Assembly (NCBI GenBank): GCA_044450345.1
Contig: JBIOIY010000002.1
Span: 32,001-96,000, forward strand
Source: Thermodesulfovibrionales bacterium
GTDB lineage: Bacteria > Nitrospirota > Thermodesulfovibrionia > Thermodesulfovibrionales > UBA6898
Direction of reading: 5' to 3'
DNA length: 64,000 bases
Positions 1 through 64,000 of this stretch are shown piece after piece. Position 1 is the first letter of the stretch; the number at the start of each line of letters is the position of its first letter. The notes beneath the pieces were generated by a model. The model did no database searches and was not told the origin of the DNA. It worked only from the letters and a program-made list of their open reading frames with translations. The position numbers and the translations under genes were made by a program.

Positions 1-570
1 ATCGCTCAGGACCTGACCAAGATGCAGATAGACACGAATGTGGCGGAGGCGGACGTCGGAAGAATAAAGGTCGGGCAGGAGGTTGATTTCACTGTCGACG
101 CCTATCCCGATACCACCTTCAAGGGCAGGGTGGGGCAGATCAGGATCGCGCCGATCACCGTACAGAATGTCGTCACCTATGACGTGGTCATCGTTGTCGA
201 CAATCAGCAGCTAAAGCTTATGCCGGGGATGACCGCCAATGTCTCCGTCATAGTGGAGGAAAAGAAAGACGTGCTCAAGGCGCCGAATGCGGCCCTGAGG
301 TTCAAGCCGACCGATCGGACAAAGGGAGGTCCTGCTGATCTGGCAAAAGGAGGTTCGGCCGCTAAGGCCAAGGGCGGGACCGGCGAAAAGGGGCCCGGAG
401 TATGGATCATCGAAAACGAAAAACCCAAGCGCATTCGGGTTGGCGTAGGTATAAGTGACGGGAGTTATACGGAACTCGTTTCAGGCGGATTGAAGGAGGG
501 GCAGGACGTAATAGTAGAGTCCCTTACCAAACCGAAGCAGCAGTCTTCGACAGGACCCAGGATGTTTTAA
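1..570 (+). CDS. MacA-like efflux periplasmic adaptor subunit (5' truncated by window edge)
   Basis: Frame open from base 1; VAEADVGRIKVGQ...FTVDAYP...LMPGMTANV motifs typical of membrane-fusion proteins; directly upstream of ABC ATPase and permease. Confidence 0.85.
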   Translation: MAQDLTKMQIDTNVAEADVGRIKVGQEVDFTVDAYPDTTFKGRVGQIRIAPITVQNVVTYDVVIVVDNQQLKLMPGMTANVSVIVEEKKDVLKAPNAALRFKPTDRTKGGPADLAKGGSAAKAKGGTGEKGPGVWIIENEKPKRIRVGVGISDGSYTELVSGGLKEGQDVIVESLTKPKQQSSTGPRMF

Positions 571-1266
571 ATGGCGCTCATAGAAGCAAGGGAGATCGAT
601 AAGACTTACCGGCTTGGCGATTTCGAACTGCATGCACTGGCCCAGGTATCTACTGTTATAGAAAAGGGCGAGTTCGTTGCGGTGATGGGACCTTCAGGAT
701 CAGGGAAATCAACGTTTATGAATATCATGGGTTGTCTCGACAAGCCGACTGCCGGCCACTATCTCCTTGAAGGGATCGATGTGGGCGGCCTGGACAGGGA
801 CGAGCTTGCCGGCATAAGGAACAAGAAACTGGGCTTCGTCTTCCAGGGATTCAATCTCCTTGCCCGGACCTCGGCGGTCGAAAACGTCGAACTCCCGATG
901 CTCTATGACGGCCTTACCGCCAGGGAGAGGCGGAGCAGGGCCATGGAGGCGCTGAAGAGCGTCGGACTCGAAGGGAGAGAAGGGCACCATCCGAACCAGC
1001 TCTCGGGAGGTCAGCAGCAGAGGGTTGCGATTGCGCGGGCGCTTGTGAATAACGCGCCTATCATACTTGCCGACGAGCCCACCGGCAACCTCGATACGAA
1101 AACCAGCGCGGAGATTATGGAACTCTTCGTGAGACTGAATACGAAATCCAGCATTACCATCATCGTCGTCACCCATGAGCCTGATATCGCCACATACAGT
1201 AAGAGGATAATCAAGTTTCTCGACGGGCGCATCATCAGCGATACACACCAAGAGGGAAGGTCATGA
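571..1266 (+). CDS. MacB/LolD-family ABC transporter ATP-binding protein
   Basis: Walker A GPSGSGKST, LSGGQQQRV signature, ILADEPTGNLD. Confidence 0.95.
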   Translation: MALIEAREIDKTYRLGDFELHALAQVSTVIEKGEFVAVMGPSGSGKSTFMNIMGCLDKPTAGHYLLEGIDVGGLDRDELAGIRNKKLGFVFQGFNLLARTSAVENVELPMLYDGLTARERRSRAMEALKSVGLEGREGHHPNQLSGGQQQRVAIARALVNNAPIILADEPTGNLDTKTSAEIMELFVRLNTKSSITIIVVTHEPDIATYSKRIIKFLDGRIISDTHQEGRS

Positions 1267-2492
1267 TAAATATTCCTTCCACCGTAAAAATATCCCTTAG
1301 GGCCTTGAGGGTGAACAAGATGCGCTCCGCCCTTACCATGCTCGGCATCATCATCGGAGTGGGCGCGGTCATTGCGATGCTTGCCGTCGGTACCGGCGCA
1401 AGCATGCAGATAGCGGCCCAGATTTCAAGCATGGGGAGCAACCTTCTTATTATCCTGCCCGGTGCGACAACATCGGGAGGTGTTAGGATGGGATCGGGCA
1501 CTCAACCTACACTCACCATGGGAGATGCCGAGGCGATACAGAAGGAATCGCCGGCGGTTTCGGATGTCGCCCCTGTGCTGAACGGTGTGGCGCAGGTCGT
1601 GAACGGCCATCAGAACTGGTCGACCGGGGTACAGGGGACCACGCCCGGCATGCTGAACGTTAGGGACTGGCAGCTGTCGTCCGGCAGGCCGTTTACTGAT
1701 CAGGACGTAAAGAGCGCCACAAAGGTCTGCCTGCTGGGACAGACGGTTGTGGACAACCTTTTCGGGGACGAGAACCCGGTAGGGCAGGTCATCAGGATCA
1801 AGTCGGTACCGTTTGTGGTGGCAGGGGTGCTGGCCGAAAAAGGTCAGTCTCCCAACGGCCAGGACCAGGACGATACGATCTATATCCCGGTGACTACAGC
1901 GCAGAAAAAGCTTTTCGGGACCTCTTTCCCGGGCATGGTCCGGATTATCATGGTGAAGGCCAGGAGCGCTGAAGACCTCGGTCCGGCGGAAAAGCAGGTA
2001 ACGGAGCTGATCAGGCAGAGGCACCACATCGGACAGAAACAGGAGAACGATTTTTCGGTCAGGAACCTCACCCAGGTCATGCAGGCGGCTGAACAGTCTA
2101 CCAAGGTGATGACGCTCCTCCTTGGAGCGATAGCCTCGGTCTCCCTCCTTGTCGGCGGCATCGGTATCATGAACATCATGCTCGTCTCAGTGACCGAAAG
2201 GACAAGGGAGATCGGCATCAGGATGGCAATCGGTGCAAAGACATGGGACATAAGGCTGCAGTTCATCATCGAGGCGCTTACTCTTTCGTTGATGGGCGGC
2301 GTAATCGGCATTATCTTCGGGATATCGGGTTCGAAGATAATTGCGATGGTCGCAGGATGGACCACGGTGGTCTCACCTTTGTCGGTAGTGATGGCCTTCG
2401 GTTTTTCAGGCCTCGTCGGAATATTCTTCGGGTTCTATCCGGCTTACAAGGCATCGCTCCTCGACCCGATAGAGGCATTGAGATATGAATAG
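1263..2492 (+). CDS. MacB/FtsX-family ABC transporter permease
   Basis: RSALTMLGIIIGV, GGIGIMNIMLVSVTERTREIGIR, PIEALRYE motifs; ATGA overlap with ATPase gene. Confidence 0.95.
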   Translation: MINIPSTVKISLRALRVNKMRSALTMLGIIIGVGAVIAMLAVGTGASMQIAAQISSMGSNLLIILPGATTSGGVRMGSGTQPTLTMGDAEAIQKESPAVSDVAPVLNGVAQVVNGHQNWSTGVQGTTPGMLNVRDWQLSSGRPFTDQDVKSATKVCLLGQTVVDNLFGDENPVGQVIRIKSVPFVVAGVLAEKGQSPNGQDQDDTIYIPVTTAQKKLFGTSFPGMVRIIMVKARSAEDLGPAEKQVTELIRQRHHIGQKQENDFSVRNLTQVMQAAEQSTKVMTLLLGAIASVSLLVGGIGIMNIMLVSVTERTREIGIRMAIGAKTWDIRLQFIIEALTLSLMGGVIGIIFGISGSKIIAMVAGWTTVVSPLSVVMAFGFSGLVGIFFGFYPAYKASLLDPIEALRYE

Positions 2493-2594
2493 ACTAGCAT
2501 TTGATTCCACCCCTAAGATAACGCCCCCAGCTCCCTGCCTGCCCTCAGACATGGCGCTCTCCCCCTCTTTAACAAAGAGGGGGGTAGGGGAGTT

Positions 2595-3899
2595 ATGATT
2601 CCTGCGCTTCTCTTGCTGAGCATTGCCGGTGCATTCTTCTCGGTGCATTCCGTATCAGCCGAGGTGTTGACGCTTTCTGAAGGGTTGAGGCTTGTAACCC
2701 AAAACAGCAGACTCATCAGGATATCTCTTGGCGATGAAAAAATATCCGAGGCCGATTCGTGGATCGAAAAAGCCAGGCTATACCCCGCGGTAAACGCAGC
2801 GGCGAGCGGAACCATGCTCGCTCACCAGCCAGGCGCGATATTCGGCGACCTTGCGGTCCCTATGTCACAGAAGGACTTTTATGCATACAGCCTGAACATC
2901 CGGCAGACCCTTTACGATTTCAGGGAGAACGCCTCCAGATACGGGTCGTCCAAAATGAAGGTCGAGGCGAGGAAGCTCGATACGCGCAGGGTCAGGAACC
3001 TTGCGGCGATCGAGTTTGCGGTCATCTATTTCGACATCCTCGAATCAGAGAAGATGGCCTATGTCGCTGAGAAAGAGGTCGAGAGGCTCGAATCCCATCT
3101 GAGAGATGCGAACAACCTCTATGAAGAGGGTGCGATTACGAAGAACGACCTGCTTCAGGCAGAGGTGAGGCTTTCAGACGCAAGGCAGAGGCTCCTGACT
3201 GCAAGGACAGGCAGGGAGATAAATGCCTCCCGTATGAACAATTCACTTGCCAGGCCGCTTAAGACAAAGGTCGAGGTGGTCGACGTGAGGGAAATTCCGC
3301 CGGAGGTCCTGGATATTCACATGGACATGGAAAATGCCTGGGAGGCAGCTGAAAAGCAGAGGCCCGAGATACAGATCGTAGACGCCACGCTCAAATCTCT
3401 CGACCTCGACGAAGAGGCGAAGAAGGCTGAATTCTACCCGAAGCTCTTTGCAGAGGGTTCATACGATTATACCCAGAACCGCTACCAGACGCCCCAGGGG
3501 AATTGGGCCGCCGTCCTCGGTCTCGGCATCAACCTTTTCAGCGGCGGAAAGACAAAGGCCGAAGTGGCGAAGGTCCGGTTCCAGAAGGAGAAGTTGATAG
3601 AGCAGAGGAATCAGCTCGTAGATGAGATAAAACTTGAAGTGGAAAGATATGTCCTCGACTCGAAGACCGCACGGGAGAGGGTACAGGTCACGAAGGACGC
3701 GGTCCTCCAGGCAGAGGAAAATCTGAGAATTAACAGGGTGAGGTATACGGAGGGCGTCGGCACTGCCACTGAAGTCCTCGACGCGGTGACATTGCTCTCC
3801 GTTGCAGAGACGAATTACTATAGATCGGTCTATGACTTAGGGAAGTCAGAGATATCGGTGCTCTATGCGATCGGGAAAGACCTGGTGGAGGTTTATTAA
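2595..3899 (+). CDS. TolC-family outer membrane efflux protein
   Basis: Signal peptide, two OEP-type repeats (YEEGAITKNDLLQA; YTEGVGTATEVLDA), efflux context. Confidence 0.9.
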   Translation: MIPALLLLSIAGAFFSVHSVSAEVLTLSEGLRLVTQNSRLIRISLGDEKISEADSWIEKARLYPAVNAAASGTMLAHQPGAIFGDLAVPMSQKDFYAYSLNIRQTLYDFRENASRYGSSKMKVEARKLDTRRVRNLAAIEFAVIYFDILESEKMAYVAEKEVERLESHLRDANNLYEEGAITKNDLLQAEVRLSDARQRLLTARTGREINASRMNNSLARPLKTKVEVVDVREIPPEVLDIHMDMENAWEAAEKQRPEIQIVDATLKSLDLDEEAKKAEFYPKLFAEGSYDYTQNRYQTPQGNWAAVLGLGINLFSGGKTKAEVAKVRFQKEKLIEQRNQLVDEIKLEVERYVLDSKTARERVQVTKDAVLQAEENLRINRVRYTEGVGTATEVLDAVTLLSVAETNYYRSVYDLGKSEISVLYAIGKDLVEVY

Positions 3900-4083
3900 G
3901 TAGCTGACAGCGGATAGCGATCAGCATTCAGCTAAGAATAAAGGCATGATGATCGCTTGAAAGATGCGGATAGCATTCAGCAATCAGATGAGAATAGAGG
4001 TGGCATTGAAGACTAGCGGCTTATGGCTTGGAAGGTATTTCGCTGACAGCTGATCGCTGATGGCTAATAAAGGTGAGGATAAA

Positions 4084-5199
4084 ATGGATGAAATAAAACA
4101 AAACGAGGGTAATCAGCCCGTCAACAACAGCCAAAGTAGAAAGAAGGCAGCCTTGATTGTCTTTGCCGTCCTTGCGATCATCGGCGCCGTCGTAGTCTTT
4201 TTTTATTTGCAGTATAAGAGCACTCATATCACCACAGACGACGCGTTTATAGACGGGCATATCCATACGATAGCGGCAAAGATAAATGGGACGGTGAAGA
4301 CGGTCTTTGTGGAACATAATCAATTGGTCAAGCAGGGTGACATCCTTGTCGAGGTAGATCCGATTGATTACGATGTTAAGGTAAACGAGGCAGCATCTGC
4401 AGTCAATGCGGAAAAGGCAAAGCTTACCGAAAGGGAGGCGGGGATTGAGGCCTCGAAGAAATTACTGGCAGAGCTTGGGGCAAGACTTGAGGCCGCAAAA
4501 GCGAACCTGCAACTTCAGGAGGCCAACTTTAAGCAGGCCGAGATTGATGTGCGCCGGGCCGAGGGGCTTTTCAAAAAAGATACAATCTCGAAAGAGAGAC
4601 TCGAAAGGGTGCAGACCGCATTCGATGTCTCAAAGGCACAGGTCAAGTCAGCAAGGGAACTCCTGAAGCAGGCCGAGGTTGCGCTCGAAACCCAGCGGGC
4701 CATGGTCAAGCAATCAGAGGCCGCAAGAGCGACGCAATCGGCAACTGTGAAGCAAAAGGAAGCAACCTTAGAAACAGCAAAGCTGAATTCGGGCTATACA
4801 AAGGTTGTTGCGCCGATAGATGGTTATGTGACGAAGAAGTCTGTAGAGGTGGGCAACCAAATACAGGCGGGACAGCCTATCATGGCGGTTGTACCCCTTA
4901 GCGATATTTATTTGACTGCGAATTACAAAGAGACCCAGCTTGAGAAGGTGAGGCCGGGCCAGAAAGTTGATATCAAGGTCGATACGTATCCGGGGAAGAT
5001 ATTTAAAGGTAAGGTCGAAAGCATCATGGCCGGTACCGGCGCGGTGTTTTCCTTGTTCCCACCGGAGAATGCTACGGGGAATTTTGTGAAGGTTGTCCAG
5101 AGGATACCGGTCAAGATTGTGTTTGATAAGGATACCGACCCCGAGCATGTGTTGAGAATGGGGATGTCGGTGGAGCCGACGGTGATTGTGGAAAAATAG
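4084..5199 (+). CDS. emrA: EmrA/HlyD-family multidrug efflux adaptor
   Basis: TDDAFI motif, single TM, FSLFPPENATGNFVKVVQRIPVKI signature; start placed at ATG after GAGG (ORF track starts at 4060). Confidence 0.88.
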   Translation: MDEIKQNEGNQPVNNSQSRKKAALIVFAVLAIIGAVVVFFYLQYKSTHITTDDAFIDGHIHTIAAKINGTVKTVFVEHNQLVKQGDILVEVDPIDYDVKVNEAASAVNAEKAKLTEREAGIEASKKLLAELGARLEAAKANLQLQEANFKQAEIDVRRAEGLFKKDTISKERLERVQTAFDVSKAQVKSARELLKQAEVALETQRAMVKQSEAARATQSATVKQKEATLETAKLNSGYTKVVAPIDGYVTKKSVEVGNQIQAGQPIMAVVPLSDIYLTANYKETQLEKVRPGQKVDIKVDTYPGKIFKGKVESIMAGTGAVFSLFPPENATGNFVKVVQRIPVKIVFDKDTDPEHVLRMGMSVEPTVIVEK

Positions 5200-5206
5200 T
5201 GTTTGA

Positions 5207-5482
5207 TCATAAAATCACTCGGGGATATGAATGACAAAGCCAGACTAAAACAGTTGACACTATCGGCCCAACGAGCAACAAAAGAATCATCCACGGATCA
5301 TTGAGTTGCACTAATCCAGTAATGGTAATGGCTAAAATTGCCCATGCGGTGGTAACAAAAAATTTGAAAAGGGAGACAAATCTGTCAGCATGTGCAGAGA
5401 GCTCATTGTAGTGGATTGATAGAAGAGTCATTAGGCTCTCTTGTGTTAATCTAACGCCTTTATTGTCCGAATGCCAAGTCAT
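5207..5482 (-). CDS. hypothetical small two-TM membrane protein (AT-rich)
   Basis: 91-aa ORF with two hydrophobic stretches in an AT-rich patch; no family recognised. Confidence 0.35.
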   Translation of the reverse strand: MTWHSDNKGVRLTQESLMTLLSIHYNELSAHADRFVSLFKFFVTTAWAILAITITGLVQLNDPWMILLLLVGPIVSTVLVWLCHSYPRVIL

Positions 5483-5713
5483 TTCATAACCACTTTAAAG
5501 TGTTTCCCGCGCTCTGTGGTCTTGGTATTAATGCATTGTTGAAATCCAACAATGTTACTCTAATCTACCGTTATCCGATTTGACTGTTAATCATTAAGTA
5601 TTGCAGAATTATCTTATTGTGTGCGTGAAGTGGCGGGGCCTGGCTTTGTTTATTTGTTTTTACTGCAATGGCGGGCTTGGGCAATGGGAGCTCATATATG
5701 TTTAGATCATCCC

Positions 5714-6001
5714 CTACACCCCTATGGGCCAGTAAACGTCATCATGCCTTCCGATATCAACCGGAATTATCTCATTTTCGGTTATTACGAATGCGATGAC
5801 GATCCTGTAGGCGAAGTTTATGGAGACCGCGTGTTTACCGAGAAACTTTCCCTTCAGTTTGTGCAATCTTAGAGCGGGATGGGCCGGATTTGCTTCGAGG
5901 AGTTTCAGTATCTTCTTGTATCGTTCTACCAGTTCGGGATGTTTCTTTATGAACGCCGCTTCCCGTCTCTGGTAGCTTTCGGTGAAGACGAGCCGGTACA
6001 C
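5714..6001 (-). CDS. RelE/ParE-superfamily type II toxin (mRNA interferase-like)
   Basis: 95 aa basic protein, HPALRLHKLKG...SINFAYRIV...VDIGRHDDVY; stop/start overlap with upstream antitoxin. Confidence 0.85.
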   Translation of the reverse strand: MYRLVFTESYQRREAAFIKKHPELVERYKKILKLLEANPAHPALRLHKLKGKFLGKHAVSINFAYRIVIAFVITENEIIPVDIGRHDDVYWPIGV

Positions 6002-6249
6002 TAAATGCCGATCCTCTTGAAGTGTTTTTCGGCGGTCTCAACGACGAAGCGGCCTTTCTTATAGTCCTCCTCCGCCTCGCGGACGGCCATTTCAAGGTCG
6101 GCCTCTTTCAGGCGCTCGTATTCCTCGATCGGCAGCAAAACAAAGCGGCTCTTGCCCCGGACGGAGATGAAGATTTCCTTGTATTTCCGCAGAAGACCCT
6201 CCAGATATGATATCCCTTTTGTCTTCAACTCGTTCGCAGTAACGATCAT
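6001..6249 (-). CDS. Phd/YefM-family antitoxin
   Basis: MIVTANELKTKG...ISVRGKSRFVLLPIEEYERL; GGAGGT RBS before ATG at 6249. Confidence 0.85.
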   Translation of the reverse strand: MIVTANELKTKGISYLEGLLRKYKEIFISVRGKSRFVLLPIEEYERLKEADLEMAVREAEEDYKKGRFVVETAEKHFKRIGI

Positions 6250-6474
6250 GTCTTTTACCTCCCTAGCAATAGTACTCTTAAAAGTATTATATATAGTTCT
6301 CTGAAAAATGCCAAATGAAAACGACATCATGGGAATACAGCATACATGGTTGACCTCAATAAGACAGGATGATAAAGAAATACAGCTTCAGGAGTCCCGG
6401 ACCTCCTTCGAACGGTTGAAAATGACCATAAATAATGCTACTATTTCTATGTATAACTTTCATGGAGGTTTGTC

Positions 6475-6684
6475 ATGTCAAGAACTACCATAACCCTTCC
6501 CGGGGACCTCGTAGACGAACTGATGTCCGAGGTGAAGGCAAAGAGCAAGACCGAGGCCGTGATCAGGGCAGTCAAGGATGAAATACGGGCGCTGAAAAAG
6601 GAAAAGATAAAGGCCATGGCCGGTAAGATGGAATTTACCAAATCGGCCGAGGAACTGAGGCACAAGGACAGGCGTCTTGGATAA
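6475..6684 (+). CDS. vapB: VapB-like antitoxin (ribbon-helix-helix type)
   Basis: MSRTTITLPGDLVDELM...SKTEAVIRAV; GGAGG RBS; overlaps PIN gene. Confidence 0.8.
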   Translation: MSRTTITLPGDLVDELMSEVKAKSKTEAVIRAVKDEIRALKKEKIKAMAGKMEFTKSAEELRHKDRRLG

Positions 6685-7069
6685 GGTTTTGGTCGATACA
6701 TCGGCCTGGATAGAGTTCTTCCGGAAGAAAGAACCTTATTACAAGATCATTTCGGATTTAATGGAGCATGATAAGGTCTGTTGTATAGGGATCGTTATTG
6801 CGGAACTCCTGCAAGGGGCAAAATCAGGCAAGGAACTGAGCACGTTAAAGGAGTTCGTCCATGTCTTCGATCTGCTGCCTGAGACGGCGGCCCTATGGCA
6901 GAGGGCAGGGGAATTGTCCTTCAACTTAAAGAAAAAAGGCGTGTCTGTGGGACTGTCGGACTGCTATATCGCATCCATTGCAGAAGCGGCAGATATCAGG
7001 CTTCTCACCCTGGACAAACACTTCTCTTCCATCGTCGGGGAGACCGGGCTGAATTTGTATAAGGTCTAA
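6677..7069 (+). CDS. vapC: VapC PIN-domain toxin
   Basis: VLVDTSAWIEFF, AELLQG, SDCYIA, LTLDKHF acidic PIN motifs. Confidence 0.9.
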   Translation: MDKVLVDTSAWIEFFRKKEPYYKIISDLMEHDKVCCIGIVIAELLQGAKSGKELSTLKEFVHVFDLLPETAALWQRAGELSFNLKKKGVSVGLSDCYIASIAEAADIRLLTLDKHFSSIVGETGLNLYKV

Positions 7070-7104
7070 CTTTTGTTTCTTTTGTCGACCTGATAAACTA
7101 CCGG

Positions 7105-7884
7105 ATGGATGAGTGGAAGAAAAACGTCTATTTTGTCCTTGTGGAACCGAAGGAAGCCGGCAATATCGGCGCGTCGGCGAGGGCGATAAAGAACATGGGG
7201 TTCGGAAACCTTTGTCTCGTTAAGCCGCCTCCTGAGATGTCTGAAGAGGGGAGATGGTTCGCCCGCAACGCCCATGACGTTCTCGATGCCGCGGAGGTCT
7301 ATGATTCCGTTGGGGAGGCGATAAAGGACAAGGCGTTAGTCGTTGGGACGACGAGAAGGAAGGGGAAGAGGCGCGGCGTGATATTGCCGGTAGAAAAAGG
7401 GGTGACAAGGGTCTGCGACATAGCCGCGGACAATAAGGTCGCCATCCTCTTCGGCAGGGAGGCGAGGGGTCTTTTTAACGAAGAGGTCGAGGAATGCGGC
7501 TTTATGCTCAACATCCCAAGCAGTAAGATCCAGCCTTCTTTGAACCTGGCCCAGGCCGTCTTGCTCACCGCATACGAACTTTCGAAATGCGGATATGGGA
7601 CTGAGGACGCGCGGTGCGACATCGGAAAAAAGAAATTGAACAACTGGACCCTGAAAGGGGACCTTGCGGGCCATGGAGAGGTCGATCCGTTATATGCGAG
7701 GATCTCGGGCGTGCTGGAGCTGCTCGATTACATCCCGAGGGGTGACAGGAACCTGAGAGAAAAAATCATCACGAACCTGAAGCATTTTATCGGAAGGGCA
7801 GGACTTACCGAGTGGGAGCTGAACATGCTCCACGGCATATGCACCCAGATCGAAAAAAAGGTGCCGAAGAGGTCGGGAAGTTAA
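7105..7884 (+). CDS. trmJ: TrmJ/LasT-family SPOUT tRNA/rRNA methyltransferase
   Basis: VLVEPKEAGNIGASARAIKNMG, LFGREARGL, SLNLAQAV. Confidence 0.85.
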   Translation: MDEWKKNVYFVLVEPKEAGNIGASARAIKNMGFGNLCLVKPPPEMSEEGRWFARNAHDVLDAAEVYDSVGEAIKDKALVVGTTRRKGKRRGVILPVEKGVTRVCDIAADNKVAILFGREARGLFNEEVEECGFMLNIPSSKIQPSLNLAQAVLLTAYELSKCGYGTEDARCDIGKKKLNNWTLKGDLAGHGEVDPLYARISGVLELLDYIPRGDRNLREKIITNLKHFIGRAGLTEWELNMLHGICTQIEKKVPKRSGS

Positions 7885-7896
7885 TAGAGGAACTTC

Positions 7897-9438
7897 GTGA
7901 ATAAGTGGAGTAAATGGATCATCGCCCTGACAGTCATGCTTCCGACGCTGATCGAGATCATCGACACCTCCGTGGTGAACGTGTCGCTCGATCATATCAG
8001 GGGCAGTCTGTCGGCCGGCATCGACGAGTCTACCTGGACGATTACCTCTTATCTTGTCTCAAACGCGATCATCATTCCTATGACCGGTTGGTTGAGCAGG
8101 CTCTTCGGCAGAAAGCGGTACCTCGTCATTTCAGTAACGCTCTTTACCATTAGCTCTTTCCTCTGCGGTATGGCATGGAACCTCCAGAGCCTTGTTATTT
8201 TCAGGATACTTCAGGGCGTAGGCGGCGGCGCCCTCCAGCCGATATCACAATCCATATTGCTCGAGACCTTTCCCCGAAAACAGCACGGCATGGCGATGGC
8301 CCTTTTCGGGGTCGGAATAATGTTCGGCCCTATTATCGGGCCGGTACTGGGAGGCTGGATCACTGACAACTGGTCGTGGCACTGGATATTCTTCATAAAC
8401 ATCCCGATCGGGATCGTTTCGGTCCTTATGATACTTTTATTCATACAAGACCCGCCCTATATGCAGCGGATGAAGATGAAGATCGATTACTGGGGACTTG
8501 CGCTTCTGAGTGTCGGGCTGGGCTGTCTGCAGATAGTCCTCGACAAAGGCCAGAGAGACGACTGGTTTTCTTCGGAATATATAACGGTTCTGACCCTTAT
8601 TTCTGTCATTTCCCTATTCCTTTTTGTGATTGTAGAGCGCTTTTTCGCCGAGCATCCCATAGTAAACTTCAAGACCTTCAGGAACCTCTCCTTCAGTACA
8701 GGCAACGCCGTGATGTTTTTTGCCTTCTTCAACCTCTTCGGCAGCATCGTGCTGCTTCCGATATACCTGCAGACCCTTATGGGATACAGCTCCACTTTAG
8801 CGGGAATGGTGCTCGGCCCCGGGGGTATTGCTACATTGATCGCAATGCCGATCGCCGGCAGGCTTGTGACGAGGGTGAACCCCAAGGCACTCCTTGCCTT
8901 CGGCATTATAGTTGCCGCGTATTCAACGCACCTTATGTCTCAGTTCAGCCTCCAGGCAGATTTCAACACGGTCATCTGGCCGAGAATAGTCCTCGGCGTC
9001 GGCATGGGGTTCCTCTTTATCCCTCTGACGACGATGACGATGTCGAGCATCAAAAAGGAGGACATGGGAAATGCATCTGCCATATACAATCTCCTTCGGA
9101 ACCTCGGGGGGAGTTTCGGCGTCGCCTTTGTCACGACGATCATCGCCAGAGGCGCCCAGACGCACCAGGCGCATCTGGTGGAGCATGTTACGCCCTTCGA
9201 CAGGGGCTACCAGATGGCAGCTTCACAGGCGGCGCATGCGCTGAAGTACTCGGGAATAAATCCCGCCGTTACAGACAGCGCAGGGCCGGGTATGATATAC
9301 GGGCAGCTCCTTCGCCAGGCGTCGATGCTTTCTTTTAATGAAGCATTCCACCTCCTCAGCATCTTCATGATCCTGATACTGCCGCTCGTTTTTCTTATGA
9401 AGAAAGCGAAGGCCGAGACGCAACCCGGGATGCATTAG
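7897..9438 (+). CDS. emrB: EmrB/QacA (DHA2) MFS efflux permease
   Basis: DTSVVNVSL, WTITSYL, GPVLGGWITDNWSWHWIFFINIPIG; many TM segments. Confidence 0.93.
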   Translation: MNKWSKWIIALTVMLPTLIEIIDTSVVNVSLDHIRGSLSAGIDESTWTITSYLVSNAIIIPMTGWLSRLFGRKRYLVISVTLFTISSFLCGMAWNLQSLVIFRILQGVGGGALQPISQSILLETFPRKQHGMAMALFGVGIMFGPIIGPVLGGWITDNWSWHWIFFINIPIGIVSVLMILLFIQDPPYMQRMKMKIDYWGLALLSVGLGCLQIVLDKGQRDDWFSSEYITVLTLISVISLFLFVIVERFFAEHPIVNFKTFRNLSFSTGNAVMFFAFFNLFGSIVLLPIYLQTLMGYSSTLAGMVLGPGGIATLIAMPIAGRLVTRVNPKALLAFGIIVAAYSTHLMSQFSLQADFNTVIWPRIVLGVGMGFLFIPLTTMTMSSIKKEDMGNASAIYNLLRNLGGSFGVAFVTTIIARGAQTHQAHLVEHVTPFDRGYQMAASQAAHALKYSGINPAVTDSAGPGMIYGQLLRQASMLSFNEAFHLLSIFMILILPLVFLMKKAKAETQPGMH

Positions 9439-9453
9439 GCACGGATAATTTAC

Positions 9454-9565
9454 AAACAGGAGAAGACCATCTTTTTTTTCTCCAGGGAATCCGTCTGTGA
9501 CGGACGCTCATTATCGGTCCCGAAGGCTTTCGGGAAAGCCGCTCAAAGACAGTCCTCTCCTGTTT
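9454..9565. repeat. Modular hairpin repeat, copy 1 (diverged)
   Basis: Outer arms aaacaggagaagaccatcttt / aaagacagtcctctcctgttt; shares cgctcatt and aagccgctcaaagacag with copies at 10057 and 12312. Confidence 0.7.
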
Positions 9566-9596
9566 GATTAAGAGGTAATATATCGTGACATTTGTT

Positions 9597-9625
9597 TTGA
9601 CATTTACTTTGAGAATATGTATCAT
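9597..9625 (+). promoter_or_regulatory. sigma70-type promoter of the cold-shock gene
   Basis: TTGACA-17 bp-TATCAT, about 130 bp upstream of csp ATG. Confidence 0.7.
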
Positions 9626-9660
9626 CATCATGAAGTTTAAGGAGTTTTTGTTTCTGAAGA

Positions 9661-9694
9661 GGCCGCAAAGACTTTTAGCTTTGTGGCCTTTTTT
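9661..9694 (+). promoter_or_regulatory. Terminator-like hairpin in csp 5' leader (putative attenuator)
   Basis: ggccgcaaag-8 nt-ctttgtggcc followed by T6, between promoter and RBS. Confidence 0.55.
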
Positions 9695-9752
9695 GTTGAG
9701 GCGGTGCAGTCACATCCCGAGACTTTAGTTTATACGTAAGGAGGATACCGAT

Positions 9753-9953
9753 ATGGCGAACGGAACAGTGAAGTGGTTCAACGAGTCAAAGGGTTTTGGC
9801 TTCATCACCACGGAAGACAGCGGCGATGTATTCGTCCACTATTCCGCCATCCAGAGCAACGGGTTTAAGTCCCTTGCCGAGGGTGATGCGGTCAGCTTCG
9901 ACATTGAAAAGGGCCCCAAGGGTCCCAAGGCAATAAATGTAACGAAGGTCTAG
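9753..9953 (+). CDS. cspA: Cold-shock protein
   Basis: [15 protein letters not shown] (RNP1), DVFVHYSAI (RNP2); AGGAGG RBS. Confidence 0.97.
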
Positions 9954-9973
9954 TCGGCTTCACTCAATTGAAG

Positions 9974-10005
9974 AAAAAAGTCCCCCTGCGAAGGGGGATT
10001 TTTTT
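9974..10005 (+). terminator. Rho-independent terminator after csp
   Basis: tccccct-gcga-aggggga followed by T7. Confidence 0.85.
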
Positions 10006-10056
10006 GTCTTCCCGTCCTAAGTAAATCATCAAAGTTCTCGTTTTACACATTATGAC

Positions 10057-10182
10057 GGAGGGACTGTCTTTTCGCTCATTCCCTGCCTGCCAGCAGGCAG
10101 GTCGCTTCGCTCCGAGGCAATTTCTCGCCTCGCCTGCGGCAGGCAATACGAGAAATTGAAGCCGCTCAAAGACAGCCCCTCC
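10057..10182. repeat. Modular hairpin repeat, copy 2
   Basis: Outer arms ggagggactgtcttt / aaagacagcccctcc; inner hairpins cctgcctgccagcaggcagg and aatttctcg...cgagaaatt. Confidence 0.85.
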
Positions 10183-10355
10183 ATTACGGCTGAATAATAT
10201 GTTAGGTGAGGCGGCCTGGTGTCTCGGAGCGAAGAAATGAGCGAGAATGCGGATCCGTTGACTTTTTCCTCAGGATTATTCTATAAAGAATAAGGGCCGG
10301 CATCATTCACGGCCCTTCGCAGTGAAATCTTGTTACTACTATTGTGAGGTGTGAT

Positions 10356-12293
10356 ATGACTGTTCAGAAATTCGAATTTAAGACGGAAGTAAAAGAGCTT
10401 CTCAACCTGATGATCCATTCCCTCTATTCCCATAAGGAGATCTTCGTCCGTGAACTTATCTCTAACGCCTCGGATGCTATTGACAAGGCGCGTTATGAGT
10501 CGCTTACAAAGAGCGATATCATCGATAACGCCGGTCCCTGGAAGATCATGATAAAAAGAGACAAGGCCGCGGGCACGCTGACTGTGAGCGATAACGGCAT
10601 CGGCATGACAATGGATGAGATAGTCGATGCCCTCGGCACTATCGCCCATTCCGGAACTACGGACTTTCTCAAGGCGCTGCACGACAAGGACGTCAAAGAC
10701 CTGCCTACCGGACAGGCAGGCAAGCCCGACCTCATAGGACAGTTCGGCGTCGGTTTTTATTCGTCTTTTATGGTGGCCGACACGGTGACGGTCATTTCGA
10801 GAAAGGCCGGTACAACGGATAAAAAGGCGGTCTCTTGGCAATCCGCTGCGGACGGTTCCTTTGAAGTCGGAGTTGCCGAGAAAGAAACGGTCGGCACGGA
10901 CGTTGTGCTGTATCTTAAAGAGGAGGAAAAGAAATACCTCGAAGAATGGGAGTTGAGGACCGTCATCAAGAAATACTCCGACTACATCGAATACCCGATC
11001 GTCATGGAGGTGGAAAGGGAAAAGGAGGATGAAAAGGAGAAGGGCAAAAAGGTCAATGTGACCGAGGAGGAGAGGGTCAACTCGGGAAAGGCGATATGGC
11101 TGAAAGATAAGTCCGAGGTTCAGGACGACGAATATAAGGAATTTTACCGGCATATCTCTCATGATTTCGGCGACCCTGCGAAGGTCATCCATTATAAGGC
11201 GGAGGGGACCTCGGAGTTTACCGCCCTTCTTTATGTACCGGCCAAGGCGCCTTTCGGGATGTTTTATAAGGATTACAAGATCGGCCCGTCCCTTTATGTA
11301 AAAAGGGTGCAGATTATGGACCATTGTGAACAGCTTGTTCCGGAATACCTCCGGTTTGTGAAAGGTGTGGTCGATTCGTCGGACCTTCCCCTGAACGTGT
11401 CGAGGGAGATACTCCAGAACAACAGGCATGTGGAGATCATAAAAAAAAATATCGTCAAGAAGGTGCTCGATGGCCTCGCCGATATGAAAAAGAATGAATA
11501 CGTTCAGTATGTCGATTTTTATAAAGAGTTCGGCAGGGTCCTGAAGGAGGGTATCCATTACGATCTGTCAAAAAAAGAACAGATATCAGATCTTCTCCTT
11601 TTTCCCTCCACAAAGACCGGGGCGGATACATTCACGACCCTTCAGGATTACGTGAGCGGGATGCCGGAGGGCCAGGAGAGCATCTATTATATTACCGGAA
11701 GGACATACGAGGAAGCCTCCAAGTCCCCCTATCTTGAGGCATTCAGAGACAAGGAGTACGAGGTGCTGATCATGCTGGACGAGATCGATGATTTTATTAT
11801 GGGCGGCCTCCTTGAGTACAAAGGCAAGAAATTGAGGTCTGTGGTCAAAGGCGACATCGATCTCGATAAGGACGGCACTTCCGCGAAGGAAAAGGTGAAA
11901 GGCGAATTCGAGAAACTGATCGAGTTCATCAGGGAGATGCTGCGGGACGATGTCAAGGACGTACGCCTCTCCGGAAGGCTGAAGGACTCGGCCTGCTGTC
12001 TTGTTACGGAAGAGGGCGGACTCGACCCCAACATGGAAAAAATCCTGAAGGCGATGGGGCAGGAGGTCCCTTCTACGAAGAGGATCCTCGAAATAAACCC
12101 TTCACATCCGCTCCTTGAAACCATGAAAGGAGTTCTGGAGAAAGAGGGGAGGGCGCCCGTGCTGAAGGAATTCGCAGAACTCCTCTATAACCAGGCATTG
12201 CTGCTCGAAGGATCACGGCCGAAAGACCCTGCAGCATTTGTTAAGTCTGTTGCAAAACTGATGGTCGATAACGCAAAACAAAAGACCGGCTGA
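10356..12293 (+). CDS. htpG: Molecular chaperone HtpG (Hsp90)
   Basis: LMIHSLYSHKEIFVRELISNASDA, DNGIGMT, IGQFGVGFYS, LEINPSHP; start at ATG after GAGGTG. Confidence 0.97.
   Translation: MTVQKFEFKTEVKELLNLMIHSLYSHKEIFVRELISNASDAIDKARYESLTKSDIIDNAGPWKIMIKRDKAAGTLTVSDNGIGMTMDEIVDALGTIAHSGTTDFLKALHDKDVKDLPTGQAGKPDLIGQFGVGFYSSFMVADTVTVISRKAGTTDKKAVSWQSAADGSFEVGVAEKETVGTDVVLYLKEEEKKYLEEWELRTVIKKYSDYIEYPIVMEVEREKEDEKEKGKKVNVTEEERVNSGKAIWLKDKSEVQDDEYKEFYRHISHDFGDPAKVIHYKAEGTSEFTALLYVPAKAPFGMFYKDYKIGPSLYVKRVQIMDHCEQLVPEYLRFVKGVVDSSDLPLNVSREILQNNRHVEIIKKNIVKKVLDGLADMKKNEYVQYVDFYKEFGRVLKEGIHYDLSKKEQISDLLLFPSTKTGADTFTTLQDYVSGMPEGQESIYYITGRTYEEASKSPYLEAFRDKEYEVLIMLDEIDDFIMGGLLEYKGKKLRSVVKGDIDLDKDGTSAKEKVKGEFEKLIEFIREMLRDDVKDVRLSGRLKDSACCLVTEEGGLDPNMEKILKAMGQEVPSTKRILEINPSHPLLETMKGVLEKEGRAPVLKEFAELLYNQALLLEGSRPKDPAAFVKSVAKLMVDNAKQKTG
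10700..10720. repeat. 21-bp palindromic element inside htpG coding sequence
   Basis: cctgcct-accggac-aggcagg; same 7-bp arms as the intergenic element at 10082-10101. Confidence 0.75.
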
Positions 12294-12311
12294 AATTCTG
12301 ATTTCGAAAAC

Positions 12312-12436
12312 ACACCGTACGGGACTGTTTTTCGCTCATTCTCGTCCCGAGAAAGTCGGGACTCCGAGGCAATTTCTCGCCTCGCCCGCGGGCGATACGA
12401 GAAATTGAAGCCGCTCAAAACAGTCCCGCACGGTGT
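12312..12436. repeat. Modular hairpin repeat, copy 3
   Basis: Outer arms acaccgtacgggactgtttt / aaaacagtcccgcacggtgt; core nearly identical to copy 2 (ctccgaggcaatttctcgcctcgcc...atacgagaaattgaagccgctcaaa). Confidence 0.85.
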
Positions 12437-12465
12437 CAATTAGGCTAAAAAGTGCGGTTCCGGCC

Positions 12466-12644
12466 AATGCAGGAGCATGTGGAGAAAATCTTTATCTGTT
12501 CTCCCCGGCGAATCCGCTGAGGCGGACGCCACCTTTGTAAGGACATCATGCACTTTCGTGGACACATATTTTCATGACTGAGGCTTATACTCCTGATCAG
12601 CAAATTGCGACATTATAAAGTTTTTCGGAGCATGTTCCTGCATT
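12466..12644. repeat. MITE-like element with 30-bp imperfect terminal inverted repeats
   Basis: 12466-12495 vs reverse complement of 12615-12644 match at 24 of 30 positions; no ORF inside. Confidence 0.5.
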
Positions 12645-12689
12645 AACCGTTTTTTTGGGTAAATATCTTAGAGATGGTAAATTCAGCAT

Positions 12690-13274
12690 TTATAGGACAT
12701 GAACGCCGAATTTTTTAAGGGCCTCCACCAGGGAACTCAGGGGTAGGCCGATGACATTGAAATAATCCCCCTCGATCCTATCGATGATTAGAGAGCCCAG
12801 GCCCTGAATCGCATAGGCGCCGGCCTTGTCGAGGGGTTCTCCTGCCTTCACGTAAGACGCCAGCTCCTGTTTCGTCAATTTTCTGAACCATACCTTTGTC
12901 TCGACCGACCTTGAAAGAGTCTTACGGGACGCGGTATCTATGATCGTAAACCCGGTGATTACAGAATGGGACTGCCCGTTCAGAAGGCCGAGCATCCGCA
13001 TCGCGTCTTCTTTAGAAGAGGGTTTTCCAAGAAGAATGTCCCCGAATACTATAAATGTATCTGCGGCAATAATCAGCGCATTCCTGTATTTTTTCGCGAC
13101 CGCTTTTGCCTTTTTGCAGGAGAGCCGTCGGGCCAGAAGACGGGGGTCGACGCCGGGGACGAGAACCTCCTCATAATCGCTCGCTTCGACAGTAAAAGTC
13201 AGCCCTGTCAGGGAAAGCAATTCCCTCCTCCTTGGAGAAGAGGACGCCAGCACTATCTTCCTGCTGTCAGACAT
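12690..13274 (-). CDS. maf: Maf-family nucleoside triphosphate pyrophosphatase
   Basis: LASSSPRRRELL, IAADT, GKP, DKAGAYAIQG, NVIGLP. Confidence 0.95.
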   Translation of the reverse strand: MSDSRKIVLASSSPRRRELLSLTGLTFTVEASDYEEVLVPGVDPRLLARRLSCKKAKAVAKKYRNALIIAADTFIVFGDILLGKPSSKEDAMRMLGLLNGQSHSVITGFTIIDTASRKTLSRSVETKVWFRKLTKQELASYVKAGEPLDKAGAYAIQGLGSLIIDRIEGDYFNVIGLPLSSLVEALKKFGVHVL

Positions 13275-14442
13275 AATGGCCCGCTGCAGACCCGGAGGCC
13301 CAGGCCCAATGAAGGTTGAATCCCCCCAGTTGTCCCGTCACATCGAGGACCTCACCGATGAAATAGAGACCCGGGACCTTCTTCACTTCGAATGTCTTCG
13401 AAGACAGCTCCCTGGTATCGATTCCTCCTACGGTGACCTCGGCCTGGATGTATCCCGCTGTGCCCTCAGGTCTCAGAGACCACCGATGCAGCCGGCTGGC
13501 GACATCTTCGAGTTCTCTCCGGTTGTATTGATAAAGAGGCTTCGAAACAAAATAGCGCGTACAAAACATTTTGCTGAACCTCTTCGGAAGATATCCCGCG
13601 AGCCAGGTATGCGCCTCGATTCTGCTCTTCGGTTCGTTTATGAGGAGTTCCAGGGCATCGCGGCCGGGAAGCAAATCGATAACGATGAAATCCCCTCTTT
13701 TCCAATAAAGCGAGGTCTGGAGGACTGCCGGACCGCTCATGCCGCTATGGGTAAAAAGGATTTCTCCGCGCACTCCGGTCTTGCCGCATTGTATGGACGC
13801 CTCGAGCGAGACGCCGCTCAACTCCTTGAAGAATGCCGCGTCGTCCGTGGCGAAGGTAAAAGGGACCAGGCCGGGGGACAGAGGCGTGATCTTCATGCCG
13901 AACTGCCTGGCGATCCGGTATCCCAGGTCGGTCGCCCCCAGCGGCGCATATGACAACCCTCCGGTCGCAATGACGAGCGACTGGGATTCAAGGACTTCCC
14001 TGCCGGTCCCAACGACGAAGTTATGTCCTTTCTCTATGGATCTGACACTCTGATGAAGGAGTATTTCAACGCCTGCATTCCTGCATTCGGCATGGAGCAT
14101 CTCTATAACATCGCGCGCGGTGTGACTGCAGAACAATTGACCGTTCTCTTTCTCATAATAGGGGACCCTGTATCTGTCGAGAAGGCGGATGAAATCTTCG
14201 GGAGTAAAGCGGGAAAGCGCTGATCTGCAGAAATCCGGGTTTTGGGAAAGGTAATTGCCCGGGCCCGCATGAAGATTCGTGAAATTGCAGCGTCCGCCTC
14301 CCGAAATACGAATCTTGGACGCCGTCTTTGCGGCATGATCGATAAGCAGCACCGAGCGTTTCCTTTTCCCTGCTTCTCTTGCGCACATGAGACCCGAAGC
14401 CCCGGCGCCTATGATAATCACGTCTCTCTTAAGCGGCATCAC
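13267..14442 (-). CDS. HI0933/BaiN/YhiN-family flavoprotein
   Basis: IIGAGASGL, KIRISGGGRCNFTN, ATGGLSY, GEVLDVTGQLGGFNLHWAWASG. Confidence 0.92.
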   Translation of the reverse strand: MMPLKRDVIIIGAGASGLMCAREAGKRKRSVLLIDHAAKTASKIRISGGGRCNFTNLHAGPGNYLSQNPDFCRSALSRFTPEDFIRLLDRYRVPYYEKENGQLFCSHTARDVIEMLHAECRNAGVEILLHQSVRSIEKGHNFVVGTGREVLESQSLVIATGGLSYAPLGATDLGYRIARQFGMKITPLSPGLVPFTFATDDAAFFKELSGVSLEASIQCGKTGVRGEILFTHSGMSGPAVLQTSLYWKRGDFIVIDLLPGRDALELLINEPKSRIEAHTWLAGYLPKRFSKMFCTRYFVSKPLYQYNRRELEDVASRLHRWSLRPEGTAGYIQAEVTVGGIDTRELSSKTFEVKKVPGLYFIGEVLDVTGQLGGFNLHWAWASGSAAGHYV

Positions 14443-14515
14443 AGATGACTATTGTACAACATCCCGGCCCTCCCGGGCTTTTTAAACATTTGCCGGAAAA
14501 TTGTACAATAGATGA

Positions 14516-15505
14516 GTGAAATTCTTTGATTCGTATATAGGGATGTACGTGCTTCAGTCGATTGCCCACTCAGTCGTTACCCTGCTTATTGTCGAGATGT
14601 CGCTCCGCATATGGGAGGTAACTATAGCGAGGGAAAGGTTCCGGTACAGGCTGCTGGTGCTCATCCTGCCTCTCTTTATGTTTCCCTTCTTCCAGTTTAT
14701 CAATCCCGAAAGGGGCTCTTTTTATTTTATGGAAGACACAGCCCTTTTCTGCAGTTCGAGATGGCTGGGAATACAGATACTGGGTCTAAGGCCTCTGCTC
14801 TATTTTTTTTATTGCATGATGGGTATTGTTTCGGCCGTCGTTTTTCTACAGGAGATGGTCCCTATTTTGAGGGACTGGTTCAATAAGCCCCAGGAATACG
14901 GCAGTGATGGGCGGCCGGCCGGACCTGAGATCGACATGCTGGTGGGTGAGATAAGCCGATTTCTGGAGACACCCAAGCCTTCGGTGCTGATTGTCGATGA
15001 CCCAAACCCTATTATATTTACGACGGGCACTACAAGCCATTCGATCGTACTTTCGGAGCCTCTTTTTTCCGTGTATAGCGCGAAAGAACTGAAGAGCGCG
15101 CTTGCCCATGAGATCGCCCATATCGTGCGGAGGAGCAACATCACTACCTTGCTCGTTTTTATTGTCAGGATCTGCATGTTCTTTAATCCGATCCCTCTCC
15201 TCGAATTCCGCAAGCTTGTCCAGGACGACGAACATATATGCGATGATATCACCGTCTCCGTGACAGGCGATCCCGGGGCCCTTGCCTCTGCGCTCAAGGT
15301 CTTCTGTCTGGACATACCGCATAGCGATGTATTTAAACTCTCCTTCGTAAAAGAAGCCATTGAGAGCTCCAGCCACAACCTGCTGCTTCAGGAACGGATA
15401 GAAAGGCTTGAGAATAACGGTCCTTTCGTTTACCATGCATATGGGTGGGGAAGATACGTCCTTACCATGGCGGTGATCATGGCGGTGAACTATTATGTTG
15501 TGTGA
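14516..15505 (+). CDS. M56/M48-like membrane zinc metallopeptidase (BlaR1-type N-terminal domain)
   Basis: Several TM segments, HEIAH zinc motif, downstream EHICDD; GTG start. Confidence 0.75.
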   Translation: MKFFDSYIGMYVLQSIAHSVVTLLIVEMSLRIWEVTIARERFRYRLLVLILPLFMFPFFQFINPERGSFYFMEDTALFCSSRWLGIQILGLRPLLYFFYCMMGIVSAVVFLQEMVPILRDWFNKPQEYGSDGRPAGPEIDMLVGEISRFLETPKPSVLIVDDPNPIIFTTGTTSHSIVLSEPLFSVYSAKELKSALAHEIAHIVRRSNITTLLVFIVRICMFFNPIPLLEFRKLVQDDEHICDDITVSVTGDPGALASALKVFCLDIPHSDVFKLSFVKEAIESSSHNLLLQERIERLENNGPFVYHAYGWGRYVLTMAVIMAVNYYVV

Positions 15506-15519
15506 GAGGGAATAAGGCG

Positions 15520-16047
15520 ATGCGGTTGCAAAAATATATCGTGTTCGTGATCATGGTGGCTGTTTTTGCCGTACTGTTGAATCTCCTTAACTGGGTCCCT
15601 ACTGTCTTCCAAAAAGAAGGGGTGAGGAAATACAAAACGATCGAGGACGTAAGGGGCGAACTCAAACTCAATAGATTATTCCTCCCTTCTTATTTCCCTC
15701 AATATCTGATATGGCCTCCCTCAGAGATTTACGCCCGCAAGAAACCCGCCAAGATGGTCTTGATGCACTTCATCAACTACGACAGGAAGGACGTTGTCCT
15801 CTCTGTTATGCAGGCGGAATCGTCCGATCCACATCCTCTAAGGTCGAGGATCGAGCCTGTCAAGACAAGAAAGCGGGACGCGATACTCATCAAGGGCAGG
15901 AGAGGGGAGCTTTCCCTTGCCCTCTGTTCGGGAGGAGAACCGTGCAATTCGGTGACCTGGGAGGAGGATGGGTATACTTTTACCATTATCGCTAAAGACT
16001 CTGTGCGGGAGCTTCTCAAGATCGCCGAGAGCATGATTTCCGAATAA
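15520..16047 (+). CDS. hypothetical membrane-anchored protein
   Basis: N-terminal TM helix then soluble domain; closely follows the peptidase gene; start moved to ATG 15520. Confidence 0.65.
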   Translation: MRLQKYIVFVIMVAVFAVLLNLLNWVPTVFQKEGVRKYKTIEDVRGELKLNRLFLPSYFPQYLIWPPSEIYARKKPAKMVLMHFINYDRKDVVLSVMQAESSDPHPLRSRIEPVKTRKRDAILIKGRRGELSLALCSGGEPCNSVTWEEDGYTFTIIAKDSVRELLKIAESMISE

Positions 16048-16346
16048 TGCGGTTTTTTCCGGCAGATAGGCTTTTTTGTAGAGTAAAACAGGAACTATTT
16101 CGGATTGTTTGCGACTGCCGGATTTGATACCCTTTAATGGGAGAAAAGGGAAACAGGTGAACCTGACTGTAAGGGGTACCAGAAAAAGGAGTCTAAATGT
16201 TAACATTAAGGCGCATAGGCGGAGAGATGAAGAATTGTCTGAAGACCTATATCAAAATGGAAGAGGAAAAAAAGGAATGAATTCAGGGAAGGGACCATTT
16301 CCGGCAACGTATGGCGGCCCTTTTCACGTAACGCCTGGAGGGCTAC

Positions 16347-17732
16347 ATGGTGAACCGTAACACATTCTTGCCATTAATAATCATCTGCATCGTCTTTGCA
16401 TTGTCAACCGAAAGTCAGGCGACCTATCTGGCAGGGGAAGAGGGCGCGGTATGCCTGGGCTGTCATGAGAACAGGGAAATGTCCCTTACCTTCAAAAGCG
16501 GAGAAAAGATGTCCCTCTACGTGGACGACCATGCGCTTCTGGGGTCGGCCCATAAGAATCTGGGATGTTCGGCCTGCCACGGCTTTACCGGCGGCGACCA
16601 TCCGAAGAGGCAGTTTAAAGACAGGAGAAGCTTCACCGCATCCATCTCCGATGCCTGCAAACAATGCCATACCTTTAAAAAAGGCATCCACCTCAGGATG
16701 ATGAGCATGCTGAAACAGGTGGTCTGCGCCGACTGCCACGGCTCCCATTCCATAAAACCCGTAAAGGAATCCGGGGATTCCTGTTTCGGCTGCCACAAGT
16801 ATGGCTTTTCACTTTCTTTCAACGACGGCAGCAGAACATCTCTCGAGATACAGGAGGAGGTCCTTAAGGCCTCGGTACACAACAAATTGAGATGTTCGGA
16901 CTGCCACTTCGGTTTTTCGTCCAAGGAACATCCCGATAGGAATTTCCAGGACAAGAGGAACTTCACGATCGTCACGTCCGAGACTTGCAGGCGATGCCAC
17001 TTCGACAAGTACACGAAGACCCTTGAAGGCATCCATTTCAATATGCTTCTCAAGGGTAACCTCAAGGCGCCGGTCTGTGTCGACTGTCACGGCGCACATG
17101 CCATAAACTCGGGACGGAAGGAGAAGTTGCGAAGTGCAAGGAGGTGTCAGACATGCCATCAGGATATCTATGCGATATATGCGATGAGCGTTCACGGCAA
17201 GGCCCTCCTCTCTTCAAACAACCAGGACGTGCCCGTTTGTTCTGATTGCCATAGGGCGCACGATATTTCAGACCCGAGGATGGCTGATTTCCGGAACGAT
17301 ATCCCCCAGATGTGCAGCAATTGTCACGCTAACGAGGAATTGATGAGGCGATATGGCCTTTCGACCGCGGTGCTGCAGTCATATCTGGAGGATTTCCATG
17401 GCGTCACCGTTTCGTATTACAGAAAGCAGAAAAACTCGATCAGGCATATTGCTGTCTGCACCGACTGCCACGGGATTCATGATATCACGAGGACGAAAGG
17501 GCCTGACGCCTCCGTCGTGAAGGCGAATCTCATCAGAAGGTGCAGGAAATGTCATGCGGGCGCGTCTGAGAACTTCCCTGACAGCTGGATTTCCCACTAT
17601 GAACCGAACTTCAAGAGGGCGCCGCTCGTATACGCTATAAATCTTATTTACACGATATTTATTCCGTTCATGATCGTCGGGCTCGTCCTGCAAATAATCC
17701 TGCATATCTGGCGCTATGCGGTCAACAGGTAA
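16347..17732 (+). CDS. Multiheme cytochrome c, 13 CxxCH motifs, C-terminal membrane anchor
   Basis: Counted CLGCH, CSACH, CKQCH, CADCH, CFGCH, CSDCH, CRRCH, CVDCH, CQTCH, CSDCH, CSNCH, CTDCH, CRKCH; signal peptide; GGAGG RBS. Confidence 0.93.
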   Translation: MVNRNTFLPLIIICIVFALSTESQATYLAGEEGAVCLGCHENREMSLTFKSGEKMSLYVDDHALLGSAHKNLGCSACHGFTGGDHPKRQFKDRRSFTASISDACKQCHTFKKGIHLRMMSMLKQVVCADCHGSHSIKPVKESGDSCFGCHKYGFSLSFNDGSRTSLEIQEEVLKASVHNKLRCSDCHFGFSSKEHPDRNFQDKRNFTIVTSETCRRCHFDKYTKTLEGIHFNMLLKGNLKAPVCVDCHGAHAINSGRKEKLRSARRCQTCHQDIYAIYAMSVHGKALLSSNNQDVPVCSDCHRAHDISDPRMADFRNDIPQMCSNCHANEELMRRYGLSTAVLQSYLEDFHGVTVSYYRKQKNSIRHIAVCTDCHGIHDITRTKGPDASVVKANLIRRCRKCHAGASENFPDSWISHYEPNFKRAPLVYAINLIYTIFIPFMIVGLVLQIILHIWRYAVNR

Positions 17733-17743
17733 AAGGGGGCTTT

Positions 17744-18508
17744 ATGATTGAGGTTGAAAAGAAAGACAGCGAATATTTAAGAAGGTTCCATCCCTTGCGC
17801 ATCATAGAGCATCAGGCGAATGCCATCGCGTTCATCGTACTCGTTATTACGGGACTTTCTCAGAAGTTCCATGATTCGTCGTGGGCGGAATGGATCATAA
17901 TAAACCTTGGCGGGATCGATAACGCAAGGCTCATCCACCGCTATTCCGGGCTTTTGCTAGGGTTCCTTACGGTCCAACATATACTGATCTCCTCCTACGG
18001 GGTCATCATGAAGAGGTGGATGCCGTACATGGTTATCAACATCAAGGACTTTACAGACGCCGTAGACAATCTGAAGTATTATTTCGGCATTACCGACAGC
18101 CCGGCCAGATGCGACCGCTACGACTACAAGCAGAAGTTCGAGTATTGGGGAGTGGTGATCGGGGGGATACTGATGGTCCTTACAGGGCTTACCCTCTGGT
18201 TTCCGACACGGGTCTTTCATCTCATCCCGTTCCTTCCCGGACAGATCATTCCGGCGGCGAAGGCCCTGCATACGAACGAGGCGATGCTCGCATTTCTCGT
18301 CATCGTCATATGGCATATTTACAATTCGGTATTCAGTCCCGACGTTTTTCCGCTGGACACCGCCATCTTTACGGGCAAAATTTCGAGGGAGCGGATGATC
18401 CATGAGCATCCCATCGAATACGAAAGACTGACCGGCGTGAAACTTCAGGACCATCATGAAGGAGATGCCGGGGAGAAGGCTCAGGAAGATGATGTAAAGA
18501 GCGCCTGA
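17744..18508 (+). CDS. Di-heme cytochrome b (FdnI/hydrogenase cytochrome b-like)
   Basis: Four TM helices with conserved His (IEHQ, LIHR, ALHT, IWHIY); RYDYKQKFEYW motif. Confidence 0.85.
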   Translation: MIEVEKKDSEYLRRFHPLRIIEHQANAIAFIVLVITGLSQKFHDSSWAEWIIINLGGIDNARLIHRYSGLLLGFLTVQHILISSYGVIMKRWMPYMVINIKDFTDAVDNLKYYFGITDSPARCDRYDYKQKFEYWGVVIGGILMVLTGLTLWFPTRVFHLIPFLPGQIIPAAKALHTNEAMLAFLVIVIWHIYNSVFSPDVFPLDTAIFTGKISRERMIHEHPIEYERLTGVKLQDHHEGDAGEKAQEDDVKSA

Positions 18509-18586
18509 TGAGGTGCGCTTTCCTTTACATCATGGAGACGAACGTTTTCAGTGGTCAACGATGACTGATATAATACGGCGGAGTCG

Positions 18587-20449
18587 ATGCAGAAAAAAAT
18601 AATTGTCTCGACATTGCTGAGTGTGATCGTTATCCTTTTGAGTCTCGGGATTATGAGCAATCTCAGCATAAACGACAGCATAGGACACTCCCTTGCCGAA
18701 AGAACTGATCTGGCCGGCATCCTTGCAAGCTATACGGATTACCGCCTCCAGAACAATCTTACAAGGCTTTATGATATCTCCCTGTCCGGTACAATAGACC
18801 TGAACGACGACGATTGGGAGCCGGAAGACAATGCCTTGAAGACCGCATATCAGTATTCGATATTCACGGACGGGATATTCCTTCTCGACCTTAAAGGGAA
18901 CGTCGTACGGTCCTATCCTCCGGGGCTGCAAAAGAGGAACCTCATGGGCAATCCGTACGTGAAAAAGACGATAGAGGAGAACAGGGCGGTCATCTCGAAC
19001 ATCTATACGGAGGAGGGGACGAAAAAAAAGGTGGTTTACGTCCTCGTTCCCCTGAGGGATAAAAGCGGCCGGACTATAGGCGCAGTGGGTGGTGAGATCA
19101 ACCCCACAAACTATGTCCTGACGAACCTCATACGGTCGATACCTACCCGGGGGGACACGATCATCGAACTTGTCGACAGTTTCGGCGTGGTGATCGCCTC
19201 GAACAATCCTGTTAGGGTCTTTGCCTGCAGCGACCGCAACAAGATCCTGGGCAACCTTATTGCCGCCAAAAAAACCGCGGTAATGAAATGCCACAGATGT
19301 CACGAGGGAGAAAACGGGTCGGTCGGAGCGGACCGGGAGAGGACTATCGACATGCTTGCCTTCGCGCCCCTTTCCGAGGCGCCGTGGGGCATCTCGGTTA
19401 GGGAATCCGAAAAGAGGGTCTTTGCCCCGTCGTCACAGCTCAAAAAGAAATTCCTGATACTGGCCTTGATATCTATAGGAACCGGCCTGGTTCTTTCACT
19501 TGGGATAAGCAAGAGCATTGTAAAGCCGATCAGGTCCCTTACGATCGCTACCAAGAAAATAGCAGGCGGCAACCTTAAAGGCCCTGTTACAGTTGTTTCC
19601 AGGGACGAGATAGGAGCGCTCGGCATGAGTTTCGAGGCGATGAGACAGAGGCTGTCCGACTCTCTCGATAAAATCCAGAAATATAATACCGAGCTTGAGG
19701 AGAGGGTGGTAGAGAGGACTGAAGAGTTGCAACAAAGCCGCAAGAGGCTGTCCATATTGCTCCATGAGGTCATACGGGCGCAGGAAGAGGAGAGAAAGCG
19801 CATCGCTAGAGAACTCCATGACGAGACGAGCCAATCCATAGCGGCGCTCGGCATGTCGATCGAGATTGCGGCGATCGCGCTTAAGGAAAATGCGCTTACG
19901 CCAGAAAAAATATACGAACTCAGGGCGAAGGTGACCCAATTGCTCGAGGGCATCAGCCGTCTTATCCAGGACCTGAGGCCGCCGGTCCTCGATGACCTGG
20001 GCCTGGAATCGGGGGTGCGGTGGCTGCTTGAGAGACATCTCGCGGTAAAAGGGATAAAATATCAGCTGACCGCCTCTGAAGAATTCCAAAAACTCATTTC
20101 GAGCGAGGAAACCATACTGGATGACAAGACCGTCTTCAGGCTTTTCAGGATTATCCAGGAGGCGGTGATCAATGTCTCGAAACACGCCAAGGCGACCGAC
20201 GTAACGGTATCGCTCCTTTTTGATGGTCAGGCGGTCAAGGCATGTATCAAAGATGACGGTGTAGGCTTCGACGTGCAGACGGTGCTGCGAGAGGCCGATT
20301 CGGGGGCGCGGTCGGGATTCGGCCTGATCGGGCTCAAGGAGCGGGCCGCCCTTCTCGAAGGGACTGTGGACATCCGTTCCATTCCCGGCGAAGGGACTGA
20401 AATTACGATAATCATACCGTTAAGTTCCCTGGAGGTTCAGAATGTCTAA
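18587..20449 (+). CDS. HAMP-containing HisKA_3 sensor histidine kinase with periplasmic CxxCH motif
   Basis: Two TMs, Cache-like periplasmic domain with CHRCH, HAMP, EERKRIARELHDE, DDGVGF, GFGLIGLKER. Confidence 0.92.
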   Translation: MQKKIIVSTLLSVIVILLSLGIMSNLSINDSIGHSLAERTDLAGILASYTDYRLQNNLTRLYDISLSGTIDLNDDDWEPEDNALKTAYQYSIFTDGIFLLDLKGNVVRSYPPGLQKRNLMGNPYVKKTIEENRAVISNIYTEEGTKKKVVYVLVPLRDKSGRTIGAVGGEINPTNYVLTNLIRSIPTRGDTIIELVDSFGVVIASNNPVRVFACSDRNKILGNLIAAKKTAVMKCHRCHEGENGSVGADRERTIDMLAFAPLSEAPWGISVRESEKRVFAPSSQLKKKFLILALISIGTGLVLSLGISKSIVKPIRSLTIATKKIAGGNLKGPVTVVSRDEIGALGMSFEAMRQRLSDSLDKIQKYNTELEERVVERTEELQQSRKRLSILLHEVIRAQEEERKRIARELHDETSQSIAALGMSIEIAAIALKENALTPEKIYELRAKVTQLLEGISRLIQDLRPPVLDDLGLESGVRWLLERHLAVKGIKYQLTASEEFQKLISSEETILDDKTVFRLFRIIQEAVINVSKHAKATDVTVSLLFDGQAVKACIKDDGVGFDVQTVLREADSGARSGFGLIGLKERAALLEGTVDIRSIPGEGTEITIIIPLSSLEVQNV

Positions 20450-21095
20450 GATAAGAGTCATGATAGTTGACGACCATTCACTTGTGAGGGAAGGCATTAC
20501 CGCCCTCCTGAAGTTCCATGACGATGTTGAAGTCATTGGGGAGGCAGCTGACGGCAGAGAGGCGATCGAGGCCGCCTCAAGGCTAAAACCCGATGTCATA
20601 CTTATGGATATCGCTATGCCGGGACTCGGCGGGCTCGAGGCGACCCTGGAGATAAAGAAGCATCATCCCGAGATTAAAATACTTGTCCTTAGCCAGTACG
20701 ACGACAGGGAATACGTGAGCAGATTTCTTAAGGCCAATGTCTCGGGCTATATCCTTAAGAGGGCCGTCGGCGGCGAGCTCATTACCGCAATCCGGGCGGT
20801 TGCGAAAGGAGAATGTTACCTCCATCCATCGATCGCTGCTAAGGTTGTCGACGGCTACATAGGGAAGACAGTAGAAGTTTCCGACCCGTATGAGTCTCTG
20901 ACGGACAGGGAAAAACAGATTTTAAAGCTTATAGGCGAGGGTAATACCCATAAGGAAATGGCCACCATGCTCGGTATCAGTGTGAAGACAGCGATAGCCC
21001 ATCATACTAACATATGCGACAAATTGGGTCTTCGCTCGAAGGCTGAACTCATCAAGTTTGCGATACAGAAAGGCATAATCAGGCTCGAAACCTAG
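20442..21095 (+). CDS. NarL/LuxR-family response regulator
   Basis: VDDH, LMDIAMP, GYILK, LTDREKQILKLIGEG HTH. Confidence 0.95.
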   Translation: MSKIRVMIVDDHSLVREGITALLKFHDDVEVIGEAADGREAIEAASRLKPDVILMDIAMPGLGGLEATLEIKKHHPEIKILVLSQYDDREYVSRFLKANVSGYILKRAVGGELITAIRAVAKGECYLHPSIAAKVVDGYIGKTVEVSDPYESLTDREKQILKLIGEGNTHKEMATMLGISVKTAIAHHTNICDKLGLRSKAELIKFAIQKGIIRLET

Positions 21096-21173
21096 TGTAA
21101 TCCCTTTTCTTTGTCGGCACTCCTTGTTCCCTAAAGGCCTTGGAACTCAACGGAATTGTGATAGAATTTTTGT

Positions 21174-22907
21174 ATGAGATTTGAGCGATACCGCATCCCC
21201 CTGAAGATCAGCCTGATTTACTTGCTCGTGGGAGGGGTGTGGATCCTTTTTTCGGACCTGCTGATATCGGCGCTGTTTAAAGATCTTTCATTTCTTATGC
21301 GCCTTGAGATCTTTAAGGGATGGTTCTTCATCGCGGTTACCGCTGTCATACTTTATATCGTTATACTGCGCAACATCGATGCCATCCGCACTTCTGAAGA
21401 GGCGCTTCGTGGAAGCGAGGAACGTTTCCGTCAACTTGTCCAGAGAATTACTGATTATGAAATCTTTATGCTCGACCCGTCGGGACATATCGTAAGCTGG
21501 AATATCGGGGCGGAGAAGAGCAAGGGCTACAGACCCGATGAGGTGCTCGGAAAACACCATTCTCTTTTTTTTACAGCCGAAGATGTCAGGCGAGGCCTGC
21601 CGGAGATGGAGCTGAAGATCGCAGGCGACAAAGGGAGGTTCGAGGACGAGGGCTGGAGGGTCAGGAAGGACGGTTCCCTCTTTTGGGCCAGCGTGGTGAT
21701 AACGACGCTGAGGGACGAAGAGGGGTATCTCCGGGGATTCTCTAAGGTGATCAGGGATATTACCGAACGAAAGAGGGCGGAAGAGACGCTGAGGGACAGC
21801 GAAGAGAAGTATCGCATCATCGCGGAGACCGCATCCGATGCGATTATTACCATAGACGAAAGTGGTGTTGTCGTGTTTGCGAACTCCGCTATCGAAAAGA
21901 TTTTTGGCTATTCTCCTGAGGAGATCACGGGAAAGCCTTTGACCATTTTGATGCCTGAGCGTCTCCGGGAGGCCCATTTGGCCGGGATGAGACAGTTCCT
22001 GACGACCGGCAAAAGAGATGTAAAATGGGAGGCGATGGAACTGCCCGGCCTGCATAAGGACGGGCGCGAGATACCTCTGGAAATATCGTATGGCGTATTT
22101 ATCAGGGAAGGGAAGAGTTTCTTTACCGGGATAGTCCGCGACATTGCCGAAAGAAAGCTGGCCGAGAAAGAAAAGGAATATAAAGACATGCTTGAACGCT
22201 TTAACCAGGAGTTGGAGACGCTCGTGGCGGAAAGGACGATGAGCCTGATGGCCCTCAAACTGGCTGACAGGGTAAGGACGCCTGCATCCATAATAGGGCT
22301 TCTCGGGAAAAAAATGCTCGGGAGGGGTGATGCACCCGACAGGACGCGGGAAGCCGTCGAGACCGTTGTGGCGGAGGCGGAAAAGCTCGATGTCATTGTG
22401 AAGGAATTTCAGGCGCTGCTGACGAAACAGAAATCAGTTTTCGGTTATGAGGACATAAATGAAATCGTCAGGGACATGCTGGCGATCATAGAAAGGGAGG
22501 CCGTCTCGAAACATGTGGAATTCAGGGTAAGATTGGCGGCGGGACCATTGAAAATCAACGCTCAAAAAGACCTTTTGAAAATGGCTGTTTTCAATATACT
22601 GAGAAACGCCGTCGAGTCGTCGCGCGAGGGCTGCTGTATCACGGTAGAGACGGCGGGAGACGGTGACCACATATATCTCAGTGTTTCAGATACCGGACGC
22701 GGCATTCCCGGTGATCTGCTCGATAAGATATTCGATCCCGTTTACAGCGGGGATTTCTACAGGTTCGGCATTGGTCTGCCTCTCATCAAGCAGATAATAT
22801 CCGAACACCTCGGTGAGATACGGGTCGAGAGCGAAACAGACAAGGGCACAACGTTCAAGATCTCTTTTCCCGTAAGATGGAAGGAGGGGAGCGCTCGGCC
22901 CGCCTGA
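21174..22907 (+). CDS. Two-PAS sensor histidine-kinase-like protein with degenerate H-box
   Basis: Two TMs, two PAS/PAC domains, HATPase (NILRNAVES, SDTGRGIP); H-box reads LADRVRTP. Confidence 0.85.
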   Translation: MRFERYRIPLKISLIYLLVGGVWILFSDLLISALFKDLSFLMRLEIFKGWFFIAVTAVILYIVILRNIDAIRTSEEALRGSEERFRQLVQRITDYEIFMLDPSGHIVSWNIGAEKSKGYRPDEVLGKHHSLFFTAEDVRRGLPEMELKIAGDKGRFEDEGWRVRKDGSLFWASVVITTLRDEEGYLRGFSKVIRDITERKRAEETLRDSEEKYRIIAETASDAIITIDESGVVVFANSAIEKIFGYSPEEITGKPLTILMPERLREAHLAGMRQFLTTGKRDVKWEAMELPGLHKDGREIPLEISYGVFIREGKSFFTGIVRDIAERKLAEKEKEYKDMLERFNQELETLVAERTMSLMALKLADRVRTPASIIGLLGKKMLGRGDAPDRTREAVETVVAEAEKLDVIVKEFQALLTKQKSVFGYEDINEIVRDMLAIIEREAVSKHVEFRVRLAAGPLKINAQKDLLKMAVFNILRNAVESSREGCCITVETAGDGDHIYLSVSDTGRGIPGDLLDKIFDPVYSGDFYRFGIGLPLIKQIISEHLGEIRVESETDKGTTFKISFPVRWKEGSARPA

Positions 22908-23042
22908 ATGCGGGCCGGATATTTCTCATTTAGCCGCAGGTCCGATGGATTTGCATTAAGGCATCTAAATGCCTAAAATAGTTGTATTCTGTTGCGGATA
23001 TGATTTCATGTCCATAAAAATTATTTTCAGAAAGGAGTTCGC

Positions 23043-23747
23043 ATGAGACGTTTGTTGGCAGTTATTGCGGTAGGCACGCTTTTTTTGGCGGTGCAGGTGT
23101 ACGGGGAGGAGATTTCGTTGAAGGAGAAGAAAGACAAGGTGAGCTATGCCATCGGACTGGATGTAGGCAACGCAATGAAAAAGCAGTCTATCGATATCGA
23201 CACCGATATCTTTGTGAAGGGGTTAAAGGACGCGTTGTCTGGCGGTAAGAAGTTGATGACCGATGATGAAATACGCGAAACCATGACCGCTTTTTCACGC
23301 GAAATGGCAGACAAACAGAAGGAGACGATGAATAAACTTGCCGAAAAGAACAAGCAGGAAGGCGACGCGTTTCTGGCCGAAAACAAGAAAAAGGATGGTG
23401 TAAAGACCCTTCCGAGCGGCCTCCAGTACAAGGTGGTCACGGAGGGCACGGGCAAGACGCCGAAGGCTGGAGATACGGTGACGGTTAATTATCGTGGCAC
23501 CCTCAGCGACGGGACCGAGTTTGACAGTTCTTTCAAACGCGGCCAGCCGGCAACATTTCCCGTAAACGGTGTAATCAAGGGATGGACCGAGGCACTTCAG
23601 CTGATGAAGGAAGGGGCAAAGTGGCAGCTTTTTATCCCCTCGGATCTGGCGTATGGAGATAAAGGGGCGGGAGGTACGATAGGACCCAATGCCGTCCTCA
23701 TCTTTGACGTTGAGCTGATCTCGATCAAGGAAGCCGAGAAGAAATAG
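23043..23747 (+). CDS. FKBP-type peptidyl-prolyl isomerase (FkpA/Mip-like)
   Basis: Signal peptide, SYAIG, LPSGLQY, GTEFDSS, VIKGWTEAL, LAYG. Confidence 0.95.
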   Translation: MRRLLAVIAVGTLFLAVQVYGEEISLKEKKDKVSYAIGLDVGNAMKKQSIDIDTDIFVKGLKDALSGGKKLMTDDEIRETMTAFSREMADKQKETMNKLAEKNKQEGDAFLAENKKKDGVKTLPSGLQYKVVTEGTGKTPKAGDTVTVNYRGTLSDGTEFDSSFKRGQPATFPVNGVIKGWTEALQLMKEGAKWQLFIPSDLAYGDKGAGGTIGPNAVLIFDVELISIKEAEKK

Positions 23748-23751
23748 ATAT

Positions 23752-23790
23752 AAATAGAAAGGCCGATGATTGCATCGGCCTTTCTATTTT
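23752..23790. terminator. Bidirectional intrinsic terminator
   Basis: aaatagaaaggccgatg-attg-catcggcctttctattt between convergent genes. Confidence 0.85.
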
Positions 23791-23811
23791 ATTCGGCTGC
23801 TGCCTGCTCTT

Positions 23812-24510
23812 TTATTTTTTTATGCTTGCTTTTTCCATGATCACTTTGTATTTATAGTTACTGCCGAAGTCTTTGTCCTTCGCTATGGTGCCGGTGGCGG
23901 TAACGATGTCTCCCACCGCTGCGGATTCTTCGGTCGTGATGACCAGATCATGGCTCCCTTTCTTCGGGTCACCGGTACCGTCCTGCAGGTGTATCCAGGT
24001 CATATTCATGATCCCCGTCGAGACTTTTACTACCTTTCCCTTTAGAGAAACTTTTTTCTTGTCGAGACCTTCTATGTTCTTGTATATATCTTCAACCGTA
24101 TAGGCATCCGGCCCCGATGCCTTATCGACCTTGATCTTTTCGGCCGGGACAACGAGGGCGCCCTTGCTGGCGGCGGAGACTCCGGAATCACCCTGTGAAG
24201 ACGGGCCAGCTGCCACTCCGGCGGAAAAGACGATTGAGTTGAAAGTGCGGTTCAGTGTTTTGCTCTGAAAATTATCCATCTCAACTCCCGGCAGGAACGT
24301 TATCGTCTGCCCCTTCACGATCTTGGTCTGGGGTACGGCGATCCATGTCTTTTTATCGCCTTTTTCGACGAGCGCGTAGGTGTAACCACCGCTGCTCATT
24401 GTTTCCACGACCTTACCCGACAGCTCACCGTCGGCAAAAGCTCCCCCTGCAAACATTGTCAGAAGGGCTACTATTACCCCAAACCCTGCCGCTGCCAAAA
24501 ACTTTTTCAT
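23812..24510 (-). CDS. Exported OB-fold protein (possibly NrfJ-like)
   Basis: Signal peptide, GKVVETMSSGGYTY...WIAVP and GKVVKVSTGIMNMTWIHLQDG; family assignment recalled, not verified. Confidence 0.6.
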   Translation of the reverse strand: MKKFLAAAGFGVIVALLTMFAGGAFADGELSGKVVETMSSGGYTYALVEKGDKKTWIAVPQTKIVKGQTITFLPGVEMDNFQSKTLNRTFNSIVFSAGVAAGPSSQGDSGVSAASKGALVVPAEKIKVDKASGPDAYTVEDIYKNIEGLDKKKVSLKGKVVKVSTGIMNMTWIHLQDGTGDPKKGSHDLVITTEESAAVGDIVTATGTIAKDKDFGSNYKYKVIMEKASIKK

Positions 24511-24661
24511 GTGTGCTCCTTTCAGTAATCCTGATCTCATCCGGCATAATGTGCATCAATTCCGTATGTACTTATTATAAAGAAGTCATGTCTTTTTTTG
24601 GTAGTGGGTCACTACCCTTTTTTTCCTCAATCAGTGCCGGAAGGTTATAATAACCGGTAGA

Positions 24662-25846
24662 ATGATAGCGAGGAGCAAAATACTTGTCAGTTGTCCCAAG
24701 GGACTCTCGTCTTTTCTGTCAAGGGAGATCCTTTCACTGGGATTCCCTGTTACGTCTGAAACAGCTTCGGGAGTGATGACGGAAGGGACATTCGAAGACA
24801 CGCTGAGGCTTAACCTGTTCTTGAGGACCGGCCATCGGGTGCTTTACTACCTGGAGGGTTTTATGGCGCGAAACCCCGGGGACCTTTACCATGGGATGTC
24901 GAGGATACACTGGGAGGATTACATCCCTGCGGATGGATATCTGTGCGTATCGTCGAGCGTCTACCACGAGAGCATCAGGGATTCACGCTATGCCAATATG
25001 AAGTGTAAAGACGCTATAGTCGACCGGATCAGGGCAAAGTGCGGCCGTCGCCCTGACTCCGGGCCCTCAAGGGAGGGTGTGGTCATATTTTTTCACTGGA
25101 CGGAAGAATGGTGTTCGGTATATCTGGACACGTCGGGTGAGTCCCTGTCAAAAAGAGGATACAGAAAAACGCCGCTGAAGGCGCCGCTCCAGGAGACACT
25201 TGCGGCAGCGGTCGTTATGGCGACGGGATGGGACGGAGGCAGCAATTTCATAAACCCGATGTGCGGGAGTGGGACCCTGGCGATAGAGGCCGCCCTCATT
25301 GGACTCAATAAGGCGCCTGGCCTGATAAGGGACAATTACTCATTTATGCACATCAGCGGGTTTAATGCGTCCCTATGGGAGCGGCTTAAAGAGACTGCAC
25401 GGGCCGAAACGAAGAAGGACTTAAGCGCCAGAATTATAGCGACGGATGTAAATCCCGCAGCAGTTGAGGCCGCGAAGAGGAACGCGGGGAATGCGGGGGT
25501 CGAGGACCTCATCGGATTCAAGGTCTGCGACTTCGCCGAGACACCGGTCCCGGGCGGTGGCGGGGTGGTTGTTCTAAACCCGGAATACGGCCAGAGGATG
25601 GGTGAAGAAAAGGATCTGGAGGAGCTTTACAAGAGGATCGGAGATTTCTTCAAGCAGAGCTGCAGGGGATATGCGGGGTATGTATTTACAGGAAATCCTT
25701 CTCTGGCTAAAAAAGTGGGGTTACGGGCTAAACGCAGGGTCCAGTTTTTCAACAGCACTATAGAATGCAGATTGCTCGAATATGAACTGTATGAAGGCAG
25801 CAAAAAGAATAGAAGGAGTGATGAAGATAATGCCGGGAGTGAATAG
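24662..25846 (+). CDS. THUMP-domain class I SAM RNA methyltransferase (RlmL-like)
   Basis: LDTSGESLSKRGYR, APLQETLAAA, NPMCGSGT, LNPEYG. Confidence 0.9.
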   Translation: MIARSKILVSCPKGLSSFLSREILSLGFPVTSETASGVMTEGTFEDTLRLNLFLRTGHRVLYYLEGFMARNPGDLYHGMSRIHWEDYIPADGYLCVSSSVYHESIRDSRYANMKCKDAIVDRIRAKCGRRPDSGPSREGVVIFFHWTEEWCSVYLDTSGESLSKRGYRKTPLKAPLQETLAAAVVMATGWDGGSNFINPMCGSGTLAIEAALIGLNKAPGLIRDNYSFMHISGFNASLWERLKETARAETKKDLSARIIATDVNPAAVEAAKRNAGNAGVEDLIGFKVCDFAETPVPGGGGVVVLNPEYGQRMGEEKDLEELYKRIGDFFKQSCRGYAGYVFTGNPSLAKKVGLRAKRRVQFFNSTIECRLLEYELYEGSKKNRRSDEDNAGSE

Positions 25847-27644
25847 AACACACAAAGCAGCCTGGGACCTCACTAAGCTTTTCCGTGACGACAATGATCC
25901 CCGGATCGAAGAAGTAATCCGGGCGGTCGAGAGAGAAAGTTATCGTTTTATCCGCAAATGGAGGTCGCGCAGGGATTATCTTTCCGATCCGTCCGCGCTG
26001 CGCAATGCCCTGAACGAGTACGAAAAGTGGAAGAGGCGCTTTGGCTTCGATGGTGACGCGGGATACTACTTCTGGCTTAGAACGGAGCAGGACCAGAACA
26101 ACCCCGACCTCAAGGCAAGATTCAACAAGATCGAAGAGTTCGGCCGCAGGATAGAAAACGATATCCAGTTCTTCCATTTACGGCTGGCCAAGATCACTCC
26201 GGGCCGGCAGAAAGGATTTCTTGCATCTGAAGGGCTCAGGGATTACAGGCATTTTCTGGAGCGGATATGGGCAGAATCGAAGTATCTGCTTACCGAACGG
26301 GAAGAGAAGATACTGAACCTCAAGATGTCGACTTCTTATTCCAACTGGATAAGGATGACGTTCGGTCTCCTCGCTAAGGAGGAGCGGAAGGTCATTTTGG
26401 AAAAAAGGGGCGCAGGCATGAGGCCTTTTTCTGAAATAACCGGCCTGATGAACAGCAGGGACAGGAAGGTGAGAGATTCTGCAGCAAAGGCATTTAACGA
26501 CATACTGTCGCGAAACGTAGAGGTGGCCGAGGCTGAAATCAATTCGGTCCTCGCGCATAAGAAGACGGAGGATGAACTTCGGGCGTTTCCCAGGGCGGAC
26601 CTTTCAAGGCATCTTGCAGACGACATAGACAGCGGGGTTGTTGATTCTCTGCTGAAATCCGTCTCAAGAAGGTTCGATATCCCCTCCCGTTTTTACAAGC
26701 TTAAGGCCCGCTTGATGGGCGTTAAAAAACTTAAATATCATGAGCGAAATGTTACCTATGGAGACATCAGAACCAAATACTCGTTCGGGTCCTCGTGCAG
26801 GCTTTTACGCAAAACTCTCTCAGGGCTCGACGGTGAATTCTCACGGATCTTTGAAGGGTTCATTGAGAACCGTCAGATCGACGTCTACCCGAAAAAGGGA
26901 AAGGCCGGCGGCGCGTTCTGTGCGCACCACCTTATCTCCCAGCCTACCTATATCCTTCTTAACCACACGGGTGAGCTGAGTGATGTGCTCACGCTGGCCC
27001 ACGAAGTCGGACACGGCATCAATAATGAACTTATCAGGAGGAGTCAGAACGCCCTTAATTTCGGGACGCCGACTTCGACGGCCGAAGTGGCCAGCACGTT
27101 CATGGAAGACTTTGTGCTTCAGGAGATCCTTAGTAAGGCCGGCGGTGAACTGAAACTTGCGATCATGATGAAGAAACTTGATGACGACGTCTCAACTATT
27201 TTCAGACAGGTCGCATGTTATAGGTTTGAGGCCGCCCTCCATGAGTTGTTTAGAAGTAAGGGCTATCTCTCAAAGGAGGAGATAGGGAGGCTGTTCAGAC
27301 GCCACATGGCGGAATACATGGGTGATTGTGTCGAACAGACAAGAGGGTCTGAAAACTGGTGGGTCTACTGGAACCACATCCGCTACTTTTTTTACGTCTA
27401 CTCGTACGCAAGCGGTCTTCTCATCTCGAAGTCCCTACAGAACGCGGTAAAAAAAGAACCGGCCTTTATAGCCAAGGTCAAGGATTTCTTGTCTTCCGGT
27501 CTTTCGGACTCTCCGAAAGATATCTTTCTCAGGCTCGGGATAGACATAGAAGACGAAGGGTTTTGGGAGAGCGGGTTGGACGAAGTCGAGCACCTTCTCG
27601 ATGAGACGGTCAATCTGGCGAAGAGGCTGGGCAAATTGCAGTGA
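25830..27644 (+). CDS. pepF: M3B oligoendopeptidase F
   Basis: GKAGGAFC, TLAHEVGHG zinc motif, AEVASTFME, FYVYSYA; start uncertain (25821 or 25830). Confidence 0.88.
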   Translation: MPGVNRTHKAAWDLTKLFRDDNDPRIEEVIRAVERESYRFIRKWRSRRDYLSDPSALRNALNEYEKWKRRFGFDGDAGYYFWLRTEQDQNNPDLKARFNKIEEFGRRIENDIQFFHLRLAKITPGRQKGFLASEGLRDYRHFLERIWAESKYLLTEREEKILNLKMSTSYSNWIRMTFGLLAKEERKVILEKRGAGMRPFSEITGLMNSRDRKVRDSAAKAFNDILSRNVEVAEAEINSVLAHKKTEDELRAFPRADLSRHLADDIDSGVVDSLLKSVSRRFDIPSRFYKLKARLMGVKKLKYHERNVTYGDIRTKYSFGSSCRLLRKTLSGLDGEFSRIFEGFIENRQIDVYPKKGKAGGAFCAHHLISQPTYILLNHTGELSDVLTLAHEVGHGINNELIRRSQNALNFGTPTSTAEVASTFMEDFVLQEILSKAGGELKLAIMMKKLDDDVSTIFRQVACYRFEAALHELFRSKGYLSKEEIGRLFRRHMAEYMGDCVEQTRGSENWWVYWNHIRYFFYVYSYASGLLISKSLQNAVKKEPAFIAKVKDFLSSGLSDSPKDIFLRLGIDIEDEGFWESGLDEVEHLLDETVNLAKRLGKLQ

Positions 27645-27728
27645 CCTATCCCCCTGCAGGAGTTCGTTATATCTGATATACTTTTTCTATGAGCGGGTCG
27701 TTCTTCATAAGGGGGAAGAGGTATCAGG

Positions 27729-29609
27729 GTGGACGGTAGGCTTGAACAGATATTGAGAGCTTACCCGGAAAAGTTCGCCGCGGAAGAAGAGGTATTTGCC
27801 CATATACACCCCGGAGACAGGATATTCGTGGGTACCGGATGCGGTGAACCGCAGTGTCTTGTGCGGGCGCTTATAAAATATGTCCAGTCTCACCCGAAGG
27901 CATTTTTTGACGCTGAGGTGCTCCAGGTTTGGAACCTCGGCGTTTCGCCTTACGCTGATGAGAAGTTTAAGGACAATTTCCGGTACAACTCCTTCTTCAT
28001 CGGTGAGAACTCGAGGGAGACCGTCAATCAGGGCGCCGCGGATTACACGCCGATCTTTCTGTCGGCGGTGCCGGCTCTTTTCTACAGCAAGCGGATTCCG
28101 ATCGACGTCGCGCTGATACAGACTTCTACGCCTGATGTCCATGGCTTCATGAGTTTAGGGATAAGCGTCGACATCGTCAAGGCCGCTACGGAAAGCGCAT
28201 CACTGGTCATTGCGCAGGTCAACTCCAGTATGCCGCGGGTCCACGGCGACACCTTCATACACGTGAGGGACATAGATTTCATCATCCCATACGACGAGCC
28301 GCTGCTCGTATTCAGGACGGTGGTACCTGATGAGATCGCAGAGAAAATCGGCAGATATGTATCAAGAATAGTGCTGGACGGGGACACGATACAGGTCGGC
28401 TACGGAAGTATACCCAATGCGATACTCGGGCATTTGCGCGAAAAACGTCACCTGGGGGTGCATACGGAACTTCTCAGCGACGGGATCGCAGACCTCATGA
28501 AAAGGGGGGTCATAGACAATACCAGGAAGGCCCTGAACAGGGACAAGACCGTGGCCGCCTTTTGCATGGGCACGCCCGAGACTTACGAATTCATCAACGA
28601 CAACCCAAGCATAGAATTCAGGCCTGTAAGCTATACGAACAACCCTCTTAACATTGCGAGGAACGAAAATGTTACGGCGATAAACAGCGCGCTCGAAATA
28701 GACCTTACGGGCCAGGCAACGGCCGAGTCTCTCGGCAAGTATTTTTTCAGCGGGATAGGGGGACAGGCGGATTTCATGAGGGGAGCGATCCTTTCTAAAG
28801 GGGGTAAAACGATCCTTGCGCTCCAATCGACGGCCCAGGACGGCGAAGTGTCAAGAATAGTGCCTTTCCTGAAGGAGGGGGCGGGAGTCACGCTTACGAG
28901 GGGAGACGTCCACTACGTGGTGACTGAGTTTGGCATCGCCTATCTCCATGGGAAAAACATCAGGGAGCGTGCCATGGACCTGATCGCCATCGCCCACCCG
29001 AAATTCAGACATCGCCTCATAGAGGAAGCGAAGGAGCTGTCACTTATCTATAAGGACCAGGCATTTATACCTGGGAAAAAGGGCGAGTACCCGGAGACGC
29101 TCGAGACCTACAGGACGACAAAGGGCGGGCTGAAGATATTTTTACGACCCGTAAAGATAACAGATGAACACTCACTGAAGGATTTCTTCTATTCACTTTC
29201 CGGCGACAGTATGTATCGCAGGTTCATCTCAATCCGCGCAGATATGCATCATGACCGAATTCAGCAGTTTGTGGTCATAGATTATACGAAGGAAATGGTT
29301 ATCCTGGCGGCAGAGCAGGAGGGAGACAAGGAGGTGATCGCGGGCATGGGACAGTATTTTATCAATGAGAATACACATACTGCGGAGGTAGCTTTTTTGG
29401 TCCGTGATGAATATCAAGGCCAGGGAATAGGCACCGAGCTCCTGTTATACCTTACGTACCTCGCGAAGAAGAATGGGTTGCACGGTTTTACCGCAGAGGT
29501 GCTGGAGGACAACAAGCCGATGCTCCAGGTCTTCGAAAACGCGGGTTTCGAGATCGAGAAACATGTCGAAGCGGGCATGTATGAACTCGCAATGTCCTTC
29601 AGGGACTGA
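27729..29609 (+). CDS. Acetyl-CoA hydrolase/CoA-transferase fused to C-terminal GNAT acetyltransferase
   Basis: HLGVHTELLSDG, SGIGGQADFMRGA, VVTEFGIA, IAHPKFR; then AEVAFLVRDEYQGQGIG and NKPM. Confidence 0.9.
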   Translation: MDGRLEQILRAYPEKFAAEEEVFAHIHPGDRIFVGTGCGEPQCLVRALIKYVQSHPKAFFDAEVLQVWNLGVSPYADEKFKDNFRYNSFFIGENSRETVNQGAADYTPIFLSAVPALFYSKRIPIDVALIQTSTPDVHGFMSLGISVDIVKAATESASLVIAQVNSSMPRVHGDTFIHVRDIDFIIPYDEPLLVFRTVVPDEIAEKIGRYVSRIVLDGDTIQVGYGSIPNAILGHLREKRHLGVHTELLSDGIADLMKRGVIDNTRKALNRDKTVAAFCMGTPETYEFINDNPSIEFRPVSYTNNPLNIARNENVTAINSALEIDLTGQATAESLGKYFFSGIGGQADFMRGAILSKGGKTILALQSTAQDGEVSRIVPFLKEGAGVTLTRGDVHYVVTEFGIAYLHGKNIRERAMDLIAIAHPKFRHRLIEEAKELSLIYKDQAFIPGKKGEYPETLETYRTTKGGLKIFLRPVKITDEHSLKDFFYSLSGDSMYRRFISIRADMHHDRIQQFVVIDYTKEMVILAAEQEGDKEVIAGMGQYFINENTHTAEVAFLVRDEYQGQGIGTELLLYLTYLAKKNGLHGFTAEVLEDNKPMLQVFENAGFEIEKHVEAGMYELAMSFRD

Positions 29610-29632
29610 GCGCGCGACGTTAGGGGAAAAAA

Positions 29633-30313
29633 TTACTTCTTTTGCGACCTTTTCCCGATAAATGAGTCTATCGCTGCCTTATAGGCAGGCTGCAGACCGA
29701 CATATCGCACGCCGAAGCGGAGCATACCATCATCGCTTTTGACTATCCTCATGACCTCGGCATCTGCGGCGATTTTTGCGGCGCCGGGAAGGAAGAAAGA
29801 ACAGCTCATAATATCCCCCTTTTCGAGGGCCTTGTCCGTTTCAAGCAAGAGGCCGGTTGCACTAATGTCCTGTGAGGAACAGAAGAAAGGCTCGTTACCG
29901 AATTTGCCGTCGACCTTGGCCTTGAGGAGTACGCGGTAGCTCTTTCTCTCCGGAATATCCAGTAGCCTGCTGACATTTTCGATAAACTGCAGCGGCCGGA
30001 TAGGCTTTGTGACATGTGCATTCGCCTTGCACCTTGCAATGCGGCTAAGATCCGATTCACTCCCGCCGCATAGCATGATAAACGAGACCTGCTTCAGTTC
30101 CCCGTCATTTCTGATCATCGTACAGAGTTTGTCGCCGCTGATGACGGGCATGTCGAGATCGGCTATTATAAGATCGACCTTTTCCTTCCTATGAATAGCA
30201 AGGGCCTCATCGCTCGACATGGCGGTGAATATTTCGATATCCGACCTGTTAAGGATAGTCCGTTCCTTTTCAACCACCGTTTGCGCGTCGTTAACCAGCA
30301 ACACTTTCTTCAT
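29633..30313 (-). CDS. Receiver domain-PilZ protein
   Basis: IIADLDMP receiver; ERKSYR and DISATG PilZ motifs; start moved to MKKVLL. Confidence 0.82.
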   Translation of the reverse strand: MKKVLLVNDAQTVVEKERTILNRSDIEIFTAMSSDEALAIHRKEKVDLIIADLDMPVISGDKLCTMIRNDGELKQVSFIMLCGGSESDLSRIARCKANAHVTKPIRPLQFIENVSRLLDIPERKSYRVLLKAKVDGKFGNEPFFCSSQDISATGLLLETDKALEKGDIMSCSFFLPGAAKIAADAEVMRIVKSDDGMLRFGVRYVGLQPAYKAAIDSFIGKRSQKK

Positions 30314-30433
30314 CGAGTAATTTTTATACTTGAATCGCGCCCTCTTTGTCAAGAAAACCGTTTTTGACACCGTCAAATAGGACGATTTCGTCCCGCGTAC
30401 CAGGAAATCATCGGGACGACAAGATGAGTCGGC

Positions 30434-31204
30434 TTATTCGACTGCTCTGTTTACCTTGACTGCAAAGAGAAAATATCCGGCCGTTAGCGGTATGCTTGTG
30501 AGCCACCAGAATGGAAGGACAATCCCCGCAATATTAAGGACCGCACCAATGGCCATCACAGGCGTCATAGATACGGCCGCCAGCCGCATATATTTTCGGT
30601 AGTCCGAAGGTGTGCCCGGCGATCGCGTAATAAAAGAAGCGATTGCAGCAAAAATGGCTACCTCTATAAGGCGGACGAGGAAAAAAAAGAGCACCGCGAA
30701 AGGATACAGGATAACGGCGAAAGACCCTTCCAACTCATCTATCCATTCATAAAGAAGCCGCCGGTCCATGGAAAAACCGTCGATCCCCGATAGGTCGATG
30801 GTCCTGGTCTCCCCGGTACTGTTCCTGACAATGAGGGACGACTGTGAAACAAGTACAGCCGCCTTAGAACCCGTTAATGTGCGGATCTGTCCGGTCGTGT
30901 CGAAGACAATGAGAGGCTCTCCGGATTTTTCATCCTTCACGTAATACGGTTCAGGTCTGTCTATCGACACCTTTCCCTTGATGATCCTGACGGCCGGCAT
31001 CTGCGTTACTATTCTTGGCGCTTCTTCATTCAGCAGGGCTGAGAGTTCCGATTGAAGCAGAAGCACAAAAGGGATTGTGCAGAGGGCAACAATGGAGAAA
31101 AGGAAGAGAAGTCCGGCACCCTTCCAGTTCCTTCCGACATCTTGGTACAACGACCTCGAGAAGAAGGCCATAAAGAGCGGATGGATCAAAGAGTAGCGCT
31201 GCAT
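30434..31204 (-). CDS. DUF1189-like membrane protein
   Basis: N-terminal TM, extracytoplasmic loop, three C-terminal TMs; family recalled, not verified. Confidence 0.6.
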   Translation of the reverse strand: MQRYSLIHPLFMAFFSRSLYQDVGRNWKGAGLLFLFSIVALCTIPFVLLLQSELSALLNEEAPRIVTQMPAVRIIKGKVSIDRPEPYYVKDEKSGEPLIVFDTTGQIRTLTGSKAAVLVSQSSLIVRNSTGETRTIDLSGIDGFSMDRRLLYEWIDELEGSFAVILYPFAVLFFFLVRLIEVAIFAAIASFITRSPGTPSDYRKYMRLAAVSMTPVMAIGAVLNIAGIVLPFWWLTSIPLTAGYFLFAVKVNRAVE

Positions 31205-31239
31205 ATCATGATCGCGGGAAGTCAAAAGCGTTTTTTCCT

Positions 31240-31689
31240 CTAGTCCCGCGGCCAGACCGTCTTGATCATGAGCAGCAAAATCCCTATTGTGAGGGCCGAA
31301 TCCGCCACGTTGAACGCAGGCCAGTAGAAATCGCCGGCGTAGACCTCCAGAAAATCAATCACGTATCCGTGGACGACCCTGTCGGTCAAATTTCCGGCCG
31401 CGCCGCCCAGAATAAGCGAAAGGCCGGGCCTGTTGCCTCCGTCCTTTACGATCATGAGGGAGACCACCGCTATTGCGGCAGCCGATACTAAAATAAAAAA
31501 AGGATTCCCCATGCTCTTGAACATGCCGAAGGCCGAGCCTATGTTCCGGTAATACACGAGGTTGAAGGATGGGAGGACTTTAATAACCTGATAGAGGCCG
31601 AGATTATTTGTGATTATGTATTTCGTCACCTGGTCGCAAAGGAAAACGATGAGTGCTACTACAAAGTAGACGTAGGTTCTGGTTTTCAT
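31240..31689 (-). CDS. lspA: Lipoprotein signal peptidase II
   Basis: DQVTK, NIGSAFG, GGAAGNLTDR, VIDFL, WPAFNVADS. Confidence 0.96.
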   Translation of the reverse strand: MKTRTYVYFVVALIVFLCDQVTKYIITNNLGLYQVIKVLPSFNLVYYRNIGSAFGMFKSMGNPFFILVSAAAIAVVSLMIVKDGGNRPGLSLILGGAAGNLTDRVVHGYVIDFLEVYAGDFYWPAFNVADSALTIGILLLMIKTVWPRD

Positions 31690-31705
31690 TCAGTCAGGCT
31701 TCCGG

Positions 31706-32158
31706 TTAAACAATGTAGATCAGGGCGAATTCGTCGCATTCCGGGAATTTGGGGCATCTAATGCAGTCACCCCATATTTTTTGGGGAAGGTCCGATTTGT
31801 CAATATCTGTAAACCCCAATTTCTTGAAGAAAAGAGGCCGGTAAGTAAGGGCAAAAACCCTCTTTACTCCCAGTGCCTTTGCCTCGTCAAGACACCATTT
31901 TACCATCTTTTTTCCTATACCCATCCGTTGGGACTCTTTTTTTACCGCTAGAGAACGTATTTCGGCGAGGTCTTCCCACAGGATGTGCAGGGCGCAGACA
32001 CCGTGGATCTTTCCCTTCTCCTCGCTGACGACAAAATCCCGGACATTTTCATAAAGCTCATTGATCGAGCGGGGAATCATCTCTTCCCTTCGTGCGAATT
32101 CGTTTACGAGCTTCTGGATTTCCTTTATATCAGCTATCCTCGCCCTTCGTATCCTCAA
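31706..32158 (-). CDS. Short GNAT N-acetylglutamate synthase-like acetyltransferase
   Basis: WEDLAEIRSLAV, LPQKIWGDCIRCPKFPECDE. Confidence 0.85.
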   Translation of the reverse strand: MRIRRARIADIKEIQKLVNEFARREEMIPRSINELYENVRDFVVSEEKGKIHGVCALHILWEDLAEIRSLAVKKESQRMGIGKKMVKWCLDEAKALGVKRVFALTYRPLFFKKLGFTDIDKSDLPQKIWGDCIRCPKFPECDEFALIYIV

Positions 32159-32687
32159 TGTACTGTATCCCTTTCAAGATTGAATTTGTGTTTACTTTTA
32201 TCCCGTTTCCGACGGCCGACTTTGAAGGTCCCTCGACGATCTTCAGTATCGAAGACTTCCTGAGAAGTGCGGTTTCAGCGATGAGCGCACCGAGCATCAC
32301 CATGTTGGCCGCTTTCGTGTTTCCGGCCGAACTCGCTATCTCAGTTGCAGGAACGGAGATACCTCTTGCACCGTTCTTGATGACAAGGTCCTTGATGAAA
32401 GAACTGTCGTAGAAGATAAGCCCATGCCTCTTCAGTCTCGGCTGAAATTTCTCGAGAGACGCCTTGTTCATTATCACAAGGACATCGGGGCTCAGCACCA
32501 CGGGCGAACCGATCATTTCGTCCGAAACGATGACCGTGCAATTTGCCGTGCCGCCGCGCATTTCTGCGCCGTATGAGGGAAACCATGTAACTTCCTTGTT
32601 TTCCACCATTGCAGCATACGAAAGAACCTTGCCGAGAAACAATATCCCCTGTCCTCCGGAGCCGGCGATGATTACCCTTGTTTCCAT
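32130..32687 (-). CDS. 2-oxoacid:ferredoxin oxidoreductase gamma subunit
   Basis: AGSGGQG, PSYGAEMRGGTANCTV, ANMVMLGA. Confidence 0.92.
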   Translation of the reverse strand: METRVIIAGSGGQGILFLGKVLSYAAMVENKEVTWFPSYGAEMRGGTANCTVIVSDEMIGSPVVLSPDVLVIMNKASLEKFQPRLKRHGLIFYDSSFIKDLVIKNGARGISVPATEIASSAGNTKAANMVMLGALIAETALLRKSSILKIVEGPSKSAVGNGIKVNTNSILKGIQYIEDTKGEDS

Positions 32688-33437
32688 TCAGGTTGCCTCC
32701 GCGTATTTGTCTTTCACTATCCCCGGGGGGTATGCCTTCAGCATTTCAGCCCTTATCCATTCCAGTGACGCCCTCGGCGATAACCCCCAATCCGTGGGGC
32801 AAGGAGACAGGATTTCGATAAAGGCAAAGCCTTTTCCTTCTATCTGATATCTGAAGCATTTTTCTATCGCGGACCTTGCAATAACGAGATTCTTGTGGGA
32901 ATCGAGGGAGACCCTCTGGATAAAGGCGACACCTTCAATAGTGGCAAGGAGTTCAGATACATGCAAGGGGTATCCTTCTGAGGCCGCACTTCTTCCTGCG
33001 GGGGTTGTAGTTGTGCGCTGGCCCAAGAGAGTCGTGGGAGCCATCTGCCCGCCTGTCATACCGTAGTTTGCGTTATTGACGAAGAAGACGGATATGTTTT
33101 CTCCACGCGCAGCAGCATGCACGATTTCGGAAGTGCCGATTGCAGCCAGATCGCCGTCCCCCTGATAAGAAAATATTATCCTGCCCGGCATAACCCTTTT
33201 TAATGCGGTGGCGACGGCAGGAGGCCTTCCATGAGCCGATTCGAGAATGTCAAAATTAAAATAGTCATAAGAAAAGACCGCGCATCCGACAGGAGCTATC
33301 CCGATGACCTTTTCACGAATTTCGAGGGCATCTATGCATTCTGCGATCAGCCGGTGAGACAGACTATGGCCGCAGCCGGGACAATACCGGAACGGGACGG
33401 ATTTCAAACTCTTTGGTCTACGGAATATCTTTTCCAT
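32688..33437 (-). CDS. 2-oxoacid:ferredoxin oxidoreductase beta (TPP-binding) subunit
   Basis: YCPGCGH, PVGC, HGRPPA, QGDGDL, YGMTGGQMAPTT, LSPCPT. Confidence 0.92.
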   Translation of the reverse strand: MEKIFRRPKSLKSVPFRYCPGCGHSLSHRLIAECIDALEIREKVIGIAPVGCAVFSYDYFNFDILESAHGRPPAVATALKRVMPGRIIFSYQGDGDLAAIGTSEIVHAAARGENISVFFVNNANYGMTGGQMAPTTLLGQRTTTTPAGRSAASEGYPLHVSELLATIEGVAFIQRVSLDSHKNLVIARSAIEKCFRYQIEGKGFAFIEILSPCPTDWGLSPRASLEWIRAEMLKAYPPGIVKDKYAEAT

Positions 33438-33446
33438 TAATTCTCT

Positions 33447-33557
33447 CACTGAAACAAGATTGTCCTGTCTGCAAGGGTGATCGCATCGGCTTCAACCGTA
33501 TGCGGGAGGATTAATGTGAATTCCTCCACCAGTATCTTACCACGATGTCGGCCTCTG
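33447..33557 (-). pseudogene. Frameshifted GGDEF-domain remnant
   Basis: EADIVVRY in one frame, EEFTLILPHTVEADAITLADR in another; only 5 nt where the GG codons need 6. Confidence 0.55.
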
Positions 33558-33642
33558 GCGAAACCTCAGTAACTGGTTGCAATTTTTTTTAAAAACTATA
33601 TAATGTGTTTTAGATGATTGAATGCGGGACCTCAACCGATAA

Positions 33643-33978
33643 ATGGCCTGGAGTAAAAAGGGCATGAATTCGAGCCTAAAATGGGGCCTTGCCGCAAGTG
33701 TCGCTGTAATTTGCGTGATTATTTTTCTGTTTACACAGGGCTCGCCTGACGGTGCCGAACTTTTTAGAAGTCAGGGGTGTATCAATTGCCACAGTTTTAA
33801 AGGTAAGGGCGCAGAGGTCTGTCCTGACCTTACCGGGGTCACCCGTCGGAGGAGCGACGGCTGGATACGGGACCAGATTAAGAATTCGAAAAAGCACAAT
33901 CCGGACTCGCGGATGCCCGGCTTCGGGCATCTTTCCTACAGAGAAGTCAGCGCGATAATCCGTTATTTGAAGTCATAA
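33643..33978 (+). CDS. Monoheme cytochrome c, membrane-anchored
   Basis: TM helix, CINCH, PDL, distal MP. Confidence 0.85.
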   Translation: MAWSKKGMNSSLKWGLAASVAVICVIIFLFTQGSPDGAELFRSQGCINCHSFKGKGAEVCPDLTGVTRRRSDGWIRDQIKNSKKHNPDSRMPGFGHLSYREVSAIIRYLKS

Positions 33979-34024
33979 TGAATAAGGGAGGCTCAGATGA
34001 TAGGGACGGCGATAAATTTAAATT

Positions 34025-34041
34025 CTGGCACCGCTTCTGCA
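34025..34041 (+). promoter_or_regulatory. Putative sigma54 (-24/-12) promoter of hydrogenase operon
   Basis: CTGGCACCGCTTCTGCA: GG-N10-GC, about 100 bp upstream of small-subunit ATG. Confidence 0.55.
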
Positions 34042-34144
34042 ATCTGTCAATAAAAATATTTTATGGATTAATAAAATAAGTGTTGAATTTGGCAAACTTA
34101 TGAAATAAGCTGTACATAATGATAAACCGTTAAGGGGGTGCTGT

Positions 34145-35314
34145 ATGAAGGATATTTTGGATAGTCTTTCCACAGAGTCAGGAGAATCCCTTGAAAGGCT
34201 CATAAAGGGAGGGGTGTCACGCAGGGATTTCCTTAAATTCTGCACAGGAGTTGCAGTACTGCTGGGACTCCCTGTGGCAATGGGCTCAACGATCGCGGAG
34301 GCTGTGATAAGCTCTAAAAGGCCTCCTGTCCTTTGGCTCTCTGCTCAGGAATGCACCGGCTGTACTGAGAGCCTCTTAAGAACAAACCATCCGACCCTCG
34401 AAAAACTGATCCTCGAACTTATATCCCTTGATTATCACGAGACCCTTAATGCGGGGGCAGGGCATCAGGCCGAGGCTGCGCGTATTAAGTCAATGCAGGA
34501 GAATAAAGGGAAATATATTTTGGTGGTGGACGGTTCCATCCCTGTTAAGGACAATGGAATCTACTGCAAGATCGGCGGAAAAACCGCCCTTTCACTCCTC
34601 GAAGAGATGGGATCCCAGGCAGCGGCGGTCATTGCGATTGGTTCTTGTGCCTCCTGGGGAGGGGTACCTTCTGCAGATCCTAACCCGACCGGAGCAACCC
34701 CTGTTCATGAAATCTTCAAGACCAAGGGCATAAAAACACCGGTCGTAAATATTCCAGGATGTCCTCCCAATGGCTATAATTTTCTTTCCACGGTTTTGTA
34801 CTTCGTGACATTCAAAAAACTTCCGGAATTGGATGATCAGGGCAGGCCCAAGTTTGCCTATGGAAGGATAATACACGAAAACTGCGAACGGCGCCCTCAC
34901 TTCGACGCCGGCAGGTTCGCGGTGGAGTTCGGAGATGAAGGACACAGAAAAGGCTACTGTTTGTACAAACTGGGATGCAAAGGACCTGAGACATATAACA
35001 ACTGTCCCACATTGCTTTTTGGAGATGTGGGGTCCGGTGCGTGGCCTGTGGGGACGGGGCATCCCTGCTTCGGATGTTCCGAAAAAGGGGTCGGGTTTAC
35101 CGTGCCCCTCCATACTCCGTCGAGGCCGCAATATCTTACCCCTCCGGCGTTGTTTACGGAAGTCTACCCCGGTAAAGAAGGTGTTCCGTCGGGAGTCAAG
35201 GCACTGGCTGCCGGCTTTGCGGGAGCAGCGATAGGAGCTGCGGGAGCGGCAATACTTACCGGTCTTGGCAAGAAGGACGAAGAAAAAGAAGACAAAAAAG
35301 ACAAGGAGGGTTAA
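34145..35314 (+). CDS. hybO: [NiFe]-hydrogenase small subunit (Hyd-2/group 1c-like)
   Basis: Tat signal SRRDFLK, ECTGC, GSCASWGG, PGCPP, HENC, CLYKLGCKGP, WPVGTGHPCFGC, C-terminal TM. Confidence 0.95.
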   Translation: MKDILDSLSTESGESLERLIKGGVSRRDFLKFCTGVAVLLGLPVAMGSTIAEAVISSKRPPVLWLSAQECTGCTESLLRTNHPTLEKLILELISLDYHETLNAGAGHQAEAARIKSMQENKGKYILVVDGSIPVKDNGIYCKIGGKTALSLLEEMGSQAAAVIAIGSCASWGGVPSADPNPTGATPVHEIFKTKGIKTPVVNIPGCPPNGYNFLSTVLYFVTFKKLPELDDQGRPKFAYGRIIHENCERRPHFDAGRFAVEFGDEGHRKGYCLYKLGCKGPETYNNCPTLLFGDVGSGAWPVGTGHPCFGCSEKGVGFTVPLHTPSRPQYLTPPALFTEVYPGKEGVPSGVKALAAGFAGAAIGAAGAAILTGLGKKDEEKEDKKDKEG

Positions 35315-35318
35315 GGCC

Positions 35319-36314
35319 ATGAGTATGGAAAGGCGAGACTTCTTGAAGATAGCCGCCGGAAGCGGACTGCTCCTTGCCTCTAAAGTGAACCCCGCACTTG
35401 CCAGCATGCCTACGGAGCTGCCTCCTCAGGCCGTCGGCATTCTTTATGACGCGACGCTCTGCATCGGCTGTAAGTCCTGTATGGTGAATTGCAAGATTTA
35501 CAATAGCGTACCGGGCGGAGCGCTTTATCAGAAAGGCCGCACAATCTCGTATGAAGTGAAGCCTGGTGAGCCTTATTGGGATGCGGCGGAAAATCTTTCA
35601 TCGAAAACGGTCAATGTTATCAAGATCAATAAAAGCGGGACTGGAGTGAACAAGGACAGCGTTGAAAACGGCTTTTCCTTCATAAAACAGCACTGTCTTC
35701 ATTGTATATCTCCGGCCTGCGTATCGGTATGCCCGGTCGGTGCAATCAAAAAAGATCCTGTGAACGGTGTCGTCTCGTATGATCGAGACCGGTGCTTCGG
35801 TTGCCGTTACTGTATGATTGCCTGTCCGTTCAATATTCCGAGATATGAATTTGAGAGCGCGAATCCAAGGATCAGGAAATGCCAGCTGTGCTATCACCGG
35901 TATGCGGAAGGAAAGTATTCCGCATGCTGTGAGTTCTGCCCGACAGGGGCGTCAATTTTCGGAAAGGTCGTAGACCTCAGGAAAGAGGCCCAAAAAAGAC
36001 TTACGCTGAAACCCGGAACAGAGTATGACTTTCCGGTTCAGACAGTCGATTCGACTCAAAAAATGCGACGCCCTGTTTCAAAGTATTTAAACCATGTTTA
36101 CGGAATGACGGAGGTGGGGGGCACCCAGTATCTATTACTTGCCGGGGTGCCGTTTGATTGGCTGGGATTCAACAAGAATATCAAGGACTCTTACCTTCCC
36201 GATCTTACCTGGGCGTACATAGCCAAGATTCCGGCTGTGATCGCAGGGATAATCCTCGCCGGCACAGCGACCTGGGCCGTTACCAGGAACAAGAACAAAG
36301 ATAAGGAGGGATGA
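35319..36314 (+). CDS. hybA: Hydrogenase-2 Fe-S subunit HybA
   Basis: Tat ERRDFLK, YDATLCIGCKSC, CLHCISPACVSVCP, CFGCRYCMIACPF, CCEFCPTGA. Confidence 0.93.
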   Translation: MSMERRDFLKIAAGSGLLLASKVNPALASMPTELPPQAVGILYDATLCIGCKSCMVNCKIYNSVPGGALYQKGRTISYEVKPGEPYWDAAENLSSKTVNVIKINKSGTGVNKDSVENGFSFIKQHCLHCISPACVSVCPVGAIKKDPVNGVVSYDRDRCFGCRYCMIACPFNIPRYEFESANPRIRKCQLCYHRYAEGKYSACCEFCPTGASIFGKVVDLRKEAQKRLTLKPGTEYDFPVQTVDSTQKMRRPVSKYLNHVYGMTEVGGTQYLLLAGVPFDWLGFNKNIKDSYLPDLTWAYIAKIPAVIAGIILAGTATWAVTRNKNKDKEG

Positions 36315-36318
36315 CCAT

Positions 36319-37446
36319 ATGAACCAGCGAGACATTAAACTGATCACTCCTACCACTGTGGTGCTGCTTCTTATCATTGCCGTTGGCGCTGTCGCTGGCC
36401 TGTACCGGGTGTTCTTCGGACTCGGGGCATCAACGCATCTCAATGATGTATGGCCGTGGGGTTTATGGATATCCTTCGATGTCTTGGGCGGCGTTGCTCT
36501 GGCAGCAGGAGGGTTTGTCATTGCAGGAGCGGTTTATATTTTGAACTGGAAGAAATACAAGCCGATTGTAAGGCCGGCGATACTGAACGCATTTTTCGGT
36601 TATCTCCTGGCGGCTACTTCAATAACGCTTGACATTGGGCTTCCCTGGCGCATATATCACCCATTGATTATGTGGCAGATCAACTCTATTATGTTCATTG
36701 TGGCCATCCATGTGGTGCTTTATACGACCACTCTTGCTACAGAGTCCAGTCCGATGTTCTTTGAGAAACTCAAAATGCCGAGGGCCCTGAACTTCATTCA
36801 AAGGATTATGGTAGGCATAGTCTTGTTCGGCGTGCTTCTTTCCACGCTGCACCAGTCATCACTCGGAGCGGTCTTTCTTATCGCTCCGACGAAAGTGTCA
36901 CCCCTTTGGTACAGCAGCAAGCTCCCTTACATGTTTCTTGTCTCTGCAGTAGTGCTGGCGCTTTCAATGGTGAGCTTTGAGACGATTTTGAGCGGAAGGG
37001 TCTTTAAACATAAGCCCCCCATGGACATCCTCCACGGCATGGCAAGGGGTTCTTTGATTGTTATCGGTCTTTATTTGTTCCTGAAAATATGGGACCTGGT
37101 TAGAGGCCCTGGCATAGGACTGGCGTTTAACGGGAGTCTGACTTCCAATATGTACCTCCTTGAAATGATCATAGGGATTATTCTTCCCTTTGTATTACTT
37201 CTGAATAGCGGCGTTAGGACCCGGCTAAACGGCATTTTTTGCGTCAATATACTCGTGATAATCGGAACCGTGCTCAATCGTATGAACGTCGGCATCTTCA
37301 GCATGGTCGAATACAACGGTTTGATGGGGCGTGATTATTTCCCTTCGTGGATGGAAATCGCGGTCACGATGGCGATGGTGGCCTTTGCAGTTTTGGGATT
37401 TAAAGTCTGCGTAAAATACTTGAATGTTCTGAAACTGGAGCACTGA
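36319..37446 (+). CDS. hybB: HybB/NrfD-family membrane anchor
   Basis: LGASTHLNDVWPWGLWISFD, TLHQSSLG, NRMNV, YFPSWMEI. Confidence 0.93.
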   Translation: MNQRDIKLITPTTVVLLLIIAVGAVAGLYRVFFGLGASTHLNDVWPWGLWISFDVLGGVALAAGGFVIAGAVYILNWKKYKPIVRPAILNAFFGYLLAATSITLDIGLPWRIYHPLIMWQINSIMFIVAIHVVLYTTTLATESSPMFFEKLKMPRALNFIQRIMVGIVLFGVLLSTLHQSSLGAVFLIAPTKVSPLWYSSKLPYMFLVSAVVLALSMVSFETILSGRVFKHKPPMDILHGMARGSLIVIGLYLFLKIWDLVRGPGIGLAFNGSLTSNMYLLEMIIGIILPFVLLLNSGVRTRLNGIFCVNILVIIGTVLNRMNVGIFSMVEYNGLMGRDYFPSWMEIAVTMAMVAFAVLGFKVCVKYLNVLKLEH

Positions 37447-37495
37447 CTATGCGTATGAACTATAGCAGGAAAATATATTTCAGGAGGTGGTCGAC

Positions 37496-39196
37496 ATGGC
37501 AAAAAGGATAACAGTTGATCCCGTAACAAGAATAGAGGGACATCTGAGGATAGACTGCGAAGTTGATGGCGGCAAAGTCACAAATGCCTGGTCCTCCGGG
37601 CAGATGTGGCGAGGGATAGAGGTTATCCTCAAGGGACGCGATCCGCGCGATGCATGGTTATTCACACAGCGCTTCTGCGGCGTCTGAACGTCGGTCCACG
37701 CACTGGCTTCAGTGCGTTCGGTAGAAAACGCCCTGGGGATGGAGATCCCTGTGAATGCGCAATATATCAGGAACATGATTATGGGCGCTCACGCAACACA
37801 TGACCATATCGTCCATTTTTATCATCTTGCCGCTCTCGACTGGGTAGATATCGTCTCAGCCCTTAAGGCCGATGCAAGAGCGGTTTCGAACCTGGGCCAG
37901 AAGCTTTCTCCATGGACGGGGAACAGTTACGCCGAGGTCAAGGCATCTCAGGACAGGCTGAAGACTTTTGTGGGTTCAGGTCAGCTCGGTGTGTATGGAA
38001 GCGGCTATTGGGGCCATCCTGCAATGAAGCTTGCGCCCGAGGTGAACATGCTTGCGGCCCATCATTATCTTCAGGCGCTTGAGTACCAAAGGGAGATCAA
38101 TAAGGTCGTCGGCATTCTCGGCTCGAAGACGCCGCATATACAGAACGTGGCCGTAGGAGGAGTTTCCAATGCCATCAATCTGGACAGCCCTTCGACCCTC
38201 AACATGGAAAGGCTGTACTATATCAAGACGCTGATTGATAAGGTCGGTGACTTTGTTGAAAATGTGCTGCTCGTGGACACTGCCGCAGTCGCTGCGTTTT
38301 ATGCGGAGTGGACAAAGTACGGCTCTGGCGTGATGAATTACCTTTCGGTTCCAGATATGCCAATGGACACTAAGGGTACGACCTTTGCGCTTCCAGGCGG
38401 ATACATCCCCGGTGGAGATGTGGGTAAATTCCAGGCGATAAAGAGTTATCAGGACCCGTTCTTCCGCGATAATGTCAAGGAGAGCATCAAACATTCCTGG
38501 TACGACGGCGACTGGGACCGCCACCCGTACGAGGAAGATACGCTTCCGAAATATACCGACTTCCAGGACAAAGGAAAATATTCATGGGTTAAGTCGCCGA
38601 CTTTCAAGGGTAAACCGGCACAGGTGGGGCCGTTGGCCAATGTTCTCTGTATGTTTGCAGCGGGCCACGAGCCGACAAAAAAGTACGCCACGAAGATGCT
38701 TGATACTATAAGCGCCCTGGCCGGTACTAAAGTCGGGATTGCAGCGCTCCACTCGACAATCGGCAGGATCGGTGCCAGGTCAATCAGGTGTGCGGTACTC
38801 TACGATACCCTAAAATCGCAGTGGCAGGCGCTCGTAGAGAATATCTCGAAGGGAGATGTCAAGACCTTCAACCACCCGACTTTCCCAGCGGGCGAACAGA
38901 GGGGTTATGGTTTTCACGAGGCCCCAAGGGGCGCTCTCTCTCATTGGATCGTCATTAAGGACGGGGCGATAAAGAATTATCAGGCCGTAGTGCCTTCGAC
39001 ATGGAACGCCGGCCCCAGGAACAGCGAAGATGCATTAGGGCCTTATGAGGCTTCCCTTATCGGAAACCCCGTGATAGACGCTGAAAAGCCTCTCGAGGTA
39101 TTGCGGACCGTGCATTCGTTTGACCCCTGTCTTGCATGCGCCATACATATGGTCGACAAGACTAATAATGAAATCGTGAAGGTCAAGGCGGTCTGA
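37496..39196 (+). CDS. hybC: [NiFe]-hydrogenase large subunit (HybC-like), 566 aa, with in-frame TGA at codon 64 (probable selenocysteine)
   Basis: ORFs 37487-37687 and 37712-39196 share one frame and join through TGA 37685-37687: [10 protein letters not shown]...[14 protein letters not shown]...HEAPRG...[11 protein letters not shown] plus 15-aa tail. Confidence 0.9.
37698..37717 (+). promoter_or_regulatory. Putative bacterial SECIS element
   Basis: acgcactg-gctt-cagtgcgt perfect 8-bp stem, 10 nt after TGA; loop starts with G, 18 nt from UGA. Confidence 0.7.
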
Positions 39197-39203
39197 TAAG
39201 AGC

Positions 39204-39722
39204 GTGAATGTCCTTGTACTCGGGATAGGCAATGTCCTTATGATGGACGACAGCGTCGGAGTGCGTGCTATCGAGGAGCTCGAGAAGAGATACTGCTTCC
39301 CGCAGGGCGTGGAGCTTCTCGACGGCGGTACTTCGGGCATCGAACTTCTCTCGTATATAGGCGACCGCGATCATTTGATCATAATTGACGCGCTGAAATC
39401 GGGACTTCCTCCTGGGACGGTCGTGAAAGTGGAAGGCGAAGATGTTCCCGCAAGGTTCATGACGAGAATATCGCCGCACCAGCTAGGTCTGTCCGATGTA
39501 CTTGCGGCAGCCACAATTTCCGGCCAGCTCCCGAGAAATTTGGTGCTTTTCGGGGTCGAACCCAAAACAGTCAGGCTCGGCCTTGGCCTCTCAAATGAGG
39601 TCAGGGCGAGCCTTGACAAGTTGGTGAGCACGGTGATTGAAGAACTCGGACGCATCGGATGTGCGGTGGAACCTGCTGAGATCGTGTCAACCAGGAGTAC
39701 ACTATGGGAGGCTCTTGGGTAA
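39204..39722 (+). CDS. hybD: Hydrogenase maturation endopeptidase
   Basis: LGIGNVLMMDDSVG, DGGTSG, IIDA, SPHQLG. Confidence 0.95.
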   Translation: MNVLVLGIGNVLMMDDSVGVRAIEELEKRYCFPQGVELLDGGTSGIELLSYIGDRDHLIIIDALKSGLPPGTVVKVEGEDVPARFMTRISPHQLGLSDVLAAATISGQLPRNLVLFGVEPKTVRLGLGLSNEVRASLDKLVSTVIEELGRIGCAVEPAEIVSTRSTLWEALG

Positions 39723-39921
39723 TGATATATAGTGTCTCATTGTCGTTAGAGTCTAACCTGCCGGTCACTGCCTAATGTATTCCTGCCTCTAAAAAAAAGG
39801 CCGGGCATCTTCTTCGTACCGAAGGTTCTGATAGATACAATAACCATCATTTCCGGCAAAGCACGTCGACAAACATTATTACCGGCGTGATTTTTCGGCG
39901 GCAATCGCGATATAATAGAAT

Positions 39922-40608
39922 ATGAGAATTTTGTTGGTAGAAGACGAGCAGAATGTGGCCTCTTTTCTGAAGAAGGGACTCGAAGAGGAATTTTATACAG
40001 TAGATGTTGCAGAGGATGGGGGAGACGGTTTTGCCATGGCTACTTCCAAGGAATATGACTGCATCATTTTGGACGTAATGCTGCCCGAGATCAGCGGTAT
40101 CGAGATATGCAGGAAATTGAGAAGCTCGAACGTAAAAACGCCGATACTCATGCTCACGGCCCTCGATTCCGTGGGCAGCAAGGTCGAAGGACTTGAAAGC
40201 GGCGCCGACGATTATCTTACAAAACCATTCGCCTTTTCAGAGCTCCTTGCGCGGATAAGGGCATTGTTGAGGAGAGCACCGGATTCGCTGAGCGAGCTTA
40301 CACTGAACGATTTGCGCATGGATCTTTTGTCTAGGAGAGTTTTTAGAGGTGAACAGGAGATCATTCTCACGCAGAAGAGCTTTGCAATCCTCGAATATTT
40401 TTTAAGAAACAAGGGGAGGGTGTTGTCCAGAACACAGATTATTGAGAACATCTGGGGATATAATTTTGATCCGAATACCAACGTAGTGGACGTACATATA
40501 AAGTTTCTGAGAGAAAAAATAGACAAGGAATTCAATAAGAAATTGATTCATACGGTCAGGGGATCGGGGTATGTACTGAAGGCCGAAGATGATAGTCAGG
40601 ACCTTTAG
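39922..40608 (+). CDS. OmpR-family response regulator (CusR/CzcR-like)
   Basis: LVEDE, LDVMLP, GADDYLTKPF, TNVVDVHI, HTVRGSGY. Confidence 0.95.
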   Translation: MRILLVEDEQNVASFLKKGLEEEFYTVDVAEDGGDGFAMATSKEYDCIILDVMLPEISGIEICRKLRSSNVKTPILMLTALDSVGSKVEGLESGADDYLTKPFAFSELLARIRALLRRAPDSLSELTLNDLRMDLLSRRVFRGEQEIILTQKSFAILEYFLRNKGRVLSRTQIIENIWGYNFDPNTNVVDVHIKFLREKIDKEFNKKLIHTVRGSGYVLKAEDDSQDL

Positions 40609-41959
40609 GTTAAGGCTGACCATAATCTACACGCTCGTAGTTGCGGGAATACTTTCCGTGTTTGCGACTGCGATTTACTTTCAATACAGGCACAGCTTGT
40701 CGAAAGAGATTGATAGCTACCTGATTAAGGAAGCAAACGAGGAGATCCTCGTCGAGAGCAACCCTAAACTCCCCCCTAAAAACCGCCAGGTCATAAAGAG
40801 GTTCGGTGACGAGTTCTTTGAGGTCATCGACAACAAAGGGCAGGTACTCATTACGTCGCTGAGCGCAGAGAATCAGCGCTGGCCGCTCGACAGCGAAACG
40901 CTGCTGAAAGCATTCAAGGGGGTTCCCCAGTTCAGCACCGTTTATTTCAGAGGTGCGAATTACAGGATCCTTTACTTTCCGATCAACGCGGAAAAGATAT
41001 TGAGGATAGTCTTGTCCCTGGGAGAGATCGAGGGAAGCATCAGAAGCCTGAGGAATCTCTTTCTCCTCTCTCTCCCGTTTGTCGTGTCTATGTCCTTCGC
41101 CGCCAGTTGGTTTCTTTCCGGCAAGGCCCTGTCGCCTATTATAAAAATCAGCTCGCTTGCGAGTCAGGTAAGAGAGGGAAGGCTGGTCAAGAGGATTGAA
41201 ATGGAGACAAAAGGTAAAGAAATTCAGGACCTGGTGGTCATCTTCAACGAGATGCTCGACGGCATCCAGCACTCTGTCGAGTCGCAAAAGCGATTCACCG
41301 CGGCGGTTTCGCACGAGGTGAGATCTCCCCTTACCTCCTTAAGGGGGAACATCGAAGTAGCATTAAGGAAGAAAAGGACCCCGGAGGAGTATGAGGACAT
41401 CTTAAATACAAACCTTTCCGATATTATAAGACTTTCAAGAATTACGGATAACCTCCTTTTCTTTACCAAGGCCGATAATAATATCCTCGAATTGAGGAAG
41501 CAGTGGTTTGAGGTCTCACATCTACTGCAAAATATTGTTGAGCGCCTAAAATACAGGGCTTCAGCTGCGGGGATCACAATCTCTGAGTCTTATCAGGACG
41601 GGATCGAGATGCGCGGCGATCTTGATCTCCTCGAACAGGCATTTTCCAATATCGTCGAGAACGCAATCAATTATACTCCTTCCGGAGGGATGATATCGGT
41701 GACTTCGAATAGAGAAGATGATAAGATCATCATTTCGATCAGCGATACGGGGATTGGAATCCCTGAAGACGAAATACCCCACTTATTTGAAAGGTTTTAC
41801 AGGGTCAATAAGGAGCGTTCGAGAAAGTCAGGGGGGACGGGACTCGGTCTCTCTATAACAGAGTGGGTCCTCAACGCCCATGACGGAAAGATTGAGGTAA
41901 AGAGTACCCTGGGGGCGGGCAGCGAGTTCATTACCTCATTCCCGGTCTCTAAGGATTAA
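40589..41959 (+). CDS. HAMP sensor histidine kinase (CusS-like)
   Basis: SHEVRSPLT, NIVENAINY, DTGIGIP, FERFYR, GGTGLGL. Confidence 0.95.
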   Translation: MIVRTFRLRLTIIYTLVVAGILSVFATAIYFQYRHSLSKEIDSYLIKEANEEILVESNPKLPPKNRQVIKRFGDEFFEVIDNKGQVLITSLSAENQRWPLDSETLLKAFKGVPQFSTVYFRGANYRILYFPINAEKILRIVLSLGEIEGSIRSLRNLFLLSLPFVVSMSFAASWFLSGKALSPIIKISSLASQVREGRLVKRIEMETKGKEIQDLVVIFNEMLDGIQHSVESQKRFTAAVSHEVRSPLTSLRGNIEVALRKKRTPEEYEDILNTNLSDIIRLSRITDNLLFFTKADNNILELRKQWFEVSHLLQNIVERLKYRASAAGITISESYQDGIEMRGDLDLLEQAFSNIVENAINYTPSGGMISVTSNREDDKIIISISDTGIGIPEDEIPHLFERFYRVNKERSRKSGGTGLGLSITEWVLNAHDGKIEVKSTLGAGSEFITSFPVSKD

Positions 41960-42956
41960 ACTCACCCGCTTCTTTCATCTCTCTACAGTCCACCGGGGAT
42001 AGTCGCAGCTCGCCGATAATGTCAAGCATCTGTTTCTTTGTTATCGCGTGAAACGCTTTTTCTCTGAGAGGTTTCGATCCATAAAGGGACCTTGTGTACC
42101 ATGCATAAAATTTTCTGAAGAGCTTGGTCCCCGTCGCTTCACCCTGGAAATCGCAACACATGGCAAGATGATCAGTCATGGTATCTATAATGTCTCGGAT
42201 ATGGGGTCTCTCTGAGATAGTTCCCTTTTCCAGAAATTCCTCCGTCTCTTTGAATATCCACGGGTTTCCCAGAGCCCCTCTTGCGATGGTAACACCGTCA
42301 CAGCCGGTCTCATCGAACAACTTCTTTATCAGCAGGGGAGAGAGGGCGTCACCACTGGCTATCACCGGAATGTCGATTGCCGCCTTCACCTCTGCAATAA
42401 TTCGGTAATCTACGCTGCCGCCATACCTCTGCGACCGCGTCCGTCCGTGGATAAAAAGGGCCTTTATACCGGCCTCATACGCATACAGAGCAACATCCCT
42501 TGCATTGACAGAGCACTCGTCCCAGCCGGACCGTATTTTAAGAGTGACAGGAAGCGGAGAGTTGTTCACCAATGTCCTCAGGATGTCCCGCAGCTTTACC
42601 GGGTCTCTCATAAGGGCGGCGCCTTCACCCTTGCGAATTACCTTTTCGACAGGACAGGCGGCGTTTATATTCAGAAGATCGAAATCCGAAGTGCGCAGGA
42701 TGTCCAGCGCCTGCTTCATGACCTTTTTATCATCTCCCAGAAGCTGGACCCCGAGGGGCCTGTCGGTAGAATTCGTTGACAGCATTTTCCTGGTGTTTTC
42801 ACTTTGATAAACCAGGGAACGGGCGCTGATCATCTCAGCGAAAGCGAAGCCGCATCCGAATGACCGGTTCAACATCCTGAAGGGAAGGTCACTTATTCCC
42901 GCCAGCGGGGCAAGCATCAGAGAGGGAAATTCTTTTCCGTCAATTAATAATGGCAC
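41949..42956 (-). CDS. dusB: tRNA dihydrouridine synthase (DusB-like)
   Basis: LAPLAGISDLPFR, NINAACP, KIRSGW, HGRT, ARGALGNPW; start uncertain. Confidence 0.88.
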   Translation of the reverse strand: MPLLIDGKEFPSLMLAPLAGISDLPFRMLNRSFGCGFAFAEMISARSLVYQSENTRKMLSTNSTDRPLGVQLLGDDKKVMKQALDILRTSDFDLLNINAACPVEKVIRKGEGAALMRDPVKLRDILRTLVNNSPLPVTLKIRSGWDECSVNARDVALYAYEAGIKALFIHGRTRSQRYGGSVDYRIIAEVKAAIDIPVIASGDALSPLLIKKLFDETGCDGVTIARGALGNPWIFKETEEFLEKGTISERPHIRDIIDTMTDHLAMCCDFQGEATGTKLFRKFYAWYTRSLYGSKPLREKAFHAITKKQMLDIIGELRLSPVDCREMKEAGEFNP

Positions 42957-43094
42957 GCTACTATTGTACAAGAATGCATCCCCATAGTGAAAATTCGAAA
43001 ACCGCGGCGGCGCCCGGGCACTAAGCGATGTAACTTATCCTTGAAAAGTTGTTATAATGAAATCAAAATTCTCCATAAGAGAAAAGGAGAGGTT

Positions 43095-43352
43095 ATGGCA
43101 AAGGTAATTACTTACGAATGCAAAGAGTGCGGTTGTGAGATCGTGGTAAGTGGAACACACGAGTCCCCTCTGCGGCCTATTTACTGCTGCGGGATCGAGG
43201 TTGCAAAAATCTCTTCTGCGAAGAACCCCGAAAAAAAGAAAACAACAAAGAGACCGGTCCCGAAGGCGGTCAGGAAAGTGGCGATAAAGACGGCAGCAGG
43301 GAAGCCGGCCAAAAAAAAGGCGCCTGCTCGGAAGAAGACGTCTCGAAAGTAG
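43095..43352 (+). CDS. Small protein: desulforedoxin-like Cys motif plus Lys-rich tail
   Basis: AGGAGAGG RBS; YECKECGCEIVV...IYCCG then K/A/R-rich C-terminus. Confidence 0.7.
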   Translation: MAKVITYECKECGCEIVVSGTHESPLRPIYCCGIEVAKISSAKNPEKKKTTKRPVPKAVRKVAIKTAAGKPAKKKAPARKKTSRK

Positions 43353-43362
43353 GGCATCATTT

Positions 43363-43704
43363 GTGCAGTCGAACATACGTGAAATAGAAAGGTTGCTTTC
43401 CGTCTATCGTTTTTGGGGGCTTGCTGCTGTGGCATTTTTTGTGCTTTTTCTTCTATCGATCTTCACCGTTATATCAAGCACAGGGATCAACTACCTGCTG
43501 ATTGCCGCGCCGCTTTTTTTCGGCTTTCTCTGGATTGGGACGACATCTCTAAGCCGCCATTCTCTTGTTCAGCTCAAACAATCCATCGACAAAGAGGTGG
43601 GCCTGCTTGAGTTTGTCTCGACGCAATTTGTTTTTGCACTCTTTCCCTTTACGTATAGGGAGTTAAAAAAAGAAGTTGCACTGTACGAAAGCTCCTGCCG
43701 TTAA
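43363..43704 (+). CDS. hypothetical membrane protein
   Basis: 113 aa with 2-3 hydrophobic segments; follows previous gene closely. Confidence 0.55.
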   Translation: MQSNIREIERLLSVYRFWGLAAVAFFVLFLLSIFTVISSTGINYLLIAAPLFFGFLWIGTTSLSRHSLVQLKQSIDKEVGLLEFVSTQFVFALFPFTYRELKKEVALYESSCR

Positions 43705-43733
43705 AGGGCAAGGATGATCCGGTTAAACGGAAA

Positions 43734-44660
43734 TCATCTGCCGTTGAGAAGTTCTTCTATTGTGATCACCACGGATTCTCCCAGGGACACAAGGTCATAG
43801 CCGCCTTCAAGGCAAAAGATAAAGGGTATGTCTTTCCGGGAGCTTATTATCGACCTGACGATATTCCTGACACCTTCGTTGGTGACCCTTATACCGGCAA
43901 GCGGGTCTTTAACATGAAGGTCATAGCCGGCCGACACGAGGACAATATCGGGCGAGAAATTGCTCACCAGAGGAGGAAGAAAGTCATGGAAGGCGGCAAA
44001 ATAGTCCTTATCGCCTGAGCCATGGCGCATCGGGACATTGCAGGTAAAGCCTTTTCCCTTTTCTTTCCCGTGCTCTAAGTCGCTCCCGGTTCCGGGATAA
44101 TGGGGATACTGGTGAGTGCTGAAATAGAAAACAGAATCGTCCTCTTCAAATATATGCTGAGTGCCGTTACCATGATGAACGTCGAAATCTATCACAAAGA
44201 CCTTGTTATAGCCGATCTTCTGGGCATGTCGCGCGCCTATCGCCACATTGTTGAATATGCAGAAACCCATGGCCCGATTTGCTTCAGCGTGGTGGCCAGG
44301 CGGTCTCACTGCGCAAAAAGCTCCGTCCAGATATCCCTCCCTGCACTTGTCGATAGCACTTGTTACAGCGCCCGCTGCGAAAAGGGCCGCCTCGATGGAA
44401 TGGGGTGAGATGTAAGTGTCGGCGTCGTAATAGCCGGTAAAGGCAACTATCTTTTCATAATATGGAGCCGTATGGACCAAAAGGATATCTTCAGTTGTGG
44501 CCTTATGGGGTGAAAGATGAATAAGTCCTTCCCACAAGTCCACTTTCCTGAGAGCGTCTGTGATTGCAATGAGCCTCTCCTTTGACTCAGGATGGCCGGG
44601 CGGGGTATCGTGACGAAGAAATACGTCGTCATAGATGAATCCTATCTTCTTCATTGGCAC
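43734..44660 (-). CDS. Histone deacetylase-family (AcuC/AphA) protein
   Basis: HPE, RPPGHHA, GFCIFNN, DFDVHHGNGTQ, SAGYD, LEGGY. Confidence 0.95.
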   Translation of the reverse strand: MPMKKIGFIYDDVFLRHDTPPGHPESKERLIAITDALRKVDLWEGLIHLSPHKATTEDILLVHTAPYYEKIVAFTGYYDADTYISPHSIEAALFAAGAVTSAIDKCREGYLDGAFCAVRPPGHHAEANRAMGFCIFNNVAIGARHAQKIGYNKVFVIDFDVHHGNGTQHIFEEDDSVFYFSTHQYPHYPGTGSDLEHGKEKGKGFTCNVPMRHGSGDKDYFAAFHDFLPPLVSNFSPDIVLVSAGYDLHVKDPLAGIRVTNEGVRNIVRSIISSRKDIPFIFCLEGGYDLVSLGESVVITIEELLNGR

Positions 44661-44770
44661 TCAATTTTATCACGCAGCATGAAAAAAATAAATATCGGTG
44701 AAGAGCGCAGGGTTGTAGGCCTGATGGAAGCATATTATGATGGAATCCACAAGTGAAATTTAACATTGTA

Positions 44771-44794
44771 AAGGGCAGGGGAGGCCCTGCCCTT
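44771..44794. terminator. Hairpin downstream of fhs
   Basis: aagggcaggg-gagg-ccctgccctt. Confidence 0.6.
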
Positions 44795-44817
44795 ATTTAA
44801 ATATTATCGCCTAGTTC

Positions 44818-46581
44818 TTAGAACAATCCACTCACCTTTCCGGTATTGACATCTACGTCGACCCTTCTGAAGGCCGGATTGGAACTCGTTCCGGGCATGA
44901 GGCTGATCGTTCCGGCGCATGGGCAGAGAAACTTGGCCCCGGAGTAAATCAAGACGTCCCTGATCGGCAGGGTCCAGCCTTTGGGCACTCCCTTGACGAC
45001 CGGGTCGTGTGTGAGGCTTAGGTGAGTCTTGACCATCATGGTGGCGAAGTCCGCATATTTGGGATCGCCTTCAAGCATCTTGGCCTTTGCCTCGGCCTCC
45101 GGCAGCCAGGAGACCCCGTCTGCACCGTACACTTCTTTGGCGATGAGCGCCACACGGTCGCGCAACTTCATCTCCAGGGGGTAGAGGAATTTGAAATCGT
45201 TTTTCTCGTTGCAGGCGTCAATAACCGCATCCGCCAGTTCTAGAGCTCCCTCACCGCCCTTAAGCCAGTGCTGGGATTCGGCGCAGCGGGCGCCCGCTGC
45301 TTCAGCAGCTTTCTTGACCACGGCCACCTCTGCATCCGTATCAGTGTAGAAACGGTTGATGCAGACAACCGGGTTTATGCCCGACTTGCGGATGACGTTG
45401 ATCAAATGGACCATATTGGCACAGCCTTTTTCCACCAAGGCTACATTCTCCTTGGTGTACTCGTCGGGCAGGGCCTTGCCGGCCACTACCTTCGGACCAC
45501 CGCCGTGCATCTTCAGGGCGCGGACAGTAGCAGTAAGCACCGAGACATGAGGTTTGAGACCGCTGTTACGGCACTTGACATTCCAGAATTTCTCAAAGCC
45601 AATGTCGGCAGCAAAACCTGACTCGGTTACGTGGTAGTCAAACATCTTCAAACCGATGCGGTCGGCGATGATGGAGGATTGGCCCACAGCGATGTTGGCA
45701 AAAGGCCCTGCATGGACAAAGCAGGGGTTGTATTCAGCCGTGCACATCAGAGTGGGGTTGATGGTATTGCGCATCCATGCGGTCATAGCGTTGCCGACTT
45801 CCAGATCACCTGTAGTTACAGGATTGCCGCTCTTGTCAAAGGCGACTGTTATGTTATTAAGACGCTTTTTCAGGTCAGCAAGATCCCTGATTATAGAGAG
45901 GATCGCCATGCACTCTGACCCCACGGCAATACCGAACTTCGATTGCATCATAAAGCCGTCCTGTCGTCCGCCGAGTCCGATAACTATATTACGAAGAGAT
46001 TGGGCGCAGAAGTCCATGATCCATCCCATTTCTACGCGGGTAGGGTCGATGTCGAGCCTTCTCATTTTGGTTAGCCTTTGTAGCTGCTCGTCATTGTAGT
46101 TCCGCTCGTGCTGCATACGGGAGGTCAGCGCTACCATAGCCAGGTTGTGGGCGTTCATGATATCGTTTATGTCGCCGGTAAGACCCAGGGAAAACTCGGT
46201 CATCGGGATTAGCAGGGAGTTGCCACCGCCGGCTGCGGTGCCTTTGACGTTCATGGTAGGGCCGCCCGATGGCTGGCGCAGGCACCCGCCCACATTCACG
46301 CCCCGCTTGCCCAGACCTTCCATCAAACCGCATGAGGTAGTGCTTTTGCCTTCGCCCAAAGGGGTTGGGGTGATGGCTGTCACCTCGATGTACTTGCCGT
46401 CGGGTTTATTGTTGAGACGGTTGATAACCTTCAGAAAGTCAACCCTGCCCAGTCTGCCCATGGGCAGTATCTCGTCCTTTTGCAGTCCCAGCCGCTCGCG
46501 CCACTGTTCCGGGGTAGGCATGTTTTTCTCTGCTTCTTCGGAAATCTGCCAATCGGCTAATTTCGTTGCATCATACGGCAT
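44818..46581 (-). CDS. fhs: Formate--tetrahydrofolate ligase
   Basis: [53 protein letters not shown] before MPYDAT. Confidence 0.96.
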
Positions 46582-46970
46582 AGTAATTCCTCCTTTTTTT
46601 TGCTGATATTGTTTTTGCCCCCAGGCCCGGCCTGGACGGGGCAAGATAGTTACCTAATCATTACTTATGAAATGATAAGAAAAATTAATGATAAATGCAA
46701 GAAGAAAATCGCAAGTAATTCTCGGCTCGTCTAAGCACTCGTGCTGCCTATGCGTTTTCATCTAGCTTTTCTAAGACTTTTTCCATCTGAATACATTAAT
46801 ATAGAAACATGGATTTGAAAATTATCATATAAGAAGAAACACTGTCAAGGAAAAGAGGGGTTTTAGTTCATTAATAATATTAATAGATTTATTGCACCTG
46901 CATGGCGGACTCTCTGTTATTATATTGTCACAAATTCCGTTGTAAGAGCAATGAACCCGGAGGAAATAAA

Positions 46971-47927
46971 ATGCTGAAAATAAAGTCTTCACTGGTTGTT
47001 ATTTTTTTCGTCTTTTTCGCTGTACCCAGTCAGGCGAGCATACTCCTGGACAAAGTAGCGGCCGTTGTAAACCAGGAAGTAATAACGTGGAGCGAGTTAT
47101 ACAAGTCTATGGAAGCCGACGCAGCCCCCCAGCTAAAGGAGATGAAGGAGAATGAGAGGCGTCAGGTCTTCAAGGAGAGTGAGGCGTCTTTTCTCGACAA
47201 TCTGATCAACGTAAAATTACAGCTTCAGGAGGCCCGGGGTCTGGGCATCAGCGTGACAGACGAGGAACTGAAAGAGGGTATCGATAATATCAAAAAAAAA
47301 TACTCTATGACCGATTCTGCTTTCATAGACTCACTTAAGAAGGAAGGGTATACCCTCGACGAATATAAAAAGAGACTTCGCGAACAGATCATGATAAGCA
47401 AAATCGTAAATATTCAGATCCGGAGCAAAATACTCGCATCTGAAGGGGAAATTAATAAGTTTGTGGATGAGAACAAAGAATTATTCGAATCGGGTGAGGG
47501 GTACAGGATAAGTCAGATCTTCTTTAAACGCCCAAAGGACGATAGAGAAAAGGGTGTTGTTGAAGAGAAGGCCGCTGCAATACTTAGGAAGCTGAAAGAG
47601 GGGATGAACTTTTCTGATCTGGCAAGACAGTATTCTGAAGACCCCTCGGCCCCGTCAGGTGGAGATCTCGGATTGATCAAAAAAGGTCAGATAGCCAAGG
47701 AGTTCTCAGAGGCTGTTTCAACTATGAAGCCGGGAGAGGTAAGTAGCCCTTTCTGGACGGCAAGAGGCCTGCACATCATCAGACTTAACGAAAAAATTGA
47801 CGCGAAAAGCCCCAATGAAATCAAAGAAGACGCAAAGACCGCTCTAATCAATAAAACATTTACAGAACGGTACAATGCCTGGATAAAAAGTCTGAGGGAA
47901 AAATCCTATATAGAAATCAGGCTCTAG
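46971..47927 (+). CDS. SurA/PpiC-type parvulin peptidyl-prolyl isomerase
   Basis: Signal peptide, DKVAAVVNQEVIT, FSDLARQYSED, GGDLG, GLHII. Confidence 0.88.
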   Translation: MLKIKSSLVVIFFVFFAVPSQASILLDKVAAVVNQEVITWSELYKSMEADAAPQLKEMKENERRQVFKESEASFLDNLINVKLQLQEARGLGISVTDEELKEGIDNIKKKYSMTDSAFIDSLKKEGYTLDEYKKRLREQIMISKIVNIQIRSKILASEGEINKFVDENKELFESGEGYRISQIFFKRPKDDREKGVVEEKAAAILRKLKEGMNFSDLARQYSEDPSAPSGGDLGLIKKGQIAKEFSEAVSTMKPGEVSSPFWTARGLHIIRLNEKIDAKSPNEIKEDAKTALINKTFTERYNAWIKSLREKSYIEIRL

Positions 47928-48027
47928 GCGTGGTTATTCTCTGCGATTTGTCAAATGCAGGCAGCAGCTATTTGATTTCTTCGGGAGGACCCCGGCGCTG
48001 CAACACTAAATTAACGGAGGAGGGGCG

Positions 48028-48684
48028 TTGGACAATCTCAGGGTAGGGGTTCTTGCATCGGGACGGGGTTCTAATTTCCAATCCATCATTGACGCGGTCG
48101 TGGCCGGATGTGTAAAGGCTGAATTGAAAGTCCTCATCACCGATAACCCAAAGGCGTTCGCTGTCGAAAGGGCGAAGAAGCACGGAATAGAGCACATAGT
48201 AATGAGGCCTAAGCAGTTTATTTCAAAGGACGGCTACTTTGGGGCGATCGCCGAAGAACTGAAAAGCAGGGATGTGGGACTTGTAGTCCTGGCCGGTTTT
48301 ATGCGCATCGTTGGAAAGCCACTGATCGATGCGTATCGTAACCGGATAATGAATATACACCCGGCTCTCTTGCCTTCCTTTCCGGGGTTACATGGCCAGC
48401 AACAGGCCCATGACTGCGGGGTAAAAATATCAGGTTGTACGGTTCATTTTGTCGACGAAGGGATGGATACGGGGCCGATCATCATCCAGGCCGCTGTCCC
48501 GGTAAGTGACGACGATACAGAAGAAACTTTATCGGAAAGGATTTTGAAGTTCGAACACAAAATCTATCCCGAGGCGATAAGACTTTTCTCGGAAGGCAGA
48601 CTGAGGGTAGTCGGCAGCAAAGTAGTCATAGAGGGCGCCGGCATGGCTGAAGAAGGCCTTATAAATCCCCGGCTATCAAAATAG
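48028..48684 (+). CDS. purN: Phosphoribosylglycinamide formyltransferase
   Basis: LASGRGSNFQ, LAGFMRI, NIHPALLP, GCTVHFVDEGMDTGPII. Confidence 0.97.
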   Translation: MDNLRVGVLASGRGSNFQSIIDAVVAGCVKAELKVLITDNPKAFAVERAKKHGIEHIVMRPKQFISKDGYFGAIAEELKSRDVGLVVLAGFMRIVGKPLIDAYRNRIMNIHPALLPSFPGLHGQQQAHDCGVKISGCTVHFVDEGMDTGPIIIQAAVPVSDDDTEETLSERILKFEHKIYPEAIRLFSEGRLRVVGSKVVIEGAGMAEEGLINPRLSK

Positions 48685-49219
48685 TTTCAGTGTTATTCTT
48701 TTTTTCCAGTCTTTTCTTGAGAATACCCCTTGCATCAGCGAATAACTTGAGGATCAGATCGTCTCTGTAGTCATAGTATGTGTAGGGAAGAGGATTGAAC
48801 TTCCCTTCCTGATAAAACAGCTCAAGTTCACAGAACACGCCCCTGCCGAGGTAAATACGATGGGAATAATTCTTTCTCGATGCGAGAACAACCTTCGCAA
48901 GAGACATATAGCCCGGATCGAGATTAATCCGTCTATTCCCGCTTGTTGAAAATTCTTTTTCGATCTCGCACAATGCGAGCTTCGCATCTACGAGAAAAAT
49001 AGGGTCCACGATGTTCTCAAAAAACATGAAAGTACGGTAGAGTGGAGCACCCAGCTCTCCGTTGTAATAAGCGCTGAAATTCCAAGGCAGAGAAGGGCTT
49101 TCATAATAGACATGTCCGAACAGATCGCGGATTCTCGGGGCGGCGTTGTTAAAGTCTTCCTGCGAAGAAAAGAGCGATGCTATGAATATGACTGTTTCCT
49201 CGGGATAGTTCCGGCGCAT
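48659..49219 (-). CDS. DUF4416-family protein
   Basis: YYNGELG, RRINLDPGY, LASRKNYSHRIYLGRG, TYYDY. Confidence 0.75.
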   Translation of the reverse strand: MRRNYPEETVIFIASLFSSQEDFNNAAPRIRDLFGHVYYESPSLPWNFSAYYNGELGAPLYRTFMFFENIVDPIFLVDAKLALCEIEKEFSTSGNRRINLDPGYMSLAKVVLASRKNYSHRIYLGRGVFCELELFYQEGKFNPLPYTYYDYRDDLILKLFADARGILKKRLEKKNNTETILIAGDL

Positions 49220-49230
49220 GTCGGCTGCTT

Positions 49231-49743
49231 TCAGAACATCGCTTTGATCTGACTCTTCTCGTCAGGGGAGTTCCAGTCAGCTCCGCCTATTACTCGCCTG
49301 ACCAACACACCCTTCTTGTCGACAATATACGTCTCCGGAACACCCGTCACGCCGTAATTTCGTGCAGAGCTGCCGTCGGGGTCGACGTACACCGGAAACG
49401 TATAGCCGTTTGATTTCATATAACCGATGGCATTCCCCGGGCTGTCCTTATAAAGAATCGTAATCATTACAAAATCTTCTTTGCCCATCATCTCCCTGTA
49501 AAGGGCCTCGATGGAAGGCATCTCTTCCTTGCAGGGCTGGCACCAAGACGCCCAGAAATTGACAAAAATTATCTTGTTCTTCAGATCGGAAGAAAACAGC
49601 TCTTTGCCGCTCGCCGCATCTCTTACTTCAAAACCAGGTGCCTCCGACCCCTTCCCGATATTGCTGCTGCGGGTTGCGTTGAAAAAAAGAAAGGCCGCGC
49701 CTGCTAGAAGGAGGACGGCCAAAATTATGACCTTGTGTTTCAC
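49231..49743 (-). CDS. TlpA/ResA-like thiol-disulfide oxidoreductase
   Basis: NFWASWCQPCKEEMP, YGVTGVPETY. Confidence 0.93.
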   Translation of the reverse strand: MKHKVIILAVLLLAGAAFLFFNATRSSNIGKGSEAPGFEVRDAASGKELFSSDLKNKIIFVNFWASWCQPCKEEMPSIEALYREMMGKEDFVMITILYKDSPGNAIGYMKSNGYTFPVYVDPDGSSARNYGVTGVPETYIVDKKGVLVRRVIGGADWNSPDEKSQIKAMF

Positions 49744-49749
49744 GAAAGC

Positions 49750-52191
49750 TCAGTTTACCCCGGTAAGAAGGGATGCCTCCTCCGCAGAAATGAATACAGG
49801 CCCATCCGTTTCCAGAAGGACTTTAATTTTATTGGCGCCCTTGAATCTGCCCTTGAGAATCTCTTCCGAAAGAGGATCCTCGATGACCTTCTGGATAGCC
49901 CTGCGCATCGGCCTTGCACCGTAAGCAGGTTTGTAATAATGGTCCAGGATCCATTCCTTGACCTCCGGCGCTACCTCGATGACAAGTTCCTGCTCGATCA
50001 ACTGTTTGTTCGTCTCCTCTATAAGAAGGTCTATAATAGAAATGAGATGCCCTTTGTCAAGAGGATGAAAAACCACGATTTCATCGATACGGTTGAGAAA
50101 TTCCGGATTAAAAGTTTTTCTTAACTCGCTCAGAACGTTTTCTTTCATATTTTCATATACTTCCCCGGAATCGCTCCGTTGGAAACCCAACGGTGTGGAC
50201 TTCTCGATGATCCGCGCGCCGACATTGGAAGTCATTATGATAACCGTGTTCCTGAAGTCGACCCTCCTGCCGAAACTGTCGGTGAGGACGCCCTCATCAA
50301 GAACTTGCAATAGTACATTGAAGACATCCGGATGCGCCTTTTCTATCTCATCGAAGAGGATGACCGAATAGGGTTTCTTGCGCACCTTTTCAGTAAGCTG
50401 TCCGCCTTCTTCATAGCCCACGTAACCCGGCGGGGCACCGGTAAGCTTCGAAACATTAAACCGCTCCATGTATTCAGACATATCGATCTTGATGATAGAG
50501 CTCTCGTCGTTAAAAAGGAAGGTGGCGAGAGCCTTTGCCAACTCTGTCTTTCCCACTCCCGTAGGCCCGAGAAAGAAAAATGAACCGATCGGCTTTTTGC
50601 TGCTTTTCAGGCCTGCCCTTGACCTGCGGAGCGCCTTTGAAACGACCCTTACGGCCTCCTCCTGCGCGATAATGCGCATATGGAGTTCTTCTTCCATCCT
50701 GAGCAGCTTCTCCGATTCTTTTTCTTCGATTTTTATAATCGGGATGCCCGTCATTTTCGAAACGGTGTAGGCAACGTCTTCTTCATCAATCACGGGAATT
50801 TCCTTATTCAGATCGTCCCGCCATTTTTTCTGCATCTGCTCATATATCTTCTTGGTTTTTTCTTCTTCCGTCCTGACTGAAGATGCCTTGTCCAGGTCAT
50901 GCAGCTTCACATACAGGTTCTTTTCCTTAGTAAGTCTGTTCATCCTGTATTCCAATTCCTTTAATTCCATAGGCGGGGTAAACCTCTTCAGCTTGATCCT
51001 GGAGCCTGTTTCATCCAAAACGTCTATCGCCTTATCGGGAAGGAATCTGTCCGGGATATAGCGGTCCGAGAGCTTGGCCGACGCGGTTATAGCCGACGGG
51101 CTGATCTTGACCCTGTGATGCGCCTCATACCTCGAACGAAGGCCGGTAAGGATCTCGACTGTATCGCTTACATCCGGGGGCTGGATACTGATGGGTTGGA
51201 ACCTTCTCTCAAGCGCCCTGTCTTTTTCAATGTATTTCCGGTATTCATCAGGCGTCGTAGCGCCAATGCATTGTATTTCTCCGCGGGACAGGGCCGGCTT
51301 CAGCATACTGGAAGCGTCGATTGATCCTTCGGCCGCTCCGGCGCCTATGAGAGTGTGCAACTCATCGATAAAAAGTATAACGTTGTCAATCTGGACAATC
51401 TCCTTCATAACGACCTTAAGCCGCTCCTCGAATTGCCCCCGGTACTTAGTTCCGGCTATGAGCGCGCCAAGATCAAGTGATATGATCCTTTTGCCTAAAA
51501 GGCTTTCCGGAACGTCGCCGGCCACGATCCTCTGGCAAAGACCTTCAACAATGGCCGTTTTGCCGACGCCGGGCTCTCCAACGATCGCCGGGTTGTTCTT
51601 TATCCTCCTGCCCAGTACCTGGAGCACTCTTTCTATTTCATCCTCTCTGCCTATCACGGGATCGAGACGGTTCTCTTTCGCCATCTGGGTCAAGTCCCTT
51701 CCGAACTCATCAAGAGCCGGAGTAGCACTGCGTTTTTCACGCATATTCGTATATGACTTCATCGAAAGGTTTATGGTCAACTGTCTGGCGCCCAGGAGGT
51801 TGGCGCCCAGATTCCTCAGTATCTTGCCGGCGATACCTTCGTCTTCCCTGATAAGACCCAACAAAAGATGCTCACTTCCTATATAATTATGGCCCAGTAA
51901 CCTCGCCTCCTCGACGGCCAATTCCAGAACCTTTTTAGCCCTTGGGGTGAAAGGGATATCCCCGAATGTCAACAAGTTCATGCCGGCTGGAAGGTTCCTT
52001 TCAATTTCCATCCTGAGTTCTTCAACGGTAAGACCCATTTTTTTCAATATCGCAACGGGAAGACCGTCATCCTCCCGCAAAATAGCCAGAAGGAGATGTT
52101 CCGTGCCAAGATAATCGTTTTGGCGTTTTTCAGCCTCTTCCTTTGCGAAAATAATGACCTTCCTGCCTCGTTCAGTAAATTTCTCAAACAT
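49750..52191 (-). CDS. clpC: ATP-dependent Clp protease ATP-binding subunit ClpC
   Basis: MFEKFTE, Clp-N repeats, [24 protein letters not shown]. Confidence 0.96.
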
Positions 52192-52351
52192 AATGTGACT
52201 CCTTATCAGAACCTCTTAGTTCCTTATAAAATAATACTGTCTTTGAGGTGCCAAAGTCAACAAATGGAATGCGTTTTAATCGTTGTTTTGGATGAGGGAT
52301 GGTATAGACGATGGGCGGGATCAACGGGCATGCTTCACGAAGCAATATGCC

Positions 52352-53092
52352 TTAATCTTTCTCCTGATTTGCATTTATGAGATACTTGGCGGCCACTGCC
52401 TGAAGAGAAAAGGGGGCCGGCACTCCCTGATAGATCAGGCGAAGAGTCTCCAAGTCGGACTTCCATGCAATATCACCCGGGGCGAGCAAAGAAACACTTC
52501 CCGGCTCATGAGTCATATAGAGGGTGTTATCCTTATAATAAAAATGTTCACTGTTTATCTCAGCGGGGTATTCACGCATGGATGGAGGAATATCAACCGG
52601 CTGGAACCATAGTTTTATCTCACGTTCAGCGTCACTGTCATTAGCTGAGGCGTGGATCAGATTATCCATCCGGTCGCCAATTATTTTTCCCTCGGCATCT
52701 TTAATAGGAACTATCGTGCCCAGAGAGCGAACGCACCCCGGTCTCGTATCACGGGCGACGTGGGGATTCGTTGGTCCGCATATATCCCGCATCTTTTTCG
52801 TAGCATCGGGGCCCTGATACACGAAAGCGATCACCCTGCGCTTATGAGGTTGGTCGGGATAGTGAAGACAGCCCATAATGTAATCTATCAGCGAAGGATA
52901 AAATATTTTTCCTCGATGCTCGGAATAGTGTTCCTCTGCAAGCATTCTGCTCACATGCACTATCTTGGCTCCTGCGAAACGCAGGCCCGTATGAAATTCT
53001 GAAAGCAGTGAAAGCACATATCCCGTCAATGAATTCTTGAGTGCATCGGGTTTAATCAATACAAGTGTTTGCTCAAATTCCTCTTTCAGCAT
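52352..53092 (-). CDS. ndk: Nucleoside-diphosphate kinase (extended form)
   Basis: EQTLVLIKPDA, AEEHYSEH, GPTNP, NLIHASA. Confidence 0.88.
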   Translation of the reverse strand: MLKEEFEQTLVLIKPDALKNSLTGYVLSLLSEFHTGLRFAGAKIVHVSRMLAEEHYSEHRGKIFYPSLIDYIMGCLHYPDQPHKRRVIAFVYQGPDATKKMRDICGPTNPHVARDTRPGCVRSLGTIVPIKDAEGKIIGDRMDNLIHASANDSDAEREIKLWFQPVDIPPSMREYPAEINSEHFYYKDNTLYMTHEPGSVSLLAPGDIAWKSDLETLRLIYQGVPAPFSLQAVAAKYLINANQEKD

Positions 53093-53120
53093 ACGAAAAA
53101 TCCCTTTCTGTCACAGTTCA

Positions 53121-54047
53121 TTAAACCAGTGCCCTATCCAATAATCCCTTCACCGAAGCAGCCGATTTATTGAACTCCTTCTTTTCCTCATCCGTGAGTT
53201 TTAATTCTATTATTTTCTCTATTCCTTCTTTGCCCAGAATGACCGGCACGCCCACAAAAAGGCCGGAGATCCCGTATTCTCCGTTTAGATAGGCCGCGCA
53301 CGGAAGAACCCTTTTTTCATCGAGAAGAATAGCCTTTGTCATTTCAAAAACCGAGGCGGCCGGAGCATAATAAGCGCTGCCGGTTTTGAGCAGTGCCACT
53401 ATTTCAGCTCCGCCGTTTCTCGTCCTCTGTATTAGTTCTTCGATCCGCTGATGGTCAAGCAGTTCGGTCAGCGTTATTCCCTTTACGGTGGTAAAACGCG
53501 GCATGGGGACCATAAGGTCGCCGTGCCCTCCCAACACAACAGCCTCGACATCTTTCGCAGAAACCCCCAGCTCCATGGAGATGAACGTGCGGAACCTTGA
53601 AGAATCCAGAATTCCGCCCATGCCTACCACCCTTTGCGCCGGGAACCCTGAAACCTTCCACGCAACCTGCGTCATGACATCCATCGGATTGGTCACAACG
53701 ATAAAAATGCTGCCGGGCGACAGTTTTGAAGTCTCCCCCACAACCTTCGCAATTATTTCCTTGTTTGCAACGAGAAGATCGTCCCTGCTCATCCCGGGCT
53801 TCCTCGGAAGGCCGGCAGTAATGATAATAATATCTGATCCTGCGGTGTCGGCCAAGTCATTTGTGCCATTACTCAGGGATGATATACCCCAGAGAGGAGT
53901 TGCCTCTGCGAGATCAAGCGCCTTTCCCTGCGGAACACCCTCCATAATGTCATAGAGGACAATATCGGCAAGTCCTGACTGCAGAACCAAATGGGCCGTC
54001 GTCGCTCCTACATGACCTGCCCCGATTATCGAAACCTTGGATTTCAT
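53121..54047 (-). CDS. mdh: Malate dehydrogenase (LDH-like)
   Basis: IGAGHVG, TAGLPRKPGMSRDDL, LDSSRF, LGGHGD, GSAYYAP. Confidence 0.95.
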   Translation of the reverse strand: MKSKVSIIGAGHVGATTAHLVLQSGLADIVLYDIMEGVPQGKALDLAEATPLWGISSLSNGTNDLADTAGSDIIIITAGLPRKPGMSRDDLLVANKEIIAKVVGETSKLSPGSIFIVVTNPMDVMTQVAWKVSGFPAQRVVGMGGILDSSRFRTFISMELGVSAKDVEAVVLGGHGDLMVPMPRFTTVKGITLTELLDHQRIEELIQRTRNGGAEIVALLKTGSAYYAPAASVFEMTKAILLDEKRVLPCAAYLNGEYGISGLFVGVPVILGKEGIEKIIELKLTDEEKKEFNKSAASVKGLLDRALV

Positions 54048-54114
54048 GAGAACGTAATTATAAATAAAGAAGTCCGGCAATGGCAAGCTATATTATGGTT
54101 CGTATTATTTGTTC

Positions 54115-54143
54115 TTGACATAAAAGGCAATCTTTGCTATAAA
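54115..54143 (+). promoter_or_regulatory. sigma70 promoter of ino1 operon
   Basis: TTGACA-17 bp-TATAAA with TGn extension. Confidence 0.75.
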
Positions 54144-54196
54144 AATTTTGGCAGTATTCCCGCTTAAATACAGAAGCACAGAAGAAGGATAACGTA

Positions 54197-55300
54197 ATGA
54201 GACAGATACGCATTGCAATCGCCGGTGTCGGTAATTGCGCAAGCTCACTGGTCCAGGGCATCGAGTACTATAGAAGCATAAGGGGGAATGATGCCGATCG
54301 TTCGCTGGGTTTGATGCATTATACCCTTGGTGGTTATGCTCCCGGCGATATTAAGGTAGTCGCTGCTTTTGATATAGATAAAAGAAAAGTGGGCAAGTCT
54401 CTCGGCGAAGCAATAGCGAGCGCGCCTAATTGCACAAAACGATTCCATCCAGTTTCCCGTCGGAACCTCGTAAAGGTCCATATGGGAAATGTGCTGGACA
54501 GCGTGGCCGAGCACCTCAGTAATTATCCTGAGGAGAGAAGGCTCATGGTCGCAGATAAAAGGCCTGCAAATGTTTCTAAAATACTGAGAGAAACAGGTGC
54601 GGAGATTCTCTTGAATTACCTGCCCGTAGGTTCCGAAAAGGCCACTGCCTATTATGCTGAGGAATGCCTCAAATCGGGAGTGAGCCTTATAAACTGTGTC
54701 CCTGTATTCATCGTATCGAACAAGGCATGGTCTAAAAGGTTCAAGGATAAGGGGATACCCGCAATCGGCGATGACGTGAAGAGTCAGGTGGGAGCAACGA
54801 TTATTCACAGGTGTCTGGCAAAACTTTTCGAAGACAGAGGAGTCAAAATCGATAGGACGTACCAGCTTAACGTAGGTGGCAACACTGACTTCCTGAATAT
54901 GCTGAACGGGAGCCGGCTTAGGATGAAAAAGATATCGAAGACGGAGGCGGTGCAGTCGCAACTTCAGGTGCCCCTTGATCGTGAAAATATTCATATAGGT
55001 CCTTCAGACTACATCCCATGGCTGAATGACAATAAAATCTGCTTTCTCCGGCTGGAGGGCAGGGGGTTCGGCAACGTTCCTATGCATCTTGAAATGAGAT
55101 TGTCCGTCGAGGATTCTCCGAATAGCGCGGGGGTGGTTATCGATGCCATACGTTGCTGCAAGATTGCGCGCAGCAGAAAAATTGGGGGAGCTCTTGTCTC
55201 TCCGTCAGCGTATTTCATGAAACATCCTCTTATACAGTTTCCCGACGAAGTGGCGAAGACGATGGTTGAAGACTTCATTCAAGGGAAGATAGAAAGATGA
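54197..55300 (+). CDS. ino1: myo-inositol-1-phosphate synthase
   Basis: GVGNCASSLVQG, NYLPVGS, GDDVKSQVGAT, QLNVGGNTDF, DSPNSAG. Confidence 0.95.
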   Translation: MRQIRIAIAGVGNCASSLVQGIEYYRSIRGNDADRSLGLMHYTLGGYAPGDIKVVAAFDIDKRKVGKSLGEAIASAPNCTKRFHPVSRRNLVKVHMGNVLDSVAEHLSNYPEERRLMVADKRPANVSKILRETGAEILLNYLPVGSEKATAYYAEECLKSGVSLINCVPVFIVSNKAWSKRFKDKGIPAIGDDVKSQVGATIIHRCLAKLFEDRGVKIDRTYQLNVGGNTDFLNMLNGSRLRMKKISKTEAVQSQLQVPLDRENIHIGPSDYIPWLNDNKICFLRLEGRGFGNVPMHLEMRLSVEDSPNSAGVVIDAIRCCKIARSRKIGGALVSPSAYFMKHPLIQFPDEVAKTMVEDFIQGKIER

Positions 55301-55303
55301 CAA

Positions 55304-55873
55304 TTGTTTAGCGAGAAGTTAGGGCACCTTTTCGACAGGCCGCTTGAGAATCTTGCGAAGAAAATACCCTTTCATCCGAATACCTTAACAACAGCGGGGT
55401 TCCTTGTTACCGTTGTCGCGTCGCTGGCACTTGCCTCGAATCTCGTGCTTGGGGGGATCCTTGTAATTATTGGCGGGCTTTTCGATGTGCTCGATGGCGT
55501 AGTTGCGCGTGTCAACGGAAAGGACTCAAAGTTCGGCGCATTTCTCGATTCAGTACTGGACCGTTTTTCCGACGCCTTCATTATGCTGGCAGTGGGCTGG
55601 AATCTTTTCAATCGCGGCAATGTGTTGGGTCTGGCGCTAAGTCTCTTTACTCTCGTCGGTGCTTTTTTGATAAGCTATACGAGGGCGCGGGCGGAGGGGC
55701 TGGGGGAAAACTGCACCCACGGTCTTATGGAAAGGCCGGAGAGAATACTCTTACTTTCTTTGGGAGCTGTGACGGGAATGATCATTCCCGTATTATGGGC
55801 GATGGTTATATTAACGCAGTTTACCGTAATTCAGCGTATTTATCATGTCTGGAAGATCACAGAACGTCGCTAG
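55304..55873 (+). CDS. CDP-alcohol phosphatidyltransferase (phosphatidylinositol-phosphate synthase-like)
   Basis: PNTLT, DVLDGVVAR...GAFLDSVLDRFSD, SYTRARAEGLG, GLMERPER. Confidence 0.9.
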   Translation: MFSEKLGHLFDRPLENLAKKIPFHPNTLTTAGFLVTVVASLALASNLVLGGILVIIGGLFDVLDGVVARVNGKDSKFGAFLDSVLDRFSDAFIMLAVGWNLFNRGNVLGLALSLFTLVGAFLISYTRARAEGLGENCTHGLMERPERILLLSLGAVTGMIIPVLWAMVILTQFTVIQRIYHVWKITERR

Positions 55874-55938
55874 GTAAGCCTCGTCGTATCAGAATTCTAT
55901 GCCTTTGCTAGCCGACCTATTCTTATCGTATTTTAGAC

Positions 55939-56013
55939 TGGAGCGGGCGACGGGATTCGAACCCGCGACTTTCAGCTTGGGAAGCTAACACTCTACCACT
56001 GAGTTACGCCCGC
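55939..56013 (-). tRNA. tRNA-Gly (anticodon CCC), CCA encoded
   Basis: GCGGGCG acceptor stem, D arm CTCAGTGGTAGAG, anticodon loop TTCCCAA, GGTTCGAATCC, 3' TCCA. Confidence 0.97.
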
Positions 56014-56148
56014 GATAGTGTTTTATAAATCAGAATACGGGCAAATGTCAAGCAATTCAAGTCAGTAGATCGCTATGGTTATCACTGCATGATAAAATAC
56101 AATAAATTTTATAGGCATGGGCGGAGCGGAGGAGAAAAAGGGACAACG

Positions 56149-57351
56149 ATGTTCACGGTATCCGAGCGCGGGGAATTGAGGGAAAGGATACTCAACGACA
56201 GGCATAACGGCCTTGTCTTTAGTGCCGGACGGCGTCTACCCCTTTATCTTGTAGGTGGTTATCTTAGAGATTTATTGATAGGCAGGGACAGTCTTGACAG
56301 GGACTATGTGGCGGGAGGTGATATCGAGTCCCTGTTGGAACAGATAGTGGCCGAGACTGGCGGGAAAGTGATAAGACTCGGCAACTACCTACGCCGGATA
56401 GTACTCAAAGATAATTCAACGCTTGATTTTTCACCCCTGATAAATGACATAGCCGATGATCTGTCCCAGAGAGATTTTACCATGAACTCACTTGCATGGT
56501 CTCCAGGCACGGGGATTGTCGATCCTCACGGAGGGGTGAAGCATCTGCGCCAGCGGAGGATTAGTATTATCAGCAGGGATAGTATAGAGCACGATCCGGT
56601 CAGAATGATTAGGGCCTATAGATTTGCGGGCGAATTATCCTTTCGGATTGATCGTCCCACGAGACGGATCATAAGGGAACTTTCAGGAAGAATTATCGAG
56701 GCAAAGAGTGAAAGGATTACTTTAGAATTCTTTAAAATACTAAATCTAAAAGATCCTTCGACAATCCTTGTCATGATGGCTAACGATGGATTTTTAAATC
56801 AGCTATTTCTTTGTGGTGAGGAAGAGTTATCTTCCAAACTTCGAGTTCTTTCTAGAGTTAATAGAATACTTAATGCGTTACCTTTAAAGTATAAAGGCCT
56901 GCTCGGTCAAATTTATTCACAGAATCTTTCACGGGAGGGTATGATACGACTTGAAGTCCTCATGAGCGGCCTTCCCGCAAAGGCCTTATCGCTGAGCTCT
57001 AAGATCATAGGGAGGGTGGAAGATATCGAAAAGGGTGAAAGGATACTATGGGGCCGTAGCGTGTCGCGGGCCGGGTTATTCGAAGCATTTAGTATAATGG
57101 GCGATGGCTCGATCGATTTTCTGATAGTCAAGGGCAGGACTACTCTTCTTCCCGACTACGAAAGATTCAGGACAATTATGAAAAAAAGCCTCCTGTCCAC
57201 AGAGGAAATTATTGTCATCAGTGGCCTCGCGAAGGGAGTAAATCTAGGCAAAGCGATATTAAGTTTAAAGAAAGCGGAATTTAGCCATAAAATCAAGACA
57301 TGTAGTGAGGCGGTCAATTTACTCAAGAAGTATTCTTCTGAGTGTATTTAA
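56149..57351 (+). CDS. Class II tRNA nucleotidyltransferase (probably CC-adding)
   Basis: LVGGYLRDLL, DRD, DLSQRDFTMN, DPVRMIRAYRF, SERITLEF. Confidence 0.82.
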   Translation: MFTVSERGELRERILNDRHNGLVFSAGRRLPLYLVGGYLRDLLIGRDSLDRDYVAGGDIESLLEQIVAETGGKVIRLGNYLRRIVLKDNSTLDFSPLINDIADDLSQRDFTMNSLAWSPGTGIVDPHGGVKHLRQRRISIISRDSIEHDPVRMIRAYRFAGELSFRIDRPTRRIIRELSGRIIEAKSERITLEFFKILNLKDPSTILVMMANDGFLNQLFLCGEEELSSKLRVLSRVNRILNALPLKYKGLLGQIYSQNLSREGMIRLEVLMSGLPAKALSLSSKIIGRVEDIEKGERILWGRSVSRAGLFEAFSIMGDGSIDFLIVKGRTTLLPDYERFRTIMKKSLLSTEEIIVISGLAKGVNLGKAILSLKKAEFSHKIKTCSEAVNLLKKYSSECI

Positions 57352-57510
57352 CATAATATATCTTATCGGACATTAGCTATAAACAACAATTGTTGACATC
57401 ATGTTGATAATCATGTGAGTAATGGACACTTCTCTGGAAAGATACTGTCTGCGCCCGCCCTGACTAGGTATTAGGCAGAGAGATTATTACATTGATCCCA
57501 CACGTTACAG

Positions 57511-58743
57511 CTAAAGCATAACATCCGCATCAAGAAAGTCTCCTGTCACCCTCGCGGGCCTTACGTACACAATGTTTCCCTTTGAGTGCCCCCTCACGGA
57601 AGCTCTCACCTTCAGGTAATTTCCGGATGTTCCCGTATAAACTCCCGAGCCCATTGACTCTTCCAAAATAATATCGAGGGGATTATTTATCTGTCTTTCC
57701 ATGTAACCCCGTTTTTTTGATCTATTGAGATCGGCCAGCTTTTCAGTCCTCATTTTAATCGTGAGATCGTCTATTTGTCCCTTCATCTTCGACGCATCTG
57801 TACCGGGTCTCACCGAAAACGGGAAAATGTGCATATACGAGATAGGAAGGCTTCTCATTAAATCGAACGTTGCATTAAAATCCTCATCGCGCTCGCCGGG
57901 AAAGCCGACTATGATGTCTGTCCCCAAGGAAATATTGTCGATTCTTCCGGCAATGGATTGCAATCGCAGAGAGAACTCTGAGGAGCTATACCCCCTCCTC
58001 ATGAGACACAGGATGGTGTCGCTGCCGCTCTGCGATGGAAGATGCAGGTGTCTGCAGATTCGTTGGTCCTTGATTATCTCGATAAATTCCTCATCAACCT
58101 CGGTGATCTCGAGGGAACTCAGGCGAATCCGCCTTATCCTTGTTTCACATAGGATACGCTTTAAAACCTTTTTAAGATTCGACTTTACCGTAAGATCCCT
58201 CCCATAAGAGCCGATATGTATCCCCGTTAAGACAACCTCATTGTATCCACGGGATTCAATGATCTGTACTTTCTCGATTACCTCTTCCTCAGGAATGCTG
58301 CTTGACTTTCCTCTCGCAAAAGGAACAGCGCAATAGCTGCACCGGAGATTACAGCCATCCTGTATCTTTAGATATGGTCGAGAGCGACCATGACTGCCAT
58401 AGCAGAGATCGACATCTACGGAAGTAATCATTTTTACTATATCGAATTTTCTCGCATTATCAACAACTTCAAACACACCAGGCATGCTCTTCACATTGTC
58501 CGACTTAAGTTGGGAGTAACAGCCCGTAACAACAACCTTTGCACCAGAACGAACCGCCCTCCGAATGAGCTGCCTCGAATTATAGTCACCTTTTGCAGTA
58601 ACAGCACACGTATTCACTATGCAGAAGTCCGGATTTTCACTTAAACCGACTATAGTTACGCCATTTTCCTTAAGTGTTCCTTCAATTACCGAGCTTTCAG
58701 ACTGGTTGACGCGACAACCTAATGTCAAAAAAGATACCTTCAC
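57511..58743 (-). CDS. mtaB: tRNA methylthiotransferase MtaB
   Basis: LGCRVNQSES, NTCAVT, VTGCYSQ, KIQDGCNLRCSYC. Confidence 0.9.
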   Translation of the reverse strand: MKVSFLTLGCRVNQSESSVIEGTLKENGVTIVGLSENPDFCIVNTCAVTAKGDYNSRQLIRRAVRSGAKVVVTGCYSQLKSDNVKSMPGVFEVVDNARKFDIVKMITSVDVDLCYGSHGRSRPYLKIQDGCNLRCSYCAVPFARGKSSSIPEEEVIEKVQIIESRGYNEVVLTGIHIGSYGRDLTVKSNLKKVLKRILCETRIRRIRLSSLEITEVDEEFIEIIKDQRICRHLHLPSQSGSDTILCLMRRGYSSSEFSLRLQSIAGRIDNISLGTDIIVGFPGERDEDFNATFDLMRSLPISYMHIFPFSVRPGTDASKMKGQIDDLTIKMRTEKLADLNRSKKRGYMERQINNPLDIILEESMGSGVYTGTSGNYLKVRASVRGHSKGNIVYVRPARVTGDFLDADVML

Positions 58744-60053
58744 GACCCGGTGGGATTTCCGTCAGTGTTGATGCTTGTTCCAAATAACGAATGTTGTCTG
58801 GCCTTTTCGATTCTCACGAAAGAGTAAGAGCCTGCCTTCTCGCCATTGTCCCTGATGGTAACGATCTTATTCGTCCTCATCCTTCCGCAAAGCATTTCGC
58901 TGTCGGTTTCGGAAGGGCCTTCAAGAAGAACCTCCTGAATGGTGCCTTCTAAGGTCTTATTCTTCCTATATGTTATCTCTTCCTGCAATCTCAGTATCCC
59001 GCCCAGTCTCTGAGATTTAAGATCATCCGCTATATGCCCCTCCATTCCGCAAGCTACTGTACCTTTTCTCGCGGAATACTTAAAGGCAAAAAGCCCGTCG
59101 AACCCGATTTCCTTTATTGCGCGCATGGTTGCTTCGTGGTCCGTTGCTGTTTCACCTGGAAAACCTGTTATCACATCCGCGGTGATCCCGATATCATGAA
59201 TCTTTCTCCTTAGGCGGTCGATTTTTTCTCTATACTCCTTATAAGTGTACCCCCTGTTCATGAGTTTCAGTATTCTATCCGAACCGGACTGAATCGGCAG
59301 ATGCAAGTGCTCGCAAACATGCGGCAACTCTGCCATAGCTTCGATCAACCGATCTGAAAAATCTCTAGGGTGGGAAGTCACGAAACGTATCCTGTCGATC
59401 CCAATGTCATCGATTCTTCGCAGCAAATCAGGGAAATCGATATCACTTCTATAGGAGTTTACGTTTTGACCGAGAAGGGTGATTTCCTTGTAGCCCCTGC
59501 CTGCAAGATTCTTAATCTCAGAAATAATACTGCTGCTTGGTCTGGAGACCTCCCTTCCCCGCGTATATGGCACGATACAGTATGCGCAAAAGTTGTTGCA
59601 GCCGTACATGATGGAAACCCATGCCTTTATCAGGCTTTGACGGTTAGTTGCCAAATCCTGAAAGGCCAACTCATGATTATCATCAACCAGAGATGATCGA
59701 AGCCTTCCAGAAAGCATATCGCTGACAAGATGAATATTTTGGGGGCCCAGTACAAAGTCAACATAGGGAGCCCTCTTCATCAACTTTTCTTTGGTCTCTT
59801 GGGCAACACACCCGGCGACCGCTATCTTAAGCCCTTTATGCTTTTTTTTGAGCACCTTGGTCCTGCCGAGTTGACTATAAAACTTCTGCTCCGCTTTTTC
59901 CCTGATCGCACAGGTATTGAAAATAACGAGATCTGCGTGGTCGGGAAGGTCAGCTTTGCTATAGCCATTTTCGAAAAGAACGCCGAGCATTTTCTCGGTA
60001 TCGTGGACATTCATCTGGCACCCGTATGTATAAATGAACACTGACTTACGCAT
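58740..60053 (-). CDS. miaB: tRNA methylthiotransferase MiaB
   Basis: TYGCQMNVHD, NTCAIREKAE, GCNNFCAYCIVPYTRGRE, LLGQNVNSY, TRAM domain. Confidence 0.95.
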   Translation of the reverse strand: MRKSVFIYTYGCQMNVHDTEKMLGVLFENGYSKADLPDHADLVIFNTCAIREKAEQKFYSQLGRTKVLKKKHKGLKIAVAGCVAQETKEKLMKRAPYVDFVLGPQNIHLVSDMLSGRLRSSLVDDNHELAFQDLATNRQSLIKAWVSIMYGCNNFCAYCIVPYTRGREVSRPSSSIISEIKNLAGRGYKEITLLGQNVNSYRSDIDFPDLLRRIDDIGIDRIRFVTSHPRDFSDRLIEAMAELPHVCEHLHLPIQSGSDRILKLMNRGYTYKEYREKIDRLRRKIHDIGITADVITGFPGETATDHEATMRAIKEIGFDGLFAFKYSARKGTVACGMEGHIADDLKSQRLGGILRLQEEITYRKNKTLEGTIQEVLLEGPSETDSEMLCGRMRTNKIVTIRDNGEKAGSYSFVRIEKARQHSLFGTSINTDGNPTGS

Positions 60054-60182
60054 CTAAAAATGTAACATGATCTTGAAGGTTTCTTCAATTTTAGATATTA
60101 GCCTTTCTAAATATGGATATTCTAAGGCGTTGATATATTGTGATTTCTTGCAATATTAACGTGTTTGATTTAATATTAAAAT

Positions 60183-62801
60183 GTGTTTGGAATACTGAAA
60201 AAAATTATTGGCACCAAGAATGATCGCGAGATCAAGAGACTTCTCCCTATTGTAGAACATATTAACTCCCTGGAAAGCACCATCGGCACGCTTTCAGATT
60301 CTGATCTGAGGGGCAAAACTGCTGAATTTCGGAAGAGGCTCGAAAATGGAGAGACCCTGGACGATTTGCTTCCTGAGGCTTTCGCCGTGGCACGTGAGGC
60401 GTCAAAACGGGTCTTGAAGATGAGACACTTCGATGTCCAGATTCTCGGGGGATTGGTACTGCACGAAGGAAAGATAGCCGAGATGAAGACTGGCGAAGGC
60501 AAGACATTGGTAGCCACCCTACCCGTCTACCTCAATTCACTCGAAGGCCGAGGCGTCCATATAGTGACGGTAAATGACTATCTGGCAAAGAGGGATGCCC
60601 AGTGGATGGGGCCTCTCTATGAATTCCTGGGTATGAGCGTGGGGATAATTGTCCATGGTCTCACGGATGAAGAGAGACAAGTATCCTATAACTCCGACGT
60701 TGCGTACGGTACGAACAATGAATTCGGCTTCGATTATCTGAGAGACAACATGAAATATGACCTCTCCCAGTTTGCACAGAGGGAACTCAATTTCGCAATC
60801 GTCGACGAGGTGGACAGTATCCTGGTAGACGAGGCCCGCACGCCCCTGATTATTTCAGGCCCCTCTGAAGAGTCGACCGACAAATACTATAAAATCGATA
60901 AGATTATCCCAAAACTCCAGAAAGAGACCGATTATACTGTGGACGAAAAGGCGAGGACCGTCATACTCACGGAGGAAGGGAATATCAAGGCAGAAAGGCT
61001 TTTGGGAGCAGGCAATCTTTATGACCCTTCGAACATAGAACTTGTCCACCATATACTTCAGGGACTCAAGGCGCATACCCTCTTCAAGAAAGACGTCGAT
61101 TACGTCGTAAAGGATGGAGAGGTCTTAATAGTCGACGAGTTCACTGGCAGGCTTATGCCGGGAAGGCGTTGGTCCGATGGGCTTCATCAGGCCGTTGAAG
61201 CGAAGGAAGGGGTCAAGATAGCGAGCGAGAACCAAACCCTTGCGACAATCACCTTCCAAAACTACTTTCGCATGTACAAGAAACTTGCGGGCATGACGGG
61301 TACGGCCGAAACCGAGGCTGAGGAATTCGCCAAAATATATAACCTCGACGTTCTCGTGATCCCTACTAATGCACCCATGATAAGGGCGGATTACCCCGAC
61401 GTAATCTACAAGACGGAAACAGGTAAATTCAATGAGGCCATCAAAGAGATTGAAGAACTCAACAAGAAGGGACAGCCGGTACTCGTAGGGACCATATCGA
61501 TAGAAAAATCGGAACTCCTCAGCGGTCTTTTGAAGAAAAGGGGGATAAAGCACTCTGTCCTCAATGCGAAATACCACGAAAAAGAGGCTGAGATCATCGT
61601 CCAGGCAGGCAGAAGCGGCGCAGTGACAATAGCGACTAATATGGCCGGGAGGGGGACCGACATCATCTTGGGTGGAAATCCGGCAGCGATCGCAAGGGAT
61701 ATGCTGAGGGATATACCCGATTACACAGACGAGGATTGGCGTAAAGCTCTCACAGAAGCGGAACAAAAGTGCGCTGCCGACAAAGAAAAAGTCCTTTTCC
61801 TTGGAGGGCTCCATATCTTGGGCACGGAAAGGCACGAGGCACGAAGGATCGACAATCAGCTGCGGGGACGCTCGGGAAGACAGGGGGATCCGGGGTCTAC
61901 GCGCTTTTATCTCTCCCTGGAAGATGACCTGATGAGGATATTCGGCTCTGACAGGATATCAGGGCTAATGGGCAGACTCGGCATGGAAGAAGATATTCCT
62001 ATAGAAAACAGGATGGTCTCCAAGGCGATAGAGAACGCGCAGAAGAGGGTCGAAGCCCAGAACTTCGATATCAGGAAGCACCTTCTCGAATATGACGATG
62101 TAATGAACAAACAGAGGACAGAAATCTACGCGTTCCGGAAAGAAATACTGCAGGGCGGCGACAACCTCCGACAAAGGATTCTTTCGATGATGGATGAGAT
62201 CGTTGATGAGTTGCTCGCCATTTATTGCCCGGAAGACACAAGGTTCAGCGAATGGGACGTGAAGGGGCTGAAAGATTCCATGTATGGTGTTTTTTCCCTG
62301 GTACCGGATGACATTCCTGAAGATATACAGACGCTGAGGGAAAAACTCTCGGTCGACATCAGGGGACTATATAAAGCAAAAGAGGATGAGGTAGGTCAGG
62401 AGATGATGCGTTATCTCGAAAAGATGATAGTCCTCCAGGTCGTAGATACCCAGTGGAAGGACCACCTTCTGGCGATGGACCACTTGAAGGAAGGCATCGG
62501 TCTGCGCGGATATGGGCAGCGGGACCCCCTTGTGGAGTATAAGAGAGAGGCATTCGATATGTTTGGAGAGATGTCCGGGAGGATATCTGCAGAGATCGTG
62601 TCCAGGCTCTTTAAAATCCAGGTACAGAGGAATAATGAGGCGGTAGTACGAAGCCAGGAGAGAAGGGTTAACCTTAACTATAATAGAGGAGAAGGCGGGC
62701 CGGTGCAGCCCGTCACGAAAGGCAAAAAAACAGGGCGTAACGAACCCTGCCCCTGCGGCAGCGGAAAGAAATACAAAAAATGCTGTGGGGCGAATGAGTA
62801 A
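60183..62801 (+). CDS. secA: Preprotein translocase subunit SecA
   Basis: [57 protein letters not shown]. Confidence 0.98.
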
Positions 62802-64000
62802 AATATTTTCTATAGGCCAGGCCCCCCGCATTAAAGAAAAAGAAATAGCCCTAGCTTCTAGGGGAAACAGGGTATTAAAACTCAAGTCCATCAAGGACAT
62901 GAGATACCGGCCTGAAGACAGGCCTGATCTTATCATCGTCGATAAGAACCAAAGCTCCGAACCGTCGTTTAGGGAATTTCAGGCGTCCTTCAAAGATATC
63001 CCGAAGATCGTATTGTCAGCTTCCTACTCTTACACGGGATTCGCCCCTTGGACAAAGTATCCCCAGACCTATACGGTTCAGAATCCATCTGCAAGGGAAA
63101 TCGAATTTATTATCAGGAAGGCGCTTAAGGTTAGGGACCTCCTCGGTGAGAATCGGTCGCTGAAGGAGCAACTCGTTAATATGACATATGAACTCGAATT
63201 CTTCAATGAGGTCAGCAAGACCCTTACTTCGACGCTCGAACTGAATGATATCCTTACCACGATAATGAAGAAATCAAAGAAGCTTATAAAGGCCGAGACA
63301 TGGTCGATACTTCTCCTTGACGAAGAGACTGGGGAACTCGTGTTCGAAAAGATAACGGGCAAAAAGGAAAATACAACCAAAATAAAGAAGATAAGGCTCA
63401 AGATTGGCGAGGGGATCGCCGGCTGGGTAGCGCAGGAAGGTATTCCTGTGGTAATACCGGATGTTTCGATAGACAAGAGATTCTGTTCGGCGATGGACAA
63501 GGAAACCGATATCGGGGCCAAATCGCTCATATGCGTGCCGATAAAGAGCAAGGGGATTATTATCGGCGTACTGGAAATTGTGAACAAGGCGACCGGTACC
63601 GCCTTCACCAAAGACGATCTTGACATAATTATGAGAATCGTCGACCATGCGGCGATTGCGATAGAGAGAGCCTCGCTATATCAGAAAATGGCCGAATTGT
63701 CCATCACTGACGACTTAACTAAACTTTTCAATACACGATACCTGGACAGAACCCTTGAGATAGAGATTACGCGATCGACCCGCCACAAGTCTTCTCTCTC
63801 ACTCATTTTCATGGACATTGATCACTTTAAGATAACCAATGATAACTATGGTCATCTTATAGGCAGCAAGCTGCTTGTGGAAGTAGGACAGCTGCTCATA
63901 AAACGTTTAAGAACCATAGATATTGTGGCCAGATATGGCGGCGATGAATTTGTTATCGTCCTGCCGCAGACCGTTCCCAGTGCTGCGGTTCAGATCGCCG
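62794..64000 (+). CDS. Diguanylate cyclase: degenerate receiver - GAF - GGDEF (3' truncated; absent from ORF track)
   Basis: ATG overlaps secA end; [39 protein letters not shown]-site, ARYGGDEF; runs off the window. Confidence 0.88.

Follow-up and report, generated by a model that had tools for sequence, protein, structure and literature searches.

The hyb locus and its large-subunit gene

The window, by which we mean the whole 64,000-nucleotide stretch of DNA analyzed here, contains five genes in the order hybO-hybA-hybB-hybC-hybD across positions 34145 to 39722, running from a small subunit with a Tat signal through a HybD protease (Table 1). The Tat signal of the hybO-like product was recognized by TIGR01409 (21.8 bits; cut-off 16.7), and the best equivalog model for this protein was that of the Hyd-2 small subunit (NF007779), with a score of 480.2 bits, under the cut-off of 659. 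The start codon of the hybA-like gene is uncertain, since translation from the TTG at 35265 would begin before hybO has ended. For the hybB-like product, the scores against NF008133 (281.2 bits; cut-off 450) and the HmcC model NF045714 (281.6 bits; cut-off 550) were both under threshold. The hybD-like product also matched TIGR00072 (156.4 bits; cut-off 47.45) and did not reach the cut-off of the HybD equivalog NF007777.

Table 1 Features of the hyb locus, in window coordinates
Feature	Position	Strand	Evidence
hybO-like small subunit with Tat signal	34145..35314	+	TIGR00391 hydA, 435.8 bits (cut-off 179.5)
hybA-like Fe-S (ferredoxin-type) subunit	35265..36314	+	NF008134 HybA, 355.7 bits (cut-off 263)
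hybB-like integral membrane (NrfD/HmcC-type) quinone-interacting subunit	36319..37446	+	family-level similarity only
hybC-like large subunit of [NiFe] hydrogenase; 566 codons before the stop, one UGA read through	37496..39196	+	
Proposed Sec codon: UGA at codon 64, in place of the second RxCGxC Cys (predicted Ni-Fe bridge)	37685..37687	+	
Proposed bacterial SECIS hairpin	37696..37721	+	fold, pairing in clade, synonymous constraint
C-terminal Ni-binding motif DPCLACAIH, ordinary Cys codons	39122..39148	+	
hybD-like maturation endopeptidase	39204..39722	+	TIGR00140 hupD, 155.3 bits (cut-off 151.8)

The best model for the large subunit was that of the Hyd-2 large subunit (NF007778; 875.9 bits, under the cut-off of 969). 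The protein aligned with Escherichia coli HybC (chain 6en9_L) with a score of 783.5 bits, residues 1–565 of the query lying on residues 1–566 of the chain; scores were lower with Hyd-1 (483 bits), the D. vulgaris MF enzyme (524 bits), and the A. vinosum enzyme 3myr (576.5 bits). Because the equivalog cut-offs for HybC, HybO, HybB, and HybD were missed, the designation Hyd-2-type rests on the best match and on operon order. An earlier note on this DNA had described a Hyd-2-like, HybA/HybB-linked enzyme with hybO, hybA, hybB, and hybD all intact; full-length HybC homology, operon order, and the profile matches to the flanking genes bear this out. Hyd-2 belongs to group 1c (Evans et al. 2021, PMC8020662). 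The likeness to E. coli Hyd-2 (HybOABC plus HybD) includes the gene order, the Tat small subunit, the C-terminal extension after DPCxxCxxH, and the residue numbering, with Cys61 and Cys64 falling on C61 and U64. The two differ in that E. coli has TGC at residue 64, whereas the gene studied here has UGA followed by a hairpin, and in that the host is a Nitrospirota anaerobe rather than an enterobacterium.

Translation of 37496–39196 with TGA read as U gave 566 residues and then the terminal TGA, which is followed by a TAA. The letters at 37670–37690 are cgc ttc tgc ggc gtc tga acg. The sole internal stop in the large-subunit frame is therefore U64, within RFCGVU, and there are no frameshifts in the 566 codons. 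The N-terminal motif reads RFCGVUTSVH, with the UGA replacing the second Cys of what is otherwise a matching RxCGxCxxxH, and in the alignment with E. coli HybC (RICGVC) residue 64 falls on Cys64. The C-terminal motif, D543-P-C545-L-A-C548-A-I-H551, agrees with DPCxxCxxH and uses tgt for C545 (39128–39130) and tgc for C548 (39137–39139). Of the four ligand positions, only the second in the N-terminal CxxC has the proposed Sec codon and the other three have Cys, as the earlier note had stated for both motifs. Fifteen residues lie beyond H551; the mature-form chain 6ehq_L (552 residues) aligns to query residues 1–551, and this extension is likely the piece removed by HybD. Under translation table 11 the gene is divided into two open reading frames, 37487–37687 (66 residues) and 37712–39196 (494 residues), which is the splitting by gene callers that had been anticipated. 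A search of the assembly for PF00374 large subunits found this one and no other.

Conservation of UGA 64 and of the hairpin

Typing of the N-terminal motif at 108 homologous loci gave 33 with CxxU, 60 with CxxC, and 15 with UxxU (TGA at both Cys codons); in the subset of 80 named loci, 21 were CxxU and 59 CxxC. The titles of the records holding the CxxU loci name Nitrospirota, Desulfobulbia/Desulfobacterales, Desulfobacca, and Rokubacteria, and the assemblies and sequencing runs carrying the Sec form were labeled as peat, soil, and freshwater metagenomes. Since the 33 loci come from separate assemblies, a TGA at the same codon in all of them is more than chance would produce. The tally of TGA against Cys at codon 64 that the earlier note had proposed as a check thus found the TGA conserved.

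A search of 41 related genomes returned 38 rows, 13 with exactly one TGA, 20 with two, and five with none. The 13 one-TGA rows comprised 12 full-length sequences (84–100% identity, the window's own included) and one N-terminal fragment, and the five rows with none included two that lack the N-terminus. In an even sample of the phylum, an orthologue (E ≤ 1e-200) was present in 18 of 201 genomes; 16 of these 18 had one TGA, its position being checked except in 13. The CxxU clade consisted of 28 rows from at least three phyla and was nested among Cys-type Hyd-2-like sequences; all 27 rows of the main clade had the TGA in the codon-64 column.

Purifying selection past the TGA, another check named in the earlier note, was evident from the 487 codons that follow it: dN/dS was 0.029 in comparison with one homologue (L015; dS 0.74) and 0.018 in comparison with another (L016; dS 1.33). 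The hybC-like gene was also spanned by independent DNA contigs from two studies. Two RNA libraries gave contigs that cover both the UGA and the hairpin, with three and two other letters, respectively; these contigs are no proof of transcription. None of the differences listed (40 of 149) in contigs of other runs fell at 37685–37687; as all of these runs consisted of contigs, they show that the stretch is present elsewhere and do not amount to proof at the level of single bases. One further contig gave short matching pieces only, with a 115-letter replacement at 37554–37667, and was read as coming from a different relative.

Bacterial SECIS elements are stem-loops whose apical loop contains a G and which lie shortly past the UGA. 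The guanine in the apical loop is described as conserved by Takano et al. (2026, PMC13582414). In the window, an 8-bp core stem (37698–37705 paired with 37710–37717) begins 10 nt past the UGA, within the coding sequence, and carries the apical loop GCUU at 37706–37709; the outer part adds two C-G pairs (37696–97 with 37720–21). Among the 28 clade members the pairing was kept in 97.1% of 280 cells. In the 27 main-clade sequences, codons 68–74 (+4 to +10 from the UGA) had a synonymous difference of 0.065 compared with a gene mean of 0.548, the lowest of 435 seven-codon windows. The same codons in the UxxU clade were the third lowest of 448 windows (0.19 vs. 0.559), whereas in two control sets of Cys-type sequences they were unconstrained (0.602, rank 258 of 343; 0.554, rank 299 of 442). 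Other CxxU lineages had different hairpins at an equal distance from the UGA; in three of four, the apical loop contained a G. Hairpin conservation in homologues, on which the earlier note had made its proposal depend, was therefore found as the strongest synonymous constraint in the gene.

Folding energy was considered as evidence for a SECIS element and was rejected. The hairpin was unremarkable (z = −0.69, with 42 of 200 shuffles folding as well), as was the 100-nt fold (z = −0.97), and Cys-type homologues formed similar hairpins (z = −2.59 for L088). With folds in these homologues equal or superior to that of the window, the two types could not be told apart by structure alone. There were no compensatory two-sided changes in the main clade (0 pairs), so that the support comes from invariance and not from covariation; shuffles for covariation were uninformative because the stem is invariant. 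A search of the whole window with Rfam at gathering thresholds found only a tRNA at 55942–56013 and nothing on the hairpin, and a permissive scan of 37600–37800 gave two matches at chance level (E = 1.2 and 2.1).

Decoding of the UGA codon

The genome from which the window comes has metagenome-assembled genomes (MAGs) of Thermodesulfovibrionales/Nitrospirota as its nearest named relatives. It contains the machinery for selenocysteine that the earlier note had said should be sought. Matches to selA (608.7 bits), selB (382.4 bits), selD (357.8 bits), and tRNA-Sec (70.5 bits; cut-off 47) were each above the curated cut-off, and aragorn labeled the tRNA 'SeC'. Among the 30 tRNAs found by aragorn, the tRNA-Sec is the only one with a UCA anticodon. 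Of the other Rfam matches to tRNA-Sec, all below the cut-off, those that coincide with an aragorn prediction were ordinary tRNAs (Leu, Trp, Ser, Tyr, and Gly). Three FdhA-like genes had one in-frame TGA apiece. Genes for hydrogenase maturation were retained as well (hypF, 760.4 bits; hypD, 471.7 bits).

We consider it highly probable, at roughly 0.88, that, in this Thermodesulfovibrionales-like Nitrospirota genome, a Hyd-2-type (HybOABCD) uptake hydrogenase receives selenocysteine as a ligand bridging Ni and Fe under the direction of SelB and a SECIS element, and that this arrangement arose independently of the canonical [NiFeSe] enzymes with C-terminal Sec. This is essentially what the earlier note had proposed on seeing the TGA, and the conserved TGA and hairpin, the Sec machinery, and the purifying selection together make Sec at the bridging position very probable. 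Three other readings of the UGA have to be weighed against it.

The TGA could be plain nonsense, the gene being a pseudogene or two fragments, a 63-residue N-terminal piece and a 494-residue piece starting from the GTG at 37712. The table 11 frame does break exactly at the TGA, and an open reading frame with a GTG start does follow. Such a reading is nonetheless very improbable in view of a TGA at the same codon in several phyla, a dN/dS of 0.02–0.03 downstream of it, and 566 codons that are otherwise uninterrupted. No other large subunit of this family was found in the assembly, although hybOABD and the hyp genes have been kept intact, and the piece from 37712 would be without both N-terminal Ni ligands. 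Still less credible is a sequencing or assembly error, or a reading of TGA as sense throughout the genome (code 4 or 25), which has in its favor only that it is an a priori possibility for a draft MAG. An error is opposed by the presence of the TGA in independent assemblies and by the contigs of other runs that span the site. A change of code is opposed by the use of TGA to terminate the hybC-like gene itself and by the distribution of in-frame TGA codons, with none in selA, selB, or hypF and with exactly one found only in recognized selenoprotein families, namely SelD, FdhA, and the hybC-like gene.

The third reading accepts that the UGA is recoded and holds that the residue inserted is cysteine or another standard amino acid, delivered by SelB as a tRNA-ReC-type Cys-tRNA or inserted by near-cognate read-through. 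The enzyme made in this way would have four Cys ligands like any ordinary [NiFe] hydrogenase, and the recoding machinery would only control its synthesis. According to Takano et al. (2026, PMC13582414), UGA may be read as Cys in genomes with tRNA-ReC, a limitation that in their view applies to every in-silico study. With an assembly 91% complete and only 30 tRNAs found, a tRNA-ReC or another second tRNA that reads UGA could have escaped detection. However, the one UCA-anticodon tRNA found is a typical tRNA-Sec, the weaker tRNA-Sec matches have ordinary identities, and selA and selD, which are required for Sec but not for Cys, are intact. Moreover, a costly UGA and hairpin have been kept in at least 28 sampled lineages, with no obvious benefit if the residue is Cys because TGC is only one mutation away. 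We therefore regard insertion of cysteine as unlikely, although less so than the other two readings.

We read the operon as encoding a periplasmic, membrane-anchored uptake [NiFe] hydrogenase of the Hyd-2 type. If UGA 64 is decoded as Sec, SelB carrying Sec-tRNA(Sec) would be recruited by the hairpin located inside the coding sequence, and Sec would be inserted at residue 64. In the mature enzyme Cys61 and Cys545 would be the terminal Ni ligands, Cys548 would form one Ni-Fe bridge, and the selenolate of Sec64 would form the other; the bridging role of residue 64 is predicted by homology with solved [NiFe] hydrogenases and by a statement of Takano et al. (2026). Electrons from H2 would probably pass, as in E. 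coli Hyd-2, through the Fe-S clusters of HybO to HybA, HybB, and the quinone pool. The different active-site chemistry that the earlier note suggested would then be possible, as would an effect on catalysis.

Relation to known and predicted selenium hydrogenases

To our knowledge, every [NiFeSe] hydrogenase studied by biochemistry or structure has its Sec in the C-terminal motif, where it is a terminal ligand of Ni. The canonical enzymes of group 1a (HysAB of Desulfovibrio vulgaris Hildenborough and the enzyme of Desulfomicrobium baculatum; PDB 2wpn and 1cc1) share with the present enzyme membership in periplasmic Group 1, one Sec among four ligands, and insertion of Sec by SelB and a SECIS element, which is proposed here. 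They differ in having Sec as the first Cys of the C-terminal DPUxxC, where our gene has TGT, and in having soluble cytochrome c3 rather than HybA/HybB as partner. The large subunit was only distantly similar to their structures (280–290 bits, query residues 177–561 only), and it reached the cut-off of neither the HysA model NF045518 (352.6 bits; cut-off 780) nor NF033181 (469.9 bits; cut-off 600). With the CxxU clade nested among Cys-type sequences, the CxxU form has its origin inside the Cys-type Hyd-2-like enzymes, apart from the canonical C-terminal [NiFeSe] enzymes. The independent origin put forward in the earlier note is thereby upheld.

Its remark that no natural example was known did not stand, because hydrogenases with CxxU had been predicted in silico in 2007, 2011, and 2026. 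A CxxU Sec, new at the time, was described for a hydrogenase alpha subunit ('FrhA') by Zhang and Gladyshev (2007, PMC1976440). According to Takano et al. (2026, PMC13582414), three sequences with N-terminal CXXU and a predicted role in the Ni-Fe bridge, two of Group 1 and one of Group 3, appear in the list of Baltazar et al. (2011); Takano et al. themselves described CXXU, UXXC, and UXXU variants of Group 4. 'Purported examples' in which the bridging Cys is substituted are noted by Evans et al. (2021, PMC8020662). The present enzyme resembles these predictions in the position of the Sec, the UGA read-through, the sel genes, the hairpin with an apical G, and the repeated switches between Cys and Sec within clades, of which there are at least four among the sequences compared here. 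It differs in being a Hyd-2-type Group 1 enzyme with HybA/HybB, and the breadth is larger, with a 28-row clade and 16 of 18 sampled orthologues compared with the two Group 1 sequences of 2011. Judged from its sequence, it would be an added case of the predicted, biochemically uncharacterized N-terminal CXXU hydrogenases. In a related Nitrospirae MAG, Zecchin (2018, PMC5812927) reported a membrane-bound '[NiFeSe] hydrogenase (HysLS)', and the description of it does not give the Sec position.

In the open-access literature searched, we found no purified natural hydrogenase with N-terminal Sec, no protein-level evidence of selenium at the bridging site of a natural enzyme, and no UXXU enzyme of Group 1. 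An experimental counterpart is the C79U variant of E. coli Hyd-1, which oxidized H2 at 13% of the native level and was the most active of four Cys-to-Sec variants (PMC8020662). This variant is likewise a Group 1 enzyme with Sec at the equivalent second N-terminal Cys; unlike the natural case, the Sec was inserted artificially, by a UAG/EF-Tu-driven route, into an O2-tolerant group 1d scaffold that had not evolved with selenium at that site.

Some relatives carry a second Group 1 paralogue of the UxxU type, in a gene set consisting of small subunit, large subunit, cytochrome b, and HupD. If its UGA codons are read as Sec, that enzyme would have one terminal and one bridging selenolate, a combination that, in the literature searched, is described for Group 4 only.

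The Sec form seems to be the usual form of the Hyd-2-type enzyme in a widespread group of anaerobes. A broader proposal, to which we give somewhat less than an even chance, is that the Hyd-2-type uptake hydrogenase of Nitrospirota, and of some Desulfobulbia and Rokubacteria, normally occurs in its selenium form and is joined in the same order by the UxxU uptake paralogue. Respiratory hydrogenases with selenium in their N-terminal motif would then be a systematic trait of a whole lineage. The role ascribed to the canonical C-terminal Sec is that of a proton relay and of protection from O2. Conservation of Sec at the bridge would, if real, imply a selective advantage of a Ni-(μ-Se)-Fe core unlike that canonical role, for example in redox tuning, resilience to sulfide or O2, or Ni insertion. 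The engineered Hyd-1 variants suggest that the benefits of selenium depend on its position (Evans et al. 2021, PMC8020662), and a natural enzyme with a bridging selenolate would put this dependence to the test. Because gene callers split or drop such genes, reconstructions from MAGs like those of Thermodesulfovibrionales may wrongly score H2 oxidation as absent or broken. The H2 metabolism of these organisms would hinge on the supply of selenium.

A UGA codon in the N-terminal motif of the large subunit

The large-subunit gene (37496-39196), with TGA read as selenocysteine (Sec, U), yielded 566 residues. Its sole internal non-sense step was U64, within RFCGVUTSVH (37670-37690, cgc ttc tgc ggc gtc tga acg), and its terminator was TGA followed by TAA. 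The C-terminal motif, DPC545LAC548AIH, had tgt and tgc as Cys codons. When table 11 was used, the gene was read as two ORFs of 66 and 494 aa, the splitting by gene callers that an earlier note had predicted. E. coli HybC of the solved structure (6en9_L) aligned end to end with the large subunit (783.5 bits), and Cys64 of its RICGVC motif was aligned with U64. Profile matches around the large subunit showed that hybO, hybA, hybB, and hybD are intact, as the earlier note had claimed; its description of the locus was correct in all details checked.

Features of the hydrogenase locus, the host genome (G000), and related loci (L-numbers); positions without a prefix are those of the window
Feature	Position	Remarks
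SoxX-like small c-type cytochrome ORF	33643-33978	Upstream of hybO; TIGR04485, 46.9 bits, below cut-off 61
Small subunit with Tat signal	34145-35314	Intact
HybA-like Fe-S protein	35265-36314	Intact; 355.7 bits, cut-off 263
HybB/HmcC-like membrane protein	36319-37446	Intact
Hairpin, 8-bp stem	37698-37705 pairing with 37710-37717	Loop GCUU; starts 10 nt after UGA
HybD-type protease	39204-39722	Intact
CopR/CopS-like two-component pair	39922-41959	Directly downstream of hybD; TIGR01387, 280.1 bits, cut-off 279.2
selD	G000:C28:7518-8441	357.8 bits; one in-frame TGA
FdhA-like gene	G000:C2:185974-189135	One in-frame TGA
FdhA-like gene	G000:C38:23028-26198	One in-frame TGA
FdhA-like gene	G000:C26:23062-25128	One in-frame TGA
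hypD match	G000:C1:23322-24386	471.7 bits; one TAA within matched stretch
UxxU operon	L124:7898-11556	G003, same genus
UxxU operon	L125:5791-9761	G029
UxxU loci	L029-L043	

Conservation of the UGA and of the sequence downstream

A search of 41 related genomes with the large subunit gave 38 matching rows. Exactly one in-frame TGA was found in 13 (12 full-length at 84-100% identity, counting the window's own, and one N-terminal fragment), two TGAs in 20 (identity about 50%), and none in five, two of them without the N-terminal region. From a scan that took one genome for each species came 80 named loci; the nearest (86-90% identity) were MAGs titled Nitrospirae, Nitrospiraceae, or Thermodesulfovibrionales. 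The N-terminal motif was typed in all 108 loci containing it: 60 were CxxC, 33 CxxU, and 15 UxxU, where U is a TGA at that Cys codon. The CxxU loci came from the related genomes (12, including the window's own) and the named loci (21 of 80), and in 33 of 33 the TGA was the second Cys codon; thus, the tally of TGA against Cys proposed in the earlier note found TGA recurrent at codon 64. The gene was also spanned by contigs of other sequencing runs, two of them DNA contigs from two studies. Two short RNA-library contigs (X17 record 9 and X18 record 13, from metatranscriptome-labeled runs of one study) covered 37577-37770 and 37579-37742, so that both took in the hairpin as well as the UGA, and differed from the window at 3 and 2 letters; they are compatible with expression, and such libraries can contain DNA. 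These contigs, with differences judged from 40 of 149 difference rows, give weak support for the TGA beside its conservation across assemblies.

The frame 3′ of the UGA, which under table 11 is untranslated from the upstream start, is under strong purifying selection, a test that the earlier note had suggested: over 487 codons dN/dS was 0.029 relative to L015 (dS 0.74) and 0.018 relative to L016 (dS 1.33). In more distant pairs dN was ≤0.21 throughout, with dS saturated.

Outside its 8-bp stem, the hairpin downstream of the UGA has a 2-nt bulge and then two further C-G pairs. Its folding energy was unexceptional (z = −0.69; 42 of 200 shuffles folded equally well), and Cys-type homologs folded there too (L088, z = −2.59); therefore, energy proves nothing for or against a recoding signal. 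Stable hairpins were seen at the same place in the Cys-type loci L088:4190-4240 and L113:4190-4240. A SECIS-capable structure may predate or persist in Cys forms, a situation that Takano et al. (2026; PMC13582414) describe for Group 4 enzymes.

What did discriminate was a comparison of synonymous-site variation, made with 27 CxxU sequences of the main clade and omitting L019 (a near-copy) and L087 (truncated). Codons 68-74 had a pairwise synonymous difference of 0.065 vs. a gene mean of 0.548, the lowest of 435 seven-codon windows. The UxxU clade had a like trough after its UGAs (0.19 vs. 0.559, third lowest of 448 windows), whereas no trough was found at the same window in 48 Cys-type homologs (0.602, rank 258 of 343) or in the 10 closest Cys-type sisters (0.554, rank 299 of 442). 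The stem was paired in 97.1% of 280 cells (28 sequences), with no compensatory double changes among these sequences, so that the conservation is one of invariance. The hairpin conservation of which the earlier note had spoken is thus kept in the CxxU clade, and the constraint is lacking in Cys-type controls. No Rfam family matched the element. The smaller CxxU lineages (L083/L110, L052, and L121; positions 4190-4240 or 714-764) had other hairpins at about the same distance from the UGA: in L083, L110, and L052 these had 6-8 bp stems and 3-nt G-containing loops, GGU or GGC, and L121 was less clear. This pattern fits separate solutions to one requirement.

Decoding of UGA64 and the predicted enzyme

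The host assembly (91% complete, 86 contigs) contained adjoining selA (608.7 bits) and selB (382.4 bits), selD, and a tRNA-Sec (70.5 bits; called 'SeC' by aragorn, anticodon tca), the four genes for which the earlier note had proposed a search. The three FdhA-like genes and selD show, as ordinary selenoprotein genes, that the organism uses Sec routinely. hypF and hypD were present, and the large-subunit gene was the sole PF00374 large subunit found. The TAA within the hypD match probably reflects a match running past the gene boundary.

We consider it highly probable (about 0.88) that UGA64 is decoded as Sec by SelB and Sec-tRNA(Sec) via the hairpin, and that HybD-trimmed HybOC feeds the quinone pool through HybA and HybB. 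Reading of the UGA as Cys by a tRNA-ReC-like system is unlikely; it is opposed by the lack of a second UCA-anticodon tRNA among the 30 tRNAs detected in this assembly. A pseudogene or split gene is very improbable given the low dN/dS 3′ of the UGA. A sequencing or assembly error, or a non-standard code, is the least probable reading of all: because in-frame TGA occurred in the FdhA-like genes and selD and was absent from selA, selB, and hypF, TGA as a sense codon genome-wide was rejected.

Under Sec decoding, SelB carrying Sec-tRNA(Sec) would bind the mRNA hairpin, Hyp proteins would insert Ni-Fe, and HybD would then remove the C-terminal 15 residues. In the periplasmic HybOC dimer, electrons from H2 would pass to HybA, HybB, and the quinone pool. 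From homology with solved [NiFe] hydrogenases it follows that residue 64 would bridge Ni and Fe, in agreement with the D. gigas structure. Takano et al. (2026; PMC13582414) likewise state that the CXXU position bridges Ni and Fe. An engineered Hyd-1 carrying Sec at the equivalent position retained 13% of the native activity, more than any of the other three variants (Evans 2021; PMC8020662); therefore, a bridging selenolate is compatible with catalysis.

Distribution and history of probable N-terminal Sec hydrogenases

In a FastTree phylogeny of 107 rows, the window fell within a 28-row CxxU clade (SH-like support 99) of Nitrospirota, Desulfobulbia/Desulfobacterales, and one Rokubacteria-titled record, a clade that lies inside a set of Cys-type Hyd-2-like sequences. 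As three other small CxxU lineages were placed elsewhere, at least four Cys/Sec changes are needed. A quick IQ-TREE run with 53 of those rows agreed (clade SH-aLRT 99; four changes, which may be gains or losses, forced by well-supported branches). These placements suggest repeated switching between Cys and Sec. Each small lineage had a close Cys-type sister, e.g., L052 beside L072 and L121 beside L091. Canonical [NiFeSe] large subunits matched with 280-290 bits over only part of the length, and the HysA model scored 352.6 (cut-off 780); because these enzymes are so distant, the selenium hydrogenase would have an origin independent of the classical one, as the earlier note had inferred.

Relatives have a second Group 1 uptake hydrogenase, with TGA at both N-terminal Cys codons of its large subunit (RIUGVU) and an ordinary C-terminus (DPCMACAVH). 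This UxxU paralog makes up the two-TGA rows (20/38), its motif was verified in 15 loci, and its clade was monophyletic on a long branch (FastTree). Its operon begins with a Tat small subunit, followed by the large subunit, then a b-type cytochrome (TIGR02125, 160.1 bits) and, last, a HupD protease. In G003 it directly follows hybD, where the window has just a 200-nt spacer (39722-39922); homology and PF00374 searches found no such paralog in the window's own assembly. Within the literature searched, UXXU is in print for Group 4 only (Takano et al. 2026; PMC13582414).

The earlier note knew of no natural example of bridging-site Sec; this did not hold, since CXXU sequences had been predicted before. 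For the alpha subunit of a hydrogenase, a new CxxU Sec was reported by Zhang and Gladyshev (2007; PMC1976440). According to Takano et al. (2026; PMC13582414), whose own in silico work describes Group 4 enzymes of the CXXU, UXXC, and UXXU types, Baltazar et al. (2011) had listed two Group 1 and one Group 3 N-terminal CXXU sequences with a predicted Ni-Fe bridge. Evans (2021; PMC8020662) refers to 'purported examples' in which a bridging Cys is substituted. Apparently, the searchable open-access literature contains no characterized natural N-terminal CxxU hydrogenase. The window's gene thus belongs to a kind already known by computational prediction, to which the present analysis adds a clean synonymous-site signature of a SECIS. 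A second addition concerns frequency: among 201 genomes sampled evenly from the phylum, 18 had an ortholog at E ≤ 1e-200 and 16 of these had one TGA (counted but not placed in 13); judged from these counts, the Hyd-2-type enzymes of the sample usually have the CxxU form.
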